This document shows, one piece after another, positions 1 through 64,000 of a DNA stretch of 64,000 nt (its first letter is position 1; each line of letters starts with the position of its first letter). This DNA comes from an uncultured Gammaproteobacteria bacterium. GTDB taxonomy: Bacteria; Pseudomonadota; Gammaproteobacteria; Magnimaribacterales; D2472. Location of the stretch: contig CAZFYG010000006.1 in assembly GCA_964523375.1 (NCBI GenBank), forward strand, positions 7,349-71,348. The letters are read 5' to 3'. The notes under the pieces are model-generated. The model made no database searches. It worked only from the letters and a program-made list of their open reading frames with translations, and had not been told where the DNA came from. The position numbers and the translations under genes are program-made.

Positions 1-604
1 GCTCACGCTAATGCCTAGAATACTCAAGGCTTATAAAGAAATTGGGATAGCTGGTTTCAATTTTATAAACCTTAATAGCAACGAATTATTAAGCAGGTTG
101 GATAATAAAAGCTTAGATATTGTTATCTGCTTTGATCCAGCAATATCTAATAGAGGATCTAATCACCTTGATGCCAGCATATTCTCTAGACATATTATTC
201 ATAAAGGATCCCATGTAATGATTTCACCTAAAGGGCTTTATGATAACAAAGCAGCTTCTAAGCTAGAGCATTTTTTAAACGATCCTTTTATAGAAATTAC
301 AAACCTTATTTCTTTTTATGGTGTTAACTCCTTAACTAAACATTTTAGTAAACAGCCTATTAGAAATGTAGCGGGTAAGGTTTCTTCATACAGCGGGGCT
401 GCCTCGCTTGTAAGTCTTGGGGTGGGAAGTGCTCTGGTTGATTCTTATACTGCAAATAACTGTGATAAAAGCAAGGTAGATGTGTTTGAAATTGAAGAAG
501 ATCTCCCCTATCAAATAGTTCTACTTAACAATCAATCAAAAGCCATTAGTGAAGAATCAAAAAAGTTTATAGAATTTGTAAAAACTTTAACCAATAAACT
601 CTAG
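1..604 (+). CDS. LysR-family regulator, C-terminal effector-binding part (5' end outside window)
   Basis: The frame of ORF 11..604 stays open back to base 2 (..LTL MPRILKAY..). The pattern is typical of a LysR substrate-binding domain (LDIVICFDP, GVGSALVDS). No HTH is present, so the N-terminus lies upstream of the window. Confidence 0.5.
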   Translation, partial: LTLMPRILKAYKEIGIAGFNFINLNSNELLSRLDNKSLDIVICFDPAISNRGSNHLDASIFSRHIIHKGSHVMISPKGLYDNKAASKLEHFLNDPFIEITNLISFYGVNSLTKHFSKQPIRNVAGKVSSYSGAASLVSLGVGSALVDSYTANNCDKSKVDVFEIEEDLPYQIVLLNNQSKAISEESKKFIEFVKTLTNKL

Positions 605-1975
605 AGCTTTTTTAATCCTCATTAATGAGTCTTCTTTGCCTATAATTTCCAGAGTCAGGCCAAGTGATGGAGATTTTGTTCCACCGGTCACTGCTACGCG
701 TATAGGTTGATTTACTCTAGGAGTTGGAAGATCAGATGATGATTGAAAATTCTTCAAAGCAAGATCAATACTTTCTTCATCCCAAACGTTTAGGCTCTCT
801 AATATCTCTTCTATTGAAGAAAGCATATTACCCGAATCAGCAAGAAACTTCTTAACAGCCTTTGGATTGTATTCTGTTACGCCCTTAAAGTAAGGAACTA
901 ATCCTTTTGCGATATTTAGCAAGTTGGATTCGGAAGATCTCATTGCATCAACAAGCAAATCGCACTTTGGATGATCATCTAAATTTATATCGATTGAAGA
1001 TAAAAACGGCCTTAAATAATCTTTAAATTCTTCTAAGGAAAGATTTGATAAATGCTGGGTATTTAACCAATCTAACTTGGTCATATCAAATATCGCACCT
1101 GCTTTTTGGACTTCAGTAATTTCAAAATCTTTTATCAAATCGTCTAAGTAAAAAACCTCTTTCTCTCCCTTAGACCAACCAAGTCTTGCCAGGGTATTCA
1201 AAATAGCAGAATCAAGATAACCCTCATTCTTATACTCTTCGAGACTAGTTGCAGCATGTCTTTTAGAAAGCCTTTTCTTATCAGCCCCAAGAACCAATGG
1301 AAGATGGGCATACTCAAGCTCTGGATACCCAAGTGCTTTTTGAATATGAATTTGGCGAGGTGTATTAGATATATGATCCTCACCTCTTATAACGGTGGTA
1401 ACTCCTTGCTCATAATCATCAACTACATTACATAGATGATATGTAGGTGTTCCATCACTTCTTAATATTATCAAATCATCAAGCTCCGAGTTCTCAAAAG
1501 TTATATCACCTCTGACATAATCTTTCATCAATACCTGGCCGTCGAGTGGTGTTTTGAGTCTTAAAACCGTATTACTAGATTTTTCTATATTTAAGTTTCT
1601 ACACTTTCCATCATATTGAGGCTTTTGACCATTAAGTTGTTGAGCTGATCTCATTTCATCCAGTCTTTCTTTTGAACAGTTGCAATAATAAGCTTTGCCG
1701 CTTTTATAAATTTCATCTGCAGCTTCAGTATAAATGTCAGTTCGTTCTGATTGGTTAATTGGAACTAAGTCAGGACTCAAACCTATAGAGTTAAGGCTAT
1801 CTAATATATTCTTTTCAAACTCTTTAGTTGATCGTTGCCTGTCAGTATCTTCAATGCGAATTAAAAATAATCCGCCCATTTTTTTTGCATATACATAATT
1901 AAATAATGCAGTTCTAACACCACCAATATGGAGTGTTCCCGTTGGGCTGGGTGCGAATCTTGTTACTACTTTCAA
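587..1975 (-). CDS. gltX: glutamyl-tRNA synthetase
   Basis: 462-aa ORF with a class I HIGH-type motif (PSPTGTLHIGG) and a KMSKS-type motif (RLSKR). It looks like GltX along its full length. Confidence 0.95.
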   Translation of the reverse strand: MKVVTRFAPSPTGTLHIGGVRTALFNYVYAKKMGGLFLIRIEDTDRQRSTKEFEKNILDSLNSIGLSPDLVPINQSERTDIYTEAADEIYKSGKAYYCNCSKERLDEMRSAQQLNGQKPQYDGKCRNLNIEKSSNTVLRLKTPLDGQVLMKDYVRGDITFENSELDDLIILRSDGTPTYHLCNVVDDYEQGVTTVIRGEDHISNTPRQIHIQKALGYPELEYAHLPLVLGADKKRLSKRHAATSLEEYKNEGYLDSAILNTLARLGWSKGEKEVFYLDDLIKDFEITEVQKAGAIFDMTKLDWLNTQHLSNLSLEEFKDYLRPFLSSIDINLDDHPKCDLLVDAMRSSESNLLNIAKGLVPYFKGVTEYNPKAVKKFLADSGNMLSSIEEILESLNVWDEESIDLALKNFQSSSDLPTPRVNQPIRVAVTGGTKSPSLGLTLEIIGKEDSLMRIKKALEFIG

Positions 1976-2688
1976 TGTTTACTCCAAATTGTTTCAATAG
2001 AATGTTTTTCAGAAATTTCTAAAAGCCTTTTTGAGTGCTCTTTATCGTACTCGTTAGTTGATTGAAGCTTAACCAAATTAATTCCTTCAATACTAAAACC
2101 ATTTTCAGCATTTTTTTTAGCTAAATTTGCTACAGAGGCATCATTCATAAATTCAAATTTACTTTGCCCTCCTGTTAGCATCATGAAAACATCTGCAAGA
2201 ATATTTGCATCAAGCAAAGCACCATGAAAACTTCTATCATAACCAGTTACTTCAAAACGATTTGCTAATGCATCTAAAGAATTTCTTTGGCCAGGAAATT
2301 TATCTCTTGCGATCAACAAAGAGTCCTCGATCTCACAGATATCCTCAAGCTTAGGCAGCTTAGAAGAAACTAAGTTAATTTCATTATTTAAAAAGCCCAC
2401 GTCAAATGGTGCATTGTGTATAACAAGTGTTGAGCCTTCTATAAATTCAAGAAATTCTTCGACTATCTCTGAGAAAAGTGGTTTATCATCAAGGTCAGCA
2501 TTTGTAATCCCATGCACTTTAGAAGCTTCCTCATCAATCACCCGTTCTGGATTTAAATACGAATGAAAGTTTTCATCTGATTTTTTTCTATCATTAAGAA
2601 GTACTGCTCCGATTTCGATGACTCTATGTCCTTGATGAACCTCTAAGCCTGTGGTTTCAGTATCAAGAATAATATATTTTTTATTCAT
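1972..2688 (-). CDS. dnaQ: DNA polymerase III epsilon subunit (3'-5' proofreading exonuclease)
   Basis: DEDDh motifs are present: ILDTETTGL, HNAPFDVGFL, HGALLDANILADVF. It overlaps gltX by 4 nt and sits next to rnhA as in enterobacteria. Confidence 0.9.
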   Translation of the reverse strand: MNKKYIILDTETTGLEVHQGHRVIEIGAVLLNDRKKSDENFHSYLNPERVIDEEASKVHGITNADLDDKPLFSEIVEEFLEFIEGSTLVIHNAPFDVGFLNNEINLVSSKLPKLEDICEIEDSLLIARDKFPGQRNSLDALANRFEVTGYDRSFHGALLDANILADVFMMLTGGQSKFEFMNDASVANLAKKNAENGFSIEGINLVKLQSTNEYDKEHSKRLLEISEKHSIETIWSKH

Positions 2689-3120
2689 TTATAAGTTGTC
2701 TATACCTTTGTTAGCTAATTGGTCTGCTAGTTCATTTTGTGGGTGCCCAGAATGGCCTTTAACCCAGTACCATTTTACATCATGCTGGCTATTTAATTTG
2801 TCTAATTGAATCCATAAATCCTTATTTTTTACATTCTGCTTTTGTGAGTTTTTCCAGTTATTTTTCTTCCAGTTAATTATCCAAGAATTTATACCATCCA
2901 TAACGTATTTTGAATCAGTAGTTAGATTAACAATACATTTTTCACTTAAAGCTTTTAAACCTTGTATGGCTGCCATTAACTCCATTTGATTATTGGTAGT
3001 AATTTTTTCTCCACCAAACATTTCTTTATTGTGATTTTCATATTCAATAAGTACACCCCACCCACCAACACCAGGATTTCCTCTGCAAGCGCCATCTGTA
3101 TAAATATTTACTGTTTTCAT
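2689..3120 (-). CDS. rnhA: ribonuclease HI
   Basis: 143 aa with [26 protein letters not shown] and [15 protein letters not shown]. Confidence 0.95.
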
Positions 3121-3141
3121 AAAATTAAATTAAAATTACGT

Positions 3142-3909
3142 ATGTTAAAAATTAAACCCATAAAAGCATTCACTGATAATTATATTTGGTTAGTGACAAC
3201 AAATGAAGGTGCATTGGTAATTGATCCAGGTGAATCTAAGCCTGTGTCAGATTATCTCAAAAAAGAAGGAGTTTATTTAAATAGTATTTTAATAACTCAT
3301 CATCACTATGACCATACTGGAGGGCTGGCTGATCTTTTAAATAAAAATAAGGATATTTCAGTTATAGGGCCAAATAATCATATCAAAGAAATAAAAACAA
3401 GAGTAAATGGTGGGGATGTAATCGAGGTAATTGGGTTAACGTTTTTAGTAATTTCAGTACCTGGGCATACTTTAGATCATATTGCTTTTTATTGTGAGAA
3501 TGATGGTAGTCCAATTTTATTTTGTGGAGACACTCTATTTGCAGGAGGGTGTGGAAGGATATTTGAAGGAACTTTTGATCAAATGTATAAATCTTTACTA
3601 AAACTTAAAGAGTTGCCAGCTAATACTAAAATTTATTGTGCGCACGAATATACCCAACAGAATCTTAACTTTGCTAATTGCGTTGAACCATCTAACGCAG
3701 ATATTACACATAGACTGAAAAAAGTTAAAGAAAAGAGACGGCATGACCAAATAACTTTGCCAAGCTCTATTGGTGAGGAATTAAAAACAAATCCTTTTCT
3801 TAGATGCGATAAAAAAAACATACGAGAATCCATATTTAACAAATATAATGTGCAAGGAAATGACACTGAAATATTTGAAGCAGTAAGAAATTGGAAAGAC
3901 GCATTTTAA
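3142..3909 (+). CDS. gloB: hydroxyacylglutathione hydrolase (glyoxalase II)
   Basis: Metallo-beta-lactamase motif THHHYDHTGG and C-terminal NPFLR. The ATG at 3142 (MLKIKPIKAFTDNYIW) is preferred. The ORF-track extension from 2986 runs antisense through rnhA. Confidence 0.9.
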   Translation: MLKIKPIKAFTDNYIWLVTTNEGALVIDPGESKPVSDYLKKEGVYLNSILITHHHYDHTGGLADLLNKNKDISVIGPNNHIKEIKTRVNGGDVIEVIGLTFLVISVPGHTLDHIAFYCENDGSPILFCGDTLFAGGCGRIFEGTFDQMYKSLLKLKELPANTKIYCAHEYTQQNLNFANCVEPSNADITHRLKKVKEKRRHDQITLPSSIGEELKTNPFLRCDKKNIRESIFNKYNVQGNDTEIFEAVRNWKDAF

Positions 3910-5381
3910 AATTTAAGTTACTTATTATTTCACTATTTATTTATGGATGTAATTCTGTGCCTGAAGATTTGGTATTTAATGACAAAGTCATAAATCAAAC
4001 CAATGCCGTATCTACGATGCAAGTAAATAAAATAATTGAAGTTGTTCCAGAGCCAGTAAATATATGGGAATACCTTAAGCAGAAATCTAATTATGATGAT
4101 GTAGAGATTAATGAGCAAACGCTTAAATACATGAATAGGCATTTACAGAACTTGGAGCTTTTTGAAACTTATCTAAATAAATCAGAATATTTTATTTTTC
4201 ATATTATTAAAGAGCTTGAAAAAGAAAATCTTCCTATTGAGTTAGCATTTATTCCATTTGTTGAAAGTGATTATGATCCTTTCTCAATCTCACCATCAGG
4301 AGCGGTGGGTATTTGGCAATTCATGCCAACAACTGGAAGCTTATTTAATTTAAATAAATCTTGGTGGAGTGAAGATAGACATGATGCTTTTAAGTCTACT
4401 GAAGCTGCAGTTGGCTATTTCTCATACTTATTGAAAAGATTTGATGGTGATATATATATAGCTATTGCTGCGTATAATGGTGGTCCAACATATCTTGATA
4501 GACAGATAAAAAGAAATAAAAGGCGGGGCCTAGGCACTGATTTTTGGTCTCTTAACCTTTCAAACCAAGCGACGGATTATGTTTATAAGTTTATCGCTCT
4601 AAGGGAGCTAGTCATTAATAGTGAGAAATATGCCATTAAGTTACCCGATATTCCTTTTGAGCCGCGTGTTATAAGAATAGATATACCAGGGCAGGTAGAG
4701 ATTTTAACAATAAGTGAGCACCTTGGTCTCAAGCCAGAGCTTATTTATAAACTTAATGCCGGATATACAAAATGGGCATCAGCACCAACAGAAATGAGTA
4801 GCTTTTACATACCTATTGAAAAAAACAGTTTGCTTGATGACCCTAATAACCCCCTTAACAGCATTAATAAAATTAATTGGATTTCTCATGTTGTCCAAAG
4901 TGGAGATAGCTTATGGAAATTAGCAGAAAAATATGGCACTGAAGTAACTATTATTGAGCAAATTAATTACCTAGATGATTCTTTATTAACTATCGGAATG
5001 ACTCTTTTAATTCCTCTTAGTAAATCTGAATCTAATAACTTTATACCCTTTGAAATGCATGTTGTATCTGAGGGAGATACCCTTTGGAGTATTGCTGATA
5101 AATATAAAATTGAGATGAGAGATCTAACTAGAATGAATAATATTTCGTCAAATGAATATCTTCAACTTGGACAACAATTAAGCATTGGTAATAAAAATAT
5201 TCATAGAAATATAGAATCTAGGAAAAGAACTATCCTTTATTCAGTAAAGCAAGGAGATAACCTTTATAAAATTGCAGACCTATTTGATGTAAGCGTTAAA
5301 AGCATTAATGAAATAAATGCACTTAGTGACAACAGGTTAAAACCAGGTCAGATAATTAAAATTGCTATAAGGGCTTTTTAG
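3891..5381 (+). CDS. mltD: membrane-bound lytic murein transglycosylase D-like lipoprotein (SLT domain plus LysM repeats)
   Basis: Signal/lipobox-like LFIYGC, SLT catalytic block ESDYDPFSISPSGAVGIWQFMP, and three LysM-like repeats (HVVQSGDSLWKLAEKYG, HVVSEGDTLWSIADKY, YSVKQGDNLYKIADLF). The start codon is TTG at 3891, overlapping the gloB end. Confidence 0.8.
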   Translation: MERRILKFKLLIISLFIYGCNSVPEDLVFNDKVINQTNAVSTMQVNKIIEVVPEPVNIWEYLKQKSNYDDVEINEQTLKYMNRHLQNLELFETYLNKSEYFIFHIIKELEKENLPIELAFIPFVESDYDPFSISPSGAVGIWQFMPTTGSLFNLNKSWWSEDRHDAFKSTEAAVGYFSYLLKRFDGDIYIAIAAYNGGPTYLDRQIKRNKRRGLGTDFWSLNLSNQATDYVYKFIALRELVINSEKYAIKLPDIPFEPRVIRIDIPGQVEILTISEHLGLKPELIYKLNAGYTKWASAPTEMSSFYIPIEKNSLLDDPNNPLNSINKINWISHVVQSGDSLWKLAEKYGTEVTIIEQINYLDDSLLTIGMTLLIPLSKSESNNFIPFEMHVVSEGDTLWSIADKYKIEMRDLTRMNNISSNEYLQLGQQLSIGNKNIHRNIESRKRTILYSVKQGDNLYKIADLFDVSVKSINEINALSDNRLKPGQIIKIAIRAF

Positions 5382-6232
5382 TTATCTGATGTTTTAGGAT
5401 CAAGAGCGTCTCTCAAACCATCACCGAAGAAATTGAGAGCAAACAGTGTAATGGTAAAAGTAATGCCTGGATAAACTAGCAGCCAACTATATTCCTCCAT
5501 TGACTCAACACCATCTTTTATAAGAGTTCCCCAACTACTCATTGGAGGTTGAATTCCAAGACCAAGAAAGCTTAAAAAACTTTCTAATAACATAACCTGA
5601 GGAATTGTAAGAGTTGCATAAACGGCTATAGGACCCAAGATATTTGGAAGCAGGTGGCGCCTAAACATAGATAGGTTGCTAACCCCCATTGCCTGGGCTG
5701 CTAAAACAAATTCTTGATTTTTAAGACTCATAACCTGCCCCCTTACTATCCTTGCCATTGTTAACCATTCAACGGCTCCAATAGCACCAAATAGAAGCCA
5801 GAGATTCCTTCCAAATATCACCATTAATAAGATAATAAAAATAATGAATGGTAGTCCATAAAGAACATCTACTATTCTCATCATTATTTGATCAACCCTT
5901 CCGCCAAAATAACCAGCAACAATTCCCCAGCTCACTCCAATTACCAAAGCAACACCAGTAGCGACAAAACCAACTAATAATGAAATTCGTGCACCGTAAA
6001 GGATTCTGCTTAACAGATCTCTACCTAAAATATCTGTACCGAGAAGGTGTTCACTTGAAGGTGGAGAAGCACCTAAATCAAGGTTTTGAAATGAATATGA
6101 GTATGGAGCAATTACGGGGGCCAAGATTGCACACCCAATTAATAAAAACAAAATTATTGCGCCAACCATAGCAGCTTTATTTTTTAACAGCCTTCCTATT
6201 GCATCAGACCATAATGAGGAATTATTGCTCAT
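5378..6232 (-). CDS. ABC peptide/nickel-type transporter permease (OppC/DppC family)
   Basis: 284 aa, multi-TM, with the BPD-transport EAA-loop region (AAQAMGVSNLSMFRRHLLPN). It overlaps the upstream permease by 4 nt. Confidence 0.85.
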   Translation of the reverse strand: MSNNSSLWSDAIGRLLKNKAAMVGAIILFLLIGCAILAPVIAPYSYSFQNLDLGASPPSSEHLLGTDILGRDLLSRILYGARISLLVGFVATGVALVIGVSWGIVAGYFGGRVDQIMMRIVDVLYGLPFIIFIILLMVIFGRNLWLLFGAIGAVEWLTMARIVRGQVMSLKNQEFVLAAQAMGVSNLSMFRRHLLPNILGPIAVYATLTIPQVMLLESFLSFLGLGIQPPMSSWGTLIKDGVESMEEYSWLLVYPGITFTITLFALNFFGDGLRDALDPKTSDN

Positions 6233-7152
6233 GACTCGTCTCTTGATCTTGGGTTAAGCCATAAAGCTGCAATATCAGACATTAAATTAAAAAATACTAT
6301 CATTGCTGAGAAAAATATAGTTGTGCCAAGTATCATTGTGTAGTCTCTATTGAATGCTGCCTCAACATAAAACCTTCCTAAACCAGGTATCTGAAAAATT
6401 GTCTCAACAACAAAAGACCCTGCGAGCAATCCAGCAATAGCAGGACCTAAAAAAGACACAACAGGTAAAAGACCGCCTTGCATGGCATGTTTTGTAACAA
6501 TAGCAGTTTCAGAAAGCCCTTTTGCTCTAGCTGTTCTTATAAAATCTTGATTTAAAACCTCTAACATTCCGCCTCTACTTAATCTTGCAATATATGCAGC
6601 ATATGCAAAGCCCAGAGTTAAGGACGGGAGGAGTTTATCACCAGGGATTTGATTCCACCCTGATACAGGGAGAAGCTCAAGATTTATACCAAAAATAAGA
6701 ACAAGCAAAGGGCCCATTAGAAATGTCGGAACACAAATTCCTATCATTGCTATAGCCATGGGAATAAAATCAAGAATGGTATTTCTTTTAAGAGCAGCCA
6801 AAACTCCAGAGAATACACCAATTATAAGTGCAATTAATATGGCATATATTGCAAGCTCAAATGTTACTGGTAACCCCGTAAGTATCATCTCAGTAACTGA
6901 TCTGCCCGGGTATCTAAAAGATGGACCAAAATCACCTTGTGCAATTCCAGTCATGTAATCTGTATATTGCTCCCACTCAGATGCATCCAAATTGTAAGCA
7001 GCATTCAGGTTCTTCAGAACTTGAGGTGAAACTGCTTTTTCAGCATCAAACGGGCCTCCAGGAGCTTGTTTAATTAAAAAAAAAGTTAAAGTCGCTACAG
7101 CTATTAGTACAGGAATAGCTAACAAAATTCTTTTTAGAATAATTGTAATCAT
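6229..7152 (-). CDS. ABC peptide/nickel-type transporter permease (OppB/DppB family)
   Basis: 307 aa with the typical N-terminus MITIILKRILLAIPVL and the EAA loop FIRTARAKGLSE. Confidence 0.85.
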   Translation of the reverse strand: MITIILKRILLAIPVLIAVATLTFFLIKQAPGGPFDAEKAVSPQVLKNLNAAYNLDASEWEQYTDYMTGIAQGDFGPSFRYPGRSVTEMILTGLPVTFELAIYAILIALIIGVFSGVLAALKRNTILDFIPMAIAMIGICVPTFLMGPLLVLIFGINLELLPVSGWNQIPGDKLLPSLTLGFAYAAYIARLSRGGMLEVLNQDFIRTARAKGLSETAIVTKHAMQGGLLPVVSFLGPAIAGLLAGSFVVETIFQIPGLGRFYVEAAFNRDYTMILGTTIFFSAMIVFFNLMSDIAALWLNPRSRDES

Positions 7153-7158
7153 GTAAGT

Positions 7159-8772
7159 TTAGTCTCTTTCTAAATACCAATATTTAGGATGGTGATGATC
7201 TAGATAGTTTGGGTAGTAGCCTTTCACATCACTAGATAGCTGATAAACTCTTACATATGTATAGAGAGGGACAATCGGCATATCATTAATAAGAATCCTT
7301 TCAGCCTCTAAAAGTAGTTCGTACCTATCCTGTTGATTGTTATTTGAGTTTGCAAGTTCAACAAGCTGATCGTATTCAGGGTTCTCCCAGCCAGTTTTGT
7401 TATTGCCTCTATTTGGTCTAAGAGTATCTAAAAATGTATTTGGATCTTCATAGTCACCTATCCAGCCAGCTCTAGAAACCTGAAAATCACCAATCATTTC
7501 TCTATTTAAATAAACTTTCCAGTCTTGATTGACTAGCTCAATATCTATACCTAAATTCTGTTGCCACATTTGCTGGATAGCTAGTGCAACTTTTCTGTGG
7601 TCTTCATTTGTATTAAATAAAATTTCTAATTTTGGGAAAGGATTGCTTTCATCATAGCCAGCTTCGACTAATAGTTTTTTTGCTAGCTCTGGATTGAATG
7701 GTATTTCTGTATCAGGCTCATAACCGTTTGACCCTGGAGGTGTGAATGAGTAAGCGGGAATTTGACCACATTTTGTGACTTTTTCTACAATTTGCTTTCT
7801 GTTAACCGAGTAAGCTAATGCCTTTCGAACCCTTGGATCTACCAAAGCTGGATTATTAACATTAAAACGATAAAAATATGTACCCATATATGGATCAATT
7901 CTTAAATTGGGGTTTTTTTCTTCAATATAAGAACTACATTTTTGGGATGGCAGTGAACTAGTAACATGAAGCTGCCCTGCCCTAAACATTCTATCTTCAG
8001 TCATTTGATTAGCTACAGGGTAATAATGTATTTCATTTAATTGAACAGTTTTAGAATCCCAATAGTTTTCATTTTTTTCTACAATAATTTTATTATTGAG
8101 TTCCCAGGTTTTGAGCTTAAAAGCACCATTGCATACAAAGTTACCAGGTCTTGTCCATTGACCATTTCTGTCATCTATGGCGCCATGCTGCAAAACAGTT
8201 TCTTTATGAACAGGCCAAGTACTGTAGTGACTTAATAAGCCAAGAAAAAATGGAGTTGGGTTATTTAAAGTAACTTCTAATGTGAGGGTATCCAATGCTT
8301 TTACACCAACATCATTAAAATCATTAATTTTACCGGTATGATAGTCAGCTGCGCCTTTTACATAATAGAGCATATCAGGATATTGTGAGCCAAGGCTCGG
8401 TGTTAAAATTCGTTTCCAGGACCAAACAAAATCATCAGCAGTTACTGGATCTCCATTAGACCATTTACCATTTTTTTGAAGGTAAAAAGTATATGTAGTT
8501 CCATCTTCACTTATCTCCCATGATTCAGCTGCACCTGAAACGCTTGAACCACCTTTTGGGTTTGATGTTGTCAAACCTTCACAAAGACCGATTAATAAGT
8601 GATGTTCTGGAACACCTGTTACTATATGTGGATCTAAGCCTTGGGGTTCTGCACCATTGCCAAAATGGAATATTTTGTTTTCAAGACCGGAATCAACAGG
8701 GCTGATTGTGTCAGAACAGGAATAAATAAATAGTAAACCAGCTAGGATTGGAATATTTACTAACTTCTTCAT
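7159..8772 (-). CDS. ABC transporter substrate-binding lipoprotein, family 5 (OppA/DppA-like)
   Basis: 537 aa with lipobox LLFIYSC. Length and blocks fit SBP family 5 (WSNGDPVTADDF, RKALAYSVNR). Confidence 0.85.
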   Translation of the reverse strand: MKKLVNIPILAGLLFIYSCSDTISPVDSGLENKIFHFGNGAEPQGLDPHIVTGVPEHHLLIGLCEGLTTSNPKGGSSVSGAAESWEISEDGTTYTFYLQKNGKWSNGDPVTADDFVWSWKRILTPSLGSQYPDMLYYVKGAADYHTGKINDFNDVGVKALDTLTLEVTLNNPTPFFLGLLSHYSTWPVHKETVLQHGAIDDRNGQWTRPGNFVCNGAFKLKTWELNNKIIVEKNENYWDSKTVQLNEIHYYPVANQMTEDRMFRAGQLHVTSSLPSQKCSSYIEEKNPNLRIDPYMGTYFYRFNVNNPALVDPRVRKALAYSVNRKQIVEKVTKCGQIPAYSFTPPGSNGYEPDTEIPFNPELAKKLLVEAGYDESNPFPKLEILFNTNEDHRKVALAIQQMWQQNLGIDIELVNQDWKVYLNREMIGDFQVSRAGWIGDYEDPNTFLDTLRPNRGNNKTGWENPEYDQLVELANSNNNQQDRYELLLEAERILINDMPIVPLYTYVRVYQLSSDVKGYYPNYLDHHHPKYWYLERD

Positions 8773-8782
8773 AAGATTTCCT

Positions 8783-10657
8783 TTAATTAATTACTTGTTC
8801 GTTCAAATTAACTTTTGCCTTATCAAATAGATCATCTCTTAAAATACCATTCATTCGACTAATAAGTCTTTCAGTGTCAAACGAAGAATATTGCTCTGAA
8901 GCCTCATCTATTTCCTCTTGAGATGGCGGATTAAAGTTGCTTATATTTACGAAATAGTGATCTCCATTTCTAGAAGCTATAGATAATTCAAGGCCAGTTG
9001 AGCCATTGAATATTTCTGTGATAACTTCCTGCGGTAAAAGAGATGAATATCTTTTAATATCTTTAAATGTTTCAAAGGAAGCAAAGCTATTCTGTTCTTC
9101 AAAAAGTCTTTTTTCCTCAGCAGTATTTAAAAGATTGAATTCTTTTTCGATTTCTGATTTTTTAAGTGATGCATTGATATCAATTAAATTGTTATTAACA
9201 TTTGCTTGAACCTCTGAAAATATTTTTAACTCTGGTGTTTTAATTTCTGAAACAGAAACCACATAAATAGAACCATCAAGATCAATTACTTGCGGTGTAT
9301 TAACCTCAATAAACTCATCAAAAATTATATTTTTAACCTTTACATCAAGATCGCTAATAGTTGAATTTGATTGTAAATTCATAAATAGAGTGTCGGCATT
9401 TACATATTCTGCCAAATCACTAAATGACTGTCCTTCCATGGCCAAATCATCCAATTGACTGTAATCATCATTTAATAAGGCAAGAGATTCGGAGAATATC
9501 AATTCTTCAATTACCTCTTCTTCGATATCTTTAAAGTCTCTAACTTTATCTTTTAGAACCTCAGTTACTTTTAAGATATGAAAGCTATCTTCAAGTTCAA
9601 TGATTGAGCTTAAATCGCCCTCATTAAGACCATTCAGTGCATTACCAAACTCTACAGGAAATATTTCTTCATCGAAGTATTCAAGATCACCTCCATTTTC
9701 TTTAGTAACAATATCTTCACTATATTCAGCTACTATTGTTTCAAAAGAGCTACCATCTTGCATGTTGGCACTGATAGCTTCAATCTTGTTTCGCGCATCA
9801 ACAATAGACTCGTAATTAGTTTTGTCCACCATTACATGAGCTATTCTTTTTTGCTCACTTGCATTGGCTTTTAATAAATAGTCTTCGTAATAATCGGCTG
9901 CATAATTAGCAGGAATAGCAACTCTATTTTTATAGTCATCGACTGTAAGAGCAAAATAATTGAAGCTTCTTAACTCATCTGACAAAAAGAGCTCTTTATT
10001 GTCGTTGTAGTATGCAACTTGATCCTCTAATGAGTTTTTTATTGTGTTTTTAAGTTGCTGGAAATCTATTTTAATAAAATTAATATCAACTTTTTTTTCA
10101 AGAATTGAAGCCAAGCCTCTAGTTTCTGATGGGAGCTGAAATGTAGATGCTGATAGAGCTGATTTATATTTTTCAACCACATTTAAATTAGTGCTTAATT
10201 CAATATATTCATTTTTTGAAAAGCCATTTTGACCAGCAAATGATTCAAAGATAGCTTCATCAAAATTGCCCAATTCATTTTTATATCTTGGGTCATTAAT
10301 AATAATTTTTTTTGTAACGCTAGTCTCTTCGTTATTTATAAGACCAAGGGATCTTACTTCAGACAAAAAGACTTTTTGAGAAATTAACTCTTGATTAATC
10401 AAGGTTGTTTGAATCTGAGCATCTAGCTCATTAAAGTCAAACTCTTCTCCGTATGTTTCTTTAAGTTTATTTGCGCGCATATTTGCTGCAACAGAAAAAT
10501 CTAGTTCAGATATATCTTCTCCATTTACAGAGCCATATGACCCTCCAAATACAGTGCCTAGACTTGAAGTTCCAAGGAAGACAAAAGGTAAGGCCAACAA
10601 ACCAATAATAATTGCAAGTCTGTAACCGGTTAAAAAATTTCTAAGTGAATCCATCAT
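8783..10657 (-). CDS. ppiD: periplasmic chaperone / peptidyl-prolyl isomerase PpiD
   Basis: 624 aa with an N-terminal membrane anchor (YRLAIIIGLLALPFVFLG) and an internal parvulin-like region. It holds the conserved position downstream of lon-hupB. Confidence 0.8.
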   Translation of the reverse strand: MMDSLRNFLTGYRLAIIIGLLALPFVFLGTSSLGTVFGGSYGSVNGEDISELDFSVAANMRANKLKETYGEEFDFNELDAQIQTTLINQELISQKVFLSEVRSLGLINNEETSVTKKIIINDPRYKNELGNFDEAIFESFAGQNGFSKNEYIELSTNLNVVEKYKSALSASTFQLPSETRGLASILEKKVDINFIKIDFQQLKNTIKNSLEDQVAYYNDNKELFLSDELRSFNYFALTVDDYKNRVAIPANYAADYYEDYLLKANASEQKRIAHVMVDKTNYESIVDARNKIEAISANMQDGSSFETIVAEYSEDIVTKENGGDLEYFDEEIFPVEFGNALNGLNEGDLSSIIELEDSFHILKVTEVLKDKVRDFKDIEEEVIEELIFSESLALLNDDYSQLDDLAMEGQSFSDLAEYVNADTLFMNLQSNSTISDLDVKVKNIIFDEFIEVNTPQVIDLDGSIYVVSVSEIKTPELKIFSEVQANVNNNLIDINASLKKSEIEKEFNLLNTAEEKRLFEEQNSFASFETFKDIKRYSSLLPQEVITEIFNGSTGLELSIASRNGDHYFVNISNFNPPSQEEIDEASEQYSSFDTERLISRMNGILRDDLFDKAKVNLNEQVIN

Positions 10658-10676
10658 AGTGTTGTAATTATAAAAT

Positions 10677-10705
10677 AAAAAAAGGGTGCGGATGCACCCT
10701 TTTTT
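10677..10705 (-). terminator. intrinsic terminator after hupB (bidirectional-looking hairpin)
   Basis: A7-GGGTGC-GGAT-GCACCC-T6. A perfect 6-bp GC-rich stem with a tetraloop, flanked by an A run and a T run, lies 16 nt after the hupB stop. Confidence 0.8.
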
Positions 10706-10720
10706 AAAAGATTAGTAAGT

Positions 10721-10999
10721 TTATCCGTTCTTAACCTTATCTTTAAGACCTTTTCCAGCCTTAAATCCAGGTACTTTAGAAGCAGCGATATGCATTGACT
10801 CACCAGTTTGTGGATTCCTACCTTCTCTAGCAGCTCTATGTCTTACTGAAAAAGTACCAAAACCAACTAGTGACACTGAATCACCGTTACCTAAAGCATC
10901 ACCGATGCCACCTAATACTGAATCAACTGCTCTAGCAGCTGAAGCTTTTGAAAGATCCGCCCCTGATGCAACTGCATCTACTAAGTCTGATTTATTCAT
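10721..10999 (-). CDS. hupB: DNA-binding protein HU
   Basis: [10 protein letters not shown]...[21 protein letters not shown]...KAGK. The ATG at 10999 is preceded by GAGGAG with an 8-nt spacer. The ORF-track GTG at 11008 abuts that SD and is unlikely. Confidence 0.9.
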
Positions 11000-11086
11000 A
11001 CTAAACACTCCTCATGTAAATTGTTTTGATAAATACCCTTCTATGAAAAGCCTTTTACATCTAAAAGTCAAGTAAATAAAGGCTTT

Positions 11087-13495
11087 TTAGTGAGTTTGTT
11101 TATCTTGATTTTTAGCGTCTTCTTTGTTAGGTGCCTTAGATTTTTTAGATTTAGTACTTTTGCTAATCGGAACTGGCTCAGTTTCGAGTGCCTTTGACAC
11201 AATTTCATCAATCCATTCAACTGGGATAATGTTCAAAGAATCTTTAATTTGTTCAGGTATATCTTGAAGGTCAGCCTCATTATCTTTTGGAATGATAACG
11301 TTTGCTATCCCACCCCTTTTAGCAGCAAGAAGCTTCTCTTTCAGACCTCCGATTTTAAGTATTTGACCTCTGAGTGTAATTTCACCTGTCATGGCCGTAT
11401 CCGCTCTTACAGGAATGCCTGTAAGAACTGAGATTAATGCTATTGCCATAGCTCCACCAGCACTTGGGCCATCTTTTGGAGTTGCTCCTTCGGGAACATG
11501 AATGTGTATATCAAAATTTTCATAGAAATCTGATTTGATGCCTAGTGATTCTGCCCTAGATCTTACAACCGTTAGGGCAGCCTGAATAGATTCCTGCATA
11601 ACATCACCCAAAGATCCAGTTTTAATAATCCTACCTTTACCATCCACATAAGATGATTCAATTGTTAATAGCTCTCCTCCTACCTGAGTCCAAGCAAGGC
11701 CTGTAACCTGTCCAACAGAATTATCTTTTTCTGCAACACCAAATTTAAATTTCTTTACACCTGAATACTTCTCTAATTTAGTATTAGAAATTAAAGTAGG
11801 CTTAGAGTTGTCTTTTTTGCTTAATAATCTATCTTTAACTACTTTTCTTAAAATTTTAGCTATTTGCCTCTCAAGACCTCTAACACCCGCCTCTCTTGTA
11901 TAGTATCTAATCAAAGAAAGTAGTACCTCTTTTTTAAATTTAAGTTCCTCATCTTTTAAACCATTTCTTTGAATCTGTTTTGGAAGAAGATATTTTTCTG
12001 CAATATTAAGTTTTTCATCTTCAATATAACCAGGAATAGTTATGATCTCCATTCTATCAAGCAAGGGTGAAGGTATATTCAAGCTATTTGCAGTACAAAC
12101 AAACATAACTTCTGATAAATCATAATCTACTTCTAGATAGTGATCACTAAATGATGTATTTTGCTCAGGATCAAGAACTTCTAGCAAAGCAGATGCAGGG
12201 TCTCCTCTATGATCCATACCAATTTTATCAATTTCATCTAATAGAAATAATGGATTTTTTACTCCAACCTTTGAGAGCTTTTGAATAATCTTTCCAGGCA
12301 TAGACCCAATATAGGTTCTTCTATGGCCTCTAATTTCTGATTCATCTCGAACGCCACCAAGTGACATACGAACGTACTCTCTTCCAGTTGCCCTAGCAAT
12401 CGATTCACCTAGAGATGTTTTACCAACCCCTGGAGGTCCTACTAAACATAAAACAGGCGCTTTCATAGTTTTAACTCTTTTTTGAACTGCCAGATATTCA
12501 ATTATTCTTTCCTTTACCTCATCAAGACCATAATGGTCTTCCTCGAGAATAGAAAGAGATTTTTCAATGTCATTTTTAATAGATGATTTTTTCTTCCACG
12601 GAACTTCAACCAAACAGTCTAAATAAGACCTAACAACTGAGGCCTCTGCTGAAGAAGGAGCCATATGCTTAAACTTAGATAGTTCACTCTTGGCCTTTTT
12701 TAGAGCTTCTTTGGGCATACCTACAGAGCTAATCTTGCTCTCAAGCTCTTCAATCTCATCGCCCTCTTCACCTATTTCACCAAGCTCTTTTTGGGCTGCT
12801 TTAATTTGCTCATTAAGATAGTACTCTCTTTGAGATTTTTCCATTTGCTTTTTAACTCTTTCACGAATCTTTTTTTCAACATCAACAACATCTAGCTGCG
12901 ATTCTATAAATGTAAGAATCTTTTCAGCCCTATTTTTAAGGTCAGCTGTTTCAAGAATGTGTTGTTTTTTCTTAGTTTCAATTGGGAGGTGGCCAGTGAT
13001 AGTATCAATTAGTTTAGAAAGGTCATCTAAAGAATCTACAGTTGAAACAATTTCTGGCGGTATTCTTTTTGTTACATTAATGTAGTCTTCAAATTTTGCC
13101 TTAATAAACCTTACAAGATTAGAAGCGTCTGCCTCTTGAAGATTGCCATCGTCAAGCTCTTTTACTGTAACTGAAAGATAATTTTCTTTTTCAGAAAGTT
13201 TTTCGATCTCACATCTTTTGTATCCTTCAACAAGAACTTTCATAGTTCCATCTGGAAGCTTTATGAGTTGTAGCAAGTTGCTTATAGTTGCATTTTTATA
13301 AATATCATCAAACCCAGGCTCATTAATTGACTGATCAATCTGGCTCACAAGTACAAGCTTTTTATTAGAAGCCATTGCTACATTCAACGCTTCTATTGAT
13401 TTTTTACGTCCTACAAACAGTGTAGTAACAATTCCTGGAAATATAACCACATCTCTTAATGGGATTATTGGTAAGTCTTTTTTTATATCTGTCAT
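11087..13495 (-). CDS. lon: ATP-dependent Lon protease
   Basis: 802 aa with Walker [10 protein letters not shown], the catalytic serine block [11 protein letters not shown], and an N-terminal LON domain. Confidence 0.97.
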
Positions 13496-13525
13496 AGGTA
13501 ATAGATAAGGACTATTACTTATTTA

Positions 13526-14776
13526 TCAATTGGCTGATGAAGATTTTTTCTTTTTTGATTTTAATAGCTTGATTGGGTCAGAATTAGATATGACTGTATT
13601 TTCATCAATGATAACTTTTTCGAGATTATCATCTGGTAGTTCAAACATTGTCTCCATTAGAAGCTCTTCCATTATGGATCTTAGTCCTCGGGCACCAGCT
13701 TTACGTTTAATGGCCTTCTTGGCTATCTCAACGAGAGCTTCATCACGAAAATTAAGTTCGACATTATCAATATCAAATAAATGTTTATATTGGTTAACTA
13801 ATGCGTTTTTAGGTTCTTTTAGAATTCTGACAAGCGCATTCTCATCAAGCTCATGAAGATTGGATATAACAGGAAGTCTACCTACAAATTCGGGTATTAA
13901 GCCAAATTTTACTAAGTCTTCAGGCTCTAAATTATCAACATGATTATTAATAGGTAAAACGTTTGTTTTAGTGCCAACCTCTGCACCAAAACCAATACCT
14001 AGGTTGCTGTTCCTTTGGGATATAACCTTGTCTAAACCAGAGAATGCTCCGCCACATATAAATAATATATTTGATGTGTCTATTTGAATAAATTCTTGTT
14101 GCGGATGCTTTCTTCCACCTTGCGGAGGAATAGATGCAACAGTACCTTCGATTAACTTAAGAAGCGCCTGCTGAACACCTTCTCCAGAAACATCTCTTGT
14201 TATCGATGGGTTGTCAGACTTTCTTGCTATTTTATCAATTTCATCTATGTAAACTATTCCAAGCTGGGCTTTTTCTGGGTCATAGTCGGCTTTTTGTAAA
14301 AGCTTTTGTATTATATTTTCAACATCTTCACCAACATAACCAGCTTCAGTCAATGTTGTTGCATCAGCAATAGTGAAAGGAACATTAAGAATTTTTGCAA
14401 GAGTTTGAGCTAAAAGTGTTTTACCACTCCCAGTTGGGCCTAGCAACAAGACATTGCTTTTTTGAAGCTCAACAGAGGCTTTTGAATTCTTTTTAAGCCT
14501 TTTGTAATGGTTGTAAACGGCTACAGAAAGTACTTTTTTTGCTTTTTCTTGACCAATAACATACTCATCCAATTGACCAAAAATTTCTTTAGGTGAAGGA
14601 AGTTCTTCTAATGCTGTATCTTCATCGCCTTTAATTTCTTCTTCAATTATGTCATTACATAAATCTACACACTCATTGCAAATGTATACACTTGGTCCAG
14701 CAATTAGCTTTTTAACATCATCTTGAACTTTTCCACAAAAAGAGCAATTTAATTTGTCGTTAGCATCATTTGCCAT
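13526..14776 (-). CDS. clpX: ATP-dependent Clp protease ATP-binding subunit ClpX
   Basis: Zinc-finger CSFCGK...CNEC, Walker A GPTGSGKT, and IGFG-type pore/ClpP loop LGIGFGA. Confidence 0.97.
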
Positions 14777-15380
14777 TTATTTGATCCCTTTCGTTTAACA
14801 CTTTATCAACAATACCATATTTAATAGCTGCGTCAGCGTCTAAGAAATTATCTCTATCCGTATCTTTCTCAATTTTTTTCACCGAATGCCCAGTATGCTT
14901 TGCAAGAATCTCATTGACTATTTTTTTCATATGCAATATCTCTTTAGCATGTATTTCAAAATCAGAGGCCTGACCCTGGAATCCTCCAAGAGGCTGATGA
15001 ATCATGACTCTAGAATTTGGAAGTACAAACCTTTTACCCTTATCACCACCTGCTAATAAAAGAGCACCCATGCTTGCTGCTTGACCAATACAAAGGGTAG
15101 AAACTGAAGAGGATATAAATTGCATAGTGTCATATATAGCTAGACCAGCCGATATGCTACCTCCCGGAGAGTTAATATATATTGAAATATCTTTCTCTGG
15201 GTTTTCAGATTCTAAAAATAGAAGCTGAGCAACAACAAGGTTAGATATATTGTCATCTATTGGTCCAGATAAGAAAATAACTCTTTCTTTTAAAAGTCTA
15301 GAATAGATATCAAATGATCTCTCTCCTCGCGGGGTTTGCTCAACCACCATCGGTATAAGTGCTGATTTAATTTCGTTCAT
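14766..15380 (-). CDS. clpP: ATP-dependent Clp protease proteolytic subunit
   Basis: 204 aa with the Ser-His-Asp blocks ([18 protein letters not shown]). Confidence 0.97.
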
Positions 15381-15383
15381 AAT

Positions 15384-16679
15384 TTATTTTTTTGCCAGTT
15401 CAGAAAATTCTATCACTTTATCTTTAGATTTAAGGTCATTTTGCAAATTTTCTATTAATTTTTCTTCAAGAACAATCATTCTAAATTGTTCGACTTGCTG
15501 GGGTTGGTTTGCAATCCACTTCTTAAATTGATCCGCATCTTTATATTTCTTTGCTTCCTTTTCTATAAAATTATCAAGGTCTTCTTGGGTAACAGCAATT
15601 GCATAATGCTTAATAAGCTCTGCAAAAAGAAGGTCTAACTTGACCCTTTTTTCGGCATTTTCCATAAATGCATCAAGAGGAAATAGATCATCAACTGCTT
15701 CATTATCTTGTTGCCCGATTCTCATTAAAGAATCTTTTCGCATTAATTCTGCTTGCTCTTTTATAGTAACTTTAGGTGCACTAAAGCTATTTATTTTTAA
15801 TAAAGTTTCATACATAGATTCTTTTGTTAAATCTTTCTCTTGTGACAAAACTTCTTTTTCCATTCTGGACAAAATTTCAGCCTTAAATTTAGACGAATCT
15901 TTTATCTCCATTTCTAATTTTGTAAATAGCTCTTCGTCAATTTTTGCTGGAGTGAGCTCTTGAACCGTTTTAAGGTTTATCTCAAATGAAGCTTCGCTGC
16001 CTGCTAAGTCTTTTTTAAAGTAATCTTCAGGGAAATTAGCTTTTATAACAAATTCTGATGGCTCCTTTCCTATTATTTCATCTTCAAAACCAGGAATCAT
16101 TGAATTTGAGCCTAAAACCAACTTAAAATCTTGCGCTGAATTCCCCTCAAACTCCTCACCTTCAATTGAACCTTTAAAATCAATTATGACTTGATCGTCT
16201 TTTATTGATTTTCTAGATACATCTTTCCAATCACCGTACCTCTTACAGATATCTTCAACAGCTAAATCCACATCTTTGTCAGAAATAGTGATTGAAAAGT
16301 TTTCATATTTGGACCAGCTTGAGACTTTTGGTTTAATGTCAGGAAAAACCTCAAAGGTTGCTGAGTAGACTATAGGCTTAGATGCATCTTCAGAGTCTAA
16401 TGTTATTGATGGCGGCGAAGCGGGTCTCAAATTATTTTCAGTCAATGCTGTAGGATAGGATGACTGAATTAAATCATTTACAACATCAGCATGGATTGAT
16501 GCTCCATATCTTTGCTCAAGAACATCATTAGGAACTTTACCTTTCCTGAACCCATCAAGTTTTGCGCTACGTTTGATGTTATTAATCTTTGACTGAAACT
16601 TATCTTTGTAGTCGTCTAAAGGTATAGAGACTGTAAGAACTCTCTCGAGATCCTTTAATTTTTTTAATTTGCTCGACAT
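15384..16679 (-). CDS. tig: trigger factor
   Basis: It sits upstream of clpP. The N-terminal ribosome-binding block is GFRKGKVP. The start is set at ATG 16679 (MSSKLKK..), because the ORF-track extension to 16742 reads through tRNA-His. Confidence 0.92.
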   Translation of the reverse strand: MSSKLKKLKDLERVLTVSIPLDDYKDKFQSKINNIKRSAKLDGFRKGKVPNDVLEQRYGASIHADVVNDLIQSSYPTALTENNLRPASPPSITLDSEDASKPIVYSATFEVFPDIKPKVSSWSKYENFSITISDKDVDLAVEDICKRYGDWKDVSRKSIKDDQVIIDFKGSIEGEEFEGNSAQDFKLVLGSNSMIPGFEDEIIGKEPSEFVIKANFPEDYFKKDLAGSEASFEINLKTVQELTPAKIDEELFTKLEMEIKDSSKFKAEILSRMEKEVLSQEKDLTKESMYETLLKINSFSAPKVTIKEQAELMRKDSLMRIGQQDNEAVDDLFPLDAFMENAEKRVKLDLLFAELIKHYAIAVTQEDLDNFIEKEAKKYKDADQFKKWIANQPQQVEQFRMIVLEEKLIENLQNDLKSKDKVIEFSELAKK

Positions 16680-16697
16680 ATTTTTACCTATATAAAA

Positions 16698-16775
16698 TGG
16701 GGCGAGCGATGGGGTTCGAACCCACGGCCTCCGGAGCCACAATCCAGCGCTCTAACCAACTGAGCTACGCCCGCC
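16698..16775 (-). tRNA. tRNA-His (anticodon GTG), CCA encoded
   Basis: Hand-folded cloverleaf with an extra 5' G(-1) opposite C73, anticodon loop TTGTGGC and T-loop TTCGAAC. Confidence 0.9.
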
Positions 16776-16782
16776 AAGAAAC

Positions 16783-16811
16783 GAGACATTATAGATTAAA
16801 AAAACTATAAT
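16783..16811 (+). promoter_or_regulatory. possible sigma70 promoter for the dehydrogenase gene
   Basis: GAGACA-17 nt-TATAAT, with the -10 ending 21 nt before ATG 16833. A GGGGA SD lies 5 nt before the ATG. Confidence 0.3.
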
Positions 16812-16832
16812 TTTTCTAAATAGGGGATTTTT

Positions 16833-18230
16833 ATGAACAATTTTTTAACTGATACAAATAGGTTTGTAGATAAGGCATTAAAACTTACATCTATATCAGC
16901 AGGCTTAGCAAATAAAATTATTACTTGTAACTCTACATACACTGTTCGTTTTGGAGTTAGGTTGCGAAATGACATATACACTTTTGAAGGGTGGAGATCT
17001 GTTCATTCTGAACATATGGAGCCTACAAAGGGTGGAATAAGATTTGACATATCCACACATGTTGAGGAAGTTGAAGCTTTGGCAGCTTTAATGTCATATA
17101 AAAATGCAATTATTAATGTTCCCTTTGGTGGTTCAAAGGGTGGGTTAAAAATTAACCCAAAGGACTGGGATGAAAAAGAGCTAGAAAAAATTACCAGAAG
17201 GTTTTCGCAAGAACTTATCAAGAGAGATTTAATTAGCCCATCGCAGAATGTGCCCGCTCCTGATATAGGCACATCTTCACGTGAGATGGCTTGGATAGCA
17301 GATGAATATCGCAAAATGTCCCCTACTGATATAAATGCTTCAGCATGCGTTACAGGCAAGCCTGCCAATAAAAATGGATTGATTGGAAGAGAGGAGGCAA
17401 CAGGTCGAGGAGTTCAATATATATTAAGAGAATTTTTCAAGCACGATGACTTAGTTAGTTCAATTAAGTATCCAAACGGTATTTCTAAAAAAAGTTTTAT
17501 TTTGCAAGGTTTTGGAAATGTTGGCTATAACGCATCAAAATTTCTTACCGAGGATGACGGCATGAAGCTAATTGGTATAGCTGAATATAATGGAGGAATT
17601 TATAATGAAAATGGCCTTAATGTTAATCATGCTAAAAAATTCTTTGTTAAGCATGGTAGTTTTGAAAATTACCCTAAAGGTAATTTTGTTAAAGATGGCA
17701 GTCTTTTACTAAAAAGAAAGTGTGATGTTCTTATTCCTGCAGCTAGGGAAAATGTAATTACTTCAAAAAATGCTGCTGATATTAAAACAAAATTAATTAT
17801 TGAAGCAGCAAATGGCCCGATATCATTTGATGCACATAAGATTCTCGCAAAAAATAAAGTTTTTATAATCCCTGACATTCTTGCAAATTCTGGAGGTGTT
17901 GCGGTCAGCTATTTTGAATGGGTAAAAAACATAAGGCATATTAGATTTGGAAGGCTCGAAAAAAGAAAAAACAATATTCAATTCAATACCATTATTGAGG
18001 CTATAGAGACAATGACTGGAAAAGAAATGCCTGCAAAATTTAAATCTAATTTTATGGATGGAATTGATGAAATAGATTTAATTAGATCTGGCTTAGACGA
18101 CATGATGATAGATGGATTTCGTGAGGTTAAAAAAGAGTATTTGCAAATGAAAAACCCTGATTTTAGAACAGCTGCTTATAAAGTTGCTATTGAAAAGATT
18201 GCCATGTCATATGACTCTATTGGTCTTTAG
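16833..18230 (+). CDS. Glu/Leu/Phe/Val-family amino-acid dehydrogenase (probable glutamate dehydrogenase)
   Basis: 465 aa with the catalytic Lys block VPFGGSKGG and a Rossmann GFGNVG. Confidence 0.8.
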   Translation: MNNFLTDTNRFVDKALKLTSISAGLANKIITCNSTYTVRFGVRLRNDIYTFEGWRSVHSEHMEPTKGGIRFDISTHVEEVEALAALMSYKNAIINVPFGGSKGGLKINPKDWDEKELEKITRRFSQELIKRDLISPSQNVPAPDIGTSSREMAWIADEYRKMSPTDINASACVTGKPANKNGLIGREEATGRGVQYILREFFKHDDLVSSIKYPNGISKKSFILQGFGNVGYNASKFLTEDDGMKLIGIAEYNGGIYNENGLNVNHAKKFFVKHGSFENYPKGNFVKDGSLLLKRKCDVLIPAARENVITSKNAADIKTKLIIEAANGPISFDAHKILAKNKVFIIPDILANSGGVAVSYFEWVKNIRHIRFGRLEKRKNNIQFNTIIEAIETMTGKEMPAKFKSNFMDGIDEIDLIRSGLDDMMIDGFREVKKEYLQMKNPDFRTAAYKVAIEKIAMSYDSIGL

Positions 18231-18861
18231 GGAATATAAGTAAATCGTCGCCCTCTTCCCAAGGATCGTATTTTTGCATAACATTTTTTAAAATACTTGA
18301 TGATAGAAAACTATTTAAATAGTTTTGGATATTGGGTATTTCTTTAAAATTATCAAACCACTCTATATCAGCAATCCTAAATTGCCTGATAAAAGGTAAA
18401 ATGCAAATATCAATCTTTTGAATGTCATTTCCAAAAAACCAATCCCCTTTAATACACATCTCAATTTCTTTAAGGTGGTCAACACAAATTTTTCTATAAT
18501 GTAATGGTTTTGCATCAAACCTTTGAGCATATTTGTATCTATCAAGATTATATTTAAAACTTTCATCAAAAAGTTTTACTACTGCATTGGTTTGATTGAT
18601 TTGATCTTCGCTAAGATTATTTTTAAAGATGGTTTTTGAAGCCATAACTAAATCAATAATTTCAAGACTTTCCTCAATAATATCAGACTCATTAACCATC
18701 ACCGGGACTGTTCCTTTTGGGGATATAGATAGCATTTGATGGGGTTTATTCTTGAGATGAACTTCTCTTAATTCACACTTAAAATTGGCGAGCAATATCG
18801 CCATTCTTGCTCGCATGGCATAAGGGCATCGTCTGAATGAATATAAGACTGGATATTTCAT
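18217..18861 (-). CDS. glutathione S-transferase-like protein (thioredoxin-fold N-domain)
   Basis: N-terminus MKYPVLYSFRRCPYAMRARMAIL...SPKGTVPV is typical of a GST N-domain family. The start is set at ATG 18861, because the longer ORF-track start overlaps trhO. Confidence 0.6.
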   Translation of the reverse strand: MKYPVLYSFRRCPYAMRARMAILLANFKCELREVHLKNKPHQMLSISPKGTVPVMVNESDIIEESLEIIDLVMASKTIFKNNLSEDQINQTNAVVKLFDESFKYNLDRYKYAQRFDAKPLHYRKICVDHLKEIEMCIKGDWFFGNDIQKIDICILPFIRQFRIADIEWFDNFKEIPNIQNYLNSFLSSSILKNVMQKYDPWEEGDDLLIFPKDQ

Positions 18862-18883
18862 AAAATTATAAGTTAAAAATTTT

Positions 18884-19798
18884 TTACTTAGGTCCAATAT
18901 GTCTTTCGTTTCTAGAATTTGAAAGCTCAACTTGTTTTTGACGACTCTTATATCTTGATTTCTGTTCTTCAGATGTTGTGTCAAAACATTTTGGACAGGC
19001 AACGCCTTTAATGTATTTATGAGACAATTTATCATTATCTGTAATCGGCATTCTGCAGCCATGACACATATCATAAGTGCCAGGCATTAATTTATGATTA
19101 ACAGATACTCTATCATCAAACACAAAACACTCGCCTTGCCACATACTTTCATTTTCTGGAATATTTTCAAGATACTTTAATATGCCGCCTTTTAAATGAT
19201 AGACATCATTGAAACCATTGTTTTTCATAAATGAGGATGCCTTTTCGCATCTGATGCCACCAGTACAAAACATAGCAATTTTTTTAGATTTCTTATCATC
19301 ATTTGTAAAACCAGCACTCTCGACCCAATCTGGAAAATCTCTAAATTTTGTAGTTTTAGGATTGATAGAGTTTTTGAAAGTTCCTATTGAGTATTCATAA
19401 TCATTTCTTGTATCAATAAGAATAGTATCCTCATCTGTAATGAGAGCATTCCAGTCATTTGGCTCTATGTATTCGCCAACAACTTTATTTGGATCGACTG
19501 TCATATCTCCAATGGTTACAATTTCTTTTTTTAATTTTACTTTTAGTCTAATAAATGGGTTTTCAATAGATGTTGAATATTTAACATCTAGTGTAGAAAA
19601 ACCATCAACTGATTTGAGAAAAGTGATAGCTTTATCAATAGCATCAGGGCTTCCAGATATTGTTCCATTGAGACCCTCACCACCTACAAGAATGGTCCCT
19701 GTTATATTTAATTCTTTTAAGGACCCTCTAATTAAAACTTGAATTTCCTGAGGACTTGCGATTGATTGAAATTTATAGAGTGCTGCTACTTTATACAT
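18884..19798 (-). CDS. trhO: rhodanese-domain tRNA uridine(34) hydroxylase (UPF0176/YceA family)
   Basis: 304 aa with rhodanese active-site loop CTGGIRCEKA and a C-terminal Cys cluster (CHGC...CPKC). Confidence 0.8.
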   Translation of the reverse strand: MYKVAALYKFQSIASPQEIQVLIRGSLKELNITGTILVGGEGLNGTISGSPDAIDKAITFLKSVDGFSTLDVKYSTSIENPFIRLKVKLKKEIVTIGDMTVDPNKVVGEYIEPNDWNALITDEDTILIDTRNDYEYSIGTFKNSINPKTTKFRDFPDWVESAGFTNDDKKSKKIAMFCTGGIRCEKASSFMKNNGFNDVYHLKGGILKYLENIPENESMWQGECFVFDDRVSVNHKLMPGTYDMCHGCRMPITDNDKLSHKYIKGVACPKCFDTTSEEQKSRYKSRQKQVELSNSRNERHIGPK

Positions 19799-19819
19799 GG
19801 ATACATTATATATAAAAAA

Positions 19820-19896
<77 letters not shown>

Positions 19897-19897
19897 A

Positions 19898-19974
19898 TGG
19901 TCGGGGTAGTAAGATTCGAACTTACGACCACTCGCTCCCAAAGCGAGTGCGCTACCAGACTGCGCTATACCCCG
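19898..19974 (-). tRNA. tRNA-Pro (anticodon TGG), CCA encoded
   Basis: Hand-folded cloverleaf with anticodon loop TTTGGGA. Only 1 nt separates it from tRNA-Arg. Confidence 0.9.
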
Positions 19975-20053
19975 TGGGTGCAAATATTAAAGTTTATATA
20001 ATAAATAAGCAATGATGATGTGAATAAATATTTAAAAATGCGATAATATTTGT

Positions 20054-20896
20054 ATGAGTGCATTATTACTTGATGGCAAAAAATTGGCATCAGAATCAGA
20101 AATTGACATAAAAAAACAAGTTCAAAGCCTTATAAGTAAAGGAGTTTTTCCAACTCTTGCAACTATTCTGGTTGGAAATGACCCCGCCTCAGAGACTTAT
20201 GTAAAAATGAAGAGGAATACTTGTGCCAGAGTTGGCATGAAGTCTATTGCAGTGGAACTAGATGACAATACAACTACTGCAGAGCTAATCAATCAAATTG
20301 ACATTCTTAATCGTGATAAAAATATACATGGAATATTACTTCAACATCCTGTTCCAAGTCATATAGATGAGAGAGCTTGTTTTGATAAAATTTCTTTAGA
20401 GAAGGATGTTGATGGTGTGACCTGTCTTGGATTTGGAAATATGGCAATGGGCCAAGATGCTTATGGCTCTTGCACACCAGCTGGCATAATTCGATTAATT
20501 GAAAGCTATAATTTAGATGTTGAGGGGCTTAATGCTGTTGTTGTTGGAAGAAGCCCTATTCTAGGAAAACCAATGGCAATGATGCTTCTAAATAAAAATG
20601 CAACAGTAACTATTTGCCACTCAAGGACTAAAAACATTGAATCAATTATCAGCAATGCAGACCTAATAGTTGGTGCGGTAGGAATACCAAAGTTTATTCA
20701 AAAAAATTGGATAAAGAATAACTGTATAGTGATTGATGCTGGCTACCATCCTGATAAAAGTGGTGATATTGATCTTGATGGAGTAGAAGGAAGAGCTTCG
20801 GCGTTCACGCCAGTTCCAGGCGGTGTCGGCCCTATGACAATTAATACATTAATACTGCATACTCTTCAATCAGCCATTAAAACAACTAATGATTAA
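20054..20896 (+). CDS. folD: bifunctional methylenetetrahydrofolate dehydrogenase/cyclohydrolase
   Basis: 280 aa with [30 protein letters not shown] and [10 protein letters not shown]. Confidence 0.95.
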
Positions 20897-21252
20897 CTAT
20901 TAGATTCGCTGGTTTCAGAAGGCTCAATATGGTCTGATTCTTCAATCTCTGCTTCAATTATTTCATTATCTGACACAACTTCTTCATCTTCTTTCTTAAA
21001 TGGGAAAGGTTTTTCTTCTGTTGTAAACAGGAGAAATGCCAATGTATCATTCACAAATTCTATTAAATGAGCATTAAAGTTAGCTATTGCAGTATTAGGT
21101 TTTGAGGTAAATAAAAAGAATAAGAACTGGATAAATGCTAGCCCAATTGAAATAGATATTACAAAATTAATTGCGAATGCATAGCCAAGCATAAACAAGA
21201 ATCTAATCCATTTACTTGTATTTAAAATCTCTTCTCTATCTATATTTTTCAT
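20893..21252 (-). CDS. small membrane protein with acidic C-terminal tail (possibly DUF4389-like)
   Basis: 119 aa with two hydrophobic helices, then an E/D/S-rich tail. It overlaps gpsA by 4 nt. The family assignment is from memory only. Confidence 0.4.
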
Positions 21253-22286
21253 ATATTGTCCCTGTTAACAAATTCTACATCAATTTCATTGGAATTATTA
21301 ACCAAATCGTCAATTAAAGTCTTAGGATTGACTCCGTTATGAATAATTTCATATAAAGAGTCTACAAGTGGCATATTTATATCTAAACGCATTGACTCAT
21401 ACCTAACAACATCCAGCGTTCTAGCTCCTTCGGCAACCTGGCCAACTGTTTCTTTTGCTTCATTAAGTTTTAACCCATTACCAAGGCTCACTCCGAGTTG
21501 AAAATTTCTTGAAAGTGATGATGTGCAGGTAGCAACAAGATCCCCCATACCCGCAAGTCCTAAGAATGTAATTGGATTGGCGCCTTTGGCAACAGCAAAT
21601 CTGCTCATTTCTGCCATACTTCTTGTTAAGATTAGCCCTAAGGCGTTCTCACCGACACCTAATGAGTCTGCAATACCACATATGATTGCATAAATATTTT
21701 TCAGCGCACCAGCAAGCTCCACACCGTAAATATCAGAGCTTGAATATATCTTAAAAGTATCTGAGGAGAGGATTTTTTTTGTGCACTCAAGTAAATCAAT
21801 GTTCTTGCTTGCGATGACGGTGCCTGAAACTTTCTTTTCAGCTATTTCTTTAGCAAGATTTGGCCCGCTTAATACGCCTACGCTATTTGAGTTGTTAAAG
21901 CAAAGATGCTCGCTAATTAAATCAGTCATTGTTTTAAAGGGGTCATTTTTTATACCCTTTGTACAGGAAATAATCTTTGTATTATTTGAAATTAACGGTT
22001 TTATTCTTATAACAATTGTTTCAAATATTGAGCTTGGAGTTGCAATAAAAATGATAGATGCATTTTTCACTACACTCTCAAGATTATCAGATGCATTTAT
22101 ATTTTCTGATAACTTTAATTCAGGATGATATGAAGTATTTGCACCTTCTGAATTAATTCTTAAAGCTTGTTCAGAATCTCTTACCCATAAAGATACTTTA
22201 TTTCCGTTAGATGCTGCGATATTAGCAATAACAGTGCCAAAACTCCCTCCTCCAAGAACTGCAATACTCTGATTATCTAAATCCAT
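21249..22286 (-). CDS. gpsA: NAD(P)H-dependent glycerol-3-phosphate dehydrogenase
   Basis: 345 aa with N-terminal GGGSFGT and the LAGALKN and GDLVATCTS blocks. Confidence 0.93.
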   Translation of the reverse strand: MDLDNQSIAVLGGGSFGTVIANIAASNGNKVSLWVRDSEQALRINSEGANTSYHPELKLSENINASDNLESVVKNASIIFIATPSSIFETIVIRIKPLISNNTKIISCTKGIKNDPFKTMTDLISEHLCFNNSNSVGVLSGPNLAKEIAEKKVSGTVIASKNIDLLECTKKILSSDTFKIYSSSDIYGVELAGALKNIYAIICGIADSLGVGENALGLILTRSMAEMSRFAVAKGANPITFLGLAGMGDLVATCTSSLSRNFQLGVSLGNGLKLNEAKETVGQVAEGARTLDVVRYESMRLDINMPLVDSLYEIIHNGVNPKTLIDDLVNNSNEIDVEFVNRDNI

Positions 22287-24109
22287 TATGATAGATATTT
22301 ATCAAGCTGCCTTAGATATTTAGCCGGATCTTTTGGAGACCCACCTTCCGCTATAACTGCATAATCATATAGAAAATCAACAAACAAATTAAATTGTTTG
22401 CCTTTTAAATCCTTCAGCCTCTTTGAAAGTTTATGCTTTAGGTTAATTTCAAATATAGGTTTGTACTCACCAAGATCTTGGCCAGATGCTTCAAGAATTT
22501 TTCTTAACTGTGCACCTGGTTCATTGTTTGGCAGTCTTAAGCAAGATGCTGAGTCAACAAGCCTTGAGCTAATTGCAACGTCGGACACTCTATCCTCAAG
22601 TTGCTTTTGAATTTTTCCTATAAAATCTTGATCAGATTCTGATATTTCAGGCTTAGAGTCAAATTCCTGAATGTCCTTAGCAACATTCACTAACTCTTTG
22701 CCTTTGTACACCATTAGTGTGGCCATGAGCCACTCATCTATTCTATCTGTTAAAAGAAGGACCTCTTTATTTTCATTTTTGAGACCTTCTATGTGAGGTG
22801 AGTTCATTGCCGCTTCAAATGTATCTGCAACACAATAATAAATCTTATCTTGATCATCAGAAGCTCTTTCTAGATAGGAATCTAATGTTTGATCTGGAGT
22901 TGGGTTACTATTTTCAGTAGAAGAAAATAACATCAAGCTAGATACTAATTCTTTGTTTTCTAAATCTTCAGCAGGGCCTTCCTTAAGCACCAAACCATAC
23001 TCTTTCCAAAAATTCTGATAATTCTCAAAATCATCTGTTTTTAATTTCTTCAAGCTATCAAGCAATCTTTTGGTAATCCCTTTTCTAATGGTATCTACCA
23101 AGACATGATCTTGTAGTATTTCACGAGAAACATTTAAAGGCAGATCACTTGTATCAATAATGCCTCTGACAAATCTTAAATAAAGTGGAAGAAAGTGGCT
23201 TGCATCATCCATTATGAAGACTCTTTGTATATAAAGCTTAACTCCCCTAGGTGACTCTCTATTCCATAAATCATAGGGAGGCTTTTTAGGTATATATAGA
23301 AGATTCGAGTACTCATTCTTACCCTCAACTTTGTTGTGAACCCACATCAAAGGCTCATCTTGGTCAAAAGAAATGAATTTATAAAAATCTTTATATTCTT
23401 GTTCTTTGATAGATCTTTTAGGTTTTAGCCATAGCGCTTCGGCCTCATTCACACGCTGCGACTCTCCATCGCCATCGATTATATTTAGTGGAAAGTTTAT
23501 ATATTGTGAATACTTCTCTAGTAAAAACTTTACTCTTCCTGGTTCTGAGAATTCTTTTGACTCCTCATTTAAGTAAATAATTATATCGGTACCATTAGAT
23601 GATTTTTCAATTTCTTTGAGCTTGTATTTTTCTTCACCTGTGCTTTCCCACATAACTCCTATATCAGATTGCTCATGAGCAGACTTTGAACAAACCTGAA
23701 CTTTGTCTGCAACCATAAAAACTGAGTAGAAACCTACACCAAATTGACCTATTAAGTTAGAGTCTTTGCGCTTGTCACCACTTATATTCTCAAGGAAATT
23801 TGCTGTTCCAGACCTAGCTATGGTTCCAATGTTACTAACGACCTCCTCCTCATTCATGCCAATACCGTTGTCTGAAATAATAATTTTATTATCATTTGTA
23901 TCAATTGTTATATCGATTTTAAGATTCTTGTTGAACGAGGAAAGCTTCTCGTCGCCAACGGATTCAAATCGTAATTTATCAAGAGCATCTGATGCATTTG
24001 ATACAAGTTCTCTAATGAAAATTTCTTTATTAGAGTAAAGGGAGTGAATCATCAGCTTTAAAAGCTGCTTTGTCTCAGTCTGAAATATTCTAGTTTTTGT
24101 TTTAGCCAT
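22286..24109 (-). CDS. htpG: molecular chaperone HtpG (Hsp90)
   Basis: 607 aa with [35 protein letters not shown] and NVSREILQ. Confidence 0.97.
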
Positions 24110-24169
24110 ATTTATTTCCTTAGGTATATAAAGTAATTAAGTATTAATTGGGAAAATTCAAGCTTGAGC

Positions 24170-24577
24170 TTATGAATTTATTATCCTTACTAGCTGTGTA
24201 AGGGATATGAGAAGAATGATAATGGTGTTAGCAACACTCAAGTTATGCATCCATTTAAATAAATTATCCCAACCCCTGTCTCGAGCAAAATTAGTAATAG
24301 GGATAATCGCATAGCCAATAAAGGCTAAGATTGAAATTGATAAAGCCATGTAGAGGTCAAATAGCTCAAACCATAAAAATGATATCAGGCTTGAAATTAA
24401 AGAAATTAGTAAGATCAATAAATAGTATCTAGGGAATATTTTTCTTAAAAACTTTGATGCACTCTCATCATCAAGCACCTTAAATACAACTGGTGCTGTC
24501 AGTAAAACTTGAGCAAATATAATTCCAAGTACTAAAGAGTAGCTTAGGATTAGAAGACTTAATATTATTATATTCAT
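24170..24577 (-). CDS. small integral membrane protein (possibly DUF4149/TMEM205-like)
   Basis: 135 aa with four predicted TM helices and the motif KIFPRYY. It starts 7 nt after the tRNA-Asp 3' end. Confidence 0.4.
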   Translation of the reverse strand: MNIIILSLLILSYSLVLGIIFAQVLLTAPVVFKVLDDESASKFLRKIFPRYYLLILLISLISSLISFLWFELFDLYMALSISILAFIGYAIIPITNFARDRGWDNLFKWMHNLSVANTIIILLISLTQLVRIINS

Positions 24578-24584
24578 ATTAAAA

Positions 24585-24659
24585 TGGCGGTCCGACGGGG
24601 AATCGAACCCCGAACACCGCCGTGACAGGGCGGAATTATAACCGTTTAACTACCAGACC
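24585..24659 (-). tRNA. tRNA-Asp (anticodon GTC), CCA encoded
   Basis: Hand-folded cloverleaf with anticodon loop CTGTCAC, discriminator G and a 4-nt variable loop. Confidence 0.85.
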
Positions 24660-24713
24660 ACTAAACCGTTGAGATGAATAATATCTATTTTAGATAAAAG
24701 TGCAACCCAAAAA

Positions 24714-24790
24714 TGGTGGGTGATGACAGGTTCGAACTGCCGACCCTCTCGGTGTAAACGAGATGCTCTACCAAACTGAGCTAATCACCC
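24714..24790 (-). tRNA. tRNA-Val (anticodon TAC), CCA encoded
   Basis: Hand-folded cloverleaf with anticodon loop TTTACAC and T-loop TTCGAAC. Confidence 0.9.
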
Positions 24791-24836
24791 CACTATGTTC
24801 ATAGCTTTTTTTATAAATAGCCATAAACTATAGAGC

Positions 24837-24864
24837 ATTATAGAAACCTTATTTATTTTGTCTA
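24837..24864 (-). promoter_or_regulatory. possible sigma70 promoter for the tRNA-Val/tRNA-Asp unit
   Basis: On the minus strand: TAGACA (24864-24859), a 16-nt spacer, then TATAAT (24842-24837), about 46 nt upstream of the tRNA-Val 5' end. Confidence 0.35.
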
Positions 24865-24909
24865 TTGTTTTTTTATGATCTAATATATTTTGGATAGACT
24901 ATATTTAAG

Positions 24910-25791
24910 CTACTTTTTAGCAATATTTAATCTTGCTAAATATATGCCAAACAGAGCTATAAATATAAATACTAATTGCGAAGTGTTAATCAACTCATTA
25001 AAAATATATGCAGCTAAAATCGTAGCCGTTAATGGTTGAAGTAAAAGTCCTATTGATCCATCAGATGCTGAAATATTAGATATACCATATGTTATTAAAA
25101 ACTGACCTCCAAATTGACACAATAAGGCAAGCAACAATAAATTAGTCCATTCAAATTTTGTTGAAGGCATGGATAAGCCCGACTCAATAAAGGCAAATGG
25201 CAAAGAAAATAAACAACAAAAAAAAGTTGTATAAAAGATTACAGTTAAAGAGCTTTCTTTACCAAGTCTTGATATGACAAGAAGATAAATTGCATAAAAG
25301 AAGGCTGCAAGCAAACACATTAGATCTCCAATAACTTTTCCATTAGCATAGTTGTTAGAAAAAAATATTAGTCCTACTATTCCTGCATATGTTATTAAAA
25401 ATGAGATTAAAAAATTTTTCTCTAAACGCTGTTTAAAAATAAGGAATGTCAGAAATGCAACAAAAATAGGCGCGGAATTAATAATAATTGTTGCATTAGA
25501 TACAGAAGTTATTCCCATGCTCCAATGCCATAAGATCAAATCAATAGTGAACCCTGCTGACGCTATTGCTGTATAAATAATTGTAGATTTATTTCGTACC
25601 TTGAATGAAAACCTTTTGTTAATAAATAAATTTAAAAGTACAAGAAAAGGAAGTGTTAAGAGCATTCTGTAAAAAAGTATCCACGACGGTGATAAATCAC
25701 TCCATTTAACAAAAATTGGAGCAAAGCCAATTAAAGTCGCCCCTAATGCAAGTAATAAAAAGTAATTAGCTCGATGAATATTGAAAAGCAT
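24910..25791 (-). CDS. EamA/DMT-family transporter
   Basis: 293 aa with about 10 TM helices arranged as two EamA-like halves. Confidence 0.75.
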   Translation of the reverse strand: MLFNIHRANYFLLLALGATLIGFAPIFVKWSDLSPSWILFYRMLLTLPFLVLLNLFINKRFSFKVRNKSTIIYTAIASAGFTIDLILWHWSMGITSVSNATIIINSAPIFVAFLTFLIFKQRLEKNFLISFLITYAGIVGLIFFSNNYANGKVIGDLMCLLAAFFYAIYLLVISRLGKESSLTVIFYTTFFCCLFSLPFAFIESGLSMPSTKFEWTNLLLLALLCQFGGQFLITYGISNISASDGSIGLLLQPLTATILAAYIFNELINTSQLVFIFIALFGIYLARLNIAKK

Positions 25792-25807
25792 AAAGTATAA
25801 TCGTTGA

Positions 25808-27172
25808 ATGGATCAAAGCATTGTAGAACAGAATAATGAAATTATCTCAGTAAGTGAATTAAATAATGCTGCTAAAAGACTTCTAGAACATAACTTTAAT
25901 AACGTTTCTGTGCTGGGAGAAATATCCAACCTGTCTCAGCCTTCATCTGGTCATATTTATTTCTCTTTAAAAGATGAAAGTGGATCAATTCGATGTGCAA
26001 TGTTTAGAAATGCTAACTCTAGGCTTAAATTTTCTCCAAAAAATGGAGACAAATGCATACTTACTGGTCAAGTAAGCATTTATGCTGCAAGAGGTGATTA
26101 TCAATTAATAGCAAAATCAATGCGTTTAGCCGGAGCCGGTGATTTGATGCAGCAATTTGAGATGCTTAAAAATAAATTAGATACCGAAGGCTTGTTTGAT
26201 TTAACAAAAAAAATGCCTTTTCCAAGATTCCCAAAACATATTTGTATTGTTACCTCCTCATCAACAGCTGCATTTCAGGATATTCTTTCCTCACTGAAAA
26301 GAAGATGCCCTTTTGCTAATATTTCTATAAGCGAAGCAGTGGTTCAAGGGGACTCTGCTTCAAAAACAATTATTAGCGCTCTTAAAAGAATTCAAAAATT
26401 TAATGAATTAAATAATGATAAAGTTGATGCTGTGATAATTACTCGTGGTGGTGGGTCTATAGAGGATTTATGGTGTTTTAATAACGAGGATTTGGCAAGG
26501 GCCATATATAACTTTGAGATTCCAATCATTTCTGGAGTTGGCCATGAGATTGATTTTACAATCACTGACTTCGTAGCGGATATGAGAGCGCCTACTCCAA
26601 CTGCTGCAGCTGAAATAATAACCGAAGATTATTTTAGGCTGAGTGATATATTAAACAATCTCCAGGATGATTGTATCTCAAGGCATGGTGCATTGATTGA
26701 AAGGAAGGAGAAGTCTCTTCAGTTGCTTAAAGCTAATCTTAAAAACCCAGTCTCTATTTTAAGAGAAAAAATACAAAAAATTGATAATTTAGAGCTGCAA
26801 ATGAAAAGGTCTCTAAAAAGCTCTGTTTACAAAAGCGCTCAAGATCTTAAATTTCTTACAAAGGTGCTACAAGAAAGAGCTCCTGCAAACCTTATAAAAA
26901 AACTGTTGGAAAAAACTAATTCTTATTATCAAACTCTTCATGTAAATATGAAAAATATTTCTGTTTCAAAAAAATACAGAGTTGATCAAATTCAAAAAAA
27001 CCTTCAAATACTTAATCCTTTAGCAATATTAAATAGAGGATATTCAATTATCCAGAATAAAGATGGTGAAGCAGTGAAAGCTAGCTCAAGTGTAAAATTA
27101 GGTGAAGAGGTTCTTGCAAGATTTGGAACGGGTTCAGCAAAGTTAAAAATTCAAGAAATTGAAGATGATTAA
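25808..27172 (+). CDS. xseA: exodeoxyribonuclease VII large subunit
   Basis: 454 aa with an N-terminal OB fold (VLGEISNLSQPSSGHIYFSLKD), the RGGGSIEDLW block and a C-terminal coiled region. Confidence 0.9.
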   Translation: MDQSIVEQNNEIISVSELNNAAKRLLEHNFNNVSVLGEISNLSQPSSGHIYFSLKDESGSIRCAMFRNANSRLKFSPKNGDKCILTGQVSIYAARGDYQLIAKSMRLAGAGDLMQQFEMLKNKLDTEGLFDLTKKMPFPRFPKHICIVTSSSTAAFQDILSSLKRRCPFANISISEAVVQGDSASKTIISALKRIQKFNELNNDKVDAVIITRGGGSIEDLWCFNNEDLARAIYNFEIPIISGVGHEIDFTITDFVADMRAPTPTAAAEIITEDYFRLSDILNNLQDDCISRHGALIERKEKSLQLLKANLKNPVSILREKIQKIDNLELQMKRSLKSSVYKSAQDLKFLTKVLQERAPANLIKKLLEKTNSYYQTLHVNMKNISVSKKYRVDQIQKNLQILNPLAILNRGYSIIQNKDGEAVKASSSVKLGEEVLARFGTGSAKLKIQEIEDD

Positions 27173-27959
27173 AAAAATATTTCTTCTAATTTGCATTTCA
27201 TTTAGTTTTACAATTTTTGCAGAAAATAAAATTATTGGTATATCGGGTGAAATTATCATCTCGCCTTTGTCTAAAATTAATTCTGACAGTGAACAAGTTT
27301 TGTATGCAGAATATGATGGAATAAGGTATGCAATCATTGGTATGCCCTATTCTCATAAAGAAAAAATTATAAGTATTGGAAATAGTAAAATTACCATACT
27401 CCCAAAAGATTATGGTGAATCTAGAATTAACATAACTGATTCATCCAAGGTCATGTTGAGCAAAGAGAATGCCGCAAGGGCAACAAAAGAGGCGCTTTTA
27501 ATCAAAAAAAATATTGCTTTATATTCTCATAAGTCTTTATCAGATCTAGACTTTAACTTGCCTGTAGACGGTATTATTTCAAGCAGATTTGGGAAGAAAA
27601 GATATATAAACGATATCCCTAGATCACCACACATGGCGCTTGATATTGCCGCACCAAAGGGAACTTCTATCTTTTCACCATCTGATGGCAAGGTAGTTCT
27701 TGTTGGTGATTTTTTCTATGGTGGTAAGTATGTATTGCTCGACCATGGCATGGGTCTGCTAACCTCATATAGCCACATGAGTGAGATTCTTGTTGAAGAA
27801 GGTATGATAATTATAAAAGGTCAAGAAATTGGCTTGGTTGGCTCAACCGGAAGGGTTACCGGACCACATCTTCATTGGACTGTTTATCTAAATAAAGAAA
27901 GGGTTAATCCTGAATTATTCTTAAATAAAAATATTATTACAACAATTTCTGATCTCTAA
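27159..27959 (+). CDS. M23-family metallopeptidase (secreted)
   Basis: Signal peptide plus LytM motifs HMALDIAAPKGT and GSTGRVTGPHLHW. Confidence 0.8.
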   Translation: MKMIKKIFLLICISFSFTIFAENKIIGISGEIIISPLSKINSDSEQVLYAEYDGIRYAIIGMPYSHKEKIISIGNSKITILPKDYGESRINITDSSKVMLSKENAARATKEALLIKKNIALYSHKSLSDLDFNLPVDGIISSRFGKKRYINDIPRSPHMALDIAAPKGTSIFSPSDGKVVLVGDFFYGGKYVLLDHGMGLLTSYSHMSEILVEEGMIIIKGQEIGLVGSTGRVTGPHLHWTVYLNKERVNPELFLNKNIITTISDL

Positions 27960-28404
27960 CCTCAGAAAGAATTACATTGAGGGTTTCAGCTGTTTGTGGC
28001 TTGAACAATGATTTAACAACAACCCCTTCTGTGCTAATAAAATATGTAGCAGGTAGTGTCTGTGGAGATTCCATACCCCAAATATCTCCAGGATATGTCA
28101 ACATAGAAGGTATATCGACACCAAACCTTTTTATCTGTGGATCAAGATCTTCTATATCTAGTTGATCAAAATTAAATGCATAAACATTTATATCTTTATT
28201 TTGATTAGCAAACTCAACTAACTCTGGCATTTCCTTCAGACATGGTGGACACCAATCAGCCCAGTAGTTAATTACCAACCATGACTCAGTTAGTTTGGGC
28301 AGTGATGTATTGTCTCCATTATGAACTTCGATATCATTTTTCTGACATCCAATTAAACACAATATACATAATGAAGATATAATTAAGTTTTTCATACAAA
28401 TCAT
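27937..28404 (-). CDS. TlpA/ResA-like periplasmic thiol:disulfide oxidoreductase lipoprotein
   Basis: Lipobox CLIGC and thioredoxin motif WADWCPPC. The start could be 28404 or the ATG 9 nt downstream. Confidence 0.75.
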   Translation of the reverse strand: MICMKNLIISSLCILCLIGCQKNDIEVHNGDNTSLPKLTESWLVINYWADWCPPCLKEMPELVEFANQNKDINVYAFNFDQLDIEDLDPQIKRFGVDIPSMLTYPGDIWGMESPQTLPATYFISTEGVVVKSLFKPQTAETLNVILSEVRDQKLL

Positions 28405-28424
28405 TTTAAACTAAAGTTTTATAT

Positions 28425-29021
28425 ATGGATAAGAGATTTTTATTAATATTGTTTTATTCCACTTCTGGTTCAACCAAAAAGCTAGCGCATGCAATAGCTG
28501 ATGGTGCGGAAGAGACTGGAATGAAAGTAAAGATAAGGACTGTTCCAAGAATTTCATCTAATATTGAAAAAATAGAACCATCTGTTCCGGTTGAGAATGA
28601 AATTTATTGCAGTAAAGAAGATCTCATTGAATGCTCAGGGTTAGCTATTGGATCTCCAACAAGATTTGGTTCGATGGCATCGTCCTTAAAATATTTTTTA
28701 GATTCTACTGGAGATATTTGGGCTACAAATCAACTTGAAGACAAGCCTGGGCTTGCATTTACATCTACTGGCTCAATGCACGGAGGCCAAGAAATAACTT
28801 TGTATAACTTAATAACATTTATGCTGCATCATGGAATGATAATTCAAGGAACTCCCTACTCCTTCAATGAGCTTAATGACACTAAATCAGGTGGAACACC
28901 TTATGGGCCGTCACATGTTGAGAGTTTTAATTCTAGCTCAGAACTAACACCACATGAGTATCAAATAGCTAAAAAATCAGGGGCAAGACTGGCTAATCAA
29001 ATTATAAAGATGACTAAATGA
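28425..29021 (+). CDS. wrbA: NAD(P)H:quinone oxidoreductase, WrbA type (flavodoxin-like)
   Basis: 198 aa with LILFYSTSGSTKKLA and SPTRFGSMAS blocks. Confidence 0.85.
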   Translation: MDKRFLLILFYSTSGSTKKLAHAIADGAEETGMKVKIRTVPRISSNIEKIEPSVPVENEIYCSKEDLIECSGLAIGSPTRFGSMASSLKYFLDSTGDIWATNQLEDKPGLAFTSTGSMHGGQEITLYNLITFMLHHGMIIQGTPYSFNELNDTKSGGTPYGPSHVESFNSSSELTPHEYQIAKKSGARLANQIIKMTK

Positions 29022-29353
29022 GTCTTTCTTTAAATAAATATAAAAATATAACAATCTGCTTATCTTTTTTGCTGATAATTACTAAGTTTTTAATATATAC
29101 GACAGGAAGGATTAGTCTTTTAACATTTATTATCTGGTCTATACCAATAGCAATATTTATAGTTAAGGCGGCAATAAATTCGGCAAAAGCCTATCAAGTT
29201 TTTTGTTTTATCTTGTTAATCTATTTTCTATTTGTTTCTTTAAGAGTTTTTGGAATGACTTTATTTTATATAGATTTGTTTGAGCTGATTCTTATAATAT
29301 ATCTTTTTATTCATTGCTTGTTTGGCCCTAGGAAAATTAACACTGTAAAGTAA
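29018..29353 (+). CDS. small membrane protein (DUF2069-like, wrbA-linked)
   Basis: 111 aa with four TM helices, overlapping wrbA by 4 nt. The wrbA-DUF2069 pairing is recalled from other gammaproteobacteria. Confidence 0.45.
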   Translation: MSLSLNKYKNITICLSFLLIITKFLIYTTGRISLLTFIIWSIPIAIFIVKAAINSAKAYQVFCFILLIYFLFVSLRVFGMTLFYIDLFELILIIYLFIHCLFGPRKINTVK

Positions 29354-29410
29354 CCTTTACATTTAATATCTCTTACATTATCATTTGTTCACAATTTTAT
29401 GGAGTTATAA

Positions 29411-31252
29411 ATGAGCAAATCAAATTCAATATGGAAACAGGCTGATAGTTTTTTAGCTATGACAAGAAAAATACTTGTAAATGGTGTGACGGCTATAGTC
29501 TTAATAGCACTAACCTTCTCATTTCTAGGTGGTATTTTTACCTCTTTTGGAAAATCTGAAAAGGTTACAGTTGAAAATAAGGTTTTATGGTTTAAACCAA
29601 TTGGTGTGGTTGTAGACACTGAGGTTGTGAGTTCTAATAATGTGTCAATTGAAGGTTTGTTAAACGGTGGCTCAAGTGCTGAACAGTATGAATTACAAGA
29701 TCTTTTGGATGTCCTTAATGCAGCTGCAACTGATGATGGTTTAAGCGCTGTGTATGTAAATGTTTCTGAGCTTGGAATGTACTGGGCGTCTGCATTTAAA
29801 ATTGCAGAAGCAGTTAAGAATGTTAAAGATAGTGGCAAAAGAGTAATTGCATATGCTGAAGGCTATGGAAATAATGCTTACCTTATAAGCTCGCAAGCTA
29901 GCGAGGTATTGGTGAATGAGTATGGGGGAGTAGAAGCATTTGGCTTTTCAAGGAAGAGAGAGTACTACGTTGATTTATATAAAAATATAAAATTAAACTA
30001 TAACGTTTTTACTGCTGGGGACTTTAAGTCTGGGCCTGAGCCGTACACTCGAGATTCAATGAGTGAAAATGATAAGATTGCTTGGAATGCATTCGCAGAG
30101 CCAATGTGGGAAAAAATGACGTCAATGATGGAATCAGGTAGAAAATTATCAAAGGGTACAATTCAAGACTATGGTGATAATGCGCATGTGTTGTTCACTG
30201 AAAACCCAGAAGCGGCTCAGGTTGCGTTAAATTTAGGCTTAGTTGATAAGGTGGTTACAAGAGAAGAAATTAGAAATTACATGTTTGAACAATTCCCTAA
30301 CGAAGAAGATGATAAGTATGCATTTCCAGACAGCATATCTATATATGACTATCTAGATACTATCGAAGCTGATGCAAGCAAGTCTTCTAATAAGATTGCG
30401 ATAGTTAATATTGAAGGGGCAATCATGACTGGAGAAGCAGCATATGGTATTGCTGGCTCAGATACTATTGTAAAAAATATTCAGTCTGCAACTAAAGATG
30501 AAGATATTAAAGCAATGGTTTTAAGAGTTAATAGCCCCGGTGGAGATGTCTGGGCAAGTGAGCTAATTACAAATGCATTAGAAGAATTCAAGAATACTGG
30601 TAGACCAGTAGTAACTTCAATGGGTGACGTAGCGGCATCTGGTGGAGTATGGGTAACAACTAACTCTGATGAAATATGGGCTGAAGAAGACACTCTAACT
30701 GGCTCAATTGGTGTATATGGAATTATCCCTACTATGGATGGTTTATATGATTGGGCAGGCATATCAGTGGATGGAGTAAGTTCAACTAAAGCTGGTGAAT
30801 GGGATGAAAGAGAAGCTATGCCAGACTATGTAAAAAATATGATCCAATCAAACATAGATAACATATACAAAAAATTTGTGACCAAGGTAGCAGAAAACAG
30901 AGACATGGCTTACGTTGATGTTCTTCCTATTGCAGGTGGAAGAATTTGGTCAGGAGTAAAAGCTCTTGAATTAGGCCTTGTTGATAAAATAGGTGATCTT
31001 GAAGACGCTTTATCATCTGCAGCTAACATGGCAGAAATTGAAGATTATTCTGTTAAAACATACAGAAAAGAGTTAGATCCTATAGATATATTTTTACAAG
31101 AGATTCTTGAAAATATTGACTACCAAGTTAAAGTTGATCCAAACCTAAAAATCCTATTAGATACAACATCCAAGTATTCAAAAATTATTAGCCTAGAAGA
31201 TGAAAATATCATGGCCTATTGTTTTGAATGTGACGCTATAGATAATCTTTAA
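29411..31252 (+). CDS. sppA: signal peptide peptidase SppA, 67K type
   Basis: 613 aa with an N-terminal anchor and two ClpP/crotonase-like S49 halves (SMGDVAASGGVW). Confidence 0.85.
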   Translation: MSKSNSIWKQADSFLAMTRKILVNGVTAIVLIALTFSFLGGIFTSFGKSEKVTVENKVLWFKPIGVVVDTEVVSSNNVSIEGLLNGGSSAEQYELQDLLDVLNAAATDDGLSAVYVNVSELGMYWASAFKIAEAVKNVKDSGKRVIAYAEGYGNNAYLISSQASEVLVNEYGGVEAFGFSRKREYYVDLYKNIKLNYNVFTAGDFKSGPEPYTRDSMSENDKIAWNAFAEPMWEKMTSMMESGRKLSKGTIQDYGDNAHVLFTENPEAAQVALNLGLVDKVVTREEIRNYMFEQFPNEEDDKYAFPDSISIYDYLDTIEADASKSSNKIAIVNIEGAIMTGEAAYGIAGSDTIVKNIQSATKDEDIKAMVLRVNSPGGDVWASELITNALEEFKNTGRPVVTSMGDVAASGGVWVTTNSDEIWAEEDTLTGSIGVYGIIPTMDGLYDWAGISVDGVSSTKAGEWDEREAMPDYVKNMIQSNIDNIYKKFVTKVAENRDMAYVDVLPIAGGRIWSGVKALELGLVDKIGDLEDALSSAANMAEIEDYSVKTYRKELDPIDIFLQEILENIDYQVKVDPNLKILLDTTSKYSKIISLEDENIMAYCFECDAIDNL

Positions 31253-31919
31253 TCAAAGGGATTGTTATTTTTCTTTTAAGTTCCATCGAGAGGCTATCAA
31301 GTCTCTCGATTATTCCAACCAAGTCAGACAAGTTTCTTTTTGTATAAGAAAGCAAATAGTTAGCCTCCTTCTCGCCAAGATTAATTGATCTAAAATTTGC
31401 AATATGCATAAGGGCAAGATTGAGATTTTGATCCTGCACTGAGAACATTTCATAAGAGTTAAACTTTCTGATTCTAGAATCAAAGTCAGGTAGTGAAAAA
31501 TTGAGTGTTCCAATATTAATGGAAGCTGAAAATACCAACCTACAATTAGTAAGGGATGCATTATTAATTAAATTAAAGAGAGCTACTTCCCAATCCATGA
31601 TTCCTGCTATTTCTTCAATACTGTCAACGCATACTAAATCTGCTTCATGTGCCCCATCTATAATGGTAGTCTCATAATTTTTGATATCCGAAAGCGGAAT
31701 ATATAAAGGGGATTTATTTAAATCGCTATATAAACTTGCTAGTGCCTGTAATAGATAAGTTTTGCCGATATTTGATTGCCCATATATAAAAATATCATCG
31801 CCCTCAATTAATCTCAAATTATTTACTAAGTTAGCATTTTTGTTATCGCAGAAGAAGCCACTAAAAGAGGATTTAAAAGTCTTTTCCCATGGAAAAGTTA
31901 ATTGTTTTGGATTAGTCAT
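31236..31919 (-). CDS. hda: DnaA regulatory inactivator Hda
   Basis: QLTFPW, a degenerate Walker A GQSNIGKTYLL, and C-terminal RKITIPLIKDYL resembling E. coli Hda. The start is set at ATG 31919 (MTNPKQL). Confidence 0.8.
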   Translation of the reverse strand: MTNPKQLTFPWEKTFKSSFSGFFCDNKNANLVNNLRLIEGDDIFIYGQSNIGKTYLLQALASLYSDLNKSPLYIPLSDIKNYETTIIDGAHEADLVCVDSIEEIAGIMDWEVALFNLINNASLTNCRLVFSASINIGTLNFSLPDFDSRIRKFNSYEMFSVQDQNLNLALMHIANFRSINLGEKEANYLLSYTKRNLSDLVGIIERLDSLSMELKRKITIPLIKDYL

Positions 31920-32463
31920 TGTGATTTTTTTTAAGTGTTCTGAACCACGACTGTGAATAAATATATAGACTAATAAGAGTAAATATGGAGACAATGAACC
32001 CCAGCCATTCTAGACTGAAATTCAATGATAAACTTTTAAATATAAGAATTAATATAATATAAATTACCTGCAAAACTGTTGTAATTTTTCCAGCAAAATT
32101 TGGCAAAGGTGTTCCAGTTTCTATTATTGTCATATGTATTGATGCACCTAAAAGAATTATTATGTCCCTAGCTAATAAAATAAAGAATACATAAAAAGGT
32201 AAAAGGTCATTTATCCATAAAATAAAAATTGAGCCTGATAAAAGCAGTTTGTCTGCAACTGGATCTAGAATTTTACCTAAGTCTGTTTGCCAGGACATTC
32301 TTCTTGCCAAAAACCCATCCAAGGCATCAGTTATGGAAGCTATAGCAAAAAATATCAAACCCTCAAGATAATCAGCATTATTTATATTATTTAAAATTGG
32401 GTATACCAAGCCCATTCTTACGATTGATAAAAAATTTGGAATAAATATAAAGTATCTGCTCAT
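31912..32463 (-). CDS. CDP-alcohol phosphatidyltransferase family protein
   Basis: Signature DALDGFLARRMSWQTDLGKILDPVADK (D-x2-DG-x2-AR...G-x3-D-x3-D) in a 183-aa, multi-TM protein. Confidence 0.8.
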   Translation of the reverse strand: MSRYFIFIPNFLSIVRMGLVYPILNNINNADYLEGLIFFAIASITDALDGFLARRMSWQTDLGKILDPVADKLLLSGSIFILWINDLLPFYVFFILLARDIIILLGASIHMTIIETGTPLPNFAGKITTVLQVIYIILILIFKSLSLNFSLEWLGFIVSIFTLISLYIYSQSWFRTLKKNHND

Positions 32464-33488
32464 AATTTATATTCTATAGAAATATTGTCTCCTAAATCAG
32501 TAGTATTTAATAAATTTAAGTAAGTATTTTCAACAATTTCTATTAATAAAGTCTCCAATTCTCCATAAAAATTTATTTCACAAAACAGTGTATTATTAGA
32601 AAACTTATTAACCTTTATATTGTTTAAGCCAATGATTCCAAAAAGCAGATCTTTTATTTGCTCATAGTCATTTACGGTATTAATATTTTCAATTTTAAGA
32701 CTATAGCTATTATTGGATTCATAAGAAATGGTTTTAAGATTCAATGAGGATGAAACTTCTTCATCAAGCATATTAAAAAATACATTTAAAAAATCTTTAC
32801 TGAAATTTTTTGATTCAAGTATTGCTTCCAAGTCCCCTGTTGCCTTCCATTCATTGATACCAGTTTTTACAACTTTAATGCTTATTAGGTGATCATGATC
32901 ATATTTAGATTCAACATACTTTTCTGGCTCAATGAGATAGTTGTATGTGAGAATATTTTCGCTGTCTTTTAAATCAAATGATGGTAGATCGATAAATACC
33001 CCTCTTTTCGAGGCGAGCTGATTAATTTTATCTTGCAGAAGTATATCTAATTTATTTGATGAAGTTTCTGAAACGAAGTAAGGACTATTATAGCCATCGT
33101 CGATTTCAAGCAAGATCATATAAACTGGTCTAGATTTACCAATAATTGGTATCTTAAGATCAAAAAAAGTTTGTTCTAATAAAGTCTGGTTGAATTCTGT
33201 AAAAATATAAGGAGTGCCACTAATATTTTTTATAGAGTATTTTGTAATAAAGTCTTTTCGAGCATTACCAGCATTAATTATTTTCCATATATTTGATGGT
33301 TTTGTAGAACCGCTCAATCTATAAACCATGCTATCAAATGATCTATTTAAAGAAGTATCTATGTCATTGCCAATCTCAATTTTATTATTTATATTAAAAA
33401 GTTCATCAAACTCCTTTCCAAAGGAGACATTAGAAAAGATAATTATTAAAAGAAATATATAATTGGTATTGTTACTAAAATAATTCAT
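32460..33488 (-). CDS. secreted protein of unknown function (DUF2066-like)
   Basis: It lies divergent from purM, as recalled for DUF2066 genes in Pseudomonas. A signal peptide follows ATG 33488 (MNYFSNN..IIIFSNVSFG). The ORF-track start at 33512 would overlap the purM start. Confidence 0.5.
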   Translation of the reverse strand: MNYFSNNTNYIFLLIIIFSNVSFGKEFDELFNINNKIEIGNDIDTSLNRSFDSMVYRLSGSTKPSNIWKIINAGNARKDFITKYSIKNISGTPYIFTEFNQTLLEQTFFDLKIPIIGKSRPVYMILLEIDDGYNSPYFVSETSSNKLDILLQDKINQLASKRGVFIDLPSFDLKDSENILTYNYLIEPEKYVESKYDHDHLISIKVVKTGINEWKATGDLEAILESKNFSKDFLNVFFNMLDEEVSSSLNLKTISYESNNSYSLKIENINTVNDYEQIKDLLFGIIGLNNIKVNKFSNNTLFCEINFYGELETLLIEIVENTYLNLLNTTDLGDNISIEYKL

Positions 33489-33505
33489 CACAATAGGTAT
33501 TCTAA

Positions 33506-34534
33506 ATGACAAAAGAAAATATAGATAATGATCCGTATAAATCTGCTGGGGTAGATATTTCTGCTGGAAATAATTTAATTGAACTCATTAAAGATGATGT
33601 TACAAAAACTCAGGGGGAAAATGTTTTAGGTGGTATTGGTGGTTTTGCTGGTATGTATAAGCTAAATAAAGATTTTAAAAACCCGGTTTTGGTTGCGTGT
33701 ACAGATGGAGTTGGAACTAAAGTCGCTCTAGCACAGCAATATAATAATTTAGAATATATTGGGCAAGATTTAGTTGCGATGTGTGTGAATGATTTAGTTA
33801 CATGTGGCGCGCAACCTCTATTTTTTCTTGATTATTTTGCAACATCTAAATTAAATGTAAGTGAGGCATCGGTGATCATTGGTAGCATAGCAAGAGCTTG
33901 CAGAGCATCAGGCTGTGCGCTTTTAGGCGGTGAAACAGCTGAGATGCCAGGACATTATATTAATGATAATTTTGATTTAGCAGGCTTTTCAGTTGGTTGC
34001 GTAGATGAAAATAAAATCATTAAAGGTGATGACATTGAAGATGGAGACATTCTTATTGGAATTGAGTCAAGTGGCGCGCATTCAAATGGATATTCTCTTA
34101 TAAGAAAGGTTTTGGAGCAAAGCAAATGCCCAAGTGATGAAAAAAATGAAATGGTTGACTTGTTCTTAAAACCTACACATCTCTATCCAAAGGTAGTTCA
34201 AGATTTAACAAAAAATCAAAGGATTAAAGGCATGAGTCACATCACAGGCGGCGGTCTAACCGAAAATCTTCCAAGATCAATTCCTAAAAATTTGTCTGTT
34301 AAAATCTATAAAGAATCTTGGGATTTACCAAAAGAGTTTAAGTGGCTTAAAGATAATGGCAATATTACTGAGGAAGATATGTATAGGATTTTTAACTGCG
34401 GTATTGGGATGGTGCTTATTGTTAATAGTGAAGATGTGTCTTCAATTCAGTCAATAATTAATGATCATGGTTATAAGAATTTTGAGATTGGTTCTGTCGG
34501 AAAAAATGCTAAATCCCAAATTAGCTATATATAA
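33506..34534 (+). CDS. purM: phosphoribosylformylglycinamidine cyclo-ligase (AIR synthetase)
   Basis: YKSAGVDISAGN, DGVGTK, and the GHSNGYSL-type block SGAHSNGYSLIRK. Confidence 0.95.
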   Translation: MTKENIDNDPYKSAGVDISAGNNLIELIKDDVTKTQGENVLGGIGGFAGMYKLNKDFKNPVLVACTDGVGTKVALAQQYNNLEYIGQDLVAMCVNDLVTCGAQPLFFLDYFATSKLNVSEASVIIGSIARACRASGCALLGGETAEMPGHYINDNFDLAGFSVGCVDENKIIKGDDIEDGDILIGIESSGAHSNGYSLIRKVLEQSKCPSDEKNEMVDLFLKPTHLYPKVVQDLTKNQRIKGMSHITGGGLTENLPRSIPKNLSVKIYKESWDLPKEFKWLKDNGNITEEDMYRIFNCGIGMVLIVNSEDVSSIQSIINDHGYKNFEIGSVGKNAKSQISYI

Positions 34535-34552
34535 ATATCAAATTATATTTAT

Positions 34553-35206
34553 ATGAAAAGAATAGTAGTTTTGCTTTCTGGTAATGGTTCTAACCTTCAA
34601 GCTATTATTGATAAGATCAATGCTGGCAATATTAATGGCGTCATTGTTGCTGTTATCTCCAATAATGCTCAAGCTTTTGGTCTAAAAAGAGCAGAAAAAG
34701 AGAATTTAGATACTATTACCTTAAACCATCTTGAATATGAAAATCGCGATCTTTTTGATGCTGCTCTTTTAAAAAAACTAATCTCACTATCACCAGATTT
34801 GATTGTTTTAGCTGGGTTTATGAGAATACTAACCTCAAAAATAACAGATTATTTTGATGGAAAAATAATTAATATTCACCCTTCCCTTCTCCCTTTGTAC
34901 CCTGGCTTGAACACACATCAAAAGGTAATAAATAATAATGATAAAAATCATGGAATTTCAATACATTATGTTTCATCTAAACTTGATGCTGGGCCGTTAA
35001 TTGCGCAAGCTGCTTTTGACGTTAAGGAAATTAAAACAAAGGAGTTGCTCGAAGAAAAGATTCATATTATTGAACATTCAATGTTTCCTTTTGTCATAGA
35101 AAATATATGTTTAGAAAATATACGTTGGGACAAGAAATCAAAAAAAGTTATATTTAAAAATATGGGTACAATTAATGATTCAATTCAAAAAAAATATGAA
35201 ATTTAG
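34553..35206 (+). CDS. purN: phosphoribosylglycinamide formyltransferase
   Basis: VLLSGNGSNLQAI, NIHPSLLP and HYVSSKLDAGP. Confidence 0.93.
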   Translation: MKRIVVLLSGNGSNLQAIIDKINAGNINGVIVAVISNNAQAFGLKRAEKENLDTITLNHLEYENRDLFDAALLKKLISLSPDLIVLAGFMRILTSKITDYFDGKIINIHPSLLPLYPGLNTHQKVINNNDKNHGISIHYVSSKLDAGPLIAQAAFDVKEIKTKELLEEKIHIIEHSMFPFVIENICLENIRWDKKSKKVIFKNMGTINDSIQKKYEI

Positions 35207-35882
35207 TTACGTATTTAGCATTCTGTTTTTGTCAATTAATGTATTTAGCATAGAAAATTATGTTGCTGAATATAGATGGGAATCATCTGATCGAGATATC
35301 TTAGGTGTTCGTAAGCTTATTATTGAAGAGAATGGTGCCTCGTCGCTATCTTTTAAAGCAAATAAATCATTTATAAAACTTGATATTGAAACTGATTTTA
35401 AATTTCTTAATAAGAAGGTTGAGAGTAAAGAATATTCTGTTGGTGTTAAGCCAACAATGGTCAATCGTAGCCAGAAATTATTTTTTAATAATATTGAGAA
35501 TTCAATAAATTCAAAGGGTAGATATGAATGGTCTGCTAATACAATATCAAAATCAGTCCTAGACCCCTTAAATGCTCAAATACAAGTAAGAATGAATGTT
35601 CTTGATGGGTATAAAGACTTTTCTATTGATATCATAGAAATGAAAGATGGAACTATTGAGCCTAATTTTTACAAAGTTACATCAGAAAATGTAGATTGTT
35701 ATGTTGGAGATGATAAATATTCTTGCATCGAAGTTACAAGGCTAAGGAAATATGATGATAGAAAAACAATTTACTTAATCGCAAAAGATTTAGGTTATAT
35801 GTTCGTAAAAATAAAAGATGTTGATCTAGATCCAAAGAAAAACCAAACACTTTCCTTGGAAAAAATATTAAGTCTTGGGTAG
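35175..35882 (+). CDS. secreted protein of unknown function (DUF3108-like)
   Basis: Signal peptide, positioned after purN as recalled for DUF3108 genes. The real start may be ATG 35196 ([11 protein letters not shown]). Confidence 0.4.
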
Positions 35883-36437
35883 TGTTACCCCAGTTTGACC
35901 TTGATACTTTCCGCCTCTATCCCTATAACTAACTTCACAATCTTCATCAGATTCTAAAAATATCATTTGGGCAACGCCTTCGCCTGCATAAATTTTTGCT
36001 GGTAGATTTGTAGTATTGGAGAACTCAAGTGTTACATGACCCTCCCACTCAGGCTCTAAAGGCGTTACATTAACAATAATTCCACATCGAGCATAAGTCG
36101 ATTTTCCAAGGCAAATAGTCAACACTTTTCTAGGTATTTTAAAATATTCAATTGTTCTTGCTAAAGCAAAAGAGTTAGGAGGAATTACACAAACATCGGA
36201 TTTAACATCTACAAAACTATTAGCATCAAAATTTTTAGGATCGACAACAGCTGAGTTAATGTTAGTAAATACTTTAAACTCATTTGAGCACCTTACATCA
36301 TACCCAAAACTGGATACGCCATAAGAAATAAGCTTATTACCACTTGAATCCAATCTAACTTGGTTTTCAGAAAAAGGTTCTATCATCCCATTTGAAGTAG
36401 ACATTTCTTTTATCCATTTATCTGATTTAATCGACAT
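35868..36437 (-). CDS. dcd: dCTP deaminase
   Basis: 189 aa with SFGYDVRC and [22 protein letters not shown] blocks. Confidence 0.93.
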
Positions 36438-37023
36438 TTATTTCAGTTCTCCCTTGAATTGCTCTCGCAATAGTATTTCCGTCAACATATTCTAGCTCTC
36501 CACCAATAGGTATACCATATGAAATTCTAGAAACTTTAATATCTTTTATATGATCTTTAATAAATATTGCTGTTGCATCACCCTCAACTGTTGAGCTAGT
36601 AGCAAGAATTATTTCTTTAACATCTTCTTTGCTAATTAAATTTAGTAGTTGGTCTATCCCTAGATCCTCCGGACCTACTCCATCAATTGGAGACAATCTG
36701 CCAAGTAATACAAAATATTTACCTCGAAAACCTCCCGTTGACTCTATAGCCAACATGTCTGATGGATTTTCAATAACACAAATACTTTGATTGTCTCTTG
36801 ATGTATCTGAACAAACTTTACAGTATTCATTAGAGGTCAACATCCTACATCTTTTACATCTACCAATAGATTCTACTGCGCCCTGAAGGGTCTTTGATAG
36901 CAAAGATGCTCCATCTTTATTTTTGTCTAAGAGATATAAAGCCATTCTCTGAGCTGACTTTTTTCCCACACCTGGCAAAATAGTTAAGGAATTTATTAAA
37001 TCATTTAGTAAATCAGTTTGCAT
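36427..37023 (-). CDS. recR: recombination protein RecR
   Basis: [11 protein letters not shown] helix-hairpin-helix, a C4 zinc finger (CKRC...CKVC) and a Toprim domain. Confidence 0.95.
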
Positions 37024-37024
37024 G

Positions 37025-38641
37025 CTAATTGATTGGTTTAATAGATTTTTCTTTTATAGTTGCATCAAATTTTGTCATAAAATTTTTGATTGATTCGTTA
37101 TTTTTAATATTGTCTTCCGCGTTTTCTTGCTTTACTTTATTTTCTTTTTCTTCCTGCTGCAAGGGGCCGTCAGTAGTAATTGATTGCTCTAGTTTAATTA
37201 TTATTTTTGTCTTAAAGGCCTCCGTACAAATGTTTTCAAATTCCTTTTTAACATTCAGTGGAATGTCATTCCTTTTAAGGTCTCCACCTAAATATATTTC
37301 ACTGCCTTCCATTTTTAAAAAAGTAAAATTTCCATAATAGTTTTTTACAAAAACACTCATCTCAAGCTCTCTAAAAAAAGCTATCCAGTCATGATTAGAG
37401 AGTATTTTTAATGGCTGGATTTGAGCAGGGCTTTTCTTTAAGACTGGTTCGGCAATATTATTTTTAATTTCAACTGATACAGTTTCTTTAGAGCTGCTAA
37501 CAGGTTGGATTAAGTTTTTTTTTTCACTCACAGTTTCATTTGACGATTTTGTTTTATCATGAATACTTGCTAAAGGATTAAAAGCCAACATTCTAAGAAT
37601 ACAAATCTCTAATGCTTCTTTTGGATTAGGGTGAATACTAAATTTAGAATATGAGTTCACAGCTATTTCATATATTAATTGAATAAATTCCTTGTCTACA
37701 GATTGAGCAATGCTTCTTACAGGTTCTTTATTTGAATTTTTAAGGACTTGCTCTAAAGAAACTTTATGAATAAAACTGATAATATGCTTAAGCACATTTT
37801 CGTATTCAGGCGTTAGCTCTTCTATCTTATAAAAAATATTAAATGCCTTCTCAGCCTCACCGCCTACAACAGCATCAATTAATTCATAAACGAGAGAGTC
37901 ATCAATTGTTCCAAGTAACGCTTTAACATCAGCTTCATTTAGAGCTCCGTTACCATGGGCTATAGATTGATCCAAAAGCGTAAGCGCATCTCTTACAGAG
38001 CCCTGAGCTGAATCTGAAATTAAAGCTAAAGAATTTTTATCATGTTGAATTTTTTCAGAATTAACTACATTTTGCAGGTGAGTTTCAAGATTATCTCTAT
38101 TGATAGTTTTAAGATTAAGTTGAAGGCACCTTGATTGAACTGTCTTAGGTATTTTTTCAGGGTCTGTTGTTGCAAAAATAAATATAACATGTGCTGGTGG
38201 CTCTTCTAAGGTTTTGAGAAGTGCATTGAAGCTACTTGTAGATAACATATGGACCTCATCTATTAAGTAGATTTTATATCTTCCTGATGATGGCTTGTAT
38301 TGAACTGTGTCAAGCAGCTCTCTCATATCATCGACACCAGTTTTTGACGCTGCGTCAATTTCAAGAAAATCTAAATGCCTTCCTGTTTTTATTTCATCAC
38401 ATACTGTGCAACTATCACATGGTTTTGTAACAGGTTTATCAGATGATAAGCAATTCAAGCATTTGGATAATATTCTAGCCAATGTAGTCTTGCCCACGCC
38501 CCTAGTTCCTGAAAATATATAAGCTTGGTGTATTTTATTTGAAGCAATGCTGTTTGTGATTGCTTGAATTATATGCGACTGGCCTACAACTTCCTCGAAG
38601 TTGGATGGTCTATATTTTCTTGCTAAAACCTCATATGACAT
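37025..38641 (-). CDS. dnaX: DNA polymerase III subunit tau (possibly also gamma)
   Basis: Walker A GTRGVGKTT, zinc module CLNC...CDSCTVC, SRC motif (VQSRC). 538 aa, with an A10 run at codons 373-376. Confidence 0.95.
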   Translation of the reverse strand: MSYEVLARKYRPSNFEEVVGQSHIIQAITNSIASNKIHQAYIFSGTRGVGKTTLARILSKCLNCLSSDKPVTKPCDSCTVCDEIKTGRHLDFLEIDAASKTGVDDMRELLDTVQYKPSSGRYKIYLIDEVHMLSTSSFNALLKTLEEPPAHVIFIFATTDPEKIPKTVQSRCLQLNLKTINRDNLETHLQNVVNSEKIQHDKNSLALISDSAQGSVRDALTLLDQSIAHGNGALNEADVKALLGTIDDSLVYELIDAVVGGEAEKAFNIFYKIEELTPEYENVLKHIISFIHKVSLEQVLKNSNKEPVRSIAQSVDKEFIQLIYEIAVNSYSKFSIHPNPKEALEICILRMLAFNPLASIHDKTKSSNETVSEKKNLIQPVSSSKETVSVEIKNNIAEPVLKKSPAQIQPLKILSNHDWIAFFRELEMSVFVKNYYGNFTFLKMEGSEIYLGGDLKRNDIPLNVKKEFENICTEAFKTKIIIKLEQSITTDGPLQQEEKENKVKQENAEDNIKNNESIKNFMTKFDATIKEKSIKPIN

Positions 38642-38662
38642 ATGGGCTGATCATAACATGAC

Positions 38663-39103
38663 CTAGTTAAAAACTGATTCGATTTCTGTAAAAGAAAAGC
38701 CTCTATTTATTAAAAAATTTTTTTGCTTTGCTTTAAGTTTGAAATCAACTGACACCCCGTCTCTGAATTTTTTATTAAACACTTGATGTGCTAATTCTTC
38801 CCATTCGCCTGATTCTGATATTGCTTCATTTGCTATAAAGCTTTCCACTCCTTTTGATAAAAGCTCGTAAGAGATTTTCTTAGGGCCAAACCCTTTCCTT
38901 TTTCGGGCAGCAACATAATGTTCTGAAAACCTTGCGTCGTTAATTAAATTATTATCTTCTAGCTTTTGGATAGTTAATTCAATCAAATCTAAATTAGAAA
39001 ATTTTTTTGAAAGCTTGTCTAATATTTCTTTTTTTGAATGCTCTCTTCGAGATAAAATATCTAAAGATTTGTTATAAATTTCAACAGGTTCTTCTATCAT
39101 CAA
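38663..39103 (-). CDS. recX: regulatory protein RecX
   Basis: 146 aa with three-repeat helical RecX-like blocks (LSRREHSKKEILDKL, LINDARFSEHYVAARKRKGFGPKKISYELLSKGV). Confidence 0.7.
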   Translation of the reverse strand: MMIEEPVEIYNKSLDILSRREHSKKEILDKLSKKFSNLDLIELTIQKLEDNNLINDARFSEHYVAARKRKGFGPKKISYELLSKGVESFIANEAISESGEWEELAHQVFNKKFRDGVSVDFKLKAKQKNFLINRGFSFTEIESVFN

Positions 39104-39564
39104 TCAATTGGCAGAACTCTCGATTTTCCATTTCTTTTTATTATTCTTACTTTCTGATTTTTTTCGTACCTAACATCACTCGACTCTTGAATAATGGATA
39201 CCAGTCTCCCAGAAGTTGTCTCAATTAATAACTCGACCCCATTTTTTTTAGTCATTGCTGAACCTATATTCGCTCCAATAGCGCTACCAGCAAGGGCACC
39301 AAGAACAGAAGCAATATCTGATTCAGTATCAGAATCTGTTGTATTTTTACCTGCAACGCCTCCAATTGCCGCTCCTGCTGCTGCTCCAAGCCTTCTGTCA
39401 CCTTCAATGGTCACATTGGTAATGTCTAAAATAGTTCCAAGAGTTATGCTCTGTTGTTTTTGAACGTCACCTCTAGATACTGTAGTCGGCTGTTGCGAAA
39501 TATTTACACAACTAGTTGTAAATAATCCTAAAAGTATAATTATTGAAAATTTATTTTTTATCAT
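39100..39564 (-). CDS. outer-membrane lipoprotein with glycine-zipper motif (SlyB-like)
   Basis: Lipobox LFTTSC and glycine zippers GAAAGAAIGGVAG and GALAGSAIGANIG. Confidence 0.6.
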   Translation of the reverse strand: MIKNKFSIIILLGLFTTSCVNISQQPTTVSRGDVQKQQSITLGTILDITNVTIEGDRRLGAAAGAAIGGVAGKNTTDSDTESDIASVLGALAGSAIGANIGSAMTKKNGVELLIETTSGRLVSIIQESSDVRYEKNQKVRIIKRNGKSRVLPID

Positions 39565-39952
39565 CTATCTGCTCCATTTTTTTATATTTTCGATTTAAAT
39601 CATCTGTGATTAAGTAGTATGTTTTATCTTTACTAAAACCATCTAAAAGGCTCACCTTGTATATGTCGCCACTAAAAAATGGCTCAATAAGTTTTACTCT
39701 ATAGCCCTTCTTAAGTCTTACTAATTTCCTTGAATCAATATATGAAAACTGATTCCAATCGCCATACTCTCTTCCTCTATAAGTGTGCAGCGCATCTTGC
39801 GGCATCATATATAGAACCTGCCCATTCCCTGAAAACCTGCTGCTATGCGTATCTAAGACCCATATATCTTCCGGTTGAATTAGCGGATCAGTGGTCTCTT
39901 CTGAATATGTAAATAAGGATAGAAATGCTGTTATAAAAAATATTAATTTCAT
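39551..39952 (-). CDS. secreted hypothetical protein
   Basis: 133 aa with an N-terminal signal peptide. It overlaps the next gene by 14 nt. No family recognised. Confidence 0.4.
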   Translation of the reverse strand: MKLIFFITAFLSLFTYSEETTDPLIQPEDIWVLDTHSSRFSGNGQVLYMMPQDALHTYRGREYGDWNQFSYIDSRKLVRLKKGYRVKLIEPFFSGDIYKVSLLDGFSKDKTYYLITDDLNRKYKKMEQIDDKK

Positions 39953-40108
39953 AAAGTTAAGACATATAAATTGGGAAATAGTTCAAAATAATTACTCCAG
40001 TAAAATACATAAATAAATTTTTGCTATTGTAAATAACCTCTTTGTACCAATATTAAACATTAGACCACAAATCTCTATTCAATAATCAAATAATGATAAT
40101 ATTAGGCT

Positions 40109-42088
40109 ATGAAATATAAATTATTACTGCTAATTCTGATCCCAATGATTGGAATAGGTTCCAATGAAGTAAATACTGGTCATGCAAAAGTATCTTTGGT
40201 GAAGAGCGCAGAAAATCTCATTGCAAACCAATCATTTATTGGTATAAAGTTTGATCTTAACAGCGGCTGGCATACTTACTGGAAGAACCCTGGTGACTCA
40301 GGCGGCCCTTTAGAGATTAAATGGAATATGCCGGATAATCTTGAATTAAGTCAAATTAGCTGGCCTACTCCGCATTTAATACCATATCCACCTCTGATGA
40401 CATATGGTTATGATAAAGAAGTTATTTTTCCTTTTAAAGTTCTTGATTACGAAAATACTGGCTTAGATTCATCTATTGAAGTTTCTGTGGACTTCCTTAT
40501 ATGCGCAGATGTATGTATTCCAGAAAAAGCCTTAATAAAAACCTCAATAAACAATATCGAATTTGATAGTAATCTAATAAAAATTCAGTCAGACATACCT
40601 TCAACCATTCTTCCAGTTGAAGCAAATATAAATAAGAAAACTTTAGAGATAAGGTTTTCTAAAACTTCTAATGTCTCAAACGTTTACTTCTTTTCTGAAA
40701 TTCAAGACTTCGTTGATCATGCTGCTGCTCAAAATCTAATTGAGTATGAAAACTCCTATCTACTTTCGGTCGATCTGTTAGATGGCCAACTAGATAGTAA
40801 TAATATTAAAGGTTTAATTGAGATAGACGATAGTGTCTATTTAATAGACTCTGATTTAATACTAAGCGCTGAACAAAGTAATGAATTTGGAATACTTGAA
40901 GCTTTATTTTTTGCTTTTATAGGGGGATTGATTTTAAATCTGATGCCTTGCGTCTTCCCAGTAATATCTCTAAAAGTCTTAAGTTTTGTATCAATGAGTG
41001 GAGAATCTGAAAATAAGATAAGACTTCATTCCTTAAGCTTTTCCTTGGGTGTATTAATTTCATTTTTAGCTATTGCCATTCTTTTGATAGTTTTGAAAGA
41101 GTCTGGAAATTATCTTGGCTGGGGTTTTCAACTTCAATCTCCTTTAATTGTATCCTCTTTAGCGATTGTAATGTTTGTTATAGGTCTTATTTTATTGACA
41201 GATATCAACATAGGAAGCTCTTTGACTAGATCAAATTTTAATAATGAGTCATATTCTGGATACTTAAATTCTTTCTTAACGGGCGTACTTGCTGTAATCG
41301 TTGCTTCTCCTTGCACAGCTCCTTTTATGGGTGCTGCTATTGGATATGCATTGGTTCAGCCTTCTGGCACTACGTTGCCTATTTTTGCATCACTTGGGCT
41401 CGGGTTTGCAGCACCCTACATGCTGCTTAGTGCAAATCCTAAGCTAATATCTCTCATGCCCAGACCGGGTAAGTGGATGGAGACATTAAAAGAATTCTTT
41501 GCATTCCCAATGTTTGCAACTGCATTATGGTTAATATGGGTATTTAGTATTCAATCTAATATAGATGGGCTAATAAATTTATTGGTTTGCTTATTGTTAA
41601 CTGGCCTGCTTATTTGGGTTTTTAAAACTTTTAAAAATACTATTTTTCTTATTTTAATAACTACAATAGTTTTGGGTTCTATAATTACTCAACTTATCTC
41701 GATAAATAATATTTCAAACTCCAGTCCTGCCGTAAGCTCAAATAAAAATGATATTGGGCAATGGTATTTTGGAATTGAAGATGAGATGCAAGCCAAAAAA
41801 CAACCATACCTCATTAACTTCACTGCTGCTTGGTGCATTACTTGCCAGGCAAATGATAAAATTGCTCTCTCTAGACCTCTTGTTAAAGAGTATCTAATTG
41901 CAAATAATATAAATTACATAGTTGCAGACTGGACCAATAAAGATAGCGATATTTTAAAATCTTTAAATTTCTATGGCAGGAGCGGAGTTCCTTTATATAT
42001 ATATTGGAAGCCTGGAATGTTGAAACCTGATATTCTTCCTGCGATTCTTACAGAGTCATTGTTGCTTGAAAAATTAGATAATTCTTAA
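40109..42088 (+). CDS. DsbD-family thiol:disulfide interchange (electron-transfer) membrane protein
   Basis: 659 aa with an N-terminal periplasmic domain (YWKNPGDSGGP, CADVC), a central CcdA-type core (LNLMPCVFPV, ASPCTAPF) and a C-terminal thioredoxin domain WCITCQ. Confidence 0.8.
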   Translation: MKYKLLLLILIPMIGIGSNEVNTGHAKVSLVKSAENLIANQSFIGIKFDLNSGWHTYWKNPGDSGGPLEIKWNMPDNLELSQISWPTPHLIPYPPLMTYGYDKEVIFPFKVLDYENTGLDSSIEVSVDFLICADVCIPEKALIKTSINNIEFDSNLIKIQSDIPSTILPVEANINKKTLEIRFSKTSNVSNVYFFSEIQDFVDHAAAQNLIEYENSYLLSVDLLDGQLDSNNIKGLIEIDDSVYLIDSDLILSAEQSNEFGILEALFFAFIGGLILNLMPCVFPVISLKVLSFVSMSGESENKIRLHSLSFSLGVLISFLAIAILLIVLKESGNYLGWGFQLQSPLIVSSLAIVMFVIGLILLTDINIGSSLTRSNFNNESYSGYLNSFLTGVLAVIVASPCTAPFMGAAIGYALVQPSGTTLPIFASLGLGFAAPYMLLSANPKLISLMPRPGKWMETLKEFFAFPMFATALWLIWVFSIQSNIDGLINLLVCLLLTGLLIWVFKTFKNTIFLILITTIVLGSIITQLISINNISNSSPAVSSNKNDIGQWYFGIEDEMQAKKQPYLINFTAAWCITCQANDKIALSRPLVKEYLIANNINYIVADWTNKDSDILKSLNFYGRSGVPLYIYWKPGMLKPDILPAILTESLLLEKLDNS

Positions 42089-42127
42089 ATTTAAACTATA
42101 ATAGACCAAATAAATTTTTGAGGCTTT

Positions 42128-42829
42128 ATGTCTGACAATACATTTGTTCTATTCTCCAACCTTCATTTGTTAACTTTATTAATTGTTACATTGATATGCG
42201 TAATCATTCCTTTAAAAATGAAAAATGCGACACAGCGATCTACTGAAAATATCTCAAAGTTAATAGCATATGTCATTTTGGCTCATGTAGTGTCCTCTCC
42301 TTTCAAGGATCTTTTTTACTTAGAAAACCCTTATGACTGGAGAGAAGTCTTACCTTTTCACATGTGCGATCTTTCTGAAATTTTTGTTGCATGGTTTTTA
42401 CTTGGAGGACCCAAAATTTGTTATAAAATTGCATTTTTTTGGGGAATGGCTGGTGCTACTCTTGCAATGATAACTCCTGATATACAAAAGTTTGATGTTG
42501 AGTATGTTTATTTTTATATAGGCCATGGGATGATAGTTCTAGGAATTCTGTATGCCACCATAACTCTAGGCAATAGGCCATTCTTTAAAGATGTTGGTTT
42601 AGTTTCTTTAATAACTCTTTTTGTCTTGCTTCCTGCTATATGGATAATTAATACTGCTCTAGGCGATCCAGCAAATTATTGGTATCTTGCAAAAAAACCA
42701 GATGGCGAGAGTCTTTTTGATTTATTTCCGGATCCGCCTTTCCATCTATTAATTACAACCCCAATAGCATTAATAATGTTTTACTTACTCTATATTCCAT
42801 TCTATTTTATGGATCGAAGTAAGAAGTGA
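42128..42829 (+). CDS. integral membrane protein (possibly TIGR02206/YwaF-like)
   Basis: 233 aa with about 7 TM helices and the motif LPFHMCD. The family assignment is from memory. Confidence 0.4.
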   Translation: MSDNTFVLFSNLHLLTLLIVTLICVIIPLKMKNATQRSTENISKLIAYVILAHVVSSPFKDLFYLENPYDWREVLPFHMCDLSEIFVAWFLLGGPKICYKIAFFWGMAGATLAMITPDIQKFDVEYVYFYIGHGMIVLGILYATITLGNRPFFKDVGLVSLITLFVLLPAIWIINTALGDPANYWYLAKKPDGESLFDLFPDPPFHLLITTPIALIMFYLLYIPFYFMDRSKK

Positions 42830-42890
42830 TCTCTATACCTATTAATTAAAAATAGATATAAAATAATGATAGGTAACTATTTAAATTATT

Positions 42891-43976
42891 ATGAATGACT
42901 TTATTGTTTTAGTTCAAGATGTTTGGAACTCAGGTTTTCTAGGTATAGGCCTTGGGTCCATAATTTCTTCTTTGCTTGTATTACTTGCAGCATTTCTCTT
43001 TAGAGGGTTTGTTATATCGGTAATATTAAACTCATTAGGTAAGCTTGCTGAGAGTACTGAATCAAATATTGATGATGAAATACTTAATGCGCTTAAAAAG
43101 CCATTGGGATTAGTTCCAATAACAGTGGCTCTTTATATTTGCACTTTGATATTGCCCATTTCTGGAATTGTTGGAGATATAGCTACAAATATAGTTAGGG
43201 CTTTTGTAATATTTACTATATTTAGTGCTCTTTCTAGTGCTGTAAAACCAATATTTGAAGCTTTATCTACAAGCTCTTGGCTTACAGCATCAATGCAAAT
43301 GTGGCTCGAAAGAGCCTCAAGATTCATTGTATGGGTTATAGGTATTGCAATTATTTTAGATATTTTTGGAATTCAAATTGGCCCATTGGTAGCTGGATTG
43401 GGTTTATTTTCAGTTGCAGTAGCATTAGGAGCGCAAGACTTCTTTAAAAATCTAATAGCAGGAATATTGATTATTGGAGAACATAGATTCCAACCTGGAG
43501 ATAGAATTGAGGTAATCGGAGAGCTGCATGGAATAGTTGAAACAATAGGTTTTAGATCTACTGTAATAAGAACATTTGATACAGCTCCAATGGCTATACC
43601 TAACAAAGATCTTTCAGATGTAAAAGTAATTAATCATGGTGAAATGGTAAATAGAAGAATTAACTGGACTATAAATTTAGTTTACTCAACATCTATAGAA
43701 GAATTGGAGAATATTAGATCACACATAAAAGAATATATTTTAAAAAGCAATAATTTTGTTTCGGACCCAGATCTAGATCCAGTAGTTAGAGTTGTAGAGC
43801 TTGGTGCAAGCTCAATAGATGTAAGGATTGTAGCTTATGCCGACCCTGTTGGTTTTGCGGACTTTAATAGAATAAAAGAAGAATTGATATTTAACATTAT
43901 GAAAATTGTAAAAGAAGATGGGTCAGAATTTGCATACCCATCAACCTCTTTATATGTTGAAAGTATGCCTAGCTAA
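42891..43976 (+). CDS. mechanosensitive ion channel, MscS family
   Basis: 361 aa with N-terminal TM helices, the pore helix block GLGLFSVAVALGAQDFFKNLIAG and a beta-domain (GDRIEV...G.VE.IG.RST). Confidence 0.8.
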   Translation: MNDFIVLVQDVWNSGFLGIGLGSIISSLLVLLAAFLFRGFVISVILNSLGKLAESTESNIDDEILNALKKPLGLVPITVALYICTLILPISGIVGDIATNIVRAFVIFTIFSALSSAVKPIFEALSTSSWLTASMQMWLERASRFIVWVIGIAIILDIFGIQIGPLVAGLGLFSVAVALGAQDFFKNLIAGILIIGEHRFQPGDRIEVIGELHGIVETIGFRSTVIRTFDTAPMAIPNKDLSDVKVINHGEMVNRRINWTINLVYSTSIEELENIRSHIKEYILKSNNFVSDPDLDPVVRVVELGASSIDVRIVAYADPVGFADFNRIKEELIFNIMKIVKEDGSEFAYPSTSLYVESMPS

Positions 43977-43984
43977 GAATTATT

Positions 43985-45751
43985 ATGAGTGATCAGTTAA
44001 TTCTCTCTTTTACTCTTGCAGGACTCCTCTTTGCTTTTATATGGGGAAAATTCAGATACGATGCTCTAACAATAGCGGCACTCATGCTACTCATAACCTT
44101 AGGAGTAATTCCTGCTTCAGATGCTTTTTTAGGATTTTCTCATCCAGCAGTTCTAACTGTTGCTCTTGTTCTTGTGATTAGTCAGGGCTTAAAAAACTCT
44201 GGTTTAACCGGCTTGGTTGGAAAAATTATTGGTACAAGAAAGTTTACAGAACTTCAGTTTTTAATTTCATTGTTATTAATAGCAGCATTTCTTTCTTCTT
44301 TTATAAATAATATTGGTGCTTTAGCAATCTTGTTACCCATAACCCTTAACGTGTGTCAAAAAATGGATTGGCACCCATCAAGATTCCTTATGCCTTTAGC
44401 ATTTGCATGCATCTTGGGGGGTATGAATACAACCATTGGTACACCACCCAATATAATAATTTCAGAATATAAGGCTACCATTTCAAGCAGTCCTTTCAGT
44501 TTTTTTGATTATTCATATGTTGGGATGGCTGTAACGCTTTTAGGTATATTTTTTATTACATTTATAGGTCGTAATTTTATTTTATTAAGGGATGATGCAA
44601 ACAATAATGCATCTCTAATTAATCTTAAAGGCTATCTGTTTGAAGTTAAAGTTAATGAAAATAGTAATTCTATTGGCATGACTTTGGCGGCATTTAAAAG
44701 GTTGGCTGGGGAAGATGTTGATGTGATTGGTGTTGTGAATGAATCTGGAGCTGTTAGTAAGGTTAAAAATAATACCAGGGTTAAGGCTAATCAAATTCTT
44801 GTATTAAAAACACCACCCGATGATTTAGCATCCCTTTTAGAAACATTTGATTTCTCAATTCCAGAAGAACTACACTTCTTCAAGGAAGATGATTTAGAGG
44901 AGATAGAAGTCATGATTACTCCAGGATCTAGGTTAATTGGAAGAAAACATGATTTTTTTTATAAAATTGCATATGAAGAATTAAATTTACTTGGTCTTTG
45001 GAGAAAGGGTTCTAAATATAGAACACGACTCACCAGAGAAACTTTTAGAGCAGGTGATGTATTGCTTCTTGGAGTAAAAGACCTTGAAGAGGAGGATGTA
45101 ACCAATAAAATAAAACATCTTGGATTAATGCCCCTTAGACAAAGAGAGCTTCAAACAATACCTAGTAGGAGTAGATTGCTTAAAGGAATGATATTTTTTG
45201 CTATTTCTATTGCCTTAGTAGCATTTAATTATTTAACAACTGCTGCTGCTTTTTTATTATGTGTATTAGCATTCTTGCGTATAAAAATTATTGATGGAAA
45301 CTTCTACAGAGATATAGATTGGCCTATTGTTATAATGCTGGCTGCTATGATACCGATTGGTGGTGCATTACAAACAACTGGCTTGAGCGACTTAATATCA
45401 AATCAAATTTCTCTATATGCAGTTAATTTAAGTCAATTTTGGTTATTGTTTCTTATTTTGGTAGTAACGATGGCGACTACTGACATAATTAATAATGCTG
45501 CAACAGCGGTGATTATGGCTCCAATCTCTGCTGGCATTGCTACTCAATTAGGTTATGACATAGAACCATTTTTGATGGTTGTTGCTGTAGGTGCGAGTTG
45601 TGCATTTTTAACCCCAATTGGACACCAATGTAATACAGTGATTATGGGTCCAGGTAATTATAAATTTACAGACTATTGGAGATTGGGCTTACCTTTAGAC
45701 TTCTTAATAATAACAATCTCAATTCCAATGATTTTATTTGTATGGACCTAG
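43985..45751 (+). CDS. SLC13/DASS-family permease with central TrkA-C domains
   Basis: 588 aa. Two membrane halves flank two RCK-C-like segments (LFEVKVNENSNSIGMTL.., EIEVMITPGSRLIGRK..). Confidence 0.75.
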   Translation: MSDQLILSFTLAGLLFAFIWGKFRYDALTIAALMLLITLGVIPASDAFLGFSHPAVLTVALVLVISQGLKNSGLTGLVGKIIGTRKFTELQFLISLLLIAAFLSSFINNIGALAILLPITLNVCQKMDWHPSRFLMPLAFACILGGMNTTIGTPPNIIISEYKATISSSPFSFFDYSYVGMAVTLLGIFFITFIGRNFILLRDDANNNASLINLKGYLFEVKVNENSNSIGMTLAAFKRLAGEDVDVIGVVNESGAVSKVKNNTRVKANQILVLKTPPDDLASLLETFDFSIPEELHFFKEDDLEEIEVMITPGSRLIGRKHDFFYKIAYEELNLLGLWRKGSKYRTRLTRETFRAGDVLLLGVKDLEEEDVTNKIKHLGLMPLRQRELQTIPSRSRLLKGMIFFAISIALVAFNYLTTAAAFLLCVLAFLRIKIIDGNFYRDIDWPIVIMLAAMIPIGGALQTTGLSDLISNQISLYAVNLSQFWLLFLILVVTMATTDIINNAATAVIMAPISAGIATQLGYDIEPFLMVVAVGASCAFLTPIGHQCNTVIMGPGNYKFTDYWRLGLPLDFLIITISIPMILFVWT

Positions 45752-45918
45752 ACGATAAATATAAAAGACCAAATCAAGTAACTGGAAAGCCCTTTGAAGA
45801 AGGGTTTGTGGATGTTAGCGGCAGGGTGTTTGTAAGATATCTTAATAAACAGGGTAATGATGGTTATTACTTTGAAGAGTGGAAAAAAGACACCAATCTT
45901 TCTATTATTAAAGACTAA
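45742..45918 (+). CDS. small hypothetical protein (58 aa)
   Basis: ATG at 45742 inside the 80-aa ORF-track frame (MDLDDKYKRPNQVTGKPFEEGF..). It fills the only gap between two convergent genes. No family recognised. Confidence 0.25.
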   Translation: MDLDDKYKRPNQVTGKPFEEGFVDVSGRVFVRYLNKQGNDGYYFEEWKKDTNLSIIKD

Positions 45919-45920
45919 TC

Positions 45921-47111
45921 TTAGTTGCTTAGGTTAGCAATTTGGTCGACAAATTTTTCAAAGTTTACAACAAATTCTTTTGACTCACCCTCTTCCTCAG
46001 TTGTAGGAGTTATTACATCTATGCCCTCTTCTACTAACCCAAAGTTTAGTAAAATACGAGCTGTTTTTACTGCTTGCTCAACTCCTAGCCATCTAAAATA
46101 ACCTAAAGGCCCCCATTTTTGAATATCACCATGATCCTTTTGTTGATATTTTGTTATTCTAGTAACAACAATATCATTCTCTCTGTCAATAAAAGTGTAT
46201 TGACCAAATTTACCAGCAGTATGGAATATCTTTGATTTATCATCATGCTTACCAACCCACCAATGCAGTGAATACCCGCTTCTAGGGGAGTCATCTGAAA
46301 ACCCCCACACAACTTGAAAAGTCTCATCGATGAAATCTTTAGATAGTATTTTTTTTCCATTCCAATAACCATCTCTTGCAAATAAAAGCCCGATTTTTGA
46401 ATAGTCTCTTGCCGACATATCAACACAGCAATAAGCAAGAACATTGCCAGTCTCGTCCTTCCACAATTTGTAACTACTTATATTAAGAGGTTTGAGGATT
46501 CTTTCTTTAAGTAAGATATCTGCTTTCTTTCCAGTTGCTGAATAAAGAATATCACCAATAATCATTGAATTAACATTGTTATATTCCCATTTAATACCAG
46601 CATCTTTCTCAACACCCACCTTTCGAGCATAATCCAGATGATCTTTTTGAAAAAACATCCTTTCATGCTCATGCTCTGGAAAATCAAGCCCACTAGACAT
46701 ATTTAGGAGGTCTCTTATGGTGATTTTTGATCTCTCATCGTCGAAATAAGATAGATATTTTTTTACTTTATCATCCAAACTAGCTATCTCTCCTCGATCG
46801 ATTGATACACCTATCAATGCTGCATAGTAGCTTTTGGCCATAGACCATGATGTTCCATGTGATGAAGAGTTATATCCATCTGCATACTTCTCACCAATAA
46901 CTCTACCATTCGAAATCACAACAATTCCCATAGTAGATTTATCTTCATAGGCCAAATCAATTAAGCTATCTATTTTGGTTTGACTAATTCCTTGGTCATT
47001 TGGCAAGGAGGATTCCCAGACATCAGTTGGAAAATAGTTGCTAGAAGTATAACTATTGAAGCTAATAAAAGTTATTAAGGAAAATAAGAATGAGGTAATT
47101 TTTTTTTGCAT
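45921..47111 (-). CDS. beta-lactamase-related serine hydrolase (secreted)
   Basis: 396 aa with a signal peptide, an S-x-x-K motif (SMAK in GTSWSMAKSYY) and the downstream YNNVN region. Confidence 0.7.
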   Translation of the reverse strand: MQKKITSFLFSLITFISFNSYTSSNYFPTDVWESSLPNDQGISQTKIDSLIDLAYEDKSTMGIVVISNGRVIGEKYADGYNSSSHGTSWSMAKSYYAALIGVSIDRGEIASLDDKVKKYLSYFDDERSKITIRDLLNMSSGLDFPEHEHERMFFQKDHLDYARKVGVEKDAGIKWEYNNVNSMIIGDILYSATGKKADILLKERILKPLNISSYKLWKDETGNVLAYCCVDMSARDYSKIGLLFARDGYWNGKKILSKDFIDETFQVVWGFSDDSPRSGYSLHWWVGKHDDKSKIFHTAGKFGQYTFIDRENDIVVTRITKYQQKDHGDIQKWGPLGYFRWLGVEQAVKTARILLNFGLVEEGIDVITPTTEEEGESKEFVVNFEKFVDQIANLSN

Positions 47112-47129
47112 AATTTTTTTTTCTTTAGA

Positions 47130-47672
47130 TTAATACGATACCAATATTTCTAAATGGTAACCATTTTTTTTTATTTTGTTGGAGCCACCTAACTCAGGTA
47201 GGTCAATTACAGATAAAATCAAAATATTATCTCTTGGAACATTAAAGTTCTCGCATATAAGCTCTGCACAAGCTAAAGCCGTTCCACCAGTCGCTACCAA
47301 GTCATCAACTATTACAATTCTTTCTCTTTCAGTGATATTGGTATTTTTCTGAATTTCAATACTTGTACTGCCATACTCAAGTTTGAATTCTTTCTTATAT
47401 GTTTCGTTTGGAAGTTTCCCAGGCTTTCTAGCTAAAACAAAAGGAAGGCTTAGATCTTTAGATATTGGGCCTGCAAATATAAAACCTCTGCTTTCTATGC
47501 TTGCTACCATTGTTGCATTGAACTTTTCAGTAAGATCAATAAATGCATTACATGCCTTAGTTAGGCCTTCAGGACTCTCTATAAGGCTAGTTATATCTCT
47601 AAACTTTATTCCAGGAATAGGAAAGTCATTAACAGTTCTTATATATTGTTTGAGGTTTAATTTATCTTCCAT
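47130..47672 (-). CDS. apt: adenine phosphoribosyltransferase
   Basis: PRPP-binding block IVIVDDLVATGGTA and N-terminal FPIPGIKFRDIT. The ATG at 47672 is preferred over the ORF-track TTG at 47684, which lies 2 nt from the tRNA. Confidence 0.9.
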   Translation of the reverse strand: MEDKLNLKQYIRTVNDFPIPGIKFRDITSLIESPEGLTKACNAFIDLTEKFNATMVASIESRGFIFAGPISKDLSLPFVLARKPGKLPNETYKKEFKLEYGSTSIEIQKNTNITERERIVIVDDLVATGGTALACAELICENFNVPRDNILILSVIDLPELGGSNKIKKNGYHLEILVSY

Positions 47673-47686
47673 GATATTTTCCAAAT

Positions 47687-47763
47687 TGGTGCGTCCAGCT
47701 AGATTCGAACTAGCGACCCCCTGCGTGTCGAGCAGGTACTCTAACCAACTGAGCTATGGACGC
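47687..47763 (-). tRNA. tRNA-Val (anticodon GAC), CCA encoded; C at position 33
   Basis: Hand-folded cloverleaf: acceptor GCGTCCA/TGGACGC, anticodon stem CCTGC/GCAGG, loop TCGACAC. Confidence 0.85.
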
Positions 47764-47874
47764 AAATAAACTTAAAAGGTTAAGCCAAAAAAATTATACA
47801 GAATTTAGAAATATCTTCTACTGAACTTTTTTAAATAGAATTAATTATTATAAATAAATAGCTATTCACAACCT

Positions 47875-49281
47875 CTAATCACCAACAACCATAGAAGATA
47901 GCTTATTTTTTGTTGCTTTGAGTATTTTACAGTCCTCATCACTTATATCTTTCTCAAGCATTTCATCTATTTCTATAATAGATTTAGTAATGGAGCCCCA
48001 CTTTCCATCAGTTGTTGTTCTTTCTTGCAGCAACTCATTATATCTAACATTAATATCTTCAGGCACATCAGGCGCATATTGAGCACATATTATCCTTTCT
48101 GCAAAGATTTTAAATCGATCATCTTCGAAATTTCTTGAGATTTTTATAAGATGATCTTTATTTTCAGTGAGATGAAATTCTTGCATCAGATCTTTATCTC
48201 TTTGTGACGGAAAACCTCCAGAATATATTGATGCCTCAATAAACTCAGGCTCAGGAAAACTCATCATCCTGTCTTCCATTGCCTGCGAGATTTTAGACTG
48301 AAAATCCTTGTCATTTGTAACCTTGTCTGCTCGCTCTTGCAATTCTTGGAAGCTTATATCAAAAATTTCTTTATTTTTAACCAATTGACTTGGGCAAACT
48401 GGAATAGTTTTATTTATTTTATATTTTTTTAAAGGGCCATCTCTGCCTTTAGCTTGAATTAATTTACTTATTTCAGAGTAATCTAAGTCAAGAATATCTT
48501 CAGGATCATAGCTAAGATCAAAAAGAACAATTTCATTAGGCCTAGATGGGTCTGAGCCACAAAATACAACAGGATATTGAAATGTATGCCTTCTGTGAAT
48601 CTCACCTAGCGCTAAAAATGAATCAGAATATAAAAGTTCTTTAATACCTTGTTTAGTCGATGTGTTTACAAATGATTGGAAAACATCTGGGAGCTTATCT
48701 TTAATAATTTCACATAAACTAATCATTAAATTACAGTCTGCTATAGCATCATGAGCATCTTCAGCATTTATTTGGTGCTCTTTTGCTAAATGTTCTAGTT
48801 TATATGATATCCCAGGGCCACCATCAAACAAGGGCATAGATATTTCTTTAGAAAAGAAAGATGCGATATTGTGAATCATGAGCATCAGATCTAATCTGCC
48901 ATTACCATTTGTATTTGTTGTATAGGGTTCTAACAAGTTTAACCAGAACTGTCTTCTTACCAACTCCTCATCAAAGGCATGCCCATTATAAGAAACAAAA
49001 ATAGACGGCTTGGCAGACGACCATTGCTTCCATTTTCTTTGAAGGTCTACCATCATTTGGTAGTGAGATATATTAGAATTTAAAAGTTCAATTTTTTTGT
49101 TAGTGAGCATTGCCCTTGGTGCGGGTATAGTCCAAGGTAAAGGTGCACAACCAATATTTTGCTCTTCAAGCCTATTAAGTTCTATATCAGCAAGAACAGA
49201 TCCACATTGAATGATTTGGCTAAAATCTTTTTGAATACCTGTTGTTTCGGTATCATAAAAGACAAGGTTGAAGTTAGAGAT
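47875..49281 (-). CDS. sbcB: exodeoxyribonuclease I; start codon uncertain (candidate ATC at 49281)
   Basis: The ORF-track ORF (47875..49110) aligns by eye to E. coli SbcB from about residue 60 (YNGHAFDEELVRRQFWLNLLEPY, HDAIADCNLMISL). The same frame stays open upstream to 49290 and encodes the ExoI motif FYDTETTG, but has no ATG/GTG/TTG. Confidence 0.8.
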   Translation of the reverse strand: MSNFNLVFYDTETTGIQKDFSQIIQCGSVLADIELNRLEEQNIGCAPLPWTIPAPRAMLTNKKIELLNSNISHYQMMVDLQRKWKQWSSAKPSIFVSYNGHAFDEELVRRQFWLNLLEPYTTNTNGNGRLDLMLMIHNIASFFSKEISMPLFDGGPGISYKLEHLAKEHQINAEDAHDAIADCNLMISLCEIIKDKLPDVFQSFVNTSTKQGIKELLYSDSFLALGEIHRRHTFQYPVVFCGSDPSRPNEIVLFDLSYDPEDILDLDYSEISKLIQAKGRDGPLKKYKINKTIPVCPSQLVKNKEIFDISFQELQERADKVTNDKDFQSKISQAMEDRMMSFPEPEFIEASIYSGGFPSQRDKDLMQEFHLTENKDHLIKISRNFEDDRFKIFAERIICAQYAPDVPEDINVRYNELLQERTTTDGKWGSITKSIIEIDEMLEKDISDEDCKILKATKNKLSSMVVGD

Positions 49282-49283
49282 TT

Positions 49284-50531
49284 CTAGCTCCTAGACACAT
49301 AAGAAGATTCAACCTTACCTTGCTCGTTTAATTTATATTTTCCTAACTCTTGACGTGCTACAGCTCTTCTATGGACTTCATCAGGACCATCTGCAAGCCT
49401 TAGAGTTCTCATGTGAGCATACATGTTTGCAAGAGGGTAAACCTGTGAAACACCAGCGCCTCCATGAATCTGTATGGCTCTATCAATTACATCACAGCAA
49501 ACATTTGGAGCAACTACTTTAATTTGAGCAATTTCACTTGCTGCAACTTTATTGCCCACTGTATCCATCATGTGAGCTGCTCTCAATGTTAAGAGTCTTG
49601 CCTGATCTATTTCAATTCTAGAATTAGCAATAATATCCATGTTGCCACCAAGTTGGATAATTGGCTTGCCAAAGGCAACTCTTTCCATACCTTTTTCACA
49701 CATCATTTTAAGAGCTCTCTCCGCAAGTCCAATTGCTCTCATACAATGATGAATTCTTCCAGGCCCTAATCTTCCCTGTGCAATTTCAAAACCTCTACCT
49801 TCACCAAGCAAAAGATTTTCTTTTGGTACTCTAACATTTGTAAATTTAATATGGGCATGACCATGTGGCGCATCATCATATCCAAAAACATGCATCATTT
49901 TCTTTATCTCAATGCCTTCTGCATTCATAGGTACTAAAATCTGTGATTGTCTTTGATGTCTGTGGTTATCGGGATTAGTAACACACATGAATATAATAAT
50001 TTCACATCGCGGATCACCAGCACCAGATGTCCACCATTTTTCTCCGTTGATGACATACTCGTCCCCGTCAAGAACTGCTGAAGATGCTATATTAGTTGCA
50101 TCTGATGAAGCTACACCAGGTTCAGTCATGCCAAAGGCAGATCTAATTTCACCATTGAGTAATGGTTTGAGATATTTTTCTTTGTGCTCATCATTACCAT
50201 ATCTCTCAAGAACTTCCATATTGCCAGTATCTGGCGCAGAACAATTAAAAACTTCAGAGGATATTCCGTAAGCTCCCATAGCTTCTGCAAGGTGGGCATA
50301 TTCATAATTAGTTAAGCCAGCACCATTCTCACTTTCAGGCAAAAATAGATTCCACAGGCCAGCGGTTTTTGCTTTGGCTTTCATTTCTTCCATAATAGGA
50401 GGTACTAACCATTTGCCATTCGCATCTTTGGATTGCTCGTGATATAAATTTTCGTTATGCGCTATCTCTTCATCAATAAAGTCTCTAACTCTTTTAATTA
50501 AATCTACTGCTTGTGGTCTAAGTTCAATCAT
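49284..50531 (-). CDS. acyl-CoA dehydrogenase family protein
   Basis: 415 aa with [15 protein letters not shown] and a C-terminal QIHGGAG...ADGPDEVH block. Confidence 0.9.
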
Positions 50532-50620
50532 GTGGCTCCCCTGCTACTATATTGATTAGTTTGATTGCGTTATAAGCCCTATGAATAGTTACTTTTAACG
50601 GTTATTATATTATGTATACA

Positions 50621-50639
50621 TTAACTGAAAAGCAGTAAA
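50621..50639. promoter_or_regulatory. imperfect dyad, possible LysR-type (T-N11-A) operator
   Basis: TTaACTG-N5-CAGTaAA in the 136-nt divergent spacer between the acyl-CoA dehydrogenase and LysR genes. Confidence 0.2.
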
Positions 50640-50667
50640 AATCAACACAACCCATGCATAATTAAAT

Positions 50668-51576
50668 ATGAAAATTAGTTCTTTTGACTTAAATCTTTTT
50701 GTAATTCTTAATTCTATTTACACTGAAGGGAGTCTAACAAAGGCTGCTGAAGTTGTTGGCATAACTCAGCCTGCTGTAAGTAATGCTCTATCAAGGTTAA
50801 GGGAAAAATTTGATGATGAACTTTTTGTTCGAACTGGTTCCGGCATGGTTCCAACACAAAAAACTGAAAATATAATTCTTGATATACAAAGCGCATTATC
50901 ATTAATGCAAAAAAGTGTAAATGAACCAGACTCTTTCGACCCAAAAGTTACTGAGCGTAATTTTAAATTATCTCTTGGAGATATTACAGAGGGTCGAGTT
51001 TTACCTTTTATGATGAAAGAGATATACAAAAATGCTCCAAATATTTCTGTTGGTAGTTACAATTACAGGCGAGTAGATCAAGTTCACGCTTTAGCAACAA
51101 ATAACTTAGATTTTGTTGTTGATCCAGTAATTCCAGATTCGGATGAAATAAACTCTTATAAAGTTTTTCAAGATCATTTTGTTGTAATTCATAGAGAAGG
51201 CCATCCAATTGATCAAATTAATAACTTAACAGTCGATGATCTTCTTGCTCAAAAATTTATAAATGTTTCTAATCGAAGAAAAGGCTTGCATATGATTGAT
51301 TTAGAGTTAGAAAAAATTGGCCATAGAAGAGAAATTGCCCTAAGGTGTCAGCATTTCTTGATAGCCCCTGATATTATTAGAGAGACAGATGCAGTTCTGC
51401 TAGCAACTCATAGTTTTGCTAGAAAAAACAGTTTGCCCTTTGTAGAGATACCTGCAGAACTACCCCAAATGGAGTATTTTCTATCATGGCATAAAAATGA
51501 TGAAGGTGATGGCGGGCATGAATGGATGAAAAAACTAATAATCGATGCCTTTGTCGACGTTCAAAAACAAGACTAG
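50668..51576 (+). CDS. LysR-family transcriptional regulator
   Basis: N-terminal wHTH (LNLFVILNSIYTEGSLTKAAEVVGITQPAVSNALSRLRE) plus an effector domain. It is divergent from the acyl-CoA dehydrogenase. Confidence 0.9.
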   Translation: MKISSFDLNLFVILNSIYTEGSLTKAAEVVGITQPAVSNALSRLREKFDDELFVRTGSGMVPTQKTENIILDIQSALSLMQKSVNEPDSFDPKVTERNFKLSLGDITEGRVLPFMMKEIYKNAPNISVGSYNYRRVDQVHALATNNLDFVVDPVIPDSDEINSYKVFQDHFVVIHREGHPIDQINNLTVDDLLAQKFINVSNRRKGLHMIDLELEKIGHRREIALRCQHFLIAPDIIRETDAVLLATHSFARKNSLPFVEIPAELPQMEYFLSWHKNDEGDGGHEWMKKLIIDAFVDVQKQD

Positions 51577-52370
51577 CCCAAATTATGACCGGATGTTTTA
51601 ACTATACCTCCATCACTGGTGATAGTTTCACCTACAGTATAAGCCCCAGCTCTTGAACAAAGAAAAATAACTAACCCAGCTATGTCTTCGGGAGTTCCAA
51701 CTCTTTTACGTGGGTTTCTAACTGCTATTTCTGAGTAATCATGAGCAACAGCTGCTCCAAGCATATTGCTTGGATAAGGTCCAGGAGCAATAGCATTCAC
51801 AAGAATATTTTCACCAACTAATCTTTTTGCTAAATGTCTTGTTAAGTGGTGGACAGCTGCTTTGGATGTTGAGTATGAAAATGTTTCAAACATTGGGATA
51901 TTTAGACCATCTATTGAGCCTATATTGATGACTCTAGATGGATCATCTAACGAAGCATTTGAAGCTAAAAGTGGCTTCATTTTTTGAGTTAAGAAAAATA
52001 AACTTTTAACATTTAAGTCCATTACCTTATCCCAGCCAGTTTCCGAGAAAGTATCAAATGGCTCTGCCCATGCTGCACCAGCATTGTTAATAAGAAAATC
52101 AATGCTATCTTCTCTTTCCTTGATTTGATTTGTAAAACTTTCAACTCCTTCCATTGAGCTCAGATCACAGCCAAGAGCAATACATTCACCATTATATAAT
52201 TCTGAAAGCTCTTCAGCTTTTGCTATAAGAGGTCCAACTTTTCTTGCTGTAATGTAAACTTTTACTCCGTTTGCTAATAGACCAGCTGTAATCATCTCAC
52301 CGATACCTCTTGATCCTCCAGTTACAACAGCAGTCTTGCCAGCTACATTAAAAAGATCGTTGATTTTCAT
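51573..52370 (-). CDS. short-chain dehydrogenase/reductase (SDR)
   Basis: TGGSRGIG, NNAG and catalytic YSTSK. Confidence 0.9.
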   Translation of the reverse strand: MKINDLFNVAGKTAVVTGGSRGIGEMITAGLLANGVKVYITARKVGPLIAKAEELSELYNGECIALGCDLSSMEGVESFTNQIKEREDSIDFLINNAGAAWAEPFDTFSETGWDKVMDLNVKSLFFLTQKMKPLLASNASLDDPSRVINIGSIDGLNIPMFETFSYSTSKAAVHHLTRHLAKRLVGENILVNAIAPGPYPSNMLGAAVAHDYSEIAVRNPRKRVGTPEDIAGLVIFLCSRAGAYTVGETITSDGGIVKTSGHNLG

Positions 52371-52437
52371 ATTGCCTCTTAGTTAAATTTTCAAAGAACT
52401 CAATATATATAAACAATTAAGTGTTGTAAAATACATT

Positions 52438-53394
52438 ATGTTTTTAATGCACCTTATAGGTTTGATATTTTCAATTGGAGTACTTGTTTGGGGTGCAGAT
52501 AAATTTGTTGATAATGCGGCATTAATTGCAAAAAAACTGGGCCTCAGTGAGCTTACAATTGGTTTAACTATTGTTGCATTGGGCACTTCAGCTCCAGAAA
52601 TATTTGTTGGAATCTCATCTGTTCTTAATAGAACAGAAGAAATAGCTCTTGGAACAGTAATAGGCTCTAATATATCTAATATTGCTCTTATTTTTGGAGT
52701 GTCATGCATTGGGTTGTCAGCAATTCCTAAAAGAACTCCTCCGATTCAATTTTTTGCGTTTTTACTATCTGCTCTCGTCTTAACCTTTGCGATGTTTGAC
52801 CTTCAAATCAGTATTTTTGAAAGTGTTAGTTTGCTTTTTGTATTCATTATTTTTACATATATTACTTTTAAATTTAGAAGTGATGACGATAACTCTCTAG
52901 AAGAGGTGGATAATGCAAATGATTTAAAAACATCTAATACATTAGGAATGCTAGTAATTGGTTTGATTGCATTAGTTCTAGGGTCAAAATATGCAGTTCT
53001 GCATGCTAGAGAAATTGCCATTATGTTAAGTGTTTCAGAACTTGTAATCGGTTTAACTATTGTTGCAATTGGCACTAGCCTTCCTGAGTTAGCAGCGACA
53101 ATCTCAGCAATTCTTAAAAAGAAAAATGATATGGTTGTTGGTAATGTTATTGGTTCAAATGTTTTAAATATAACTCTCGTTGTACCAATAATTGGATTTT
53201 TTTCAAATGTAACTTTGTCACAAAATATTTTATCAAGAGATATATTAACCATGATTGCAGCGACTATATTATTTATCGTCGTTGCTACAACGTACTCCTC
53301 AAAATTTTCTAGTGTAAAAGCAACAAAATTTATTGGGGTATTTTTTGTCTCAGGATACCTTCTTTATATTTTACTTGTGAGTAATATTATTTAG
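52438..53394 (+). CDS. Ca2+/Na+ antiporter, CaCA (YrbG) family
   Basis: 318 aa with two alpha-repeats, GLTIVALGTSAPE and GLTIVAIGTSLPE. The DNA of the two repeats is 25/27 identical (52561.. versus 53050..). Confidence 0.85.
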   Translation: MFLMHLIGLIFSIGVLVWGADKFVDNAALIAKKLGLSELTIGLTIVALGTSAPEIFVGISSVLNRTEEIALGTVIGSNISNIALIFGVSCIGLSAIPKRTPPIQFFAFLLSALVLTFAMFDLQISIFESVSLLFVFIIFTYITFKFRSDDDNSLEEVDNANDLKTSNTLGMLVIGLIALVLGSKYAVLHAREIAIMLSVSELVIGLTIVAIGTSLPELAATISAILKKKNDMVVGNVIGSNVLNITLVVPIIGFFSNVTLSQNILSRDILTMIAATILFIVVATTYSSKFSSVKATKFIGVFFVSGYLLYILLVSNII

Positions 53395-53802
53395 CTATCT
53401 GTATTTCTTTATCAAAACTACGCAGATTATGAAGCCAACAACTTCGAAAACAAAAAAGGAATTTAGAAAGCTAGGTGTTGATGGAAATAATGAAAAGATT
53501 ACCCTTCCAGCTGCTATGGAGCCAACAAGCATTGCCAAAAATCTTATTATAAATAGCGAGATATTTTTATTAAAAATGCCTATGAAGCACATTATGCCAA
53601 TAGATATATTAAGGCCCCCATACAATCCAGCAATCTCTGAATAGCCTATTTCTGAAGTTACTGTTAACCCAACAGCCTCTAAAAAAGATGGATATCCAAG
53701 CTCAAGTGCTCTAAGAATTGGATCTAATATCGCCCAAATACCTATTGATAGATAAGTAAATCCCATAAATAATAAAAATGCTCTTAATGACGAAACTAAC
53801 AT
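53395..53802 (-). CDS. small membrane protein (possibly DUF4345-like)
   Basis: 135 aa with four TM helices. It resembles the partial ORF at the window end. Confidence 0.4.
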   Translation of the reverse strand: MLVSSLRAFLLFMGFTYLSIGIWAILDPILRALELGYPSFLEAVGLTVTSEIGYSEIAGLYGGLNISIGIMCFIGIFNKNISLFIIRFLAMLVGSIAAGRVIFSLFPSTPSFLNSFFVFEVVGFIICVVLIKKYR

Positions 53803-53854
53803 ATATATTTACCTTAATATCTTTTACAATCTATTATCTACTTTACTACAACCA

Positions 53855-54352
53855 GTGATAAATAATATATATAAAATTCTTTGGGTTAATTTATTTTTGA
53901 TGCCAATTAATATGAGTGCAAATATTTTGTTAAATGATACAGATACGCTTTCGCTGCCTCTTCCTCTGCCTTATAACGGAGTAGAATATTCTCCTGAACA
54001 AGTGAATGGATTTATTGATGAAACCATAGAACAATCCAAGCAACCTATTCTTATATTTGGCGGTAATTGGTGTCCAGACTGCAGAATACTTGACGGCACA
54101 TTACAACTTCCTACTATTAAAAAATTTATGGAAGAGAAATATCAAATCATGCACATTGATATTGGAAGGTATGACAAAAATATGGACCTAATTAGCTACT
54201 TCGGAATACCTAAAGAAAAAGGTGTTCCTAGAGTCTTAGTTTTTGATAAAAATAAAATTATTCTCAATAAGGAATCAACAAAAGAGTGGACAACCGCAAG
54301 AGATAGAGGGAAGCAAGAGGTATTTGATTATTTTCAGGATCTTGCTGAGTAA
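53855..54352 (+). CDS. secreted thioredoxin-fold protein
   Basis: CxxC motif in GGNWCPDCRILD with a signal-like N-terminus. The ORF-track start is GTG. Confidence 0.55.
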   Translation: MINNIYKILWVNLFLMPINMSANILLNDTDTLSLPLPLPYNGVEYSPEQVNGFIDETIEQSKQPILIFGGNWCPDCRILDGTLQLPTIKKFMEEKYQIMHIDIGRYDKNMDLISYFGIPKEKGVPRVLVFDKNKIILNKESTKEWTTARDRGKQEVFDYFQDLAE

Positions 54353-54360
54353 AACTAAAT

Positions 54361-55134
54361 CTAATACTTGAAGTGCTTTATCTCTTCGCCTCTTTTTCCA
54401 ATATCAGTCATAGCCTTGATGCCAATTTCAAGATGGAGGTCTACCCATTTTTGTGTAACCTGCTTATCTGAGGTTTCCGTTTTTACTCCCTCTGGTGTTA
54501 AGGGCACATCTGAAACTAATAAAAGCGCCCCTCTTGCAATTTCATTGTAGTGACCAACGGAAAATACTGTGGCAGTTTCCATATCAACACCTATGGCAGT
54601 TGTTTTTTTAAGTCTTTCAAGAAAATCTTTATCATGCTCCCAGACTCTTCTATTTGTTGTGAATATAACACCTGTTCTATAGTCACTTTTTTCTTGGACT
54701 ATTATATCTGAAACAAACTTATGTAATTTGAATGAAGGTAATGCAGGAACTTCAGGTGGGAAGTAATCATTTGAGGTTCCATCCCCTCTAATTGCACCAA
54801 TAGGTAAAATAAAATTGCCTATTTCAGAGGAATCTTTTAGACCTCCGCATTTACCAAGAAATAAAACTCCTTTTGGGTTAACTGCAACTAAAAGATCCAT
54901 TATTGTTGCTGCATTTGGTGAGCCTATCCCATAATTAATTATGGTAAGCCCATCATTATTCGTAGAAGCCTGCATGGCTCTTCCTTCTCCATAAATCTCT
55001 ACAGAAAATCTTTCTGCAAACTTAGTGATGTAGTCTTTAAAATTAGTAATCAAAATATGATCACCAAATTTTTCAAGTGGCATTCCTGTATATCTTGGTA
55101 GCCAATTTTTTGCAATTTCTAATTTAGTATCCAT
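54361..55134 (-). CDS. PNP/UDP-family nucleosidase (short AMP-nucleosidase-like)
   Basis: 257 aa with INYGIGSPNAATIMDLL and GVDMETATVF blocks, typical of the nucleoside phosphorylase-I fold. Confidence 0.65.
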   Translation of the reverse strand: MDTKLEIAKNWLPRYTGMPLEKFGDHILITNFKDYITKFAERFSVEIYGEGRAMQASTNNDGLTIINYGIGSPNAATIMDLLVAVNPKGVLFLGKCGGLKDSSEIGNFILPIGAIRGDGTSNDYFPPEVPALPSFKLHKFVSDIIVQEKSDYRTGVIFTTNRRVWEHDKDFLERLKKTTAIGVDMETATVFSVGHYNEIARGALLLVSDVPLTPEGVKTETSDKQVTQKWVDLHLEIGIKAMTDIGKRGEEIKHFKY

Positions 55135-55178
55135 ATCTCATTATATTAGGGTTCTAATTTGTTTAGAAGCTAATGCGT

Positions 55179-56453
55179 CTAATTAAATTGTTTATCGGAG
55201 CTAGCAAAAAATAGATAAAACGTACCCCCAAAAACTAGAGCACCACAACAAATATTAAAAATTAAATCCCAAGAATTTGTACTTTCTAAAATTAATCCAG
55301 CGACAATAGGGCTTAAAATTGCAGCAATCATTCCAAGACCTCCAGAAATACCTACCAATGATCCAGTATATTTAGGCCCAAGATCTGCATGATTGACACC
55401 AAAACCTCCAGCTCCAATTCCGCTTGAAAGATTTGTTAGGCAAAGAAGTACAACTATATTGAAAATTGATTCTTGAAATGAAATTAAATATAGGCAGAGT
55501 GCTGCTCCATAAAAACCAAAACTATTTGCCGTTTTTCTAACAATAATGGTTTTTACGCCTCTTTTAATTAATATGTCTGCAATATAGCCTCCTGTAACCA
55601 AAGATATTACAGATACTATGCTTGGTAACAGAATGATGGCTATGAATAAATTTGATCCAAGGTCTATACCAAGACCACCAATAGAAACTGGGCTATTAAT
55701 AAACTTTGGAAGATAGGAAAGAAAAGTAAATAGCGCCCAGTTATTACAAAATGTAGCAATGACTATAGCTATAAATGGGCCATTGCATATAAGCTTTGAT
55801 AGAGGAATTTTATCTGCAGTAGATTTTGCTGGGGCCTCTTTCTGGATTAGGTCTAACTCAGATTTTAAAATTTTTGGGTGATCTTCTGGTTTAGATGTAA
55901 TGGATCTGTGCCAAAAGTAAACCCAGACAATTCCAAACATACCAAATACATAAAAAACAAGCTCCCATGAATATTCTCTAATGATCAGCGCTGTTGCTAA
56001 ATAACCAAAAACTGTACCAGCAGAAATCCCACTATTTGTTGTTGCAATAGCTCTTGTTCTTTCATTGAATGGGATCCATCTAGCGTAAAGTGCATGCCAT
56101 GAGGGAAATGTAATGCCCTCTCCAAGCCCCATAAGAATTCTTATAAAGATTAATAACCAAAACCCACTATATGCGAATGCTGGGGTGAGGATAGTGAAAA
56201 TTGACCAAAAAAATACGCCATAGGCTAAAACAATTTTGCCTCCATACTTGTCAGCTAGTAAACCCCCAAGCGCCATCGTGAACATATACCCAAAATAAAA
56301 TGAGCCAAGTATTAAACCGACTTGAGACTCGGTCCAACCAAACTGTTCTTGCATTGGAATAATAGCAACAGAGATATTCACTCTGTCTATGTAACAAATA
56401 AATACTGCCAAAAAAGACATAGCAACCAATTTGTATCTCTCAGGTACTAACAT
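55179..56453 (-). CDS. MFS transporter (anion:cation symporter-like)
   Basis: 424 aa with 12 TM helices and the loop motif GGLLADKYGGK. Confidence 0.8.
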   Translation of the reverse strand: MLVPERYKLVAMSFLAVFICYIDRVNISVAIIPMQEQFGWTESQVGLILGSFYFGYMFTMALGGLLADKYGGKIVLAYGVFFWSIFTILTPAFAYSGFWLLIFIRILMGLGEGITFPSWHALYARWIPFNERTRAIATTNSGISAGTVFGYLATALIIREYSWELVFYVFGMFGIVWVYFWHRSITSKPEDHPKILKSELDLIQKEAPAKSTADKIPLSKLICNGPFIAIVIATFCNNWALFTFLSYLPKFINSPVSIGGLGIDLGSNLFIAIILLPSIVSVISLVTGGYIADILIKRGVKTIIVRKTANSFGFYGAALCLYLISFQESIFNIVVLLCLTNLSSGIGAGGFGVNHADLGPKYTGSLVGISGGLGMIAAILSPIVAGLILESTNSWDLIFNICCGALVFGGTFYLFFASSDKQFN

Positions 56454-56480
56454 AAGTTAAATAATATTAACTTATAAAAG

Positions 56481-57764
56481 TTACTTTTGCTTCTTGAGTC
56501 TTTTTTTGAGGTTTTTTAAATTTAAATTTCCTGGTGAACCAGGTGATGAATTAATTAATTTACCAGAAATTTCTTGGCCATCTTTCTTAGAGGTTTTAAT
56601 TTTATTATAAGCATCTCTAAAAGCCATTCCCTTAGATACTAATTCATAAACTCTATCAGTCATTTTCATATCATCATCTATGAACTTTATAGACTGCTCT
56701 TTATTAACTTGAATACTATATATTAAATCAGGCAAAATGCTCAATGTTGTAAGAGCTGTATTGAAGCCTCTAACGAGACCTCTTTTAGTAAGCTGTAAAT
56801 CTCTATGATAACCACTTGGTAGAGATATTAAGTTTTCTAATTCTGATGCATATCCAGCAATAATAGAATAATTTGCTCTCATAATTTCAATAACATCAGG
56901 ATTGTGCTTGTTAGGCATTATTGATGAGCCTGTTGAATACCTTTTATCAATTGAAAGAAGGTTAAATTCTTGCGATAAGAACAAGCTCATATCCCAAGAA
57001 AACTTCCTGATATCCATCATAGGCTGTTTAATTGTACTCAAAATTTGTGTTTCGTATTTGCCCCTACTATTTTGAACATACATACTATTTAGCTGCAATC
57101 TATTAAAACCTAAATCTTTTTTGGTAGATTCTCTATCAAGAGGGAGATTTACACCGTAACCTGCAGCTGTTCCAAGAGGATTCGAGTCAATCCAATCATA
57201 TGTGGCCTTTATAAGATCATAATTATCGATAAATGATTCAGCATAAGCAGAAAACCAAAGGCCCCACGAGGAAGGCATAGCTCTTTGAAGATGAGTATAT
57301 CCAGGCATTGGATCGTTCTCATATTTAATAGCCATATCTAGAAAAGCAGAGGCAATATCTTTATTCAAGCCATTAAGTTCTTTTAATTTTTCTTTAGCAA
57401 ATAATCTCATAGCTACAGCAACTTGATCATTTCTGCTCCTACCAGTATGTACTTTTTTACCCAAATCGCCATGGACCTCAGTAAGATAAAACTCTATTGC
57501 TGAATGGCAGTCTTCATATTCTTCTGAAAGCTTGAATTTATCTGCAAGATATTCCTTTTTTAGCTTTCTTAATGATCTTAATAATTTAGACAATTCACTT
57601 TTCTTTAATACGCCAATGTTATGAAGAGCAGTTATGTGAGCTGATGTTGCATCGATATCATATGGCAATAAAAACTTATCGAGCTCAATATCCTCTGAAG
57701 ATAAAAACAAACTAATTTCAGAAGAAGAGTCTTCTTGGTTAGCATTCCATATTTTTTTAGCCAT
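56481..57764 (-). CDS. argH: argininosuccinate lyase
   Basis: HTGRSRNDQV and GSSIMPNKHNPDV signature blocks. It overlaps argC by 8 nt. Confidence 0.92.
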   Translation of the reverse strand: MAKKIWNANQEDSSSEISLFLSSEDIELDKFLLPYDIDATSAHITALHNIGVLKKSELSKLLRSLRKLKKEYLADKFKLSEEYEDCHSAIEFYLTEVHGDLGKKVHTGRSRNDQVAVAMRLFAKEKLKELNGLNKDIASAFLDMAIKYENDPMPGYTHLQRAMPSSWGLWFSAYAESFIDNYDLIKATYDWIDSNPLGTAAGYGVNLPLDRESTKKDLGFNRLQLNSMYVQNSRGKYETQILSTIKQPMMDIRKFSWDMSLFLSQEFNLLSIDKRYSTGSSIMPNKHNPDVIEIMRANYSIIAGYASELENLISLPSGYHRDLQLTKRGLVRGFNTALTTLSILPDLIYSIQVNKEQSIKFIDDDMKMTDRVYELVSKGMAFRDAYNKIKTSKKDGQEISGKLINSSPGSPGNLNLKNLKKRLKKQK

Positions 57765-58698
57765 GTTTAATCCCTGTTAAATTATCTAAGTTGCAAGAAA
57801 TATTTAAGTTCTGAATTGCTTGAGTTGCCGCACCTTTAAGAAGATTATCAATGACACAACATACAACTATATTTTTTTTTGATAAATCTATTGAAAAGCC
57901 TCCAATAATTGCATTATGAGTATTTGCAACGTTATTGATCATAGGTTCATTGTTTATAATAGTAATAAGCTTTTTATCTTTATAAAAAATTTTATATAGA
58001 TTTATTAATGAATCAAGATCTACTTCATCTGATAGCTCTACATGTGATGTGATAAGAATGCCTCTAAAAAAATTAGCAACGTGAGGGCTAAAAAATATAT
58101 CTTTATAGCTATGAGCCCTAACCTCTCTTTCATGAATGTGATCTGCTAGTTTGTAAGGAATAATATTGTCTGAAAGGTTTTTAGGGTCATTTTTATCATT
58201 TGGAGAAGATCCAGCTCCGCTATAGCCTGAAATACCAATAGAAACTAATTTATTTTTAATAAGATTAGTAATGGGAGCCACGGATAATTGAATAGCGGTT
58301 GCATAACAGCCAGGATTGGATATGTTTGGATTTGGGCTACCATTATGTATTTCTGGAATCCTATAAACCCACTCATCATCAAACCTGTGATCAGAGCTTA
58401 AATCTATAATAATAATTGACTGTGAAACCTTTCTAATTACCTCGACATATTTAAAAGACTGTTCGTTTGGAAGAGCCAGAATTACAATATCTATATTATT
58501 TAGATTAATATCTTCTATTGTGAGTAGTGAGTATTTTAGGTCTTTATTTTTAGTATATTTTAAAACTCTTTCTCCAGCAGAGCTTGAAGAATAAGCTCGA
58601 TTTAGAGAAAAATTAGGGTGTATATTAATTAATTGAATGATTTCTTGACCTACATAGCCCCTCCCACCAAAGAGCGCTATATTAAAATTCTTAATCAT
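57757..58698 (-). CDS. argC: N-acetyl-gamma-glutamyl-phosphate reductase (short, type-2 form)
   Basis: GGRGYVG NAD-binding site and active-site NPGCYAT. The start is set at ATG 58698 (MIKNFNIALFG), overlapping the upstream stop by 8 nt (ATGATTAA). Confidence 0.9.
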   Translation of the reverse strand: MIKNFNIALFGGRGYVGQEIIQLINIHPNFSLNRAYSSSSAGERVLKYTKNKDLKYSLLTIEDINLNNIDIVILALPNEQSFKYVEVIRKVSQSIIIIDLSSDHRFDDEWVYRIPEIHNGSPNPNISNPGCYATAIQLSVAPITNLIKNKLVSIGISGYSGAGSSPNDKNDPKNLSDNIIPYKLADHIHEREVRAHSYKDIFFSPHVANFFRGILITSHVELSDEVDLDSLINLYKIFYKDKKLITIINNEPMINNVANTHNAIIGGFSIDLSKKNIVVCCVIDNLLKGAATQAIQNLNISCNLDNLTGIKHG

Positions 58699-59998
58699 AG
58701 ATAATTGTCCTTGGCTGCTTTGATGCAAACTGTATACAAGACACTAATTCATTTAAATCATCAATTCCTATCCAAAAAATATGCCATTTATCTATTTTTT
58801 GAAACCCATCAGCAACATCTTTATAAAATTTATTAATAGAATTAGTTGATGCAGATCTCCAAAATATTTTTCTATTTTCTTTTATCATCTTCTTCCACAT
58901 CGCATTACCAAGACCCTCTCCTTTTGCAGAGGGGATGACTGAGAACTTATCCATGTAAGTAACAGAATGGTCATTTGATAGAACAATTGCAGATCTTTCA
59001 CATTCACTAATTAGGTAGCTTTTTCTACCAGTATTGAAATAATTTGGCGCAAGTTTGCCATTGAAGGATGACTCTAAAATGCTTTTTAAGAATTTGGTTT
59101 GATTTTCATCAATACAATCATATCTAGAGATGTTGTGACCAGCTTTAACCAGTGTGCCTGATCCTGCATCAGTGAATAACTCCTTACTTAAATGAAGTGA
59201 GGTGGTAATAGATACAGAGCTTTTGGATGGAAGGACATCGGTTAGTAATTTTATTTGTTGAAGCTTTAGTTTCATGCCTGAGTGCAACCAACTTTCACTC
59301 ATTAATTGTTCATAATCATCATTAATATTTATATTCGTAATGAGTTGGTTGTTTTCATTAAATATACCTCCAACCTCAGATAGAAAGACAACCTTATCAG
59401 GCATAATTTCTTTAGCTAAAGCTAAAGTTGCCATATCTGCATTTATATTGACATCTTGAGTTGATTTGGTCTTGCCTAATGGTGATATAACAGGAACAAT
59501 ACCTTTGCTTATCGCCTTTGTAATCATTGCTGTTTTAACTCCTACTACATCTCCAACATAACCCAATTCAGGATTATTTATCTCACAATTAAAAATATCA
59601 TTTACCAAAGAAACTGCATTAATATTATTTTCATTTAATAAATTAACTAAGTTAGTATTTTCTTCGGCAAAGACCTTTAAGGCTGTTTGTAGAACCTTTT
59701 CAGAACTAACTCTCTGGCCATCAATAAAAGAAAAATCAATTTTTTCTTTCTCAAGTCTTTCGCTTAGCATTGGTCCTGCACCATGAACAATAATAGGAAT
59801 AAGACCCACTTCGTTTAGAAACCCAATTGATGAGATTAAATTATCTATATCATTTTTAAGTATCGCTCCGCCCACTTTGATAAGCGCAAACCTGTAATCA
59901 TCTGATGAAAATCTCTCTATATATTTTCTAATTTCTTTTTCGCTACTCATCCCACTAAGTAGCTTTATAAAAGTATTTTTTGTGTAAGTTTTATTCAT
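58691..59998 (-). CDS. argA/B: bifunctional N-acetylglutamate synthase/kinase type protein (AAK domain plus vertebrate-like NAT domain)
   Basis: 435 aa. The N-terminal amino-acid kinase fold has ALIKVGGAIL and VHGAGP. The C-terminal roughly 150 aa carry MDKFSV..AKGEGLG and FWRSASTNSINKFY...WHIFWIG, resembling the NAGS acetyltransferase domain. Confidence 0.8.
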   Translation of the reverse strand: MNKTYTKNTFIKLLSGMSSEKEIRKYIERFSSDDYRFALIKVGGAILKNDIDNLISSIGFLNEVGLIPIIVHGAGPMLSERLEKEKIDFSFIDGQRVSSEKVLQTALKVFAEENTNLVNLLNENNINAVSLVNDIFNCEINNPELGYVGDVVGVKTAMITKAISKGIVPVISPLGKTKSTQDVNINADMATLALAKEIMPDKVVFLSEVGGIFNENNQLITNININDDYEQLMSESWLHSGMKLKLQQIKLLTDVLPSKSSVSITTSLHLSKELFTDAGSGTLVKAGHNISRYDCIDENQTKFLKSILESSFNGKLAPNYFNTGRKSYLISECERSAIVLSNDHSVTYMDKFSVIPSAKGEGLGNAMWKKMIKENRKIFWRSASTNSINKFYKDVADGFQKIDKWHIFWIGIDDLNELVSCIQFASKQPRTIIYD

Positions 59999-60001
59999 GA
60001 C

Positions 60002-61192
60002 TTATTTTTTGTTTACTTCTGCCCATGTTGCGGTGCTTTGTCCAAGCAGTTTTATAAATCCAGTTGATTCATCTGAGCTCCATGATGCAGATTGAGCATA
60101 TACAGCATCTTTTTTTACAAGCTTCTTCTTAGCATCAACCCCAACCGCATCTGCTCTTCCAGCAGTTAAATTAATCTCAACTGTTCCAGTGACAGAAGAT
60201 TGAATATCCTCAAGAAAATTTTCCAGATTTTTGGTTAATGGATCAAAGTAAAAACCGCTATAGACTAATTCAATCCATCTTTTTCCAATACTTGGTTTAA
60301 AGTGGTTCTGTTTATCTGTAAAAACGATCTCCTCAAGCGCTTTATGGGCTTTTTGAAGAATAGTTATACCTGGAGCTTCAAACAAAATTCGACCTTTAAT
60401 ACCTATGATCGTATCACCAGTAAAGATTTCTCTCCCCACACCATAACTTCCACCCAATGAATTTAAGTGCCTTAATAAATCTGGTCCATTTAAAGGCTTA
60501 CCATTAATTTTTTTCGCTTCTCCCTTAATAAAATCAATTGTTATTTTTTTGTCTTTTTTTGGATATTGGCTAGGCTTTTTGCACAAAATGTAGCTTTGGT
60601 CAGATGGTTGATTCCATTCATCTATCTCCGAGCCTGAAACGGTAGCACCCATAATATTTTCGTTAATACTATATTTTGAACTTAAAGATGATACTTTATA
60701 GCCTCTTTTGATAAGATATTCTTTCTCATACTCTCTAACATCTTTGGTAGTATTTTGGATTTCTCTAATTGGAGTGATGGTTTTAAAATTCCCAAGGGCT
60801 TGTATAGATAAATCAAACCTTACCTGATCATTACCCATTCCAGTGCAACCATGTGCAATATTCTTTGTCTTTAATTTTTTACATAATGCGACTGTTTCTT
60901 TTACTATCAAGTATCTGTCAGAGCAAAGTGCTGGATACCTGTCCTGATATAAAGATCCAGACCAAATTAAGGGTTTAATAATTTCCTTCCACAAAGGTTT
61001 GTCAATATTTTTATTAACATGCTTAATTGCACCAAGTTCAATTGCTCTTTTTGTTATTTTTTTTTGTTCTTCTAATGAGGTTCCACCAGTATTAATAAAA
61101 ATGGTATGGACCTCAAAGCCTTGTTCGACTAGATAGGGAACACAGAAACTAGTATCTAATCCACCTGAAAACGCTAAAACGATTTTTTTCAT
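60002..61192 (-). CDS. argG: argininosuccinate synthase
   Basis: AFSGGLDTS and GCTGMGNDQVRF blocks, 396 aa. Confidence 0.95.
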   Translation of the reverse strand: MKKIVLAFSGGLDTSFCVPYLVEQGFEVHTIFINTGGTSLEEQKKITKRAIELGAIKHVNKNIDKPLWKEIIKPLIWSGSLYQDRYPALCSDRYLIVKETVALCKKLKTKNIAHGCTGMGNDQVRFDLSIQALGNFKTITPIREIQNTTKDVREYEKEYLIKRGYKVSSLSSKYSINENIMGATVSGSEIDEWNQPSDQSYILCKKPSQYPKKDKKITIDFIKGEAKKINGKPLNGPDLLRHLNSLGGSYGVGREIFTGDTIIGIKGRILFEAPGITILQKAHKALEEIVFTDKQNHFKPSIGKRWIELVYSGFYFDPLTKNLENFLEDIQSSVTGTVEINLTAGRADAVGVDAKKKLVKKDAVYAQSASWSSDESTGFIKLLGQSTATWAEVNKK

Positions 61193-62193
61193 TTCTCTTC
61201 CTCTAATAATTTTGTTAGTAGTGATTTTTGAACATGCATTCTATTGTCTGCTTCCTGAATAGCCACACAATAATTAGAATCCATAACCCCGTCAGTGGCT
61301 TTTATATTTCGTCTTAAAGGCAAACAATGGCTGAACTTCGCATTATTTGTTAATGCCATTTTTTCTTCGTTAACAATAAAATGCTTGTATTTATCTCTTA
61401 TTAGCTTTTCTTCGCTAGGATTTCCATAATAATTGAGAGAGCCCCAGCTTTTTGCATAGACAATGTCAGCATTTTTATAACCATGCTCAATATCATTTGT
61501 TACCTCAAACGACCTTCCATTTAGTTCACAATTTTTCTTTGCTGTATTCATATAGCTGTCGTGCAAAAGATAATCATTTGTTGGACATAGTAGTTTTACA
61601 TTCATTCCAAATTTACTAGCAATTAATATTGATGAATTTGCAACTGCTGTATTTAATGGTTTAGGGTGATAGGTCCATGTAAGAAGGTAGTCTTTTCCAG
61701 AAAGGTCTCCTAATTGTTCTTGCATAGTTAAGATATGGGCTAATTCTTGGCATGGGTGCGTTATTGTTTCCATATTTACAACTGGGACAGAGGCATATTT
61801 AGCAAAGCTTTTAATAACGTTATCAGACAAGTCTTCTTCTAAATTTTTAAATTTAGGAAAAGATCTTATGGCTATAAGATCACAATATGAAGACAGCACT
61901 TTTGCAACTTCTATAATATGCTCTTCGGCCTCCCCATCCATAACCTCGTTTAACTTAAACTCAATTGGCCAAGCATCTTTGCCAGGATGGAGAACAACTG
62001 CAAGCCCTCCCATCTCTTGTATACCAAGCTCAAAACTTGTTCTTGTTCTCATAGATGGGTTGAAGAAAAGCAATGCTATAGATTTATTTTTTAAATTATT
62101 TTGGAATTTATTAGTTTTTAGATCTTTTGCATAATCTAAAATTTCTTGCAAGTCTGATTTTGACCAGTCATGTGTAGAAATAAAATTTTTCAT
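61189..62193 (-). CDS. argF': N-acetylornithine carbamoyltransferase-type transcarbamylase
   Basis: FFNPSMRTRTSFE, GKDAWPIEF, NMETITHPCQELAH, TWTYHPKPLNTAVANS and FSHCLPLRRN closely match my recollection of the Xanthomonas acetylornithine transcarbamylase, not classical ArgF/ArgI (which has HPTQ and HCLP with an SMG loop). Confidence 0.85.
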   Translation of the reverse strand: MKNFISTHDWSKSDLQEILDYAKDLKTNKFQNNLKNKSIALLFFNPSMRTRTSFELGIQEMGGLAVVLHPGKDAWPIEFKLNEVMDGEAEEHIIEVAKVLSSYCDLIAIRSFPKFKNLEEDLSDNVIKSFAKYASVPVVNMETITHPCQELAHILTMQEQLGDLSGKDYLLTWTYHPKPLNTAVANSSILIASKFGMNVKLLCPTNDYLLHDSYMNTAKKNCELNGRSFEVTNDIEHGYKNADIVYAKSWGSLNYYGNPSEEKLIRDKYKHFIVNEEKMALTNNAKFSHCLPLRRNIKATDGVMDSNYCVAIQEADNRMHVQKSLLTKLLEEEK

Positions 62194-62211
62194 AATTGCC
62201 TTTATTTAAAT

Positions 62212-62239
62212 AAAAAAAAACCCAGCAAAGGCTGGGTCT
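62212..62239 (-). terminator. intrinsic terminator (segments 3:4 of the proposed arg attenuator)
   Basis: On the minus strand: AGACCCAGC-CUUU-GCUGGGU(UU) followed by a U9 tract. It ends 18 nt before the argF' ATG. Confidence 0.75.
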
Positions 62240-62275
62240 AATTCACAATAGAAGAGACCCAGCTATATTGCCGGA
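62231..62275 (-). promoter_or_regulatory. alternative antiterminator (2:3) and anti-antiterminator (1:2) helices of the proposed arg leader
   Basis: Seg2 GCUGGGUCU (62263-62255) is perfectly complementary (9 bp) to seg3 AGACCCAGC (62239-62231). Seg1 UCCGGC (62275-62270) can pair with the 5' part of seg2. Confidence 0.5.
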
Positions 62276-62307
62276 ACCCGTCTTGTTTGTGTATTTGTGT
62301 TAATCAT
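62263..62307 (-). CDS. candidate arg operon leader peptide MINTNTQTRRVPAI (14 aa)
   Basis: ATG ATT AAC ACA AAT ACA CAA ACA AGA CGG GTT CCG GCA ATA TAG, with tandem Arg codons at 62283-62278. The stop codon overlaps the first base of seg2. Confidence 0.4.
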   Translation of the reverse strand: MINTNTQTRRVPAI

Positions 62308-62314
62308 CGGATTT

Positions 62315-62342
62315 AGTATAGCTATAAAAAAAACTTTGTAAA
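62315..62342 (-). promoter_or_regulatory. possible sigma70 promoter of the arg leader/operon
   Basis: On the minus strand: TTTACA (62342-62337), 16 nt, TATACT (62320-62315). The leader ATG begins 8 nt after the -10. Confidence 0.4.
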
Positions 62343-62356
62343 CAACCCAAAAAATA

Positions 62357-63505
62357 CTAATTATTTATTCTTGAAGCTAGGTTTTTATGAAAATTTACAA
62401 TTGCTTTTTCAAATAGCCCAAATGTTAAGTGGGTGTTTGCAGCTGTAGTGACTGTTTCCTGAATAGCACATGCAGCCTCTCTATCTTCGCTTTGACCTGA
62501 TTCATTTACAAATTGGGCATCTTTTTTCACTTCTTCGAGTGAAAGACTGTTAGCGCCACTTTTTTTATTATAAACAAGGTAGCTCACTGTTTTTACGCTT
62601 GATGGAGACAATGGCTCCATTATTGTTAAGCTTGTATGTTTGGATAAAAGAGAGATACTAGCATTGGGAAAAAGATGGTACACGGAAGTTGCTACTCCGT
62701 TTAATTTTCTTTTTTCAGGCTCAATATCTCTAATTTTTTCAATTCTCTTGAACGGGAAAATAATTCTTGAGTTAGGTCCATCAGTTTCTACAACGTTAAC
62801 ATTATTTAAACCATAAGGATAAAAAGTATTTTTATGTAAAGATTTTATGTGGTATCCCTCTAATAATGTTTCTGTAAGTAATTTCCAGTTTGTTTCATCT
62901 GTAACTTCGCCTTGATCAAATAACACTGCATCTGGTCCAAAGTAATTAAGAGAGTTATTTATAAAATTACTGTCTATGACTCCCTCTTGTTGAATATAAA
63001 CTAGCCCTCCCTTCTCAACTGTACTTACCTCTACAAGACCATTATCTTTAGAATCTAGATTTGGAAATCCGCCTTGCCCTGGAATGTTTTTTAAGGAGCC
63101 ATCTAGAGAGTATGACCATGCATGATAAGGGCATACAAAAGCTTTCTTTTTGCAACCATTGCCACTTGCAACCTTCATTCCCCTGTGCCTACAAGCATTG
63201 ATGAATGCCCTTACTTTTCCATCCTCACCCCTAACAACAAGAAGAGGTGTTCCTGAAGCTCTGCGAGCAATATAGCTACCATTTTCAATTAACGCAGCAG
63301 ATGGACAAAATGGGATTGGCAATCTTCTTAATAAAGCAATTTCTGAATCAAAACGTTTTTGAGTATGATAATTTTCAACTGGCTCTTTCCAAACCTCGGA
63401 ACCCAAATCAGTAGTTCCATTATCTATATGTGTAAATATTTTGTCGATCGCATCTTGGTCATTTAAAAAATTATTAGTCGAAAATGGATTGATAGTCTTT
63501 TGCAT
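62357..63505 (-). CDS. Rieske [2Fe-2S] non-haem-iron oxygenase, alpha-subunit-like
   Basis: Rieske motif CRHRG...CPYHAWSY and a catalytic-domain region (EGYHIKSLH). The start is set at ATG 63505 (MQKTINPF), because the ORF-track extension reads through tRNA-Leu. Confidence 0.8.
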   Translation of the reverse strand: MQKTINPFSTNNFLNDQDAIDKIFTHIDNGTTDLGSEVWKEPVENYHTQKRFDSEIALLRRLPIPFCPSAALIENGSYIARRASGTPLLVVRGEDGKVRAFINACRHRGMKVASGNGCKKKAFVCPYHAWSYSLDGSLKNIPGQGGFPNLDSKDNGLVEVSTVEKGGLVYIQQEGVIDSNFINNSLNYFGPDAVLFDQGEVTDETNWKLLTETLLEGYHIKSLHKNTFYPYGLNNVNVVETDGPNSRIIFPFKRIEKIRDIEPEKRKLNGVATSVYHLFPNASISLLSKHTSLTIMEPLSPSSVKTVSYLVYNKKSGANSLSLEEVKKDAQFVNESGQSEDREAACAIQETVTTAANTHLTFGLFEKAIVNFHKNLASRINN

Positions 63506-63565
63506 AATAATTGTTTCAAATGAGTTATAGATTGATGTTTGTACGATAGCACACGAAAGAATATA

Positions 63566-63650
63566 TGGTAGGGATGGAGGGAGTCGAACCCCCACGCCTT
63601 GCGGCACTTGGTTCTAAGCCAAGCGTGTCTACCAGTTCCACCACATCCCC
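63566..63650 (-). tRNA. tRNA-Leu (anticodon TAG), long variable arm, CCA encoded
   Basis: Hand-folded, 85 nt, with anticodon loop CTTAGAA, variable arm TGCCGCAAGGCG and T-loop TTCGACT. Confidence 0.88.
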
Positions 63651-63709
63651 ACACGCAAAGGCATTATATATATTATTAATAAGCTTTGGAAAGGTTTATT
63701 TTTATTTAA

Positions 63710-64000
63710 TTAAAGGTCGTAGGAAATTTCATTTCTTCTTTTCTTTTGAAGGTAATACAAGCAAGAAAAAAGTACTAACATTACTAAGAAAGTGTAAATA
63801 GAGTTTTGGTAAAAGCCCTCATAAATAAAACTAAAAACTCTCGCAACCATCATGCAACCAATGATAGAGATAAGAATATTGCCAATTTGAACTTTTGATG
63901 ACGAGTAGATAAACCTTATGGTTAAATATCCTGCTGCAAGGAAGAAGCCACCATACGTTCTAACAAATATAGCCATAGGGTCTGAAGTTACATCAAAAGG
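63710..64000 (-). CDS. small membrane protein, partial (paralog-like to 53395..53802; N-terminus outside window)
   Basis: The frame stays open upstream of ATG 63976 to the window edge (PFDVTSDPMAIFVRTYGG..). That segment resembles GLTVTSEIGYSEIAGLYGG of the 53395..53802 protein. Confidence 0.35.
   Translation of the reverse strand, partial: PFDVTSDPMAIFVRTYGGFFLAAGYLTIRFIYSSSKVQIGNILISIIGCMMVARVFSFIYEGFYQNSIYTFLVMLVLFSCLYYLQKKRRNEISYDL

Follow-up and report, generated by a model that had tools for sequence, protein, structure and literature searches.

Leader-peptide attenuation and arginine biosynthesis

The classical leader-peptide attenuators, trpL, hisL, leuL, thrL, ilvL and pheL, are found in the Gammaproteobacteria, and the Trp, His, Leu, Thr and Phe leaders are represented as families in Rfam. 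Textbooks describe attenuation for Trp, His, Phe, Leu, Thr and Ile/Val, and use arginine biosynthesis as the model case of control by the ArgR repressor; to our knowledge, they do not describe leader-peptide attenuation for Arg or Lys. In general, bacterial arg regulons are under the control of ArgR/AhrC, a protein that senses free arginine and, bound to ARG boxes in the DNA, represses the genes of arginine biosynthesis while the amino acid is abundant. Arginine is also sensed during translation in fungi, where the nascent arginine attenuator peptide, encoded by the upstream ORF of arg-2/CPA1, responds to the free amino acid and blocks scanning ribosomes.

A bacterial leader that reads arginine codons is known from Salmonella, in which pausing at two consecutive Arg codons of orf34, in the speF leader, reports arginine availability (PMC6386406, Ben-Zvi et al. 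2019). As is proposed for the locus described here, the pause toggles the downstream mRNA between alternative structures (PMC6386406). However, orf34 controls ornithine decarboxylase, and with it polyamine synthesis, rather than arginine biosynthesis, and the pause acts on RNase G sensitivity, on Rho-dependent termination and on access to the ribosome-binding site rather than on an intrinsic terminator; the leader is also long (PMC6386406).

The element considered here is a 163-nt spacer (62194-62356, minus strand) located ahead of the argF' operon of a SAR86 bacterium, in a stretch of 64,000 nucleotides referred to as the window. The spacer is very probably a ribosome-mediated transcription attenuator, sensing charged tRNA-Arg and governing argF'-argG-argA/B-argC-argH, a reading that draws on sequence comparison and folding. 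The sequence-only reading of this DNA had proposed an attenuator of the classical type, and the comparative data, namely conservation, covariation and a swap of Arg for Lys codons, strongly back it. It had also judged an Arg leader-peptide attenuator to be new; none was found in literature searches or in Rfam 15, and for biosynthetic operons these searches gave no description of an Arg or a Lys leader-peptide attenuator. If true, codon sensing would reach these two amino acids, beyond the textbook set.

Architecture of the argF' leader

On re-inspection of the sequence, all of the elements that had been listed, from promoter to U tract, were found in place (Table 1). The downstream genes were likewise correctly named as those for N-acetylornithine carbamoyltransferase, ArgG, a bifunctional ArgA/B, ArgC and ArgH. 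Their packing, described as overlaps of 4-8 nt, needs amending at argG/argA/B, where there is a 3-nt gap and no overlap.

Table 1. Features of the argF' leader and operon, in order of transcription
Feature	Position	Strand	Basis or remark
-35-like hexamer TTTACA	62342-62337	minus	(G)TTTACA kept in 25/25 type-1 SAR86 loci, equally far from the leader ATG
-10-like hexamer TATACT	62320-62315	minus	16 nt past the -35
Leader ORF MINTNTQTRRVPAI, 14 codons and UAG	62307-62263	minus	homologue in every type-1/type-2 SAR86 locus
5' arm of the 1:2 (anti-antiterminator/pause) hairpin, CACAA..AGA.GGG..UCCGGC	62291-62270	minus	folding, and pairing across SAR86 leaders
Putative regulatory Arg codons AGA CGG	62283-62278	minus	invariant in 17/17 distinct type-1 leaders
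Segment 1, UCCGGC	62275-62270	minus	inside the 5' arm of 1:2
Segment 2, GCUGGGUCU	62263-62255	minus	partner is segment 1 or segment 3
Segment 2 and 3' arm of the extended 1:2 hairpin	62263-62244	minus	sequence and folding
Segment 3, AGACCCAGC	62239-62231	minus	5' arm of terminator, 3' arm of antiterminator
Segment 4, GCUGGGUUU	62226-62218	minus	together with the U tract 62212..62226; with segment 3, intrinsic terminator
U9 (T9) tract	62220-62212	minus	18 nt before the argF' ATG (62193)
Operon argF'(AOTCase)-argG-argA/B-argC-argH	62193..56481	minus	starts 18 nt past the U tract

The leader ORF (ATG ATT AAC ACA AAT ACA CAA ACA AGA CGG GTT CCG GCA ATA TAG) opens at the sole ATG within the spacer, and the G of its UAG stop codon is also the first G of segment 2. 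Segment 1 pairs with segment 2, as had been suggested, but the resulting hairpin is far longer than the 6 bp proposed: it spans 62291-62244, with the pairings CACAA/UUGUG, AGA/UCU, GGG/CUC and UCCGGC/GCUGGG, so that the Arg codons sit in its own 5' arm. Segments 3 and 4 enclose a CUUU loop of 4 nt to form a terminator stem of 9 pairs, of which 5 are G-C. As the sequence-only reading had noted, the window holds just one other comparably strong GC-rich hairpin with a T run, at 10677-10705; it was rejected as a second attenuator, being the hupB terminator before ppiD and lacking a leader ORF.

The match to the promoter consensus is not significant by itself (30 sites in 10 kb, against 42.7 expected). 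The boxes are nevertheless placed alike in 25 type-1 SAR86 species while the upstream gene varies, with TATACT or TATAAT 7-9 nt ahead of the leader ATG in type-1 loci. In SAR86 the 18 nt between terminator and argF' leave no space for a second promoter. Only 7 nt (AAATCCG) separate TATACT from the ATG in the window, which implies a leaderless or near-leaderless leader mRNA; the transcript appears to have no 5' UTR or Shine-Dalgarno sequence and, if so, would be a natural leaderless mRNA serving as a sensor.

The spacer also differs from ArgR/AhrC-controlled regions in that no ARG-box-like site was found in 62194-62356 when the 18-bp palindrome WNTGAATWWWWATTCANW was sought with up to 3 mismatches; across the window, matches occur at the level of chance (78, against 83.5 +/- 9.4 expected). 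The attenuator, if correctly read, would suggest how a streamlined genome such as that of SAR86 may regulate pathways without dedicated transcription factors.

Alternative structures and the position of the ribosome

The leader folds at -32.2 kcal/mol, compared with -21.0 +/- 3.4 kcal/mol for shuffled sequences (z = -3.3; 0 of 200 equal). Of the competing conformers proposed at the outset, the 3:4 terminator has an energy of -13.2 kcal/mol and the 2:3 helix -15.0 kcal/mol (-18.2 kcal/mol with its inner stem), while the extended 1:2 hairpin together with 3:4 reaches -31.3 kcal/mol. The 2:3 helix is a perfect 9-bp duplex and is mutually exclusive with the terminator.

The ribosome was modelled as a 28-nt mask with the codon in the A site, and the minimum-energy fold of the remaining RNA was taken. 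With the mask at AGA or CGG (62298-62271 and 62295-62268, respectively) the window leader adopts the 2:3 fold, whereas at UAG (62280-62253), or without a mask, it adopts the terminator fold, which is the footprint geometry that the sequence-only reading had put forward. In transcripts ending at segment 3, the Arg codons of SAR86 and Kangiella leaders are the final ribosome positions that leave segment 2 free.

Against this, when full-length leaders are folded at equilibrium with the ribosome at Arg, the terminator is still favoured in most relatives, and only the closest relatives of the window have the antiterminator as their minimum-energy fold. Antitermination must therefore be kinetic, with 2:3 forming before segment 4 is synthesized, and equilibrium folding of complete leaders was dropped as a test. 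Its replacement, the folding of transcripts that end at segment 3, is a proxy that is noisy in the GC-rich Xanthomonadales, and in which the free, unmasked RNA of the window also adopts 2:3, which counts against the scheme.

On this basis the attenuator would work as follows. Transcription would start around 7 nt past TATACT, which would put the 5' end of the leader mRNA on the AUG or immediately ahead of it, and a ribosome would translate MINTNTQTRRVPAI. When Arg-tRNA is ample, the ribosome would arrive at UAG and mask segment 2, segment 3 would pair with segment 4, and transcription would terminate at the U9 tract; if no ribosome is present, the long 1:2 hairpin would capture segment 2 and the terminator would again form. 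When Arg-tRNA is scarce, the ribosome would stall at AGA-CGG, the second of which is the rarest Arg codon, and would melt the 5' arm of 1:2 while leaving segment 2 free. Segment 2 could then form its 9 bp with freshly made segment 3, blocking the terminator and allowing the operon to be transcribed. For SAR86 we infer the transcription start, the translation of the ORF and the dependence on arginine, and we assume that a leaderless ORF of 14 codons is efficiently translated.

The arrangement has much in common with the classical attenuators: a short leader ORF with tandem codons for the very amino acid that the operon synthesizes, 1:2, 2:3 and 3:4 helices built from four segments, a terminator before the first structural gene, and a stop codon so placed that the terminating ribosome masks segment 2. 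As in trpL, there are two regulatory codons. In contrast to those systems, the amino acid concerned is arginine, and literature searches gave no described case of this; the SAR86 leader has no similarity to any Rfam leader family; its mRNA is apparently without a 5' UTR and Shine-Dalgarno sequence; and one of its regulatory codons, CGG, is the rarest for its amino acid.

Conservation in three orders

Relatives had been predicted to keep a short ORF, Arg codons and complementary segments, and all of these were found in three orders. The module comprises a short ORF that holds tandem Arg codons, then a segment able to pair with the 5' arm of the terminator, and last a hairpin with a U tract. It is present at 56 of the 79 informative argF' loci: 25 type-1 and 5 type-2 loci from 30 SAR86 species, 7 from Kangiella (plus 1 partial) and 19 of Xanthomonadales type. 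ArgF' identity among the carriers falls to 61%. The family would thus reach from SAR86, among the most abundant clades of the ocean, to the cultivable marine Kangiella and the Xanthomonas plant pathogens. The SAR86 "type 3" regions were set aside, since a hairpin noticed there by eye is unsupported as a consensus structure.

Pairing is maintained throughout the module. Over 42 sequences from the three orders the terminator helix is 92.8% paired and the 2:3 antiterminator helix 91.4%, against 18-69% in slid controls. For the 1:2 hairpin, 81.6% of cells are paired in 23 SAR86 leaders, against 44-51% in slid controls, and in Kangiella its pairing is kept through differing sequences (CAGCUUUC/GGAAGGCUG versus CAGCCG/CGGCUG). 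Segments 2, 3 and 4 covary three ways at columns 49, 113 and 124 of alignment A2, where 30 sequences have U/A/U, the other 12 have C/G/C, and there is no exception; the segment 3 column, 113, thus covaries with both of its partners, A with U/U (n = 30) and G with C/C (n = 12). This cross-order covariation may rest on just one or two evolutionary events. In around 10 leaders, which have GCUGGA, the 2:3 helix contains an A·C mismatch, and this counts against the attenuator reading. Within SAR86 the segment 2, 3 and 4 cores are invariant, as is the stop/segment 2 sequence UAGCUGG, and RNAalifold on the 23 leaders gave the terminator alone, with 0 covariation and without the 1:2 hairpin as a consensus structure, so within-clade covariation is unusable.

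Promoter-like and terminator-like matches arise at chance frequency in AT-rich DNA and short ORFs are common, and the hairpin might accordingly do no more than terminate the upstream gene or some spurious transcript, with a mini-ORF present by chance and the operon transcribed by constitutive read-through or from an unrecognised promoter. The comparative sequence data already contradict this, and its probability is negligible. The neighbour upstream varies among loci (Rieske oxygenase, tRNA-Leu and others), and the module follows argF' rather than that gene; the promoter boxes keep their position, past the stop codon of the preceding gene and ahead of the hairpin; the ORF occurs in all of the roughly 50 distinct leaders, nearly all with RR (L046 and L059 have one R); and the 9-bp 2:3 complementarity is retained with covariation.

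A second possibility is that the switch is set without translation, by an RNA-binding protein or a riboswitch, and that the ORF is incidental. The cores of segments 2, 3 and 4 (GCUGGG/CCCAGC) do indeed show unusually little variation between SAR86 and Xanthomonas, which could reflect a bound factor, and equilibrium folding alone does not yield antitermination in most relatives. Even so, we regard such a switch as very improbable. Beyond these three short segments there is no conservation between orders, the spacers being unalignable, and hence no conserved structure of the size of an aptamer. Only tRNAs reach the Rfam gathering threshold in the window, there is no riboswitch or T-box match, and a search of 62100-62500 at E <= 10 gave nothing of relevance; the sub-threshold matches at E <= 10, in the window and in this region, were dismissed as generic terminator look-alikes that indicate no family. 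What is conserved is the ORF, its start codon and its tandem Arg codons, and a paralogue with Lys codons precedes lysine genes.

The leader peptide and its arginine codons

A homologue of the leader ORF is found in all of the approximately 50 distinct leaders. RR, RRR or RRRR is present in every lineage except those of L046 and L059, which hold a single Arg (LRGQLI) and count against the attenuator reading. In type-1 and type-2 SAR86 leaders the ORF has 14-16 codons, and conservation of the peptide is limited to M, (Q) and RR; all positions vary save ATG and AGA CGG. Between lineages the peptides are unrelated (for example ..TRRVPAI-stop, ..QQRRRSRI.., ..MTSRARRPE..AG-stop and ..FRRRRYY..) and share a tandem Arg just 5' of segment 1/segment 2. 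In the Xanthomonadales, variation in the block GMTSRARRP is synonymous only and confined to third positions (CGC/CGT, ACT/ACC, GGC/GGA/GGG). Taken as comparative sequence data, these patterns are evidence of a coding ORF, both in the Xanthomonadales block and in SAR86.

CGG had been expected to be rare, and its share is 3 of 630 Arg codons (0.5%) in 54 ORFs of the window, yet it is invariant in the leader. It counts against the sensor that the regulatory codons number just two and that the other, AGA, is the commonest Arg codon.

In the Xanthomonadales the leader peptide is conserved over around 19 residues (LTSARAAAGMTSRARRPE), which goes beyond what codon sensing needs and could indicate that the nascent peptide senses free arginine rather than uncharged tRNA, in the manner of TnaC or of the fungal arginine attenuator peptide. 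The latter also places an arginine-pathway gene under arginine control through an upstream ORF, but it is eukaryotic and involves neither a terminator/antiterminator pair nor dependence on Arg codons. Direct sensing of this kind is extremely unlikely here: the SAR86 peptide varies save for RR, the peptides of the four lineages are unrelated, and a stall at RR under high arginine would free segment 2 and raise expression, which is the wrong sign. Additional RNA structure, as in the Rfam Xoo5 consensus, can explain the conservation in the Xanthomonadales.

The Xanthomonas homologue, Xoo5

The Xanthomonas homologue corresponds to Rfam family RF02242, "Xoo5", which is filed as "Gene; sRNA". Two Xanthomonas loci of our set (L071 and L077) score 97-101 bits on the Xoo5 model, for which the gathering threshold is 50 bits. 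The window gives no match to the model at the gathering threshold or at E <= 10, and the kinship of the SAR86 leader with Xoo5 therefore rests on context and on the common cores of segments 2, 3 and 4. Xoo5 is directly upstream of, and co-oriented with, argF' (PXO_00353, N-acetylornithine carbamoyltransferase), and contains an Arg-rich leader ORF and segment 2 (CGCUGGGUGA), followed by a homologous ACCCAGCC-loop-GGCUGGGU6 terminator. It differs in that the 124-nt Rfam model ends ahead of the terminator and that the peptide has 33-35 residues, against 14 in SAR86. Xoo5 is the orthologous element in another order.

Northern blots of X. oryzae showed sRNA-Xoo5 in the form of short transcripts (Liang et al. 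2011; PMC3039613). Its 5' end, mapped by 5'-RACE, lies 2 nt before the leader AUG, and its size is given by a 124-nt clone and by Northern bands of ~130 and ~100 nt (PMC3039613). Short transcripts from the leader speak indirectly for the attenuator. Their sizes fall short of the ~157 nt expected from a stop at the Xanthomonas U tract, which counts against it. The paper treats Xoo5 as a trans-type sRNA and makes no mention of a leader peptide, of arginine or of attenuation of the downstream gene (PMC3039613).

The Rfam filing and the discrete ~130 and ~100 nt bands would fit an independent trans-acting sRNA gene whose own terminator merely happens to precede argF', and the best sub-threshold Rfam matches in the window are themselves sRNA 3' ends. 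We consider such a gene very unlikely. In three orders the module invariably lies next to argF' on its upstream side and in its orientation, and SAR86 has no space for a promoter in between. An ORF that is conserved together with its Arg codons and varies only synonymously, an alternative helix that competes with the terminator, and Arg or Lys codons that track the identity of the operon also speak against it, and a terminated leader is in any case expected to give a short RNA. A dual role as leader and sRNA may exist. If the attenuator reading is correct, Xoo5 gains a concrete function and should be re-filed as a cis-regulatory leader.

A lysine paralogue on the same scaffold

A paralogous leader on the same scaffold lies before dapB-dapA(-dapD-lysA), with Lys codons in place of Arg (alignment A3). 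The lys leader peptides end in ..KESKRKPAI-stop or ..NNKTKLKPAI-stop, and over the final 8 codons the arg leaders contain 50 R and 4 K, compared with 2 R and 13 K in the lys leaders. Together with the preceding evidence, this makes it reasonably probable that SAR86, Kangiella and the Xanthomonadales, Xoo5 included, share an undescribed family of attenuators that replaces ArgR, is read from a leaderless mRNA and has been codon-swapped to Lys for dapB-dapA-dapD-lysA. An Arg/Lys pair on one scaffold also offers a design for testing and engineering the specificity of attenuators.

In L083, L085 and L086 (lysC-dapB-dapA-dapD) such a leader was not seen in the ~150 nt examined, and there was no Rfam match. 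The route to the paralogue was an extra copy of the scaffold in L024, picked up by a regular-expression scan that gave no further copies in the window. A metagenome scan with the DapB-like protein of that locus returned two loci only, which are identical, and the wider diversity of Lys leaders comes from a protein search and contig look-ups.

The arginine leader and its operon

The spacer upstream of the argF'-argG-argA/B-argC-argH operon very probably harbors an Arg-tRNA-sensing leader-peptide transcription attenuator. The promoter-like boxes, leader ORF, Arg codons, RNA segments and T9 run listed in an earlier, sequence-only reading are all found on the minus strand between 62357 and 62193. 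The gene assignments downstream also hold: the argF' product, at 528 bits (cut-off 288), is an N-acetylornithine carbamoyltransferase, and argG, a bifunctional argA/B kinase-synthase, argC and argH follow. Three helices are relevant, namely an anti-antiterminator hairpin (1:2), an antiterminator (2:3) and a terminator (3:4). The 1:2 hairpin is present, but it is not the 6-bp helix originally proposed, as CACAA/UUGUG, AGA/UCU, GGG/CUC and UCCGGC/GCUGGG cover 62291-62244; the Arg codons therefore sit inside its 5' arm.

Coordinates of the leader elements and of related features (window positions unless a locus handle is given; L-numbers denote loci from related genomes)
Feature	Position	Strand	Remark
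Arg leader spacer	62357 to 62193	minus	between upstream oxygenase ORF stop (62357) and argF' ATG (62193)
-35-like TTTACA	62342-62337	minus	
-10-like TATACT	62320-62315	minus	16-nt spacer after TTTACA
Only ATG of spacer	62307	minus	7 nt past TATACT
Leader ORF MINTNTQTRRVPAI (stop)	62307-62263	minus	
Arg codons AGA CGG of leader ORF	62283-62278	minus	
Seg1 UCCGGC	62275-62270	minus	
Seg2 GCUGGGUCU	62263-62255	minus	initial G is the G of the UAG stop
Seg3 AGACCCAGC	62239-62231	minus	followed by CUUU loop
Seg4 GCUGGGUUU	62226-62218	minus	
T9 run	ends 62212	minus	18 nt ahead of argF' ATG
Other strong GC-rich hairpin with T/A-run flanks	10677-10705	both	AAAAAAGGGUGC-AUCC-GCACCCUUUUUU
Lys leader, L024	55-202		
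Lys leader, L082	1344-1491		
Lys leader, L089	495-637		
Lys leader, L090	191-332		
Lys leader, L088	~690-770		broken by a gap (Ns)

By itself the sigma-70 match carries no meaning in DNA of 34% GC, where 30 consensus sites are observed against 42.7 expected. In type-1 SAR86 loci (the window's class) 7-9 nt separate the -10 box from the ATG, a spacing that fits a leaderless design as in Xanthomonas. Control by ArgR at an operator would call for a binding site, and no ARG-box-like site was found in the spacer. The mechanical ORF 62357-63607 overlaps at its 5' end with a tRNA-Leu(UAG) gene (63566-63650, minus strand), and the oxygenase start must therefore be further downstream; in L009-L016 and L018 a similar tRNA 3' end, not the oxygenase, immediately precedes the arg leader promoter.

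Distribution among relatives

The ArgF' of the window shares 81-91% identity with proteins encoded in SAR86-cluster genomes. When species-representative genomes were scanned once, 80 loci came up, belonging to SAR86 with allied marine Gammaproteobacteria, to Kangiella or to Xanthomonadales; the 230-400 nt upstream of argF' were inspected in all of them, 79 being informative. A short ORF with Arg codons and complementary segments is conserved in SAR86, Kangiella and Xanthomonadales, which, judged from these upstream regions, gives the leader family a breadth of three orders. Type 1 (25 SAR86 loci, including the window's kind) and type 2 (5 loci) have a 14-16-codon ORF with its UAG fused to GCUGG, then ACCCAGC-loop-GCUGGGU6-9. 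Longer ORFs are found in seven Kangiella loci (and one more cut by a contig end), reading ..QQRRRSRI.PAG.. or ..LRRRSFRIRKAGV..., while 19 Xanthomonadales-type loci have ..LTSARAAAGMTSRARRPE....AG (stop) followed by a terminator. Another 16 SAR86 loci are Arg-rich in a different arrangement that lacks a U tract, and the module is absent from six (four SAR86, two Planctomycetota). A chance ORF next to the terminator of the upstream gene is contradicted by this distribution, as the module tracks argF' while the upstream genes vary.

The SAR86 loci without a U-tract terminator belong to other clades; their upstream ORF is Arg-rich (..TRRRRRSI, ..VKRRLRSI or ..KLRSL before the stop), and AGATC..TAA and AATG motifs are conserved. 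In nine of them (L028, L030, L035, L038, L041, L042, L049, L050 and L054) this region lies ~160 to 35 nt before argF'. In seven (L032, L033, L036, L037, L039, L045 and L051) the same tail, ..PTQRIRSL (stop), closes the upstream ORF, a PanD-like one preceded by a panC-like ORF, as its in-frame C terminus. A 2-8-codon mini-ORF in this alternative arrangement often ends in an ATGA overlapping the argF' start, and RNAalifold returned no consensus structure for these regions. In L067, a Dokdonella MAG, ~340 nt (3660-4000) separate the terminator from argF'; a ~110-nt repeat (..GGAGCAATTGCAGGCGATCGCCATGGAAGGAATGCACCACCCTCACCCCAACCC..) fills them in three tandem copies, an insertion parting the attenuator from its operon.

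The leader ORF as a probable reader of codons

In the SAR86 leader peptides only M, a Q and RR are kept, all other residues being variable, and beyond this the peptides show no relationship between the four lineages. AGACGG is invariant in all 17 distinct type-1 leaders, and differences within the Xanthomonadales block GMTSRARRP are all synonymous and at third positions. The expected rarity of CGG is borne out, as it is the rarest Arg codon in the window genes (3 of 630, or 0.16 per thousand codons), where AGA accounts for 68%. Sensing of free arginine by the nascent peptide would regulate with the wrong sign, and it finds no support in a SAR86 peptide that varies so freely. In L055 (Kangiella, ~224 to 150 nt before argF') a 15-nt unit (GTTTTAACAGCACAA) is tandemly triplicated in the leader ORF to give VLTAQ three times, which illustrates how unconstrained the N-terminal part is.

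Folding and covariation of the alternative helices

The leader folds at -32.2 kcal/mol, better than 200 of 200 shuffles (-21.0 +/- 3.4). The 3:4 helix is worth -13.2 kcal/mol, 2:3 -15.0 (-18.2 with a small inner stem), and the extended 1:2 plus 3:4 -31.3. The ribosome was modeled as a mask over positions -12 to +15 relative to the P site. When its A site holds AGA or CGG, it covers 62298-62268, the 5' arm of 1:2, but spares seg2, and the minimum-energy fold is 2:3; at the UAG it covers 62280-62253, including all of seg2, and the terminator forms. The stall geometry first proposed is thus reproduced by folding; the unmasked RNA folds as 1:2 plus terminator. In masked folding of full leaders across all relatives, the terminator usually wins at equilibrium, and the choice between 2:3 and 3:4 must therefore be kinetic. 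For transcripts ending at seg3 in SAR86 and Kangiella, the Arg codons are the last stall codons that leave seg2 free for seg3; predictions for GC-rich leaders are noisy.

Aligned with MAFFT, 42 distinct leaders drawn from every lineage (alignment A2) match up in three cores between unalignable spacers. In A2 the terminator is 92.8% paired and the antiterminator 91.4%, against 18-69% when partners are slid by 1-3 columns. One position co-changes in three segments without exception (U/A/U in 30, C/G/C in 12), pair 46:116 is G-C in 17 sequences and A-U in 13, and L074 has an extra A-U to G-C change at the terminator base; this covariation stems from few evolutionary events. Within SAR86 RNAalifold found no covariation, only an invariant terminator, because the cores are invariant there. 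Across 23 SAR86 leaders, 81.6% of the extended 1:2 hairpin is paired, compared with 44-51% in slid controls, and Kangiella species form 1:2 from different sequences. A switch set by a riboswitch or protein lacks an aptamer-sized conserved structure, the conserved feature being the ORF.

In seg2, the same weakening change at A2 column 53 (GCUGGG to GCUGGA, or GCCGGG to GCCGGA) is seen repeatedly, both in SAR86 and in Rhodanobacteraceae-type leaders (e.g. L005, L009, L013, L018, L019; L061, L070, L073, L078). The resulting A·C mismatch in the antiterminator may tune the switch.

A probable lysine counterpart

When the terminator core was scanned for, L024 proved to hold a second copy, which precedes dapB-dapA-dapD-lysA and lies 3.8 kb upstream of the arg leader. 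It shares promoter-like boxes, ..PAI (stop)-UAGCUGGCGUCUGC and AUAGACCCAGC..GCUGGGU8 with the arg leader, with the peptide (V/M)SKLNRKESKRKPAI (stop) where that of the arg leader is MFNLIGKERNRRPAI (stop). Homologues of the L024 DapB were obtained by protein search and contig look-up, and their leaders were aligned (A3). The scaffold comprises promoter boxes, ..PAI (stop)-UAGCUGG and ACCCAGC-loop-GCUGGGU8-9 directly upstream of dapB-dapA(-dapD-lysA); in L089 and L090, with peptides MKILRNNKTKLKPAI (stop) and MKVLRNNKAKLKPAT (stop), it is complete and lies 24 nt before dapB. Lys codons occupy the regulatory positions (..KESKRKPAI, ..NNKTKLKPAI before the stop). The last eight codons include 50 R and 4 K in arg leaders versus 2 R and 13 K in lys leaders (Fisher P 6e-9, descriptive only as the sequences are related). 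In these alignments the regulatory codons track the pathway, as the codon-sensing model demands, and the L024-type paralog looks like a lysine leader-peptide attenuator, of which no description for biosynthetic operons was found in the searchable full-text literature.

Xoo5 and known precedents

The arg leader of the window matches no Rfam family. The Xanthomonas leaders (L071 3747-3870, L077 3748-3870) match RF02242, "Xoo5", at 97-101 bits, with a model that opens cuAUG at the leader start codon and stops ~30 nt short of the terminator. Liang et al. (2011) cloned the 124-nt sRNA-Xoo5, with its 5' end from RACE, and reported Northern bands of ~130 and ~100 nt; it lies between PXO_00354 and PXO_00353, the latter tabulated as N-acetylornithine carbamoyltransferase, and neither a leader peptide nor arginine is mentioned (PMC3039613). 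For the homologue in X. campestris pv. vesicatoria, Schmidtke et al. reported a start site (PMC3300014). These data support an almost leaderless mRNA whose promoter immediately precedes the AUG, together with an accumulating short leader RNA; the observed sizes are smaller than the ~157 nt expected from U-tract termination. An independent sRNA gene would leave unexplained the fixed place before argF', the coding signature and the Lys swap. RF02242, filed as a Xanthomonadaceae sRNA gene, coincides with the part of the argF' leader that holds the Arg-rich ORF; it looks mis-typed and should probably be a cis-regulatory leader.

The arg leader matches the trp, his and leu attenuators in mechanism feature by feature, with a predicted arginine response in vivo. 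Among arginine-related precedents, speF orf34 of Salmonella comes closest, since ribosome pausing at its two Arg codons reports arginine; its output differs, encompassing mRNA decay, Rho-dependent termination and RBS access of a polyamine gene (PMC6386406). A 2005 survey gave T-boxes as the only known RNA regulation of arginine genes (PMC1262725). No description of an Arg leader-peptide attenuator of biosynthetic operons was found in searchable full text; one may exist in subscription-only works, such as Russian comparative-genomics attenuator surveys. Four features make the leader more interesting: its three-order breadth, the reinterpretation of Xoo5 as cis-regulatory, the design without a 5' leader ahead of the AUG and the natural Arg/Lys specificity swap.

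The second terminator of the window

The arg terminator had been called one of two in the window, and the hairpin at 10677-10705 is indeed the sole other strong GC-rich hairpin with T/A runs. As a candidate second attenuator it was rejected, since a leader ORF is absent, and it is taken as an ordinary terminator. It sits between an HU-like gene, which comes after an 802-aa ORF, and a 624-aa ORF beginning 19 nt later, a neighborhood that by our reading is a lon-hupB-ppiD arrangement.
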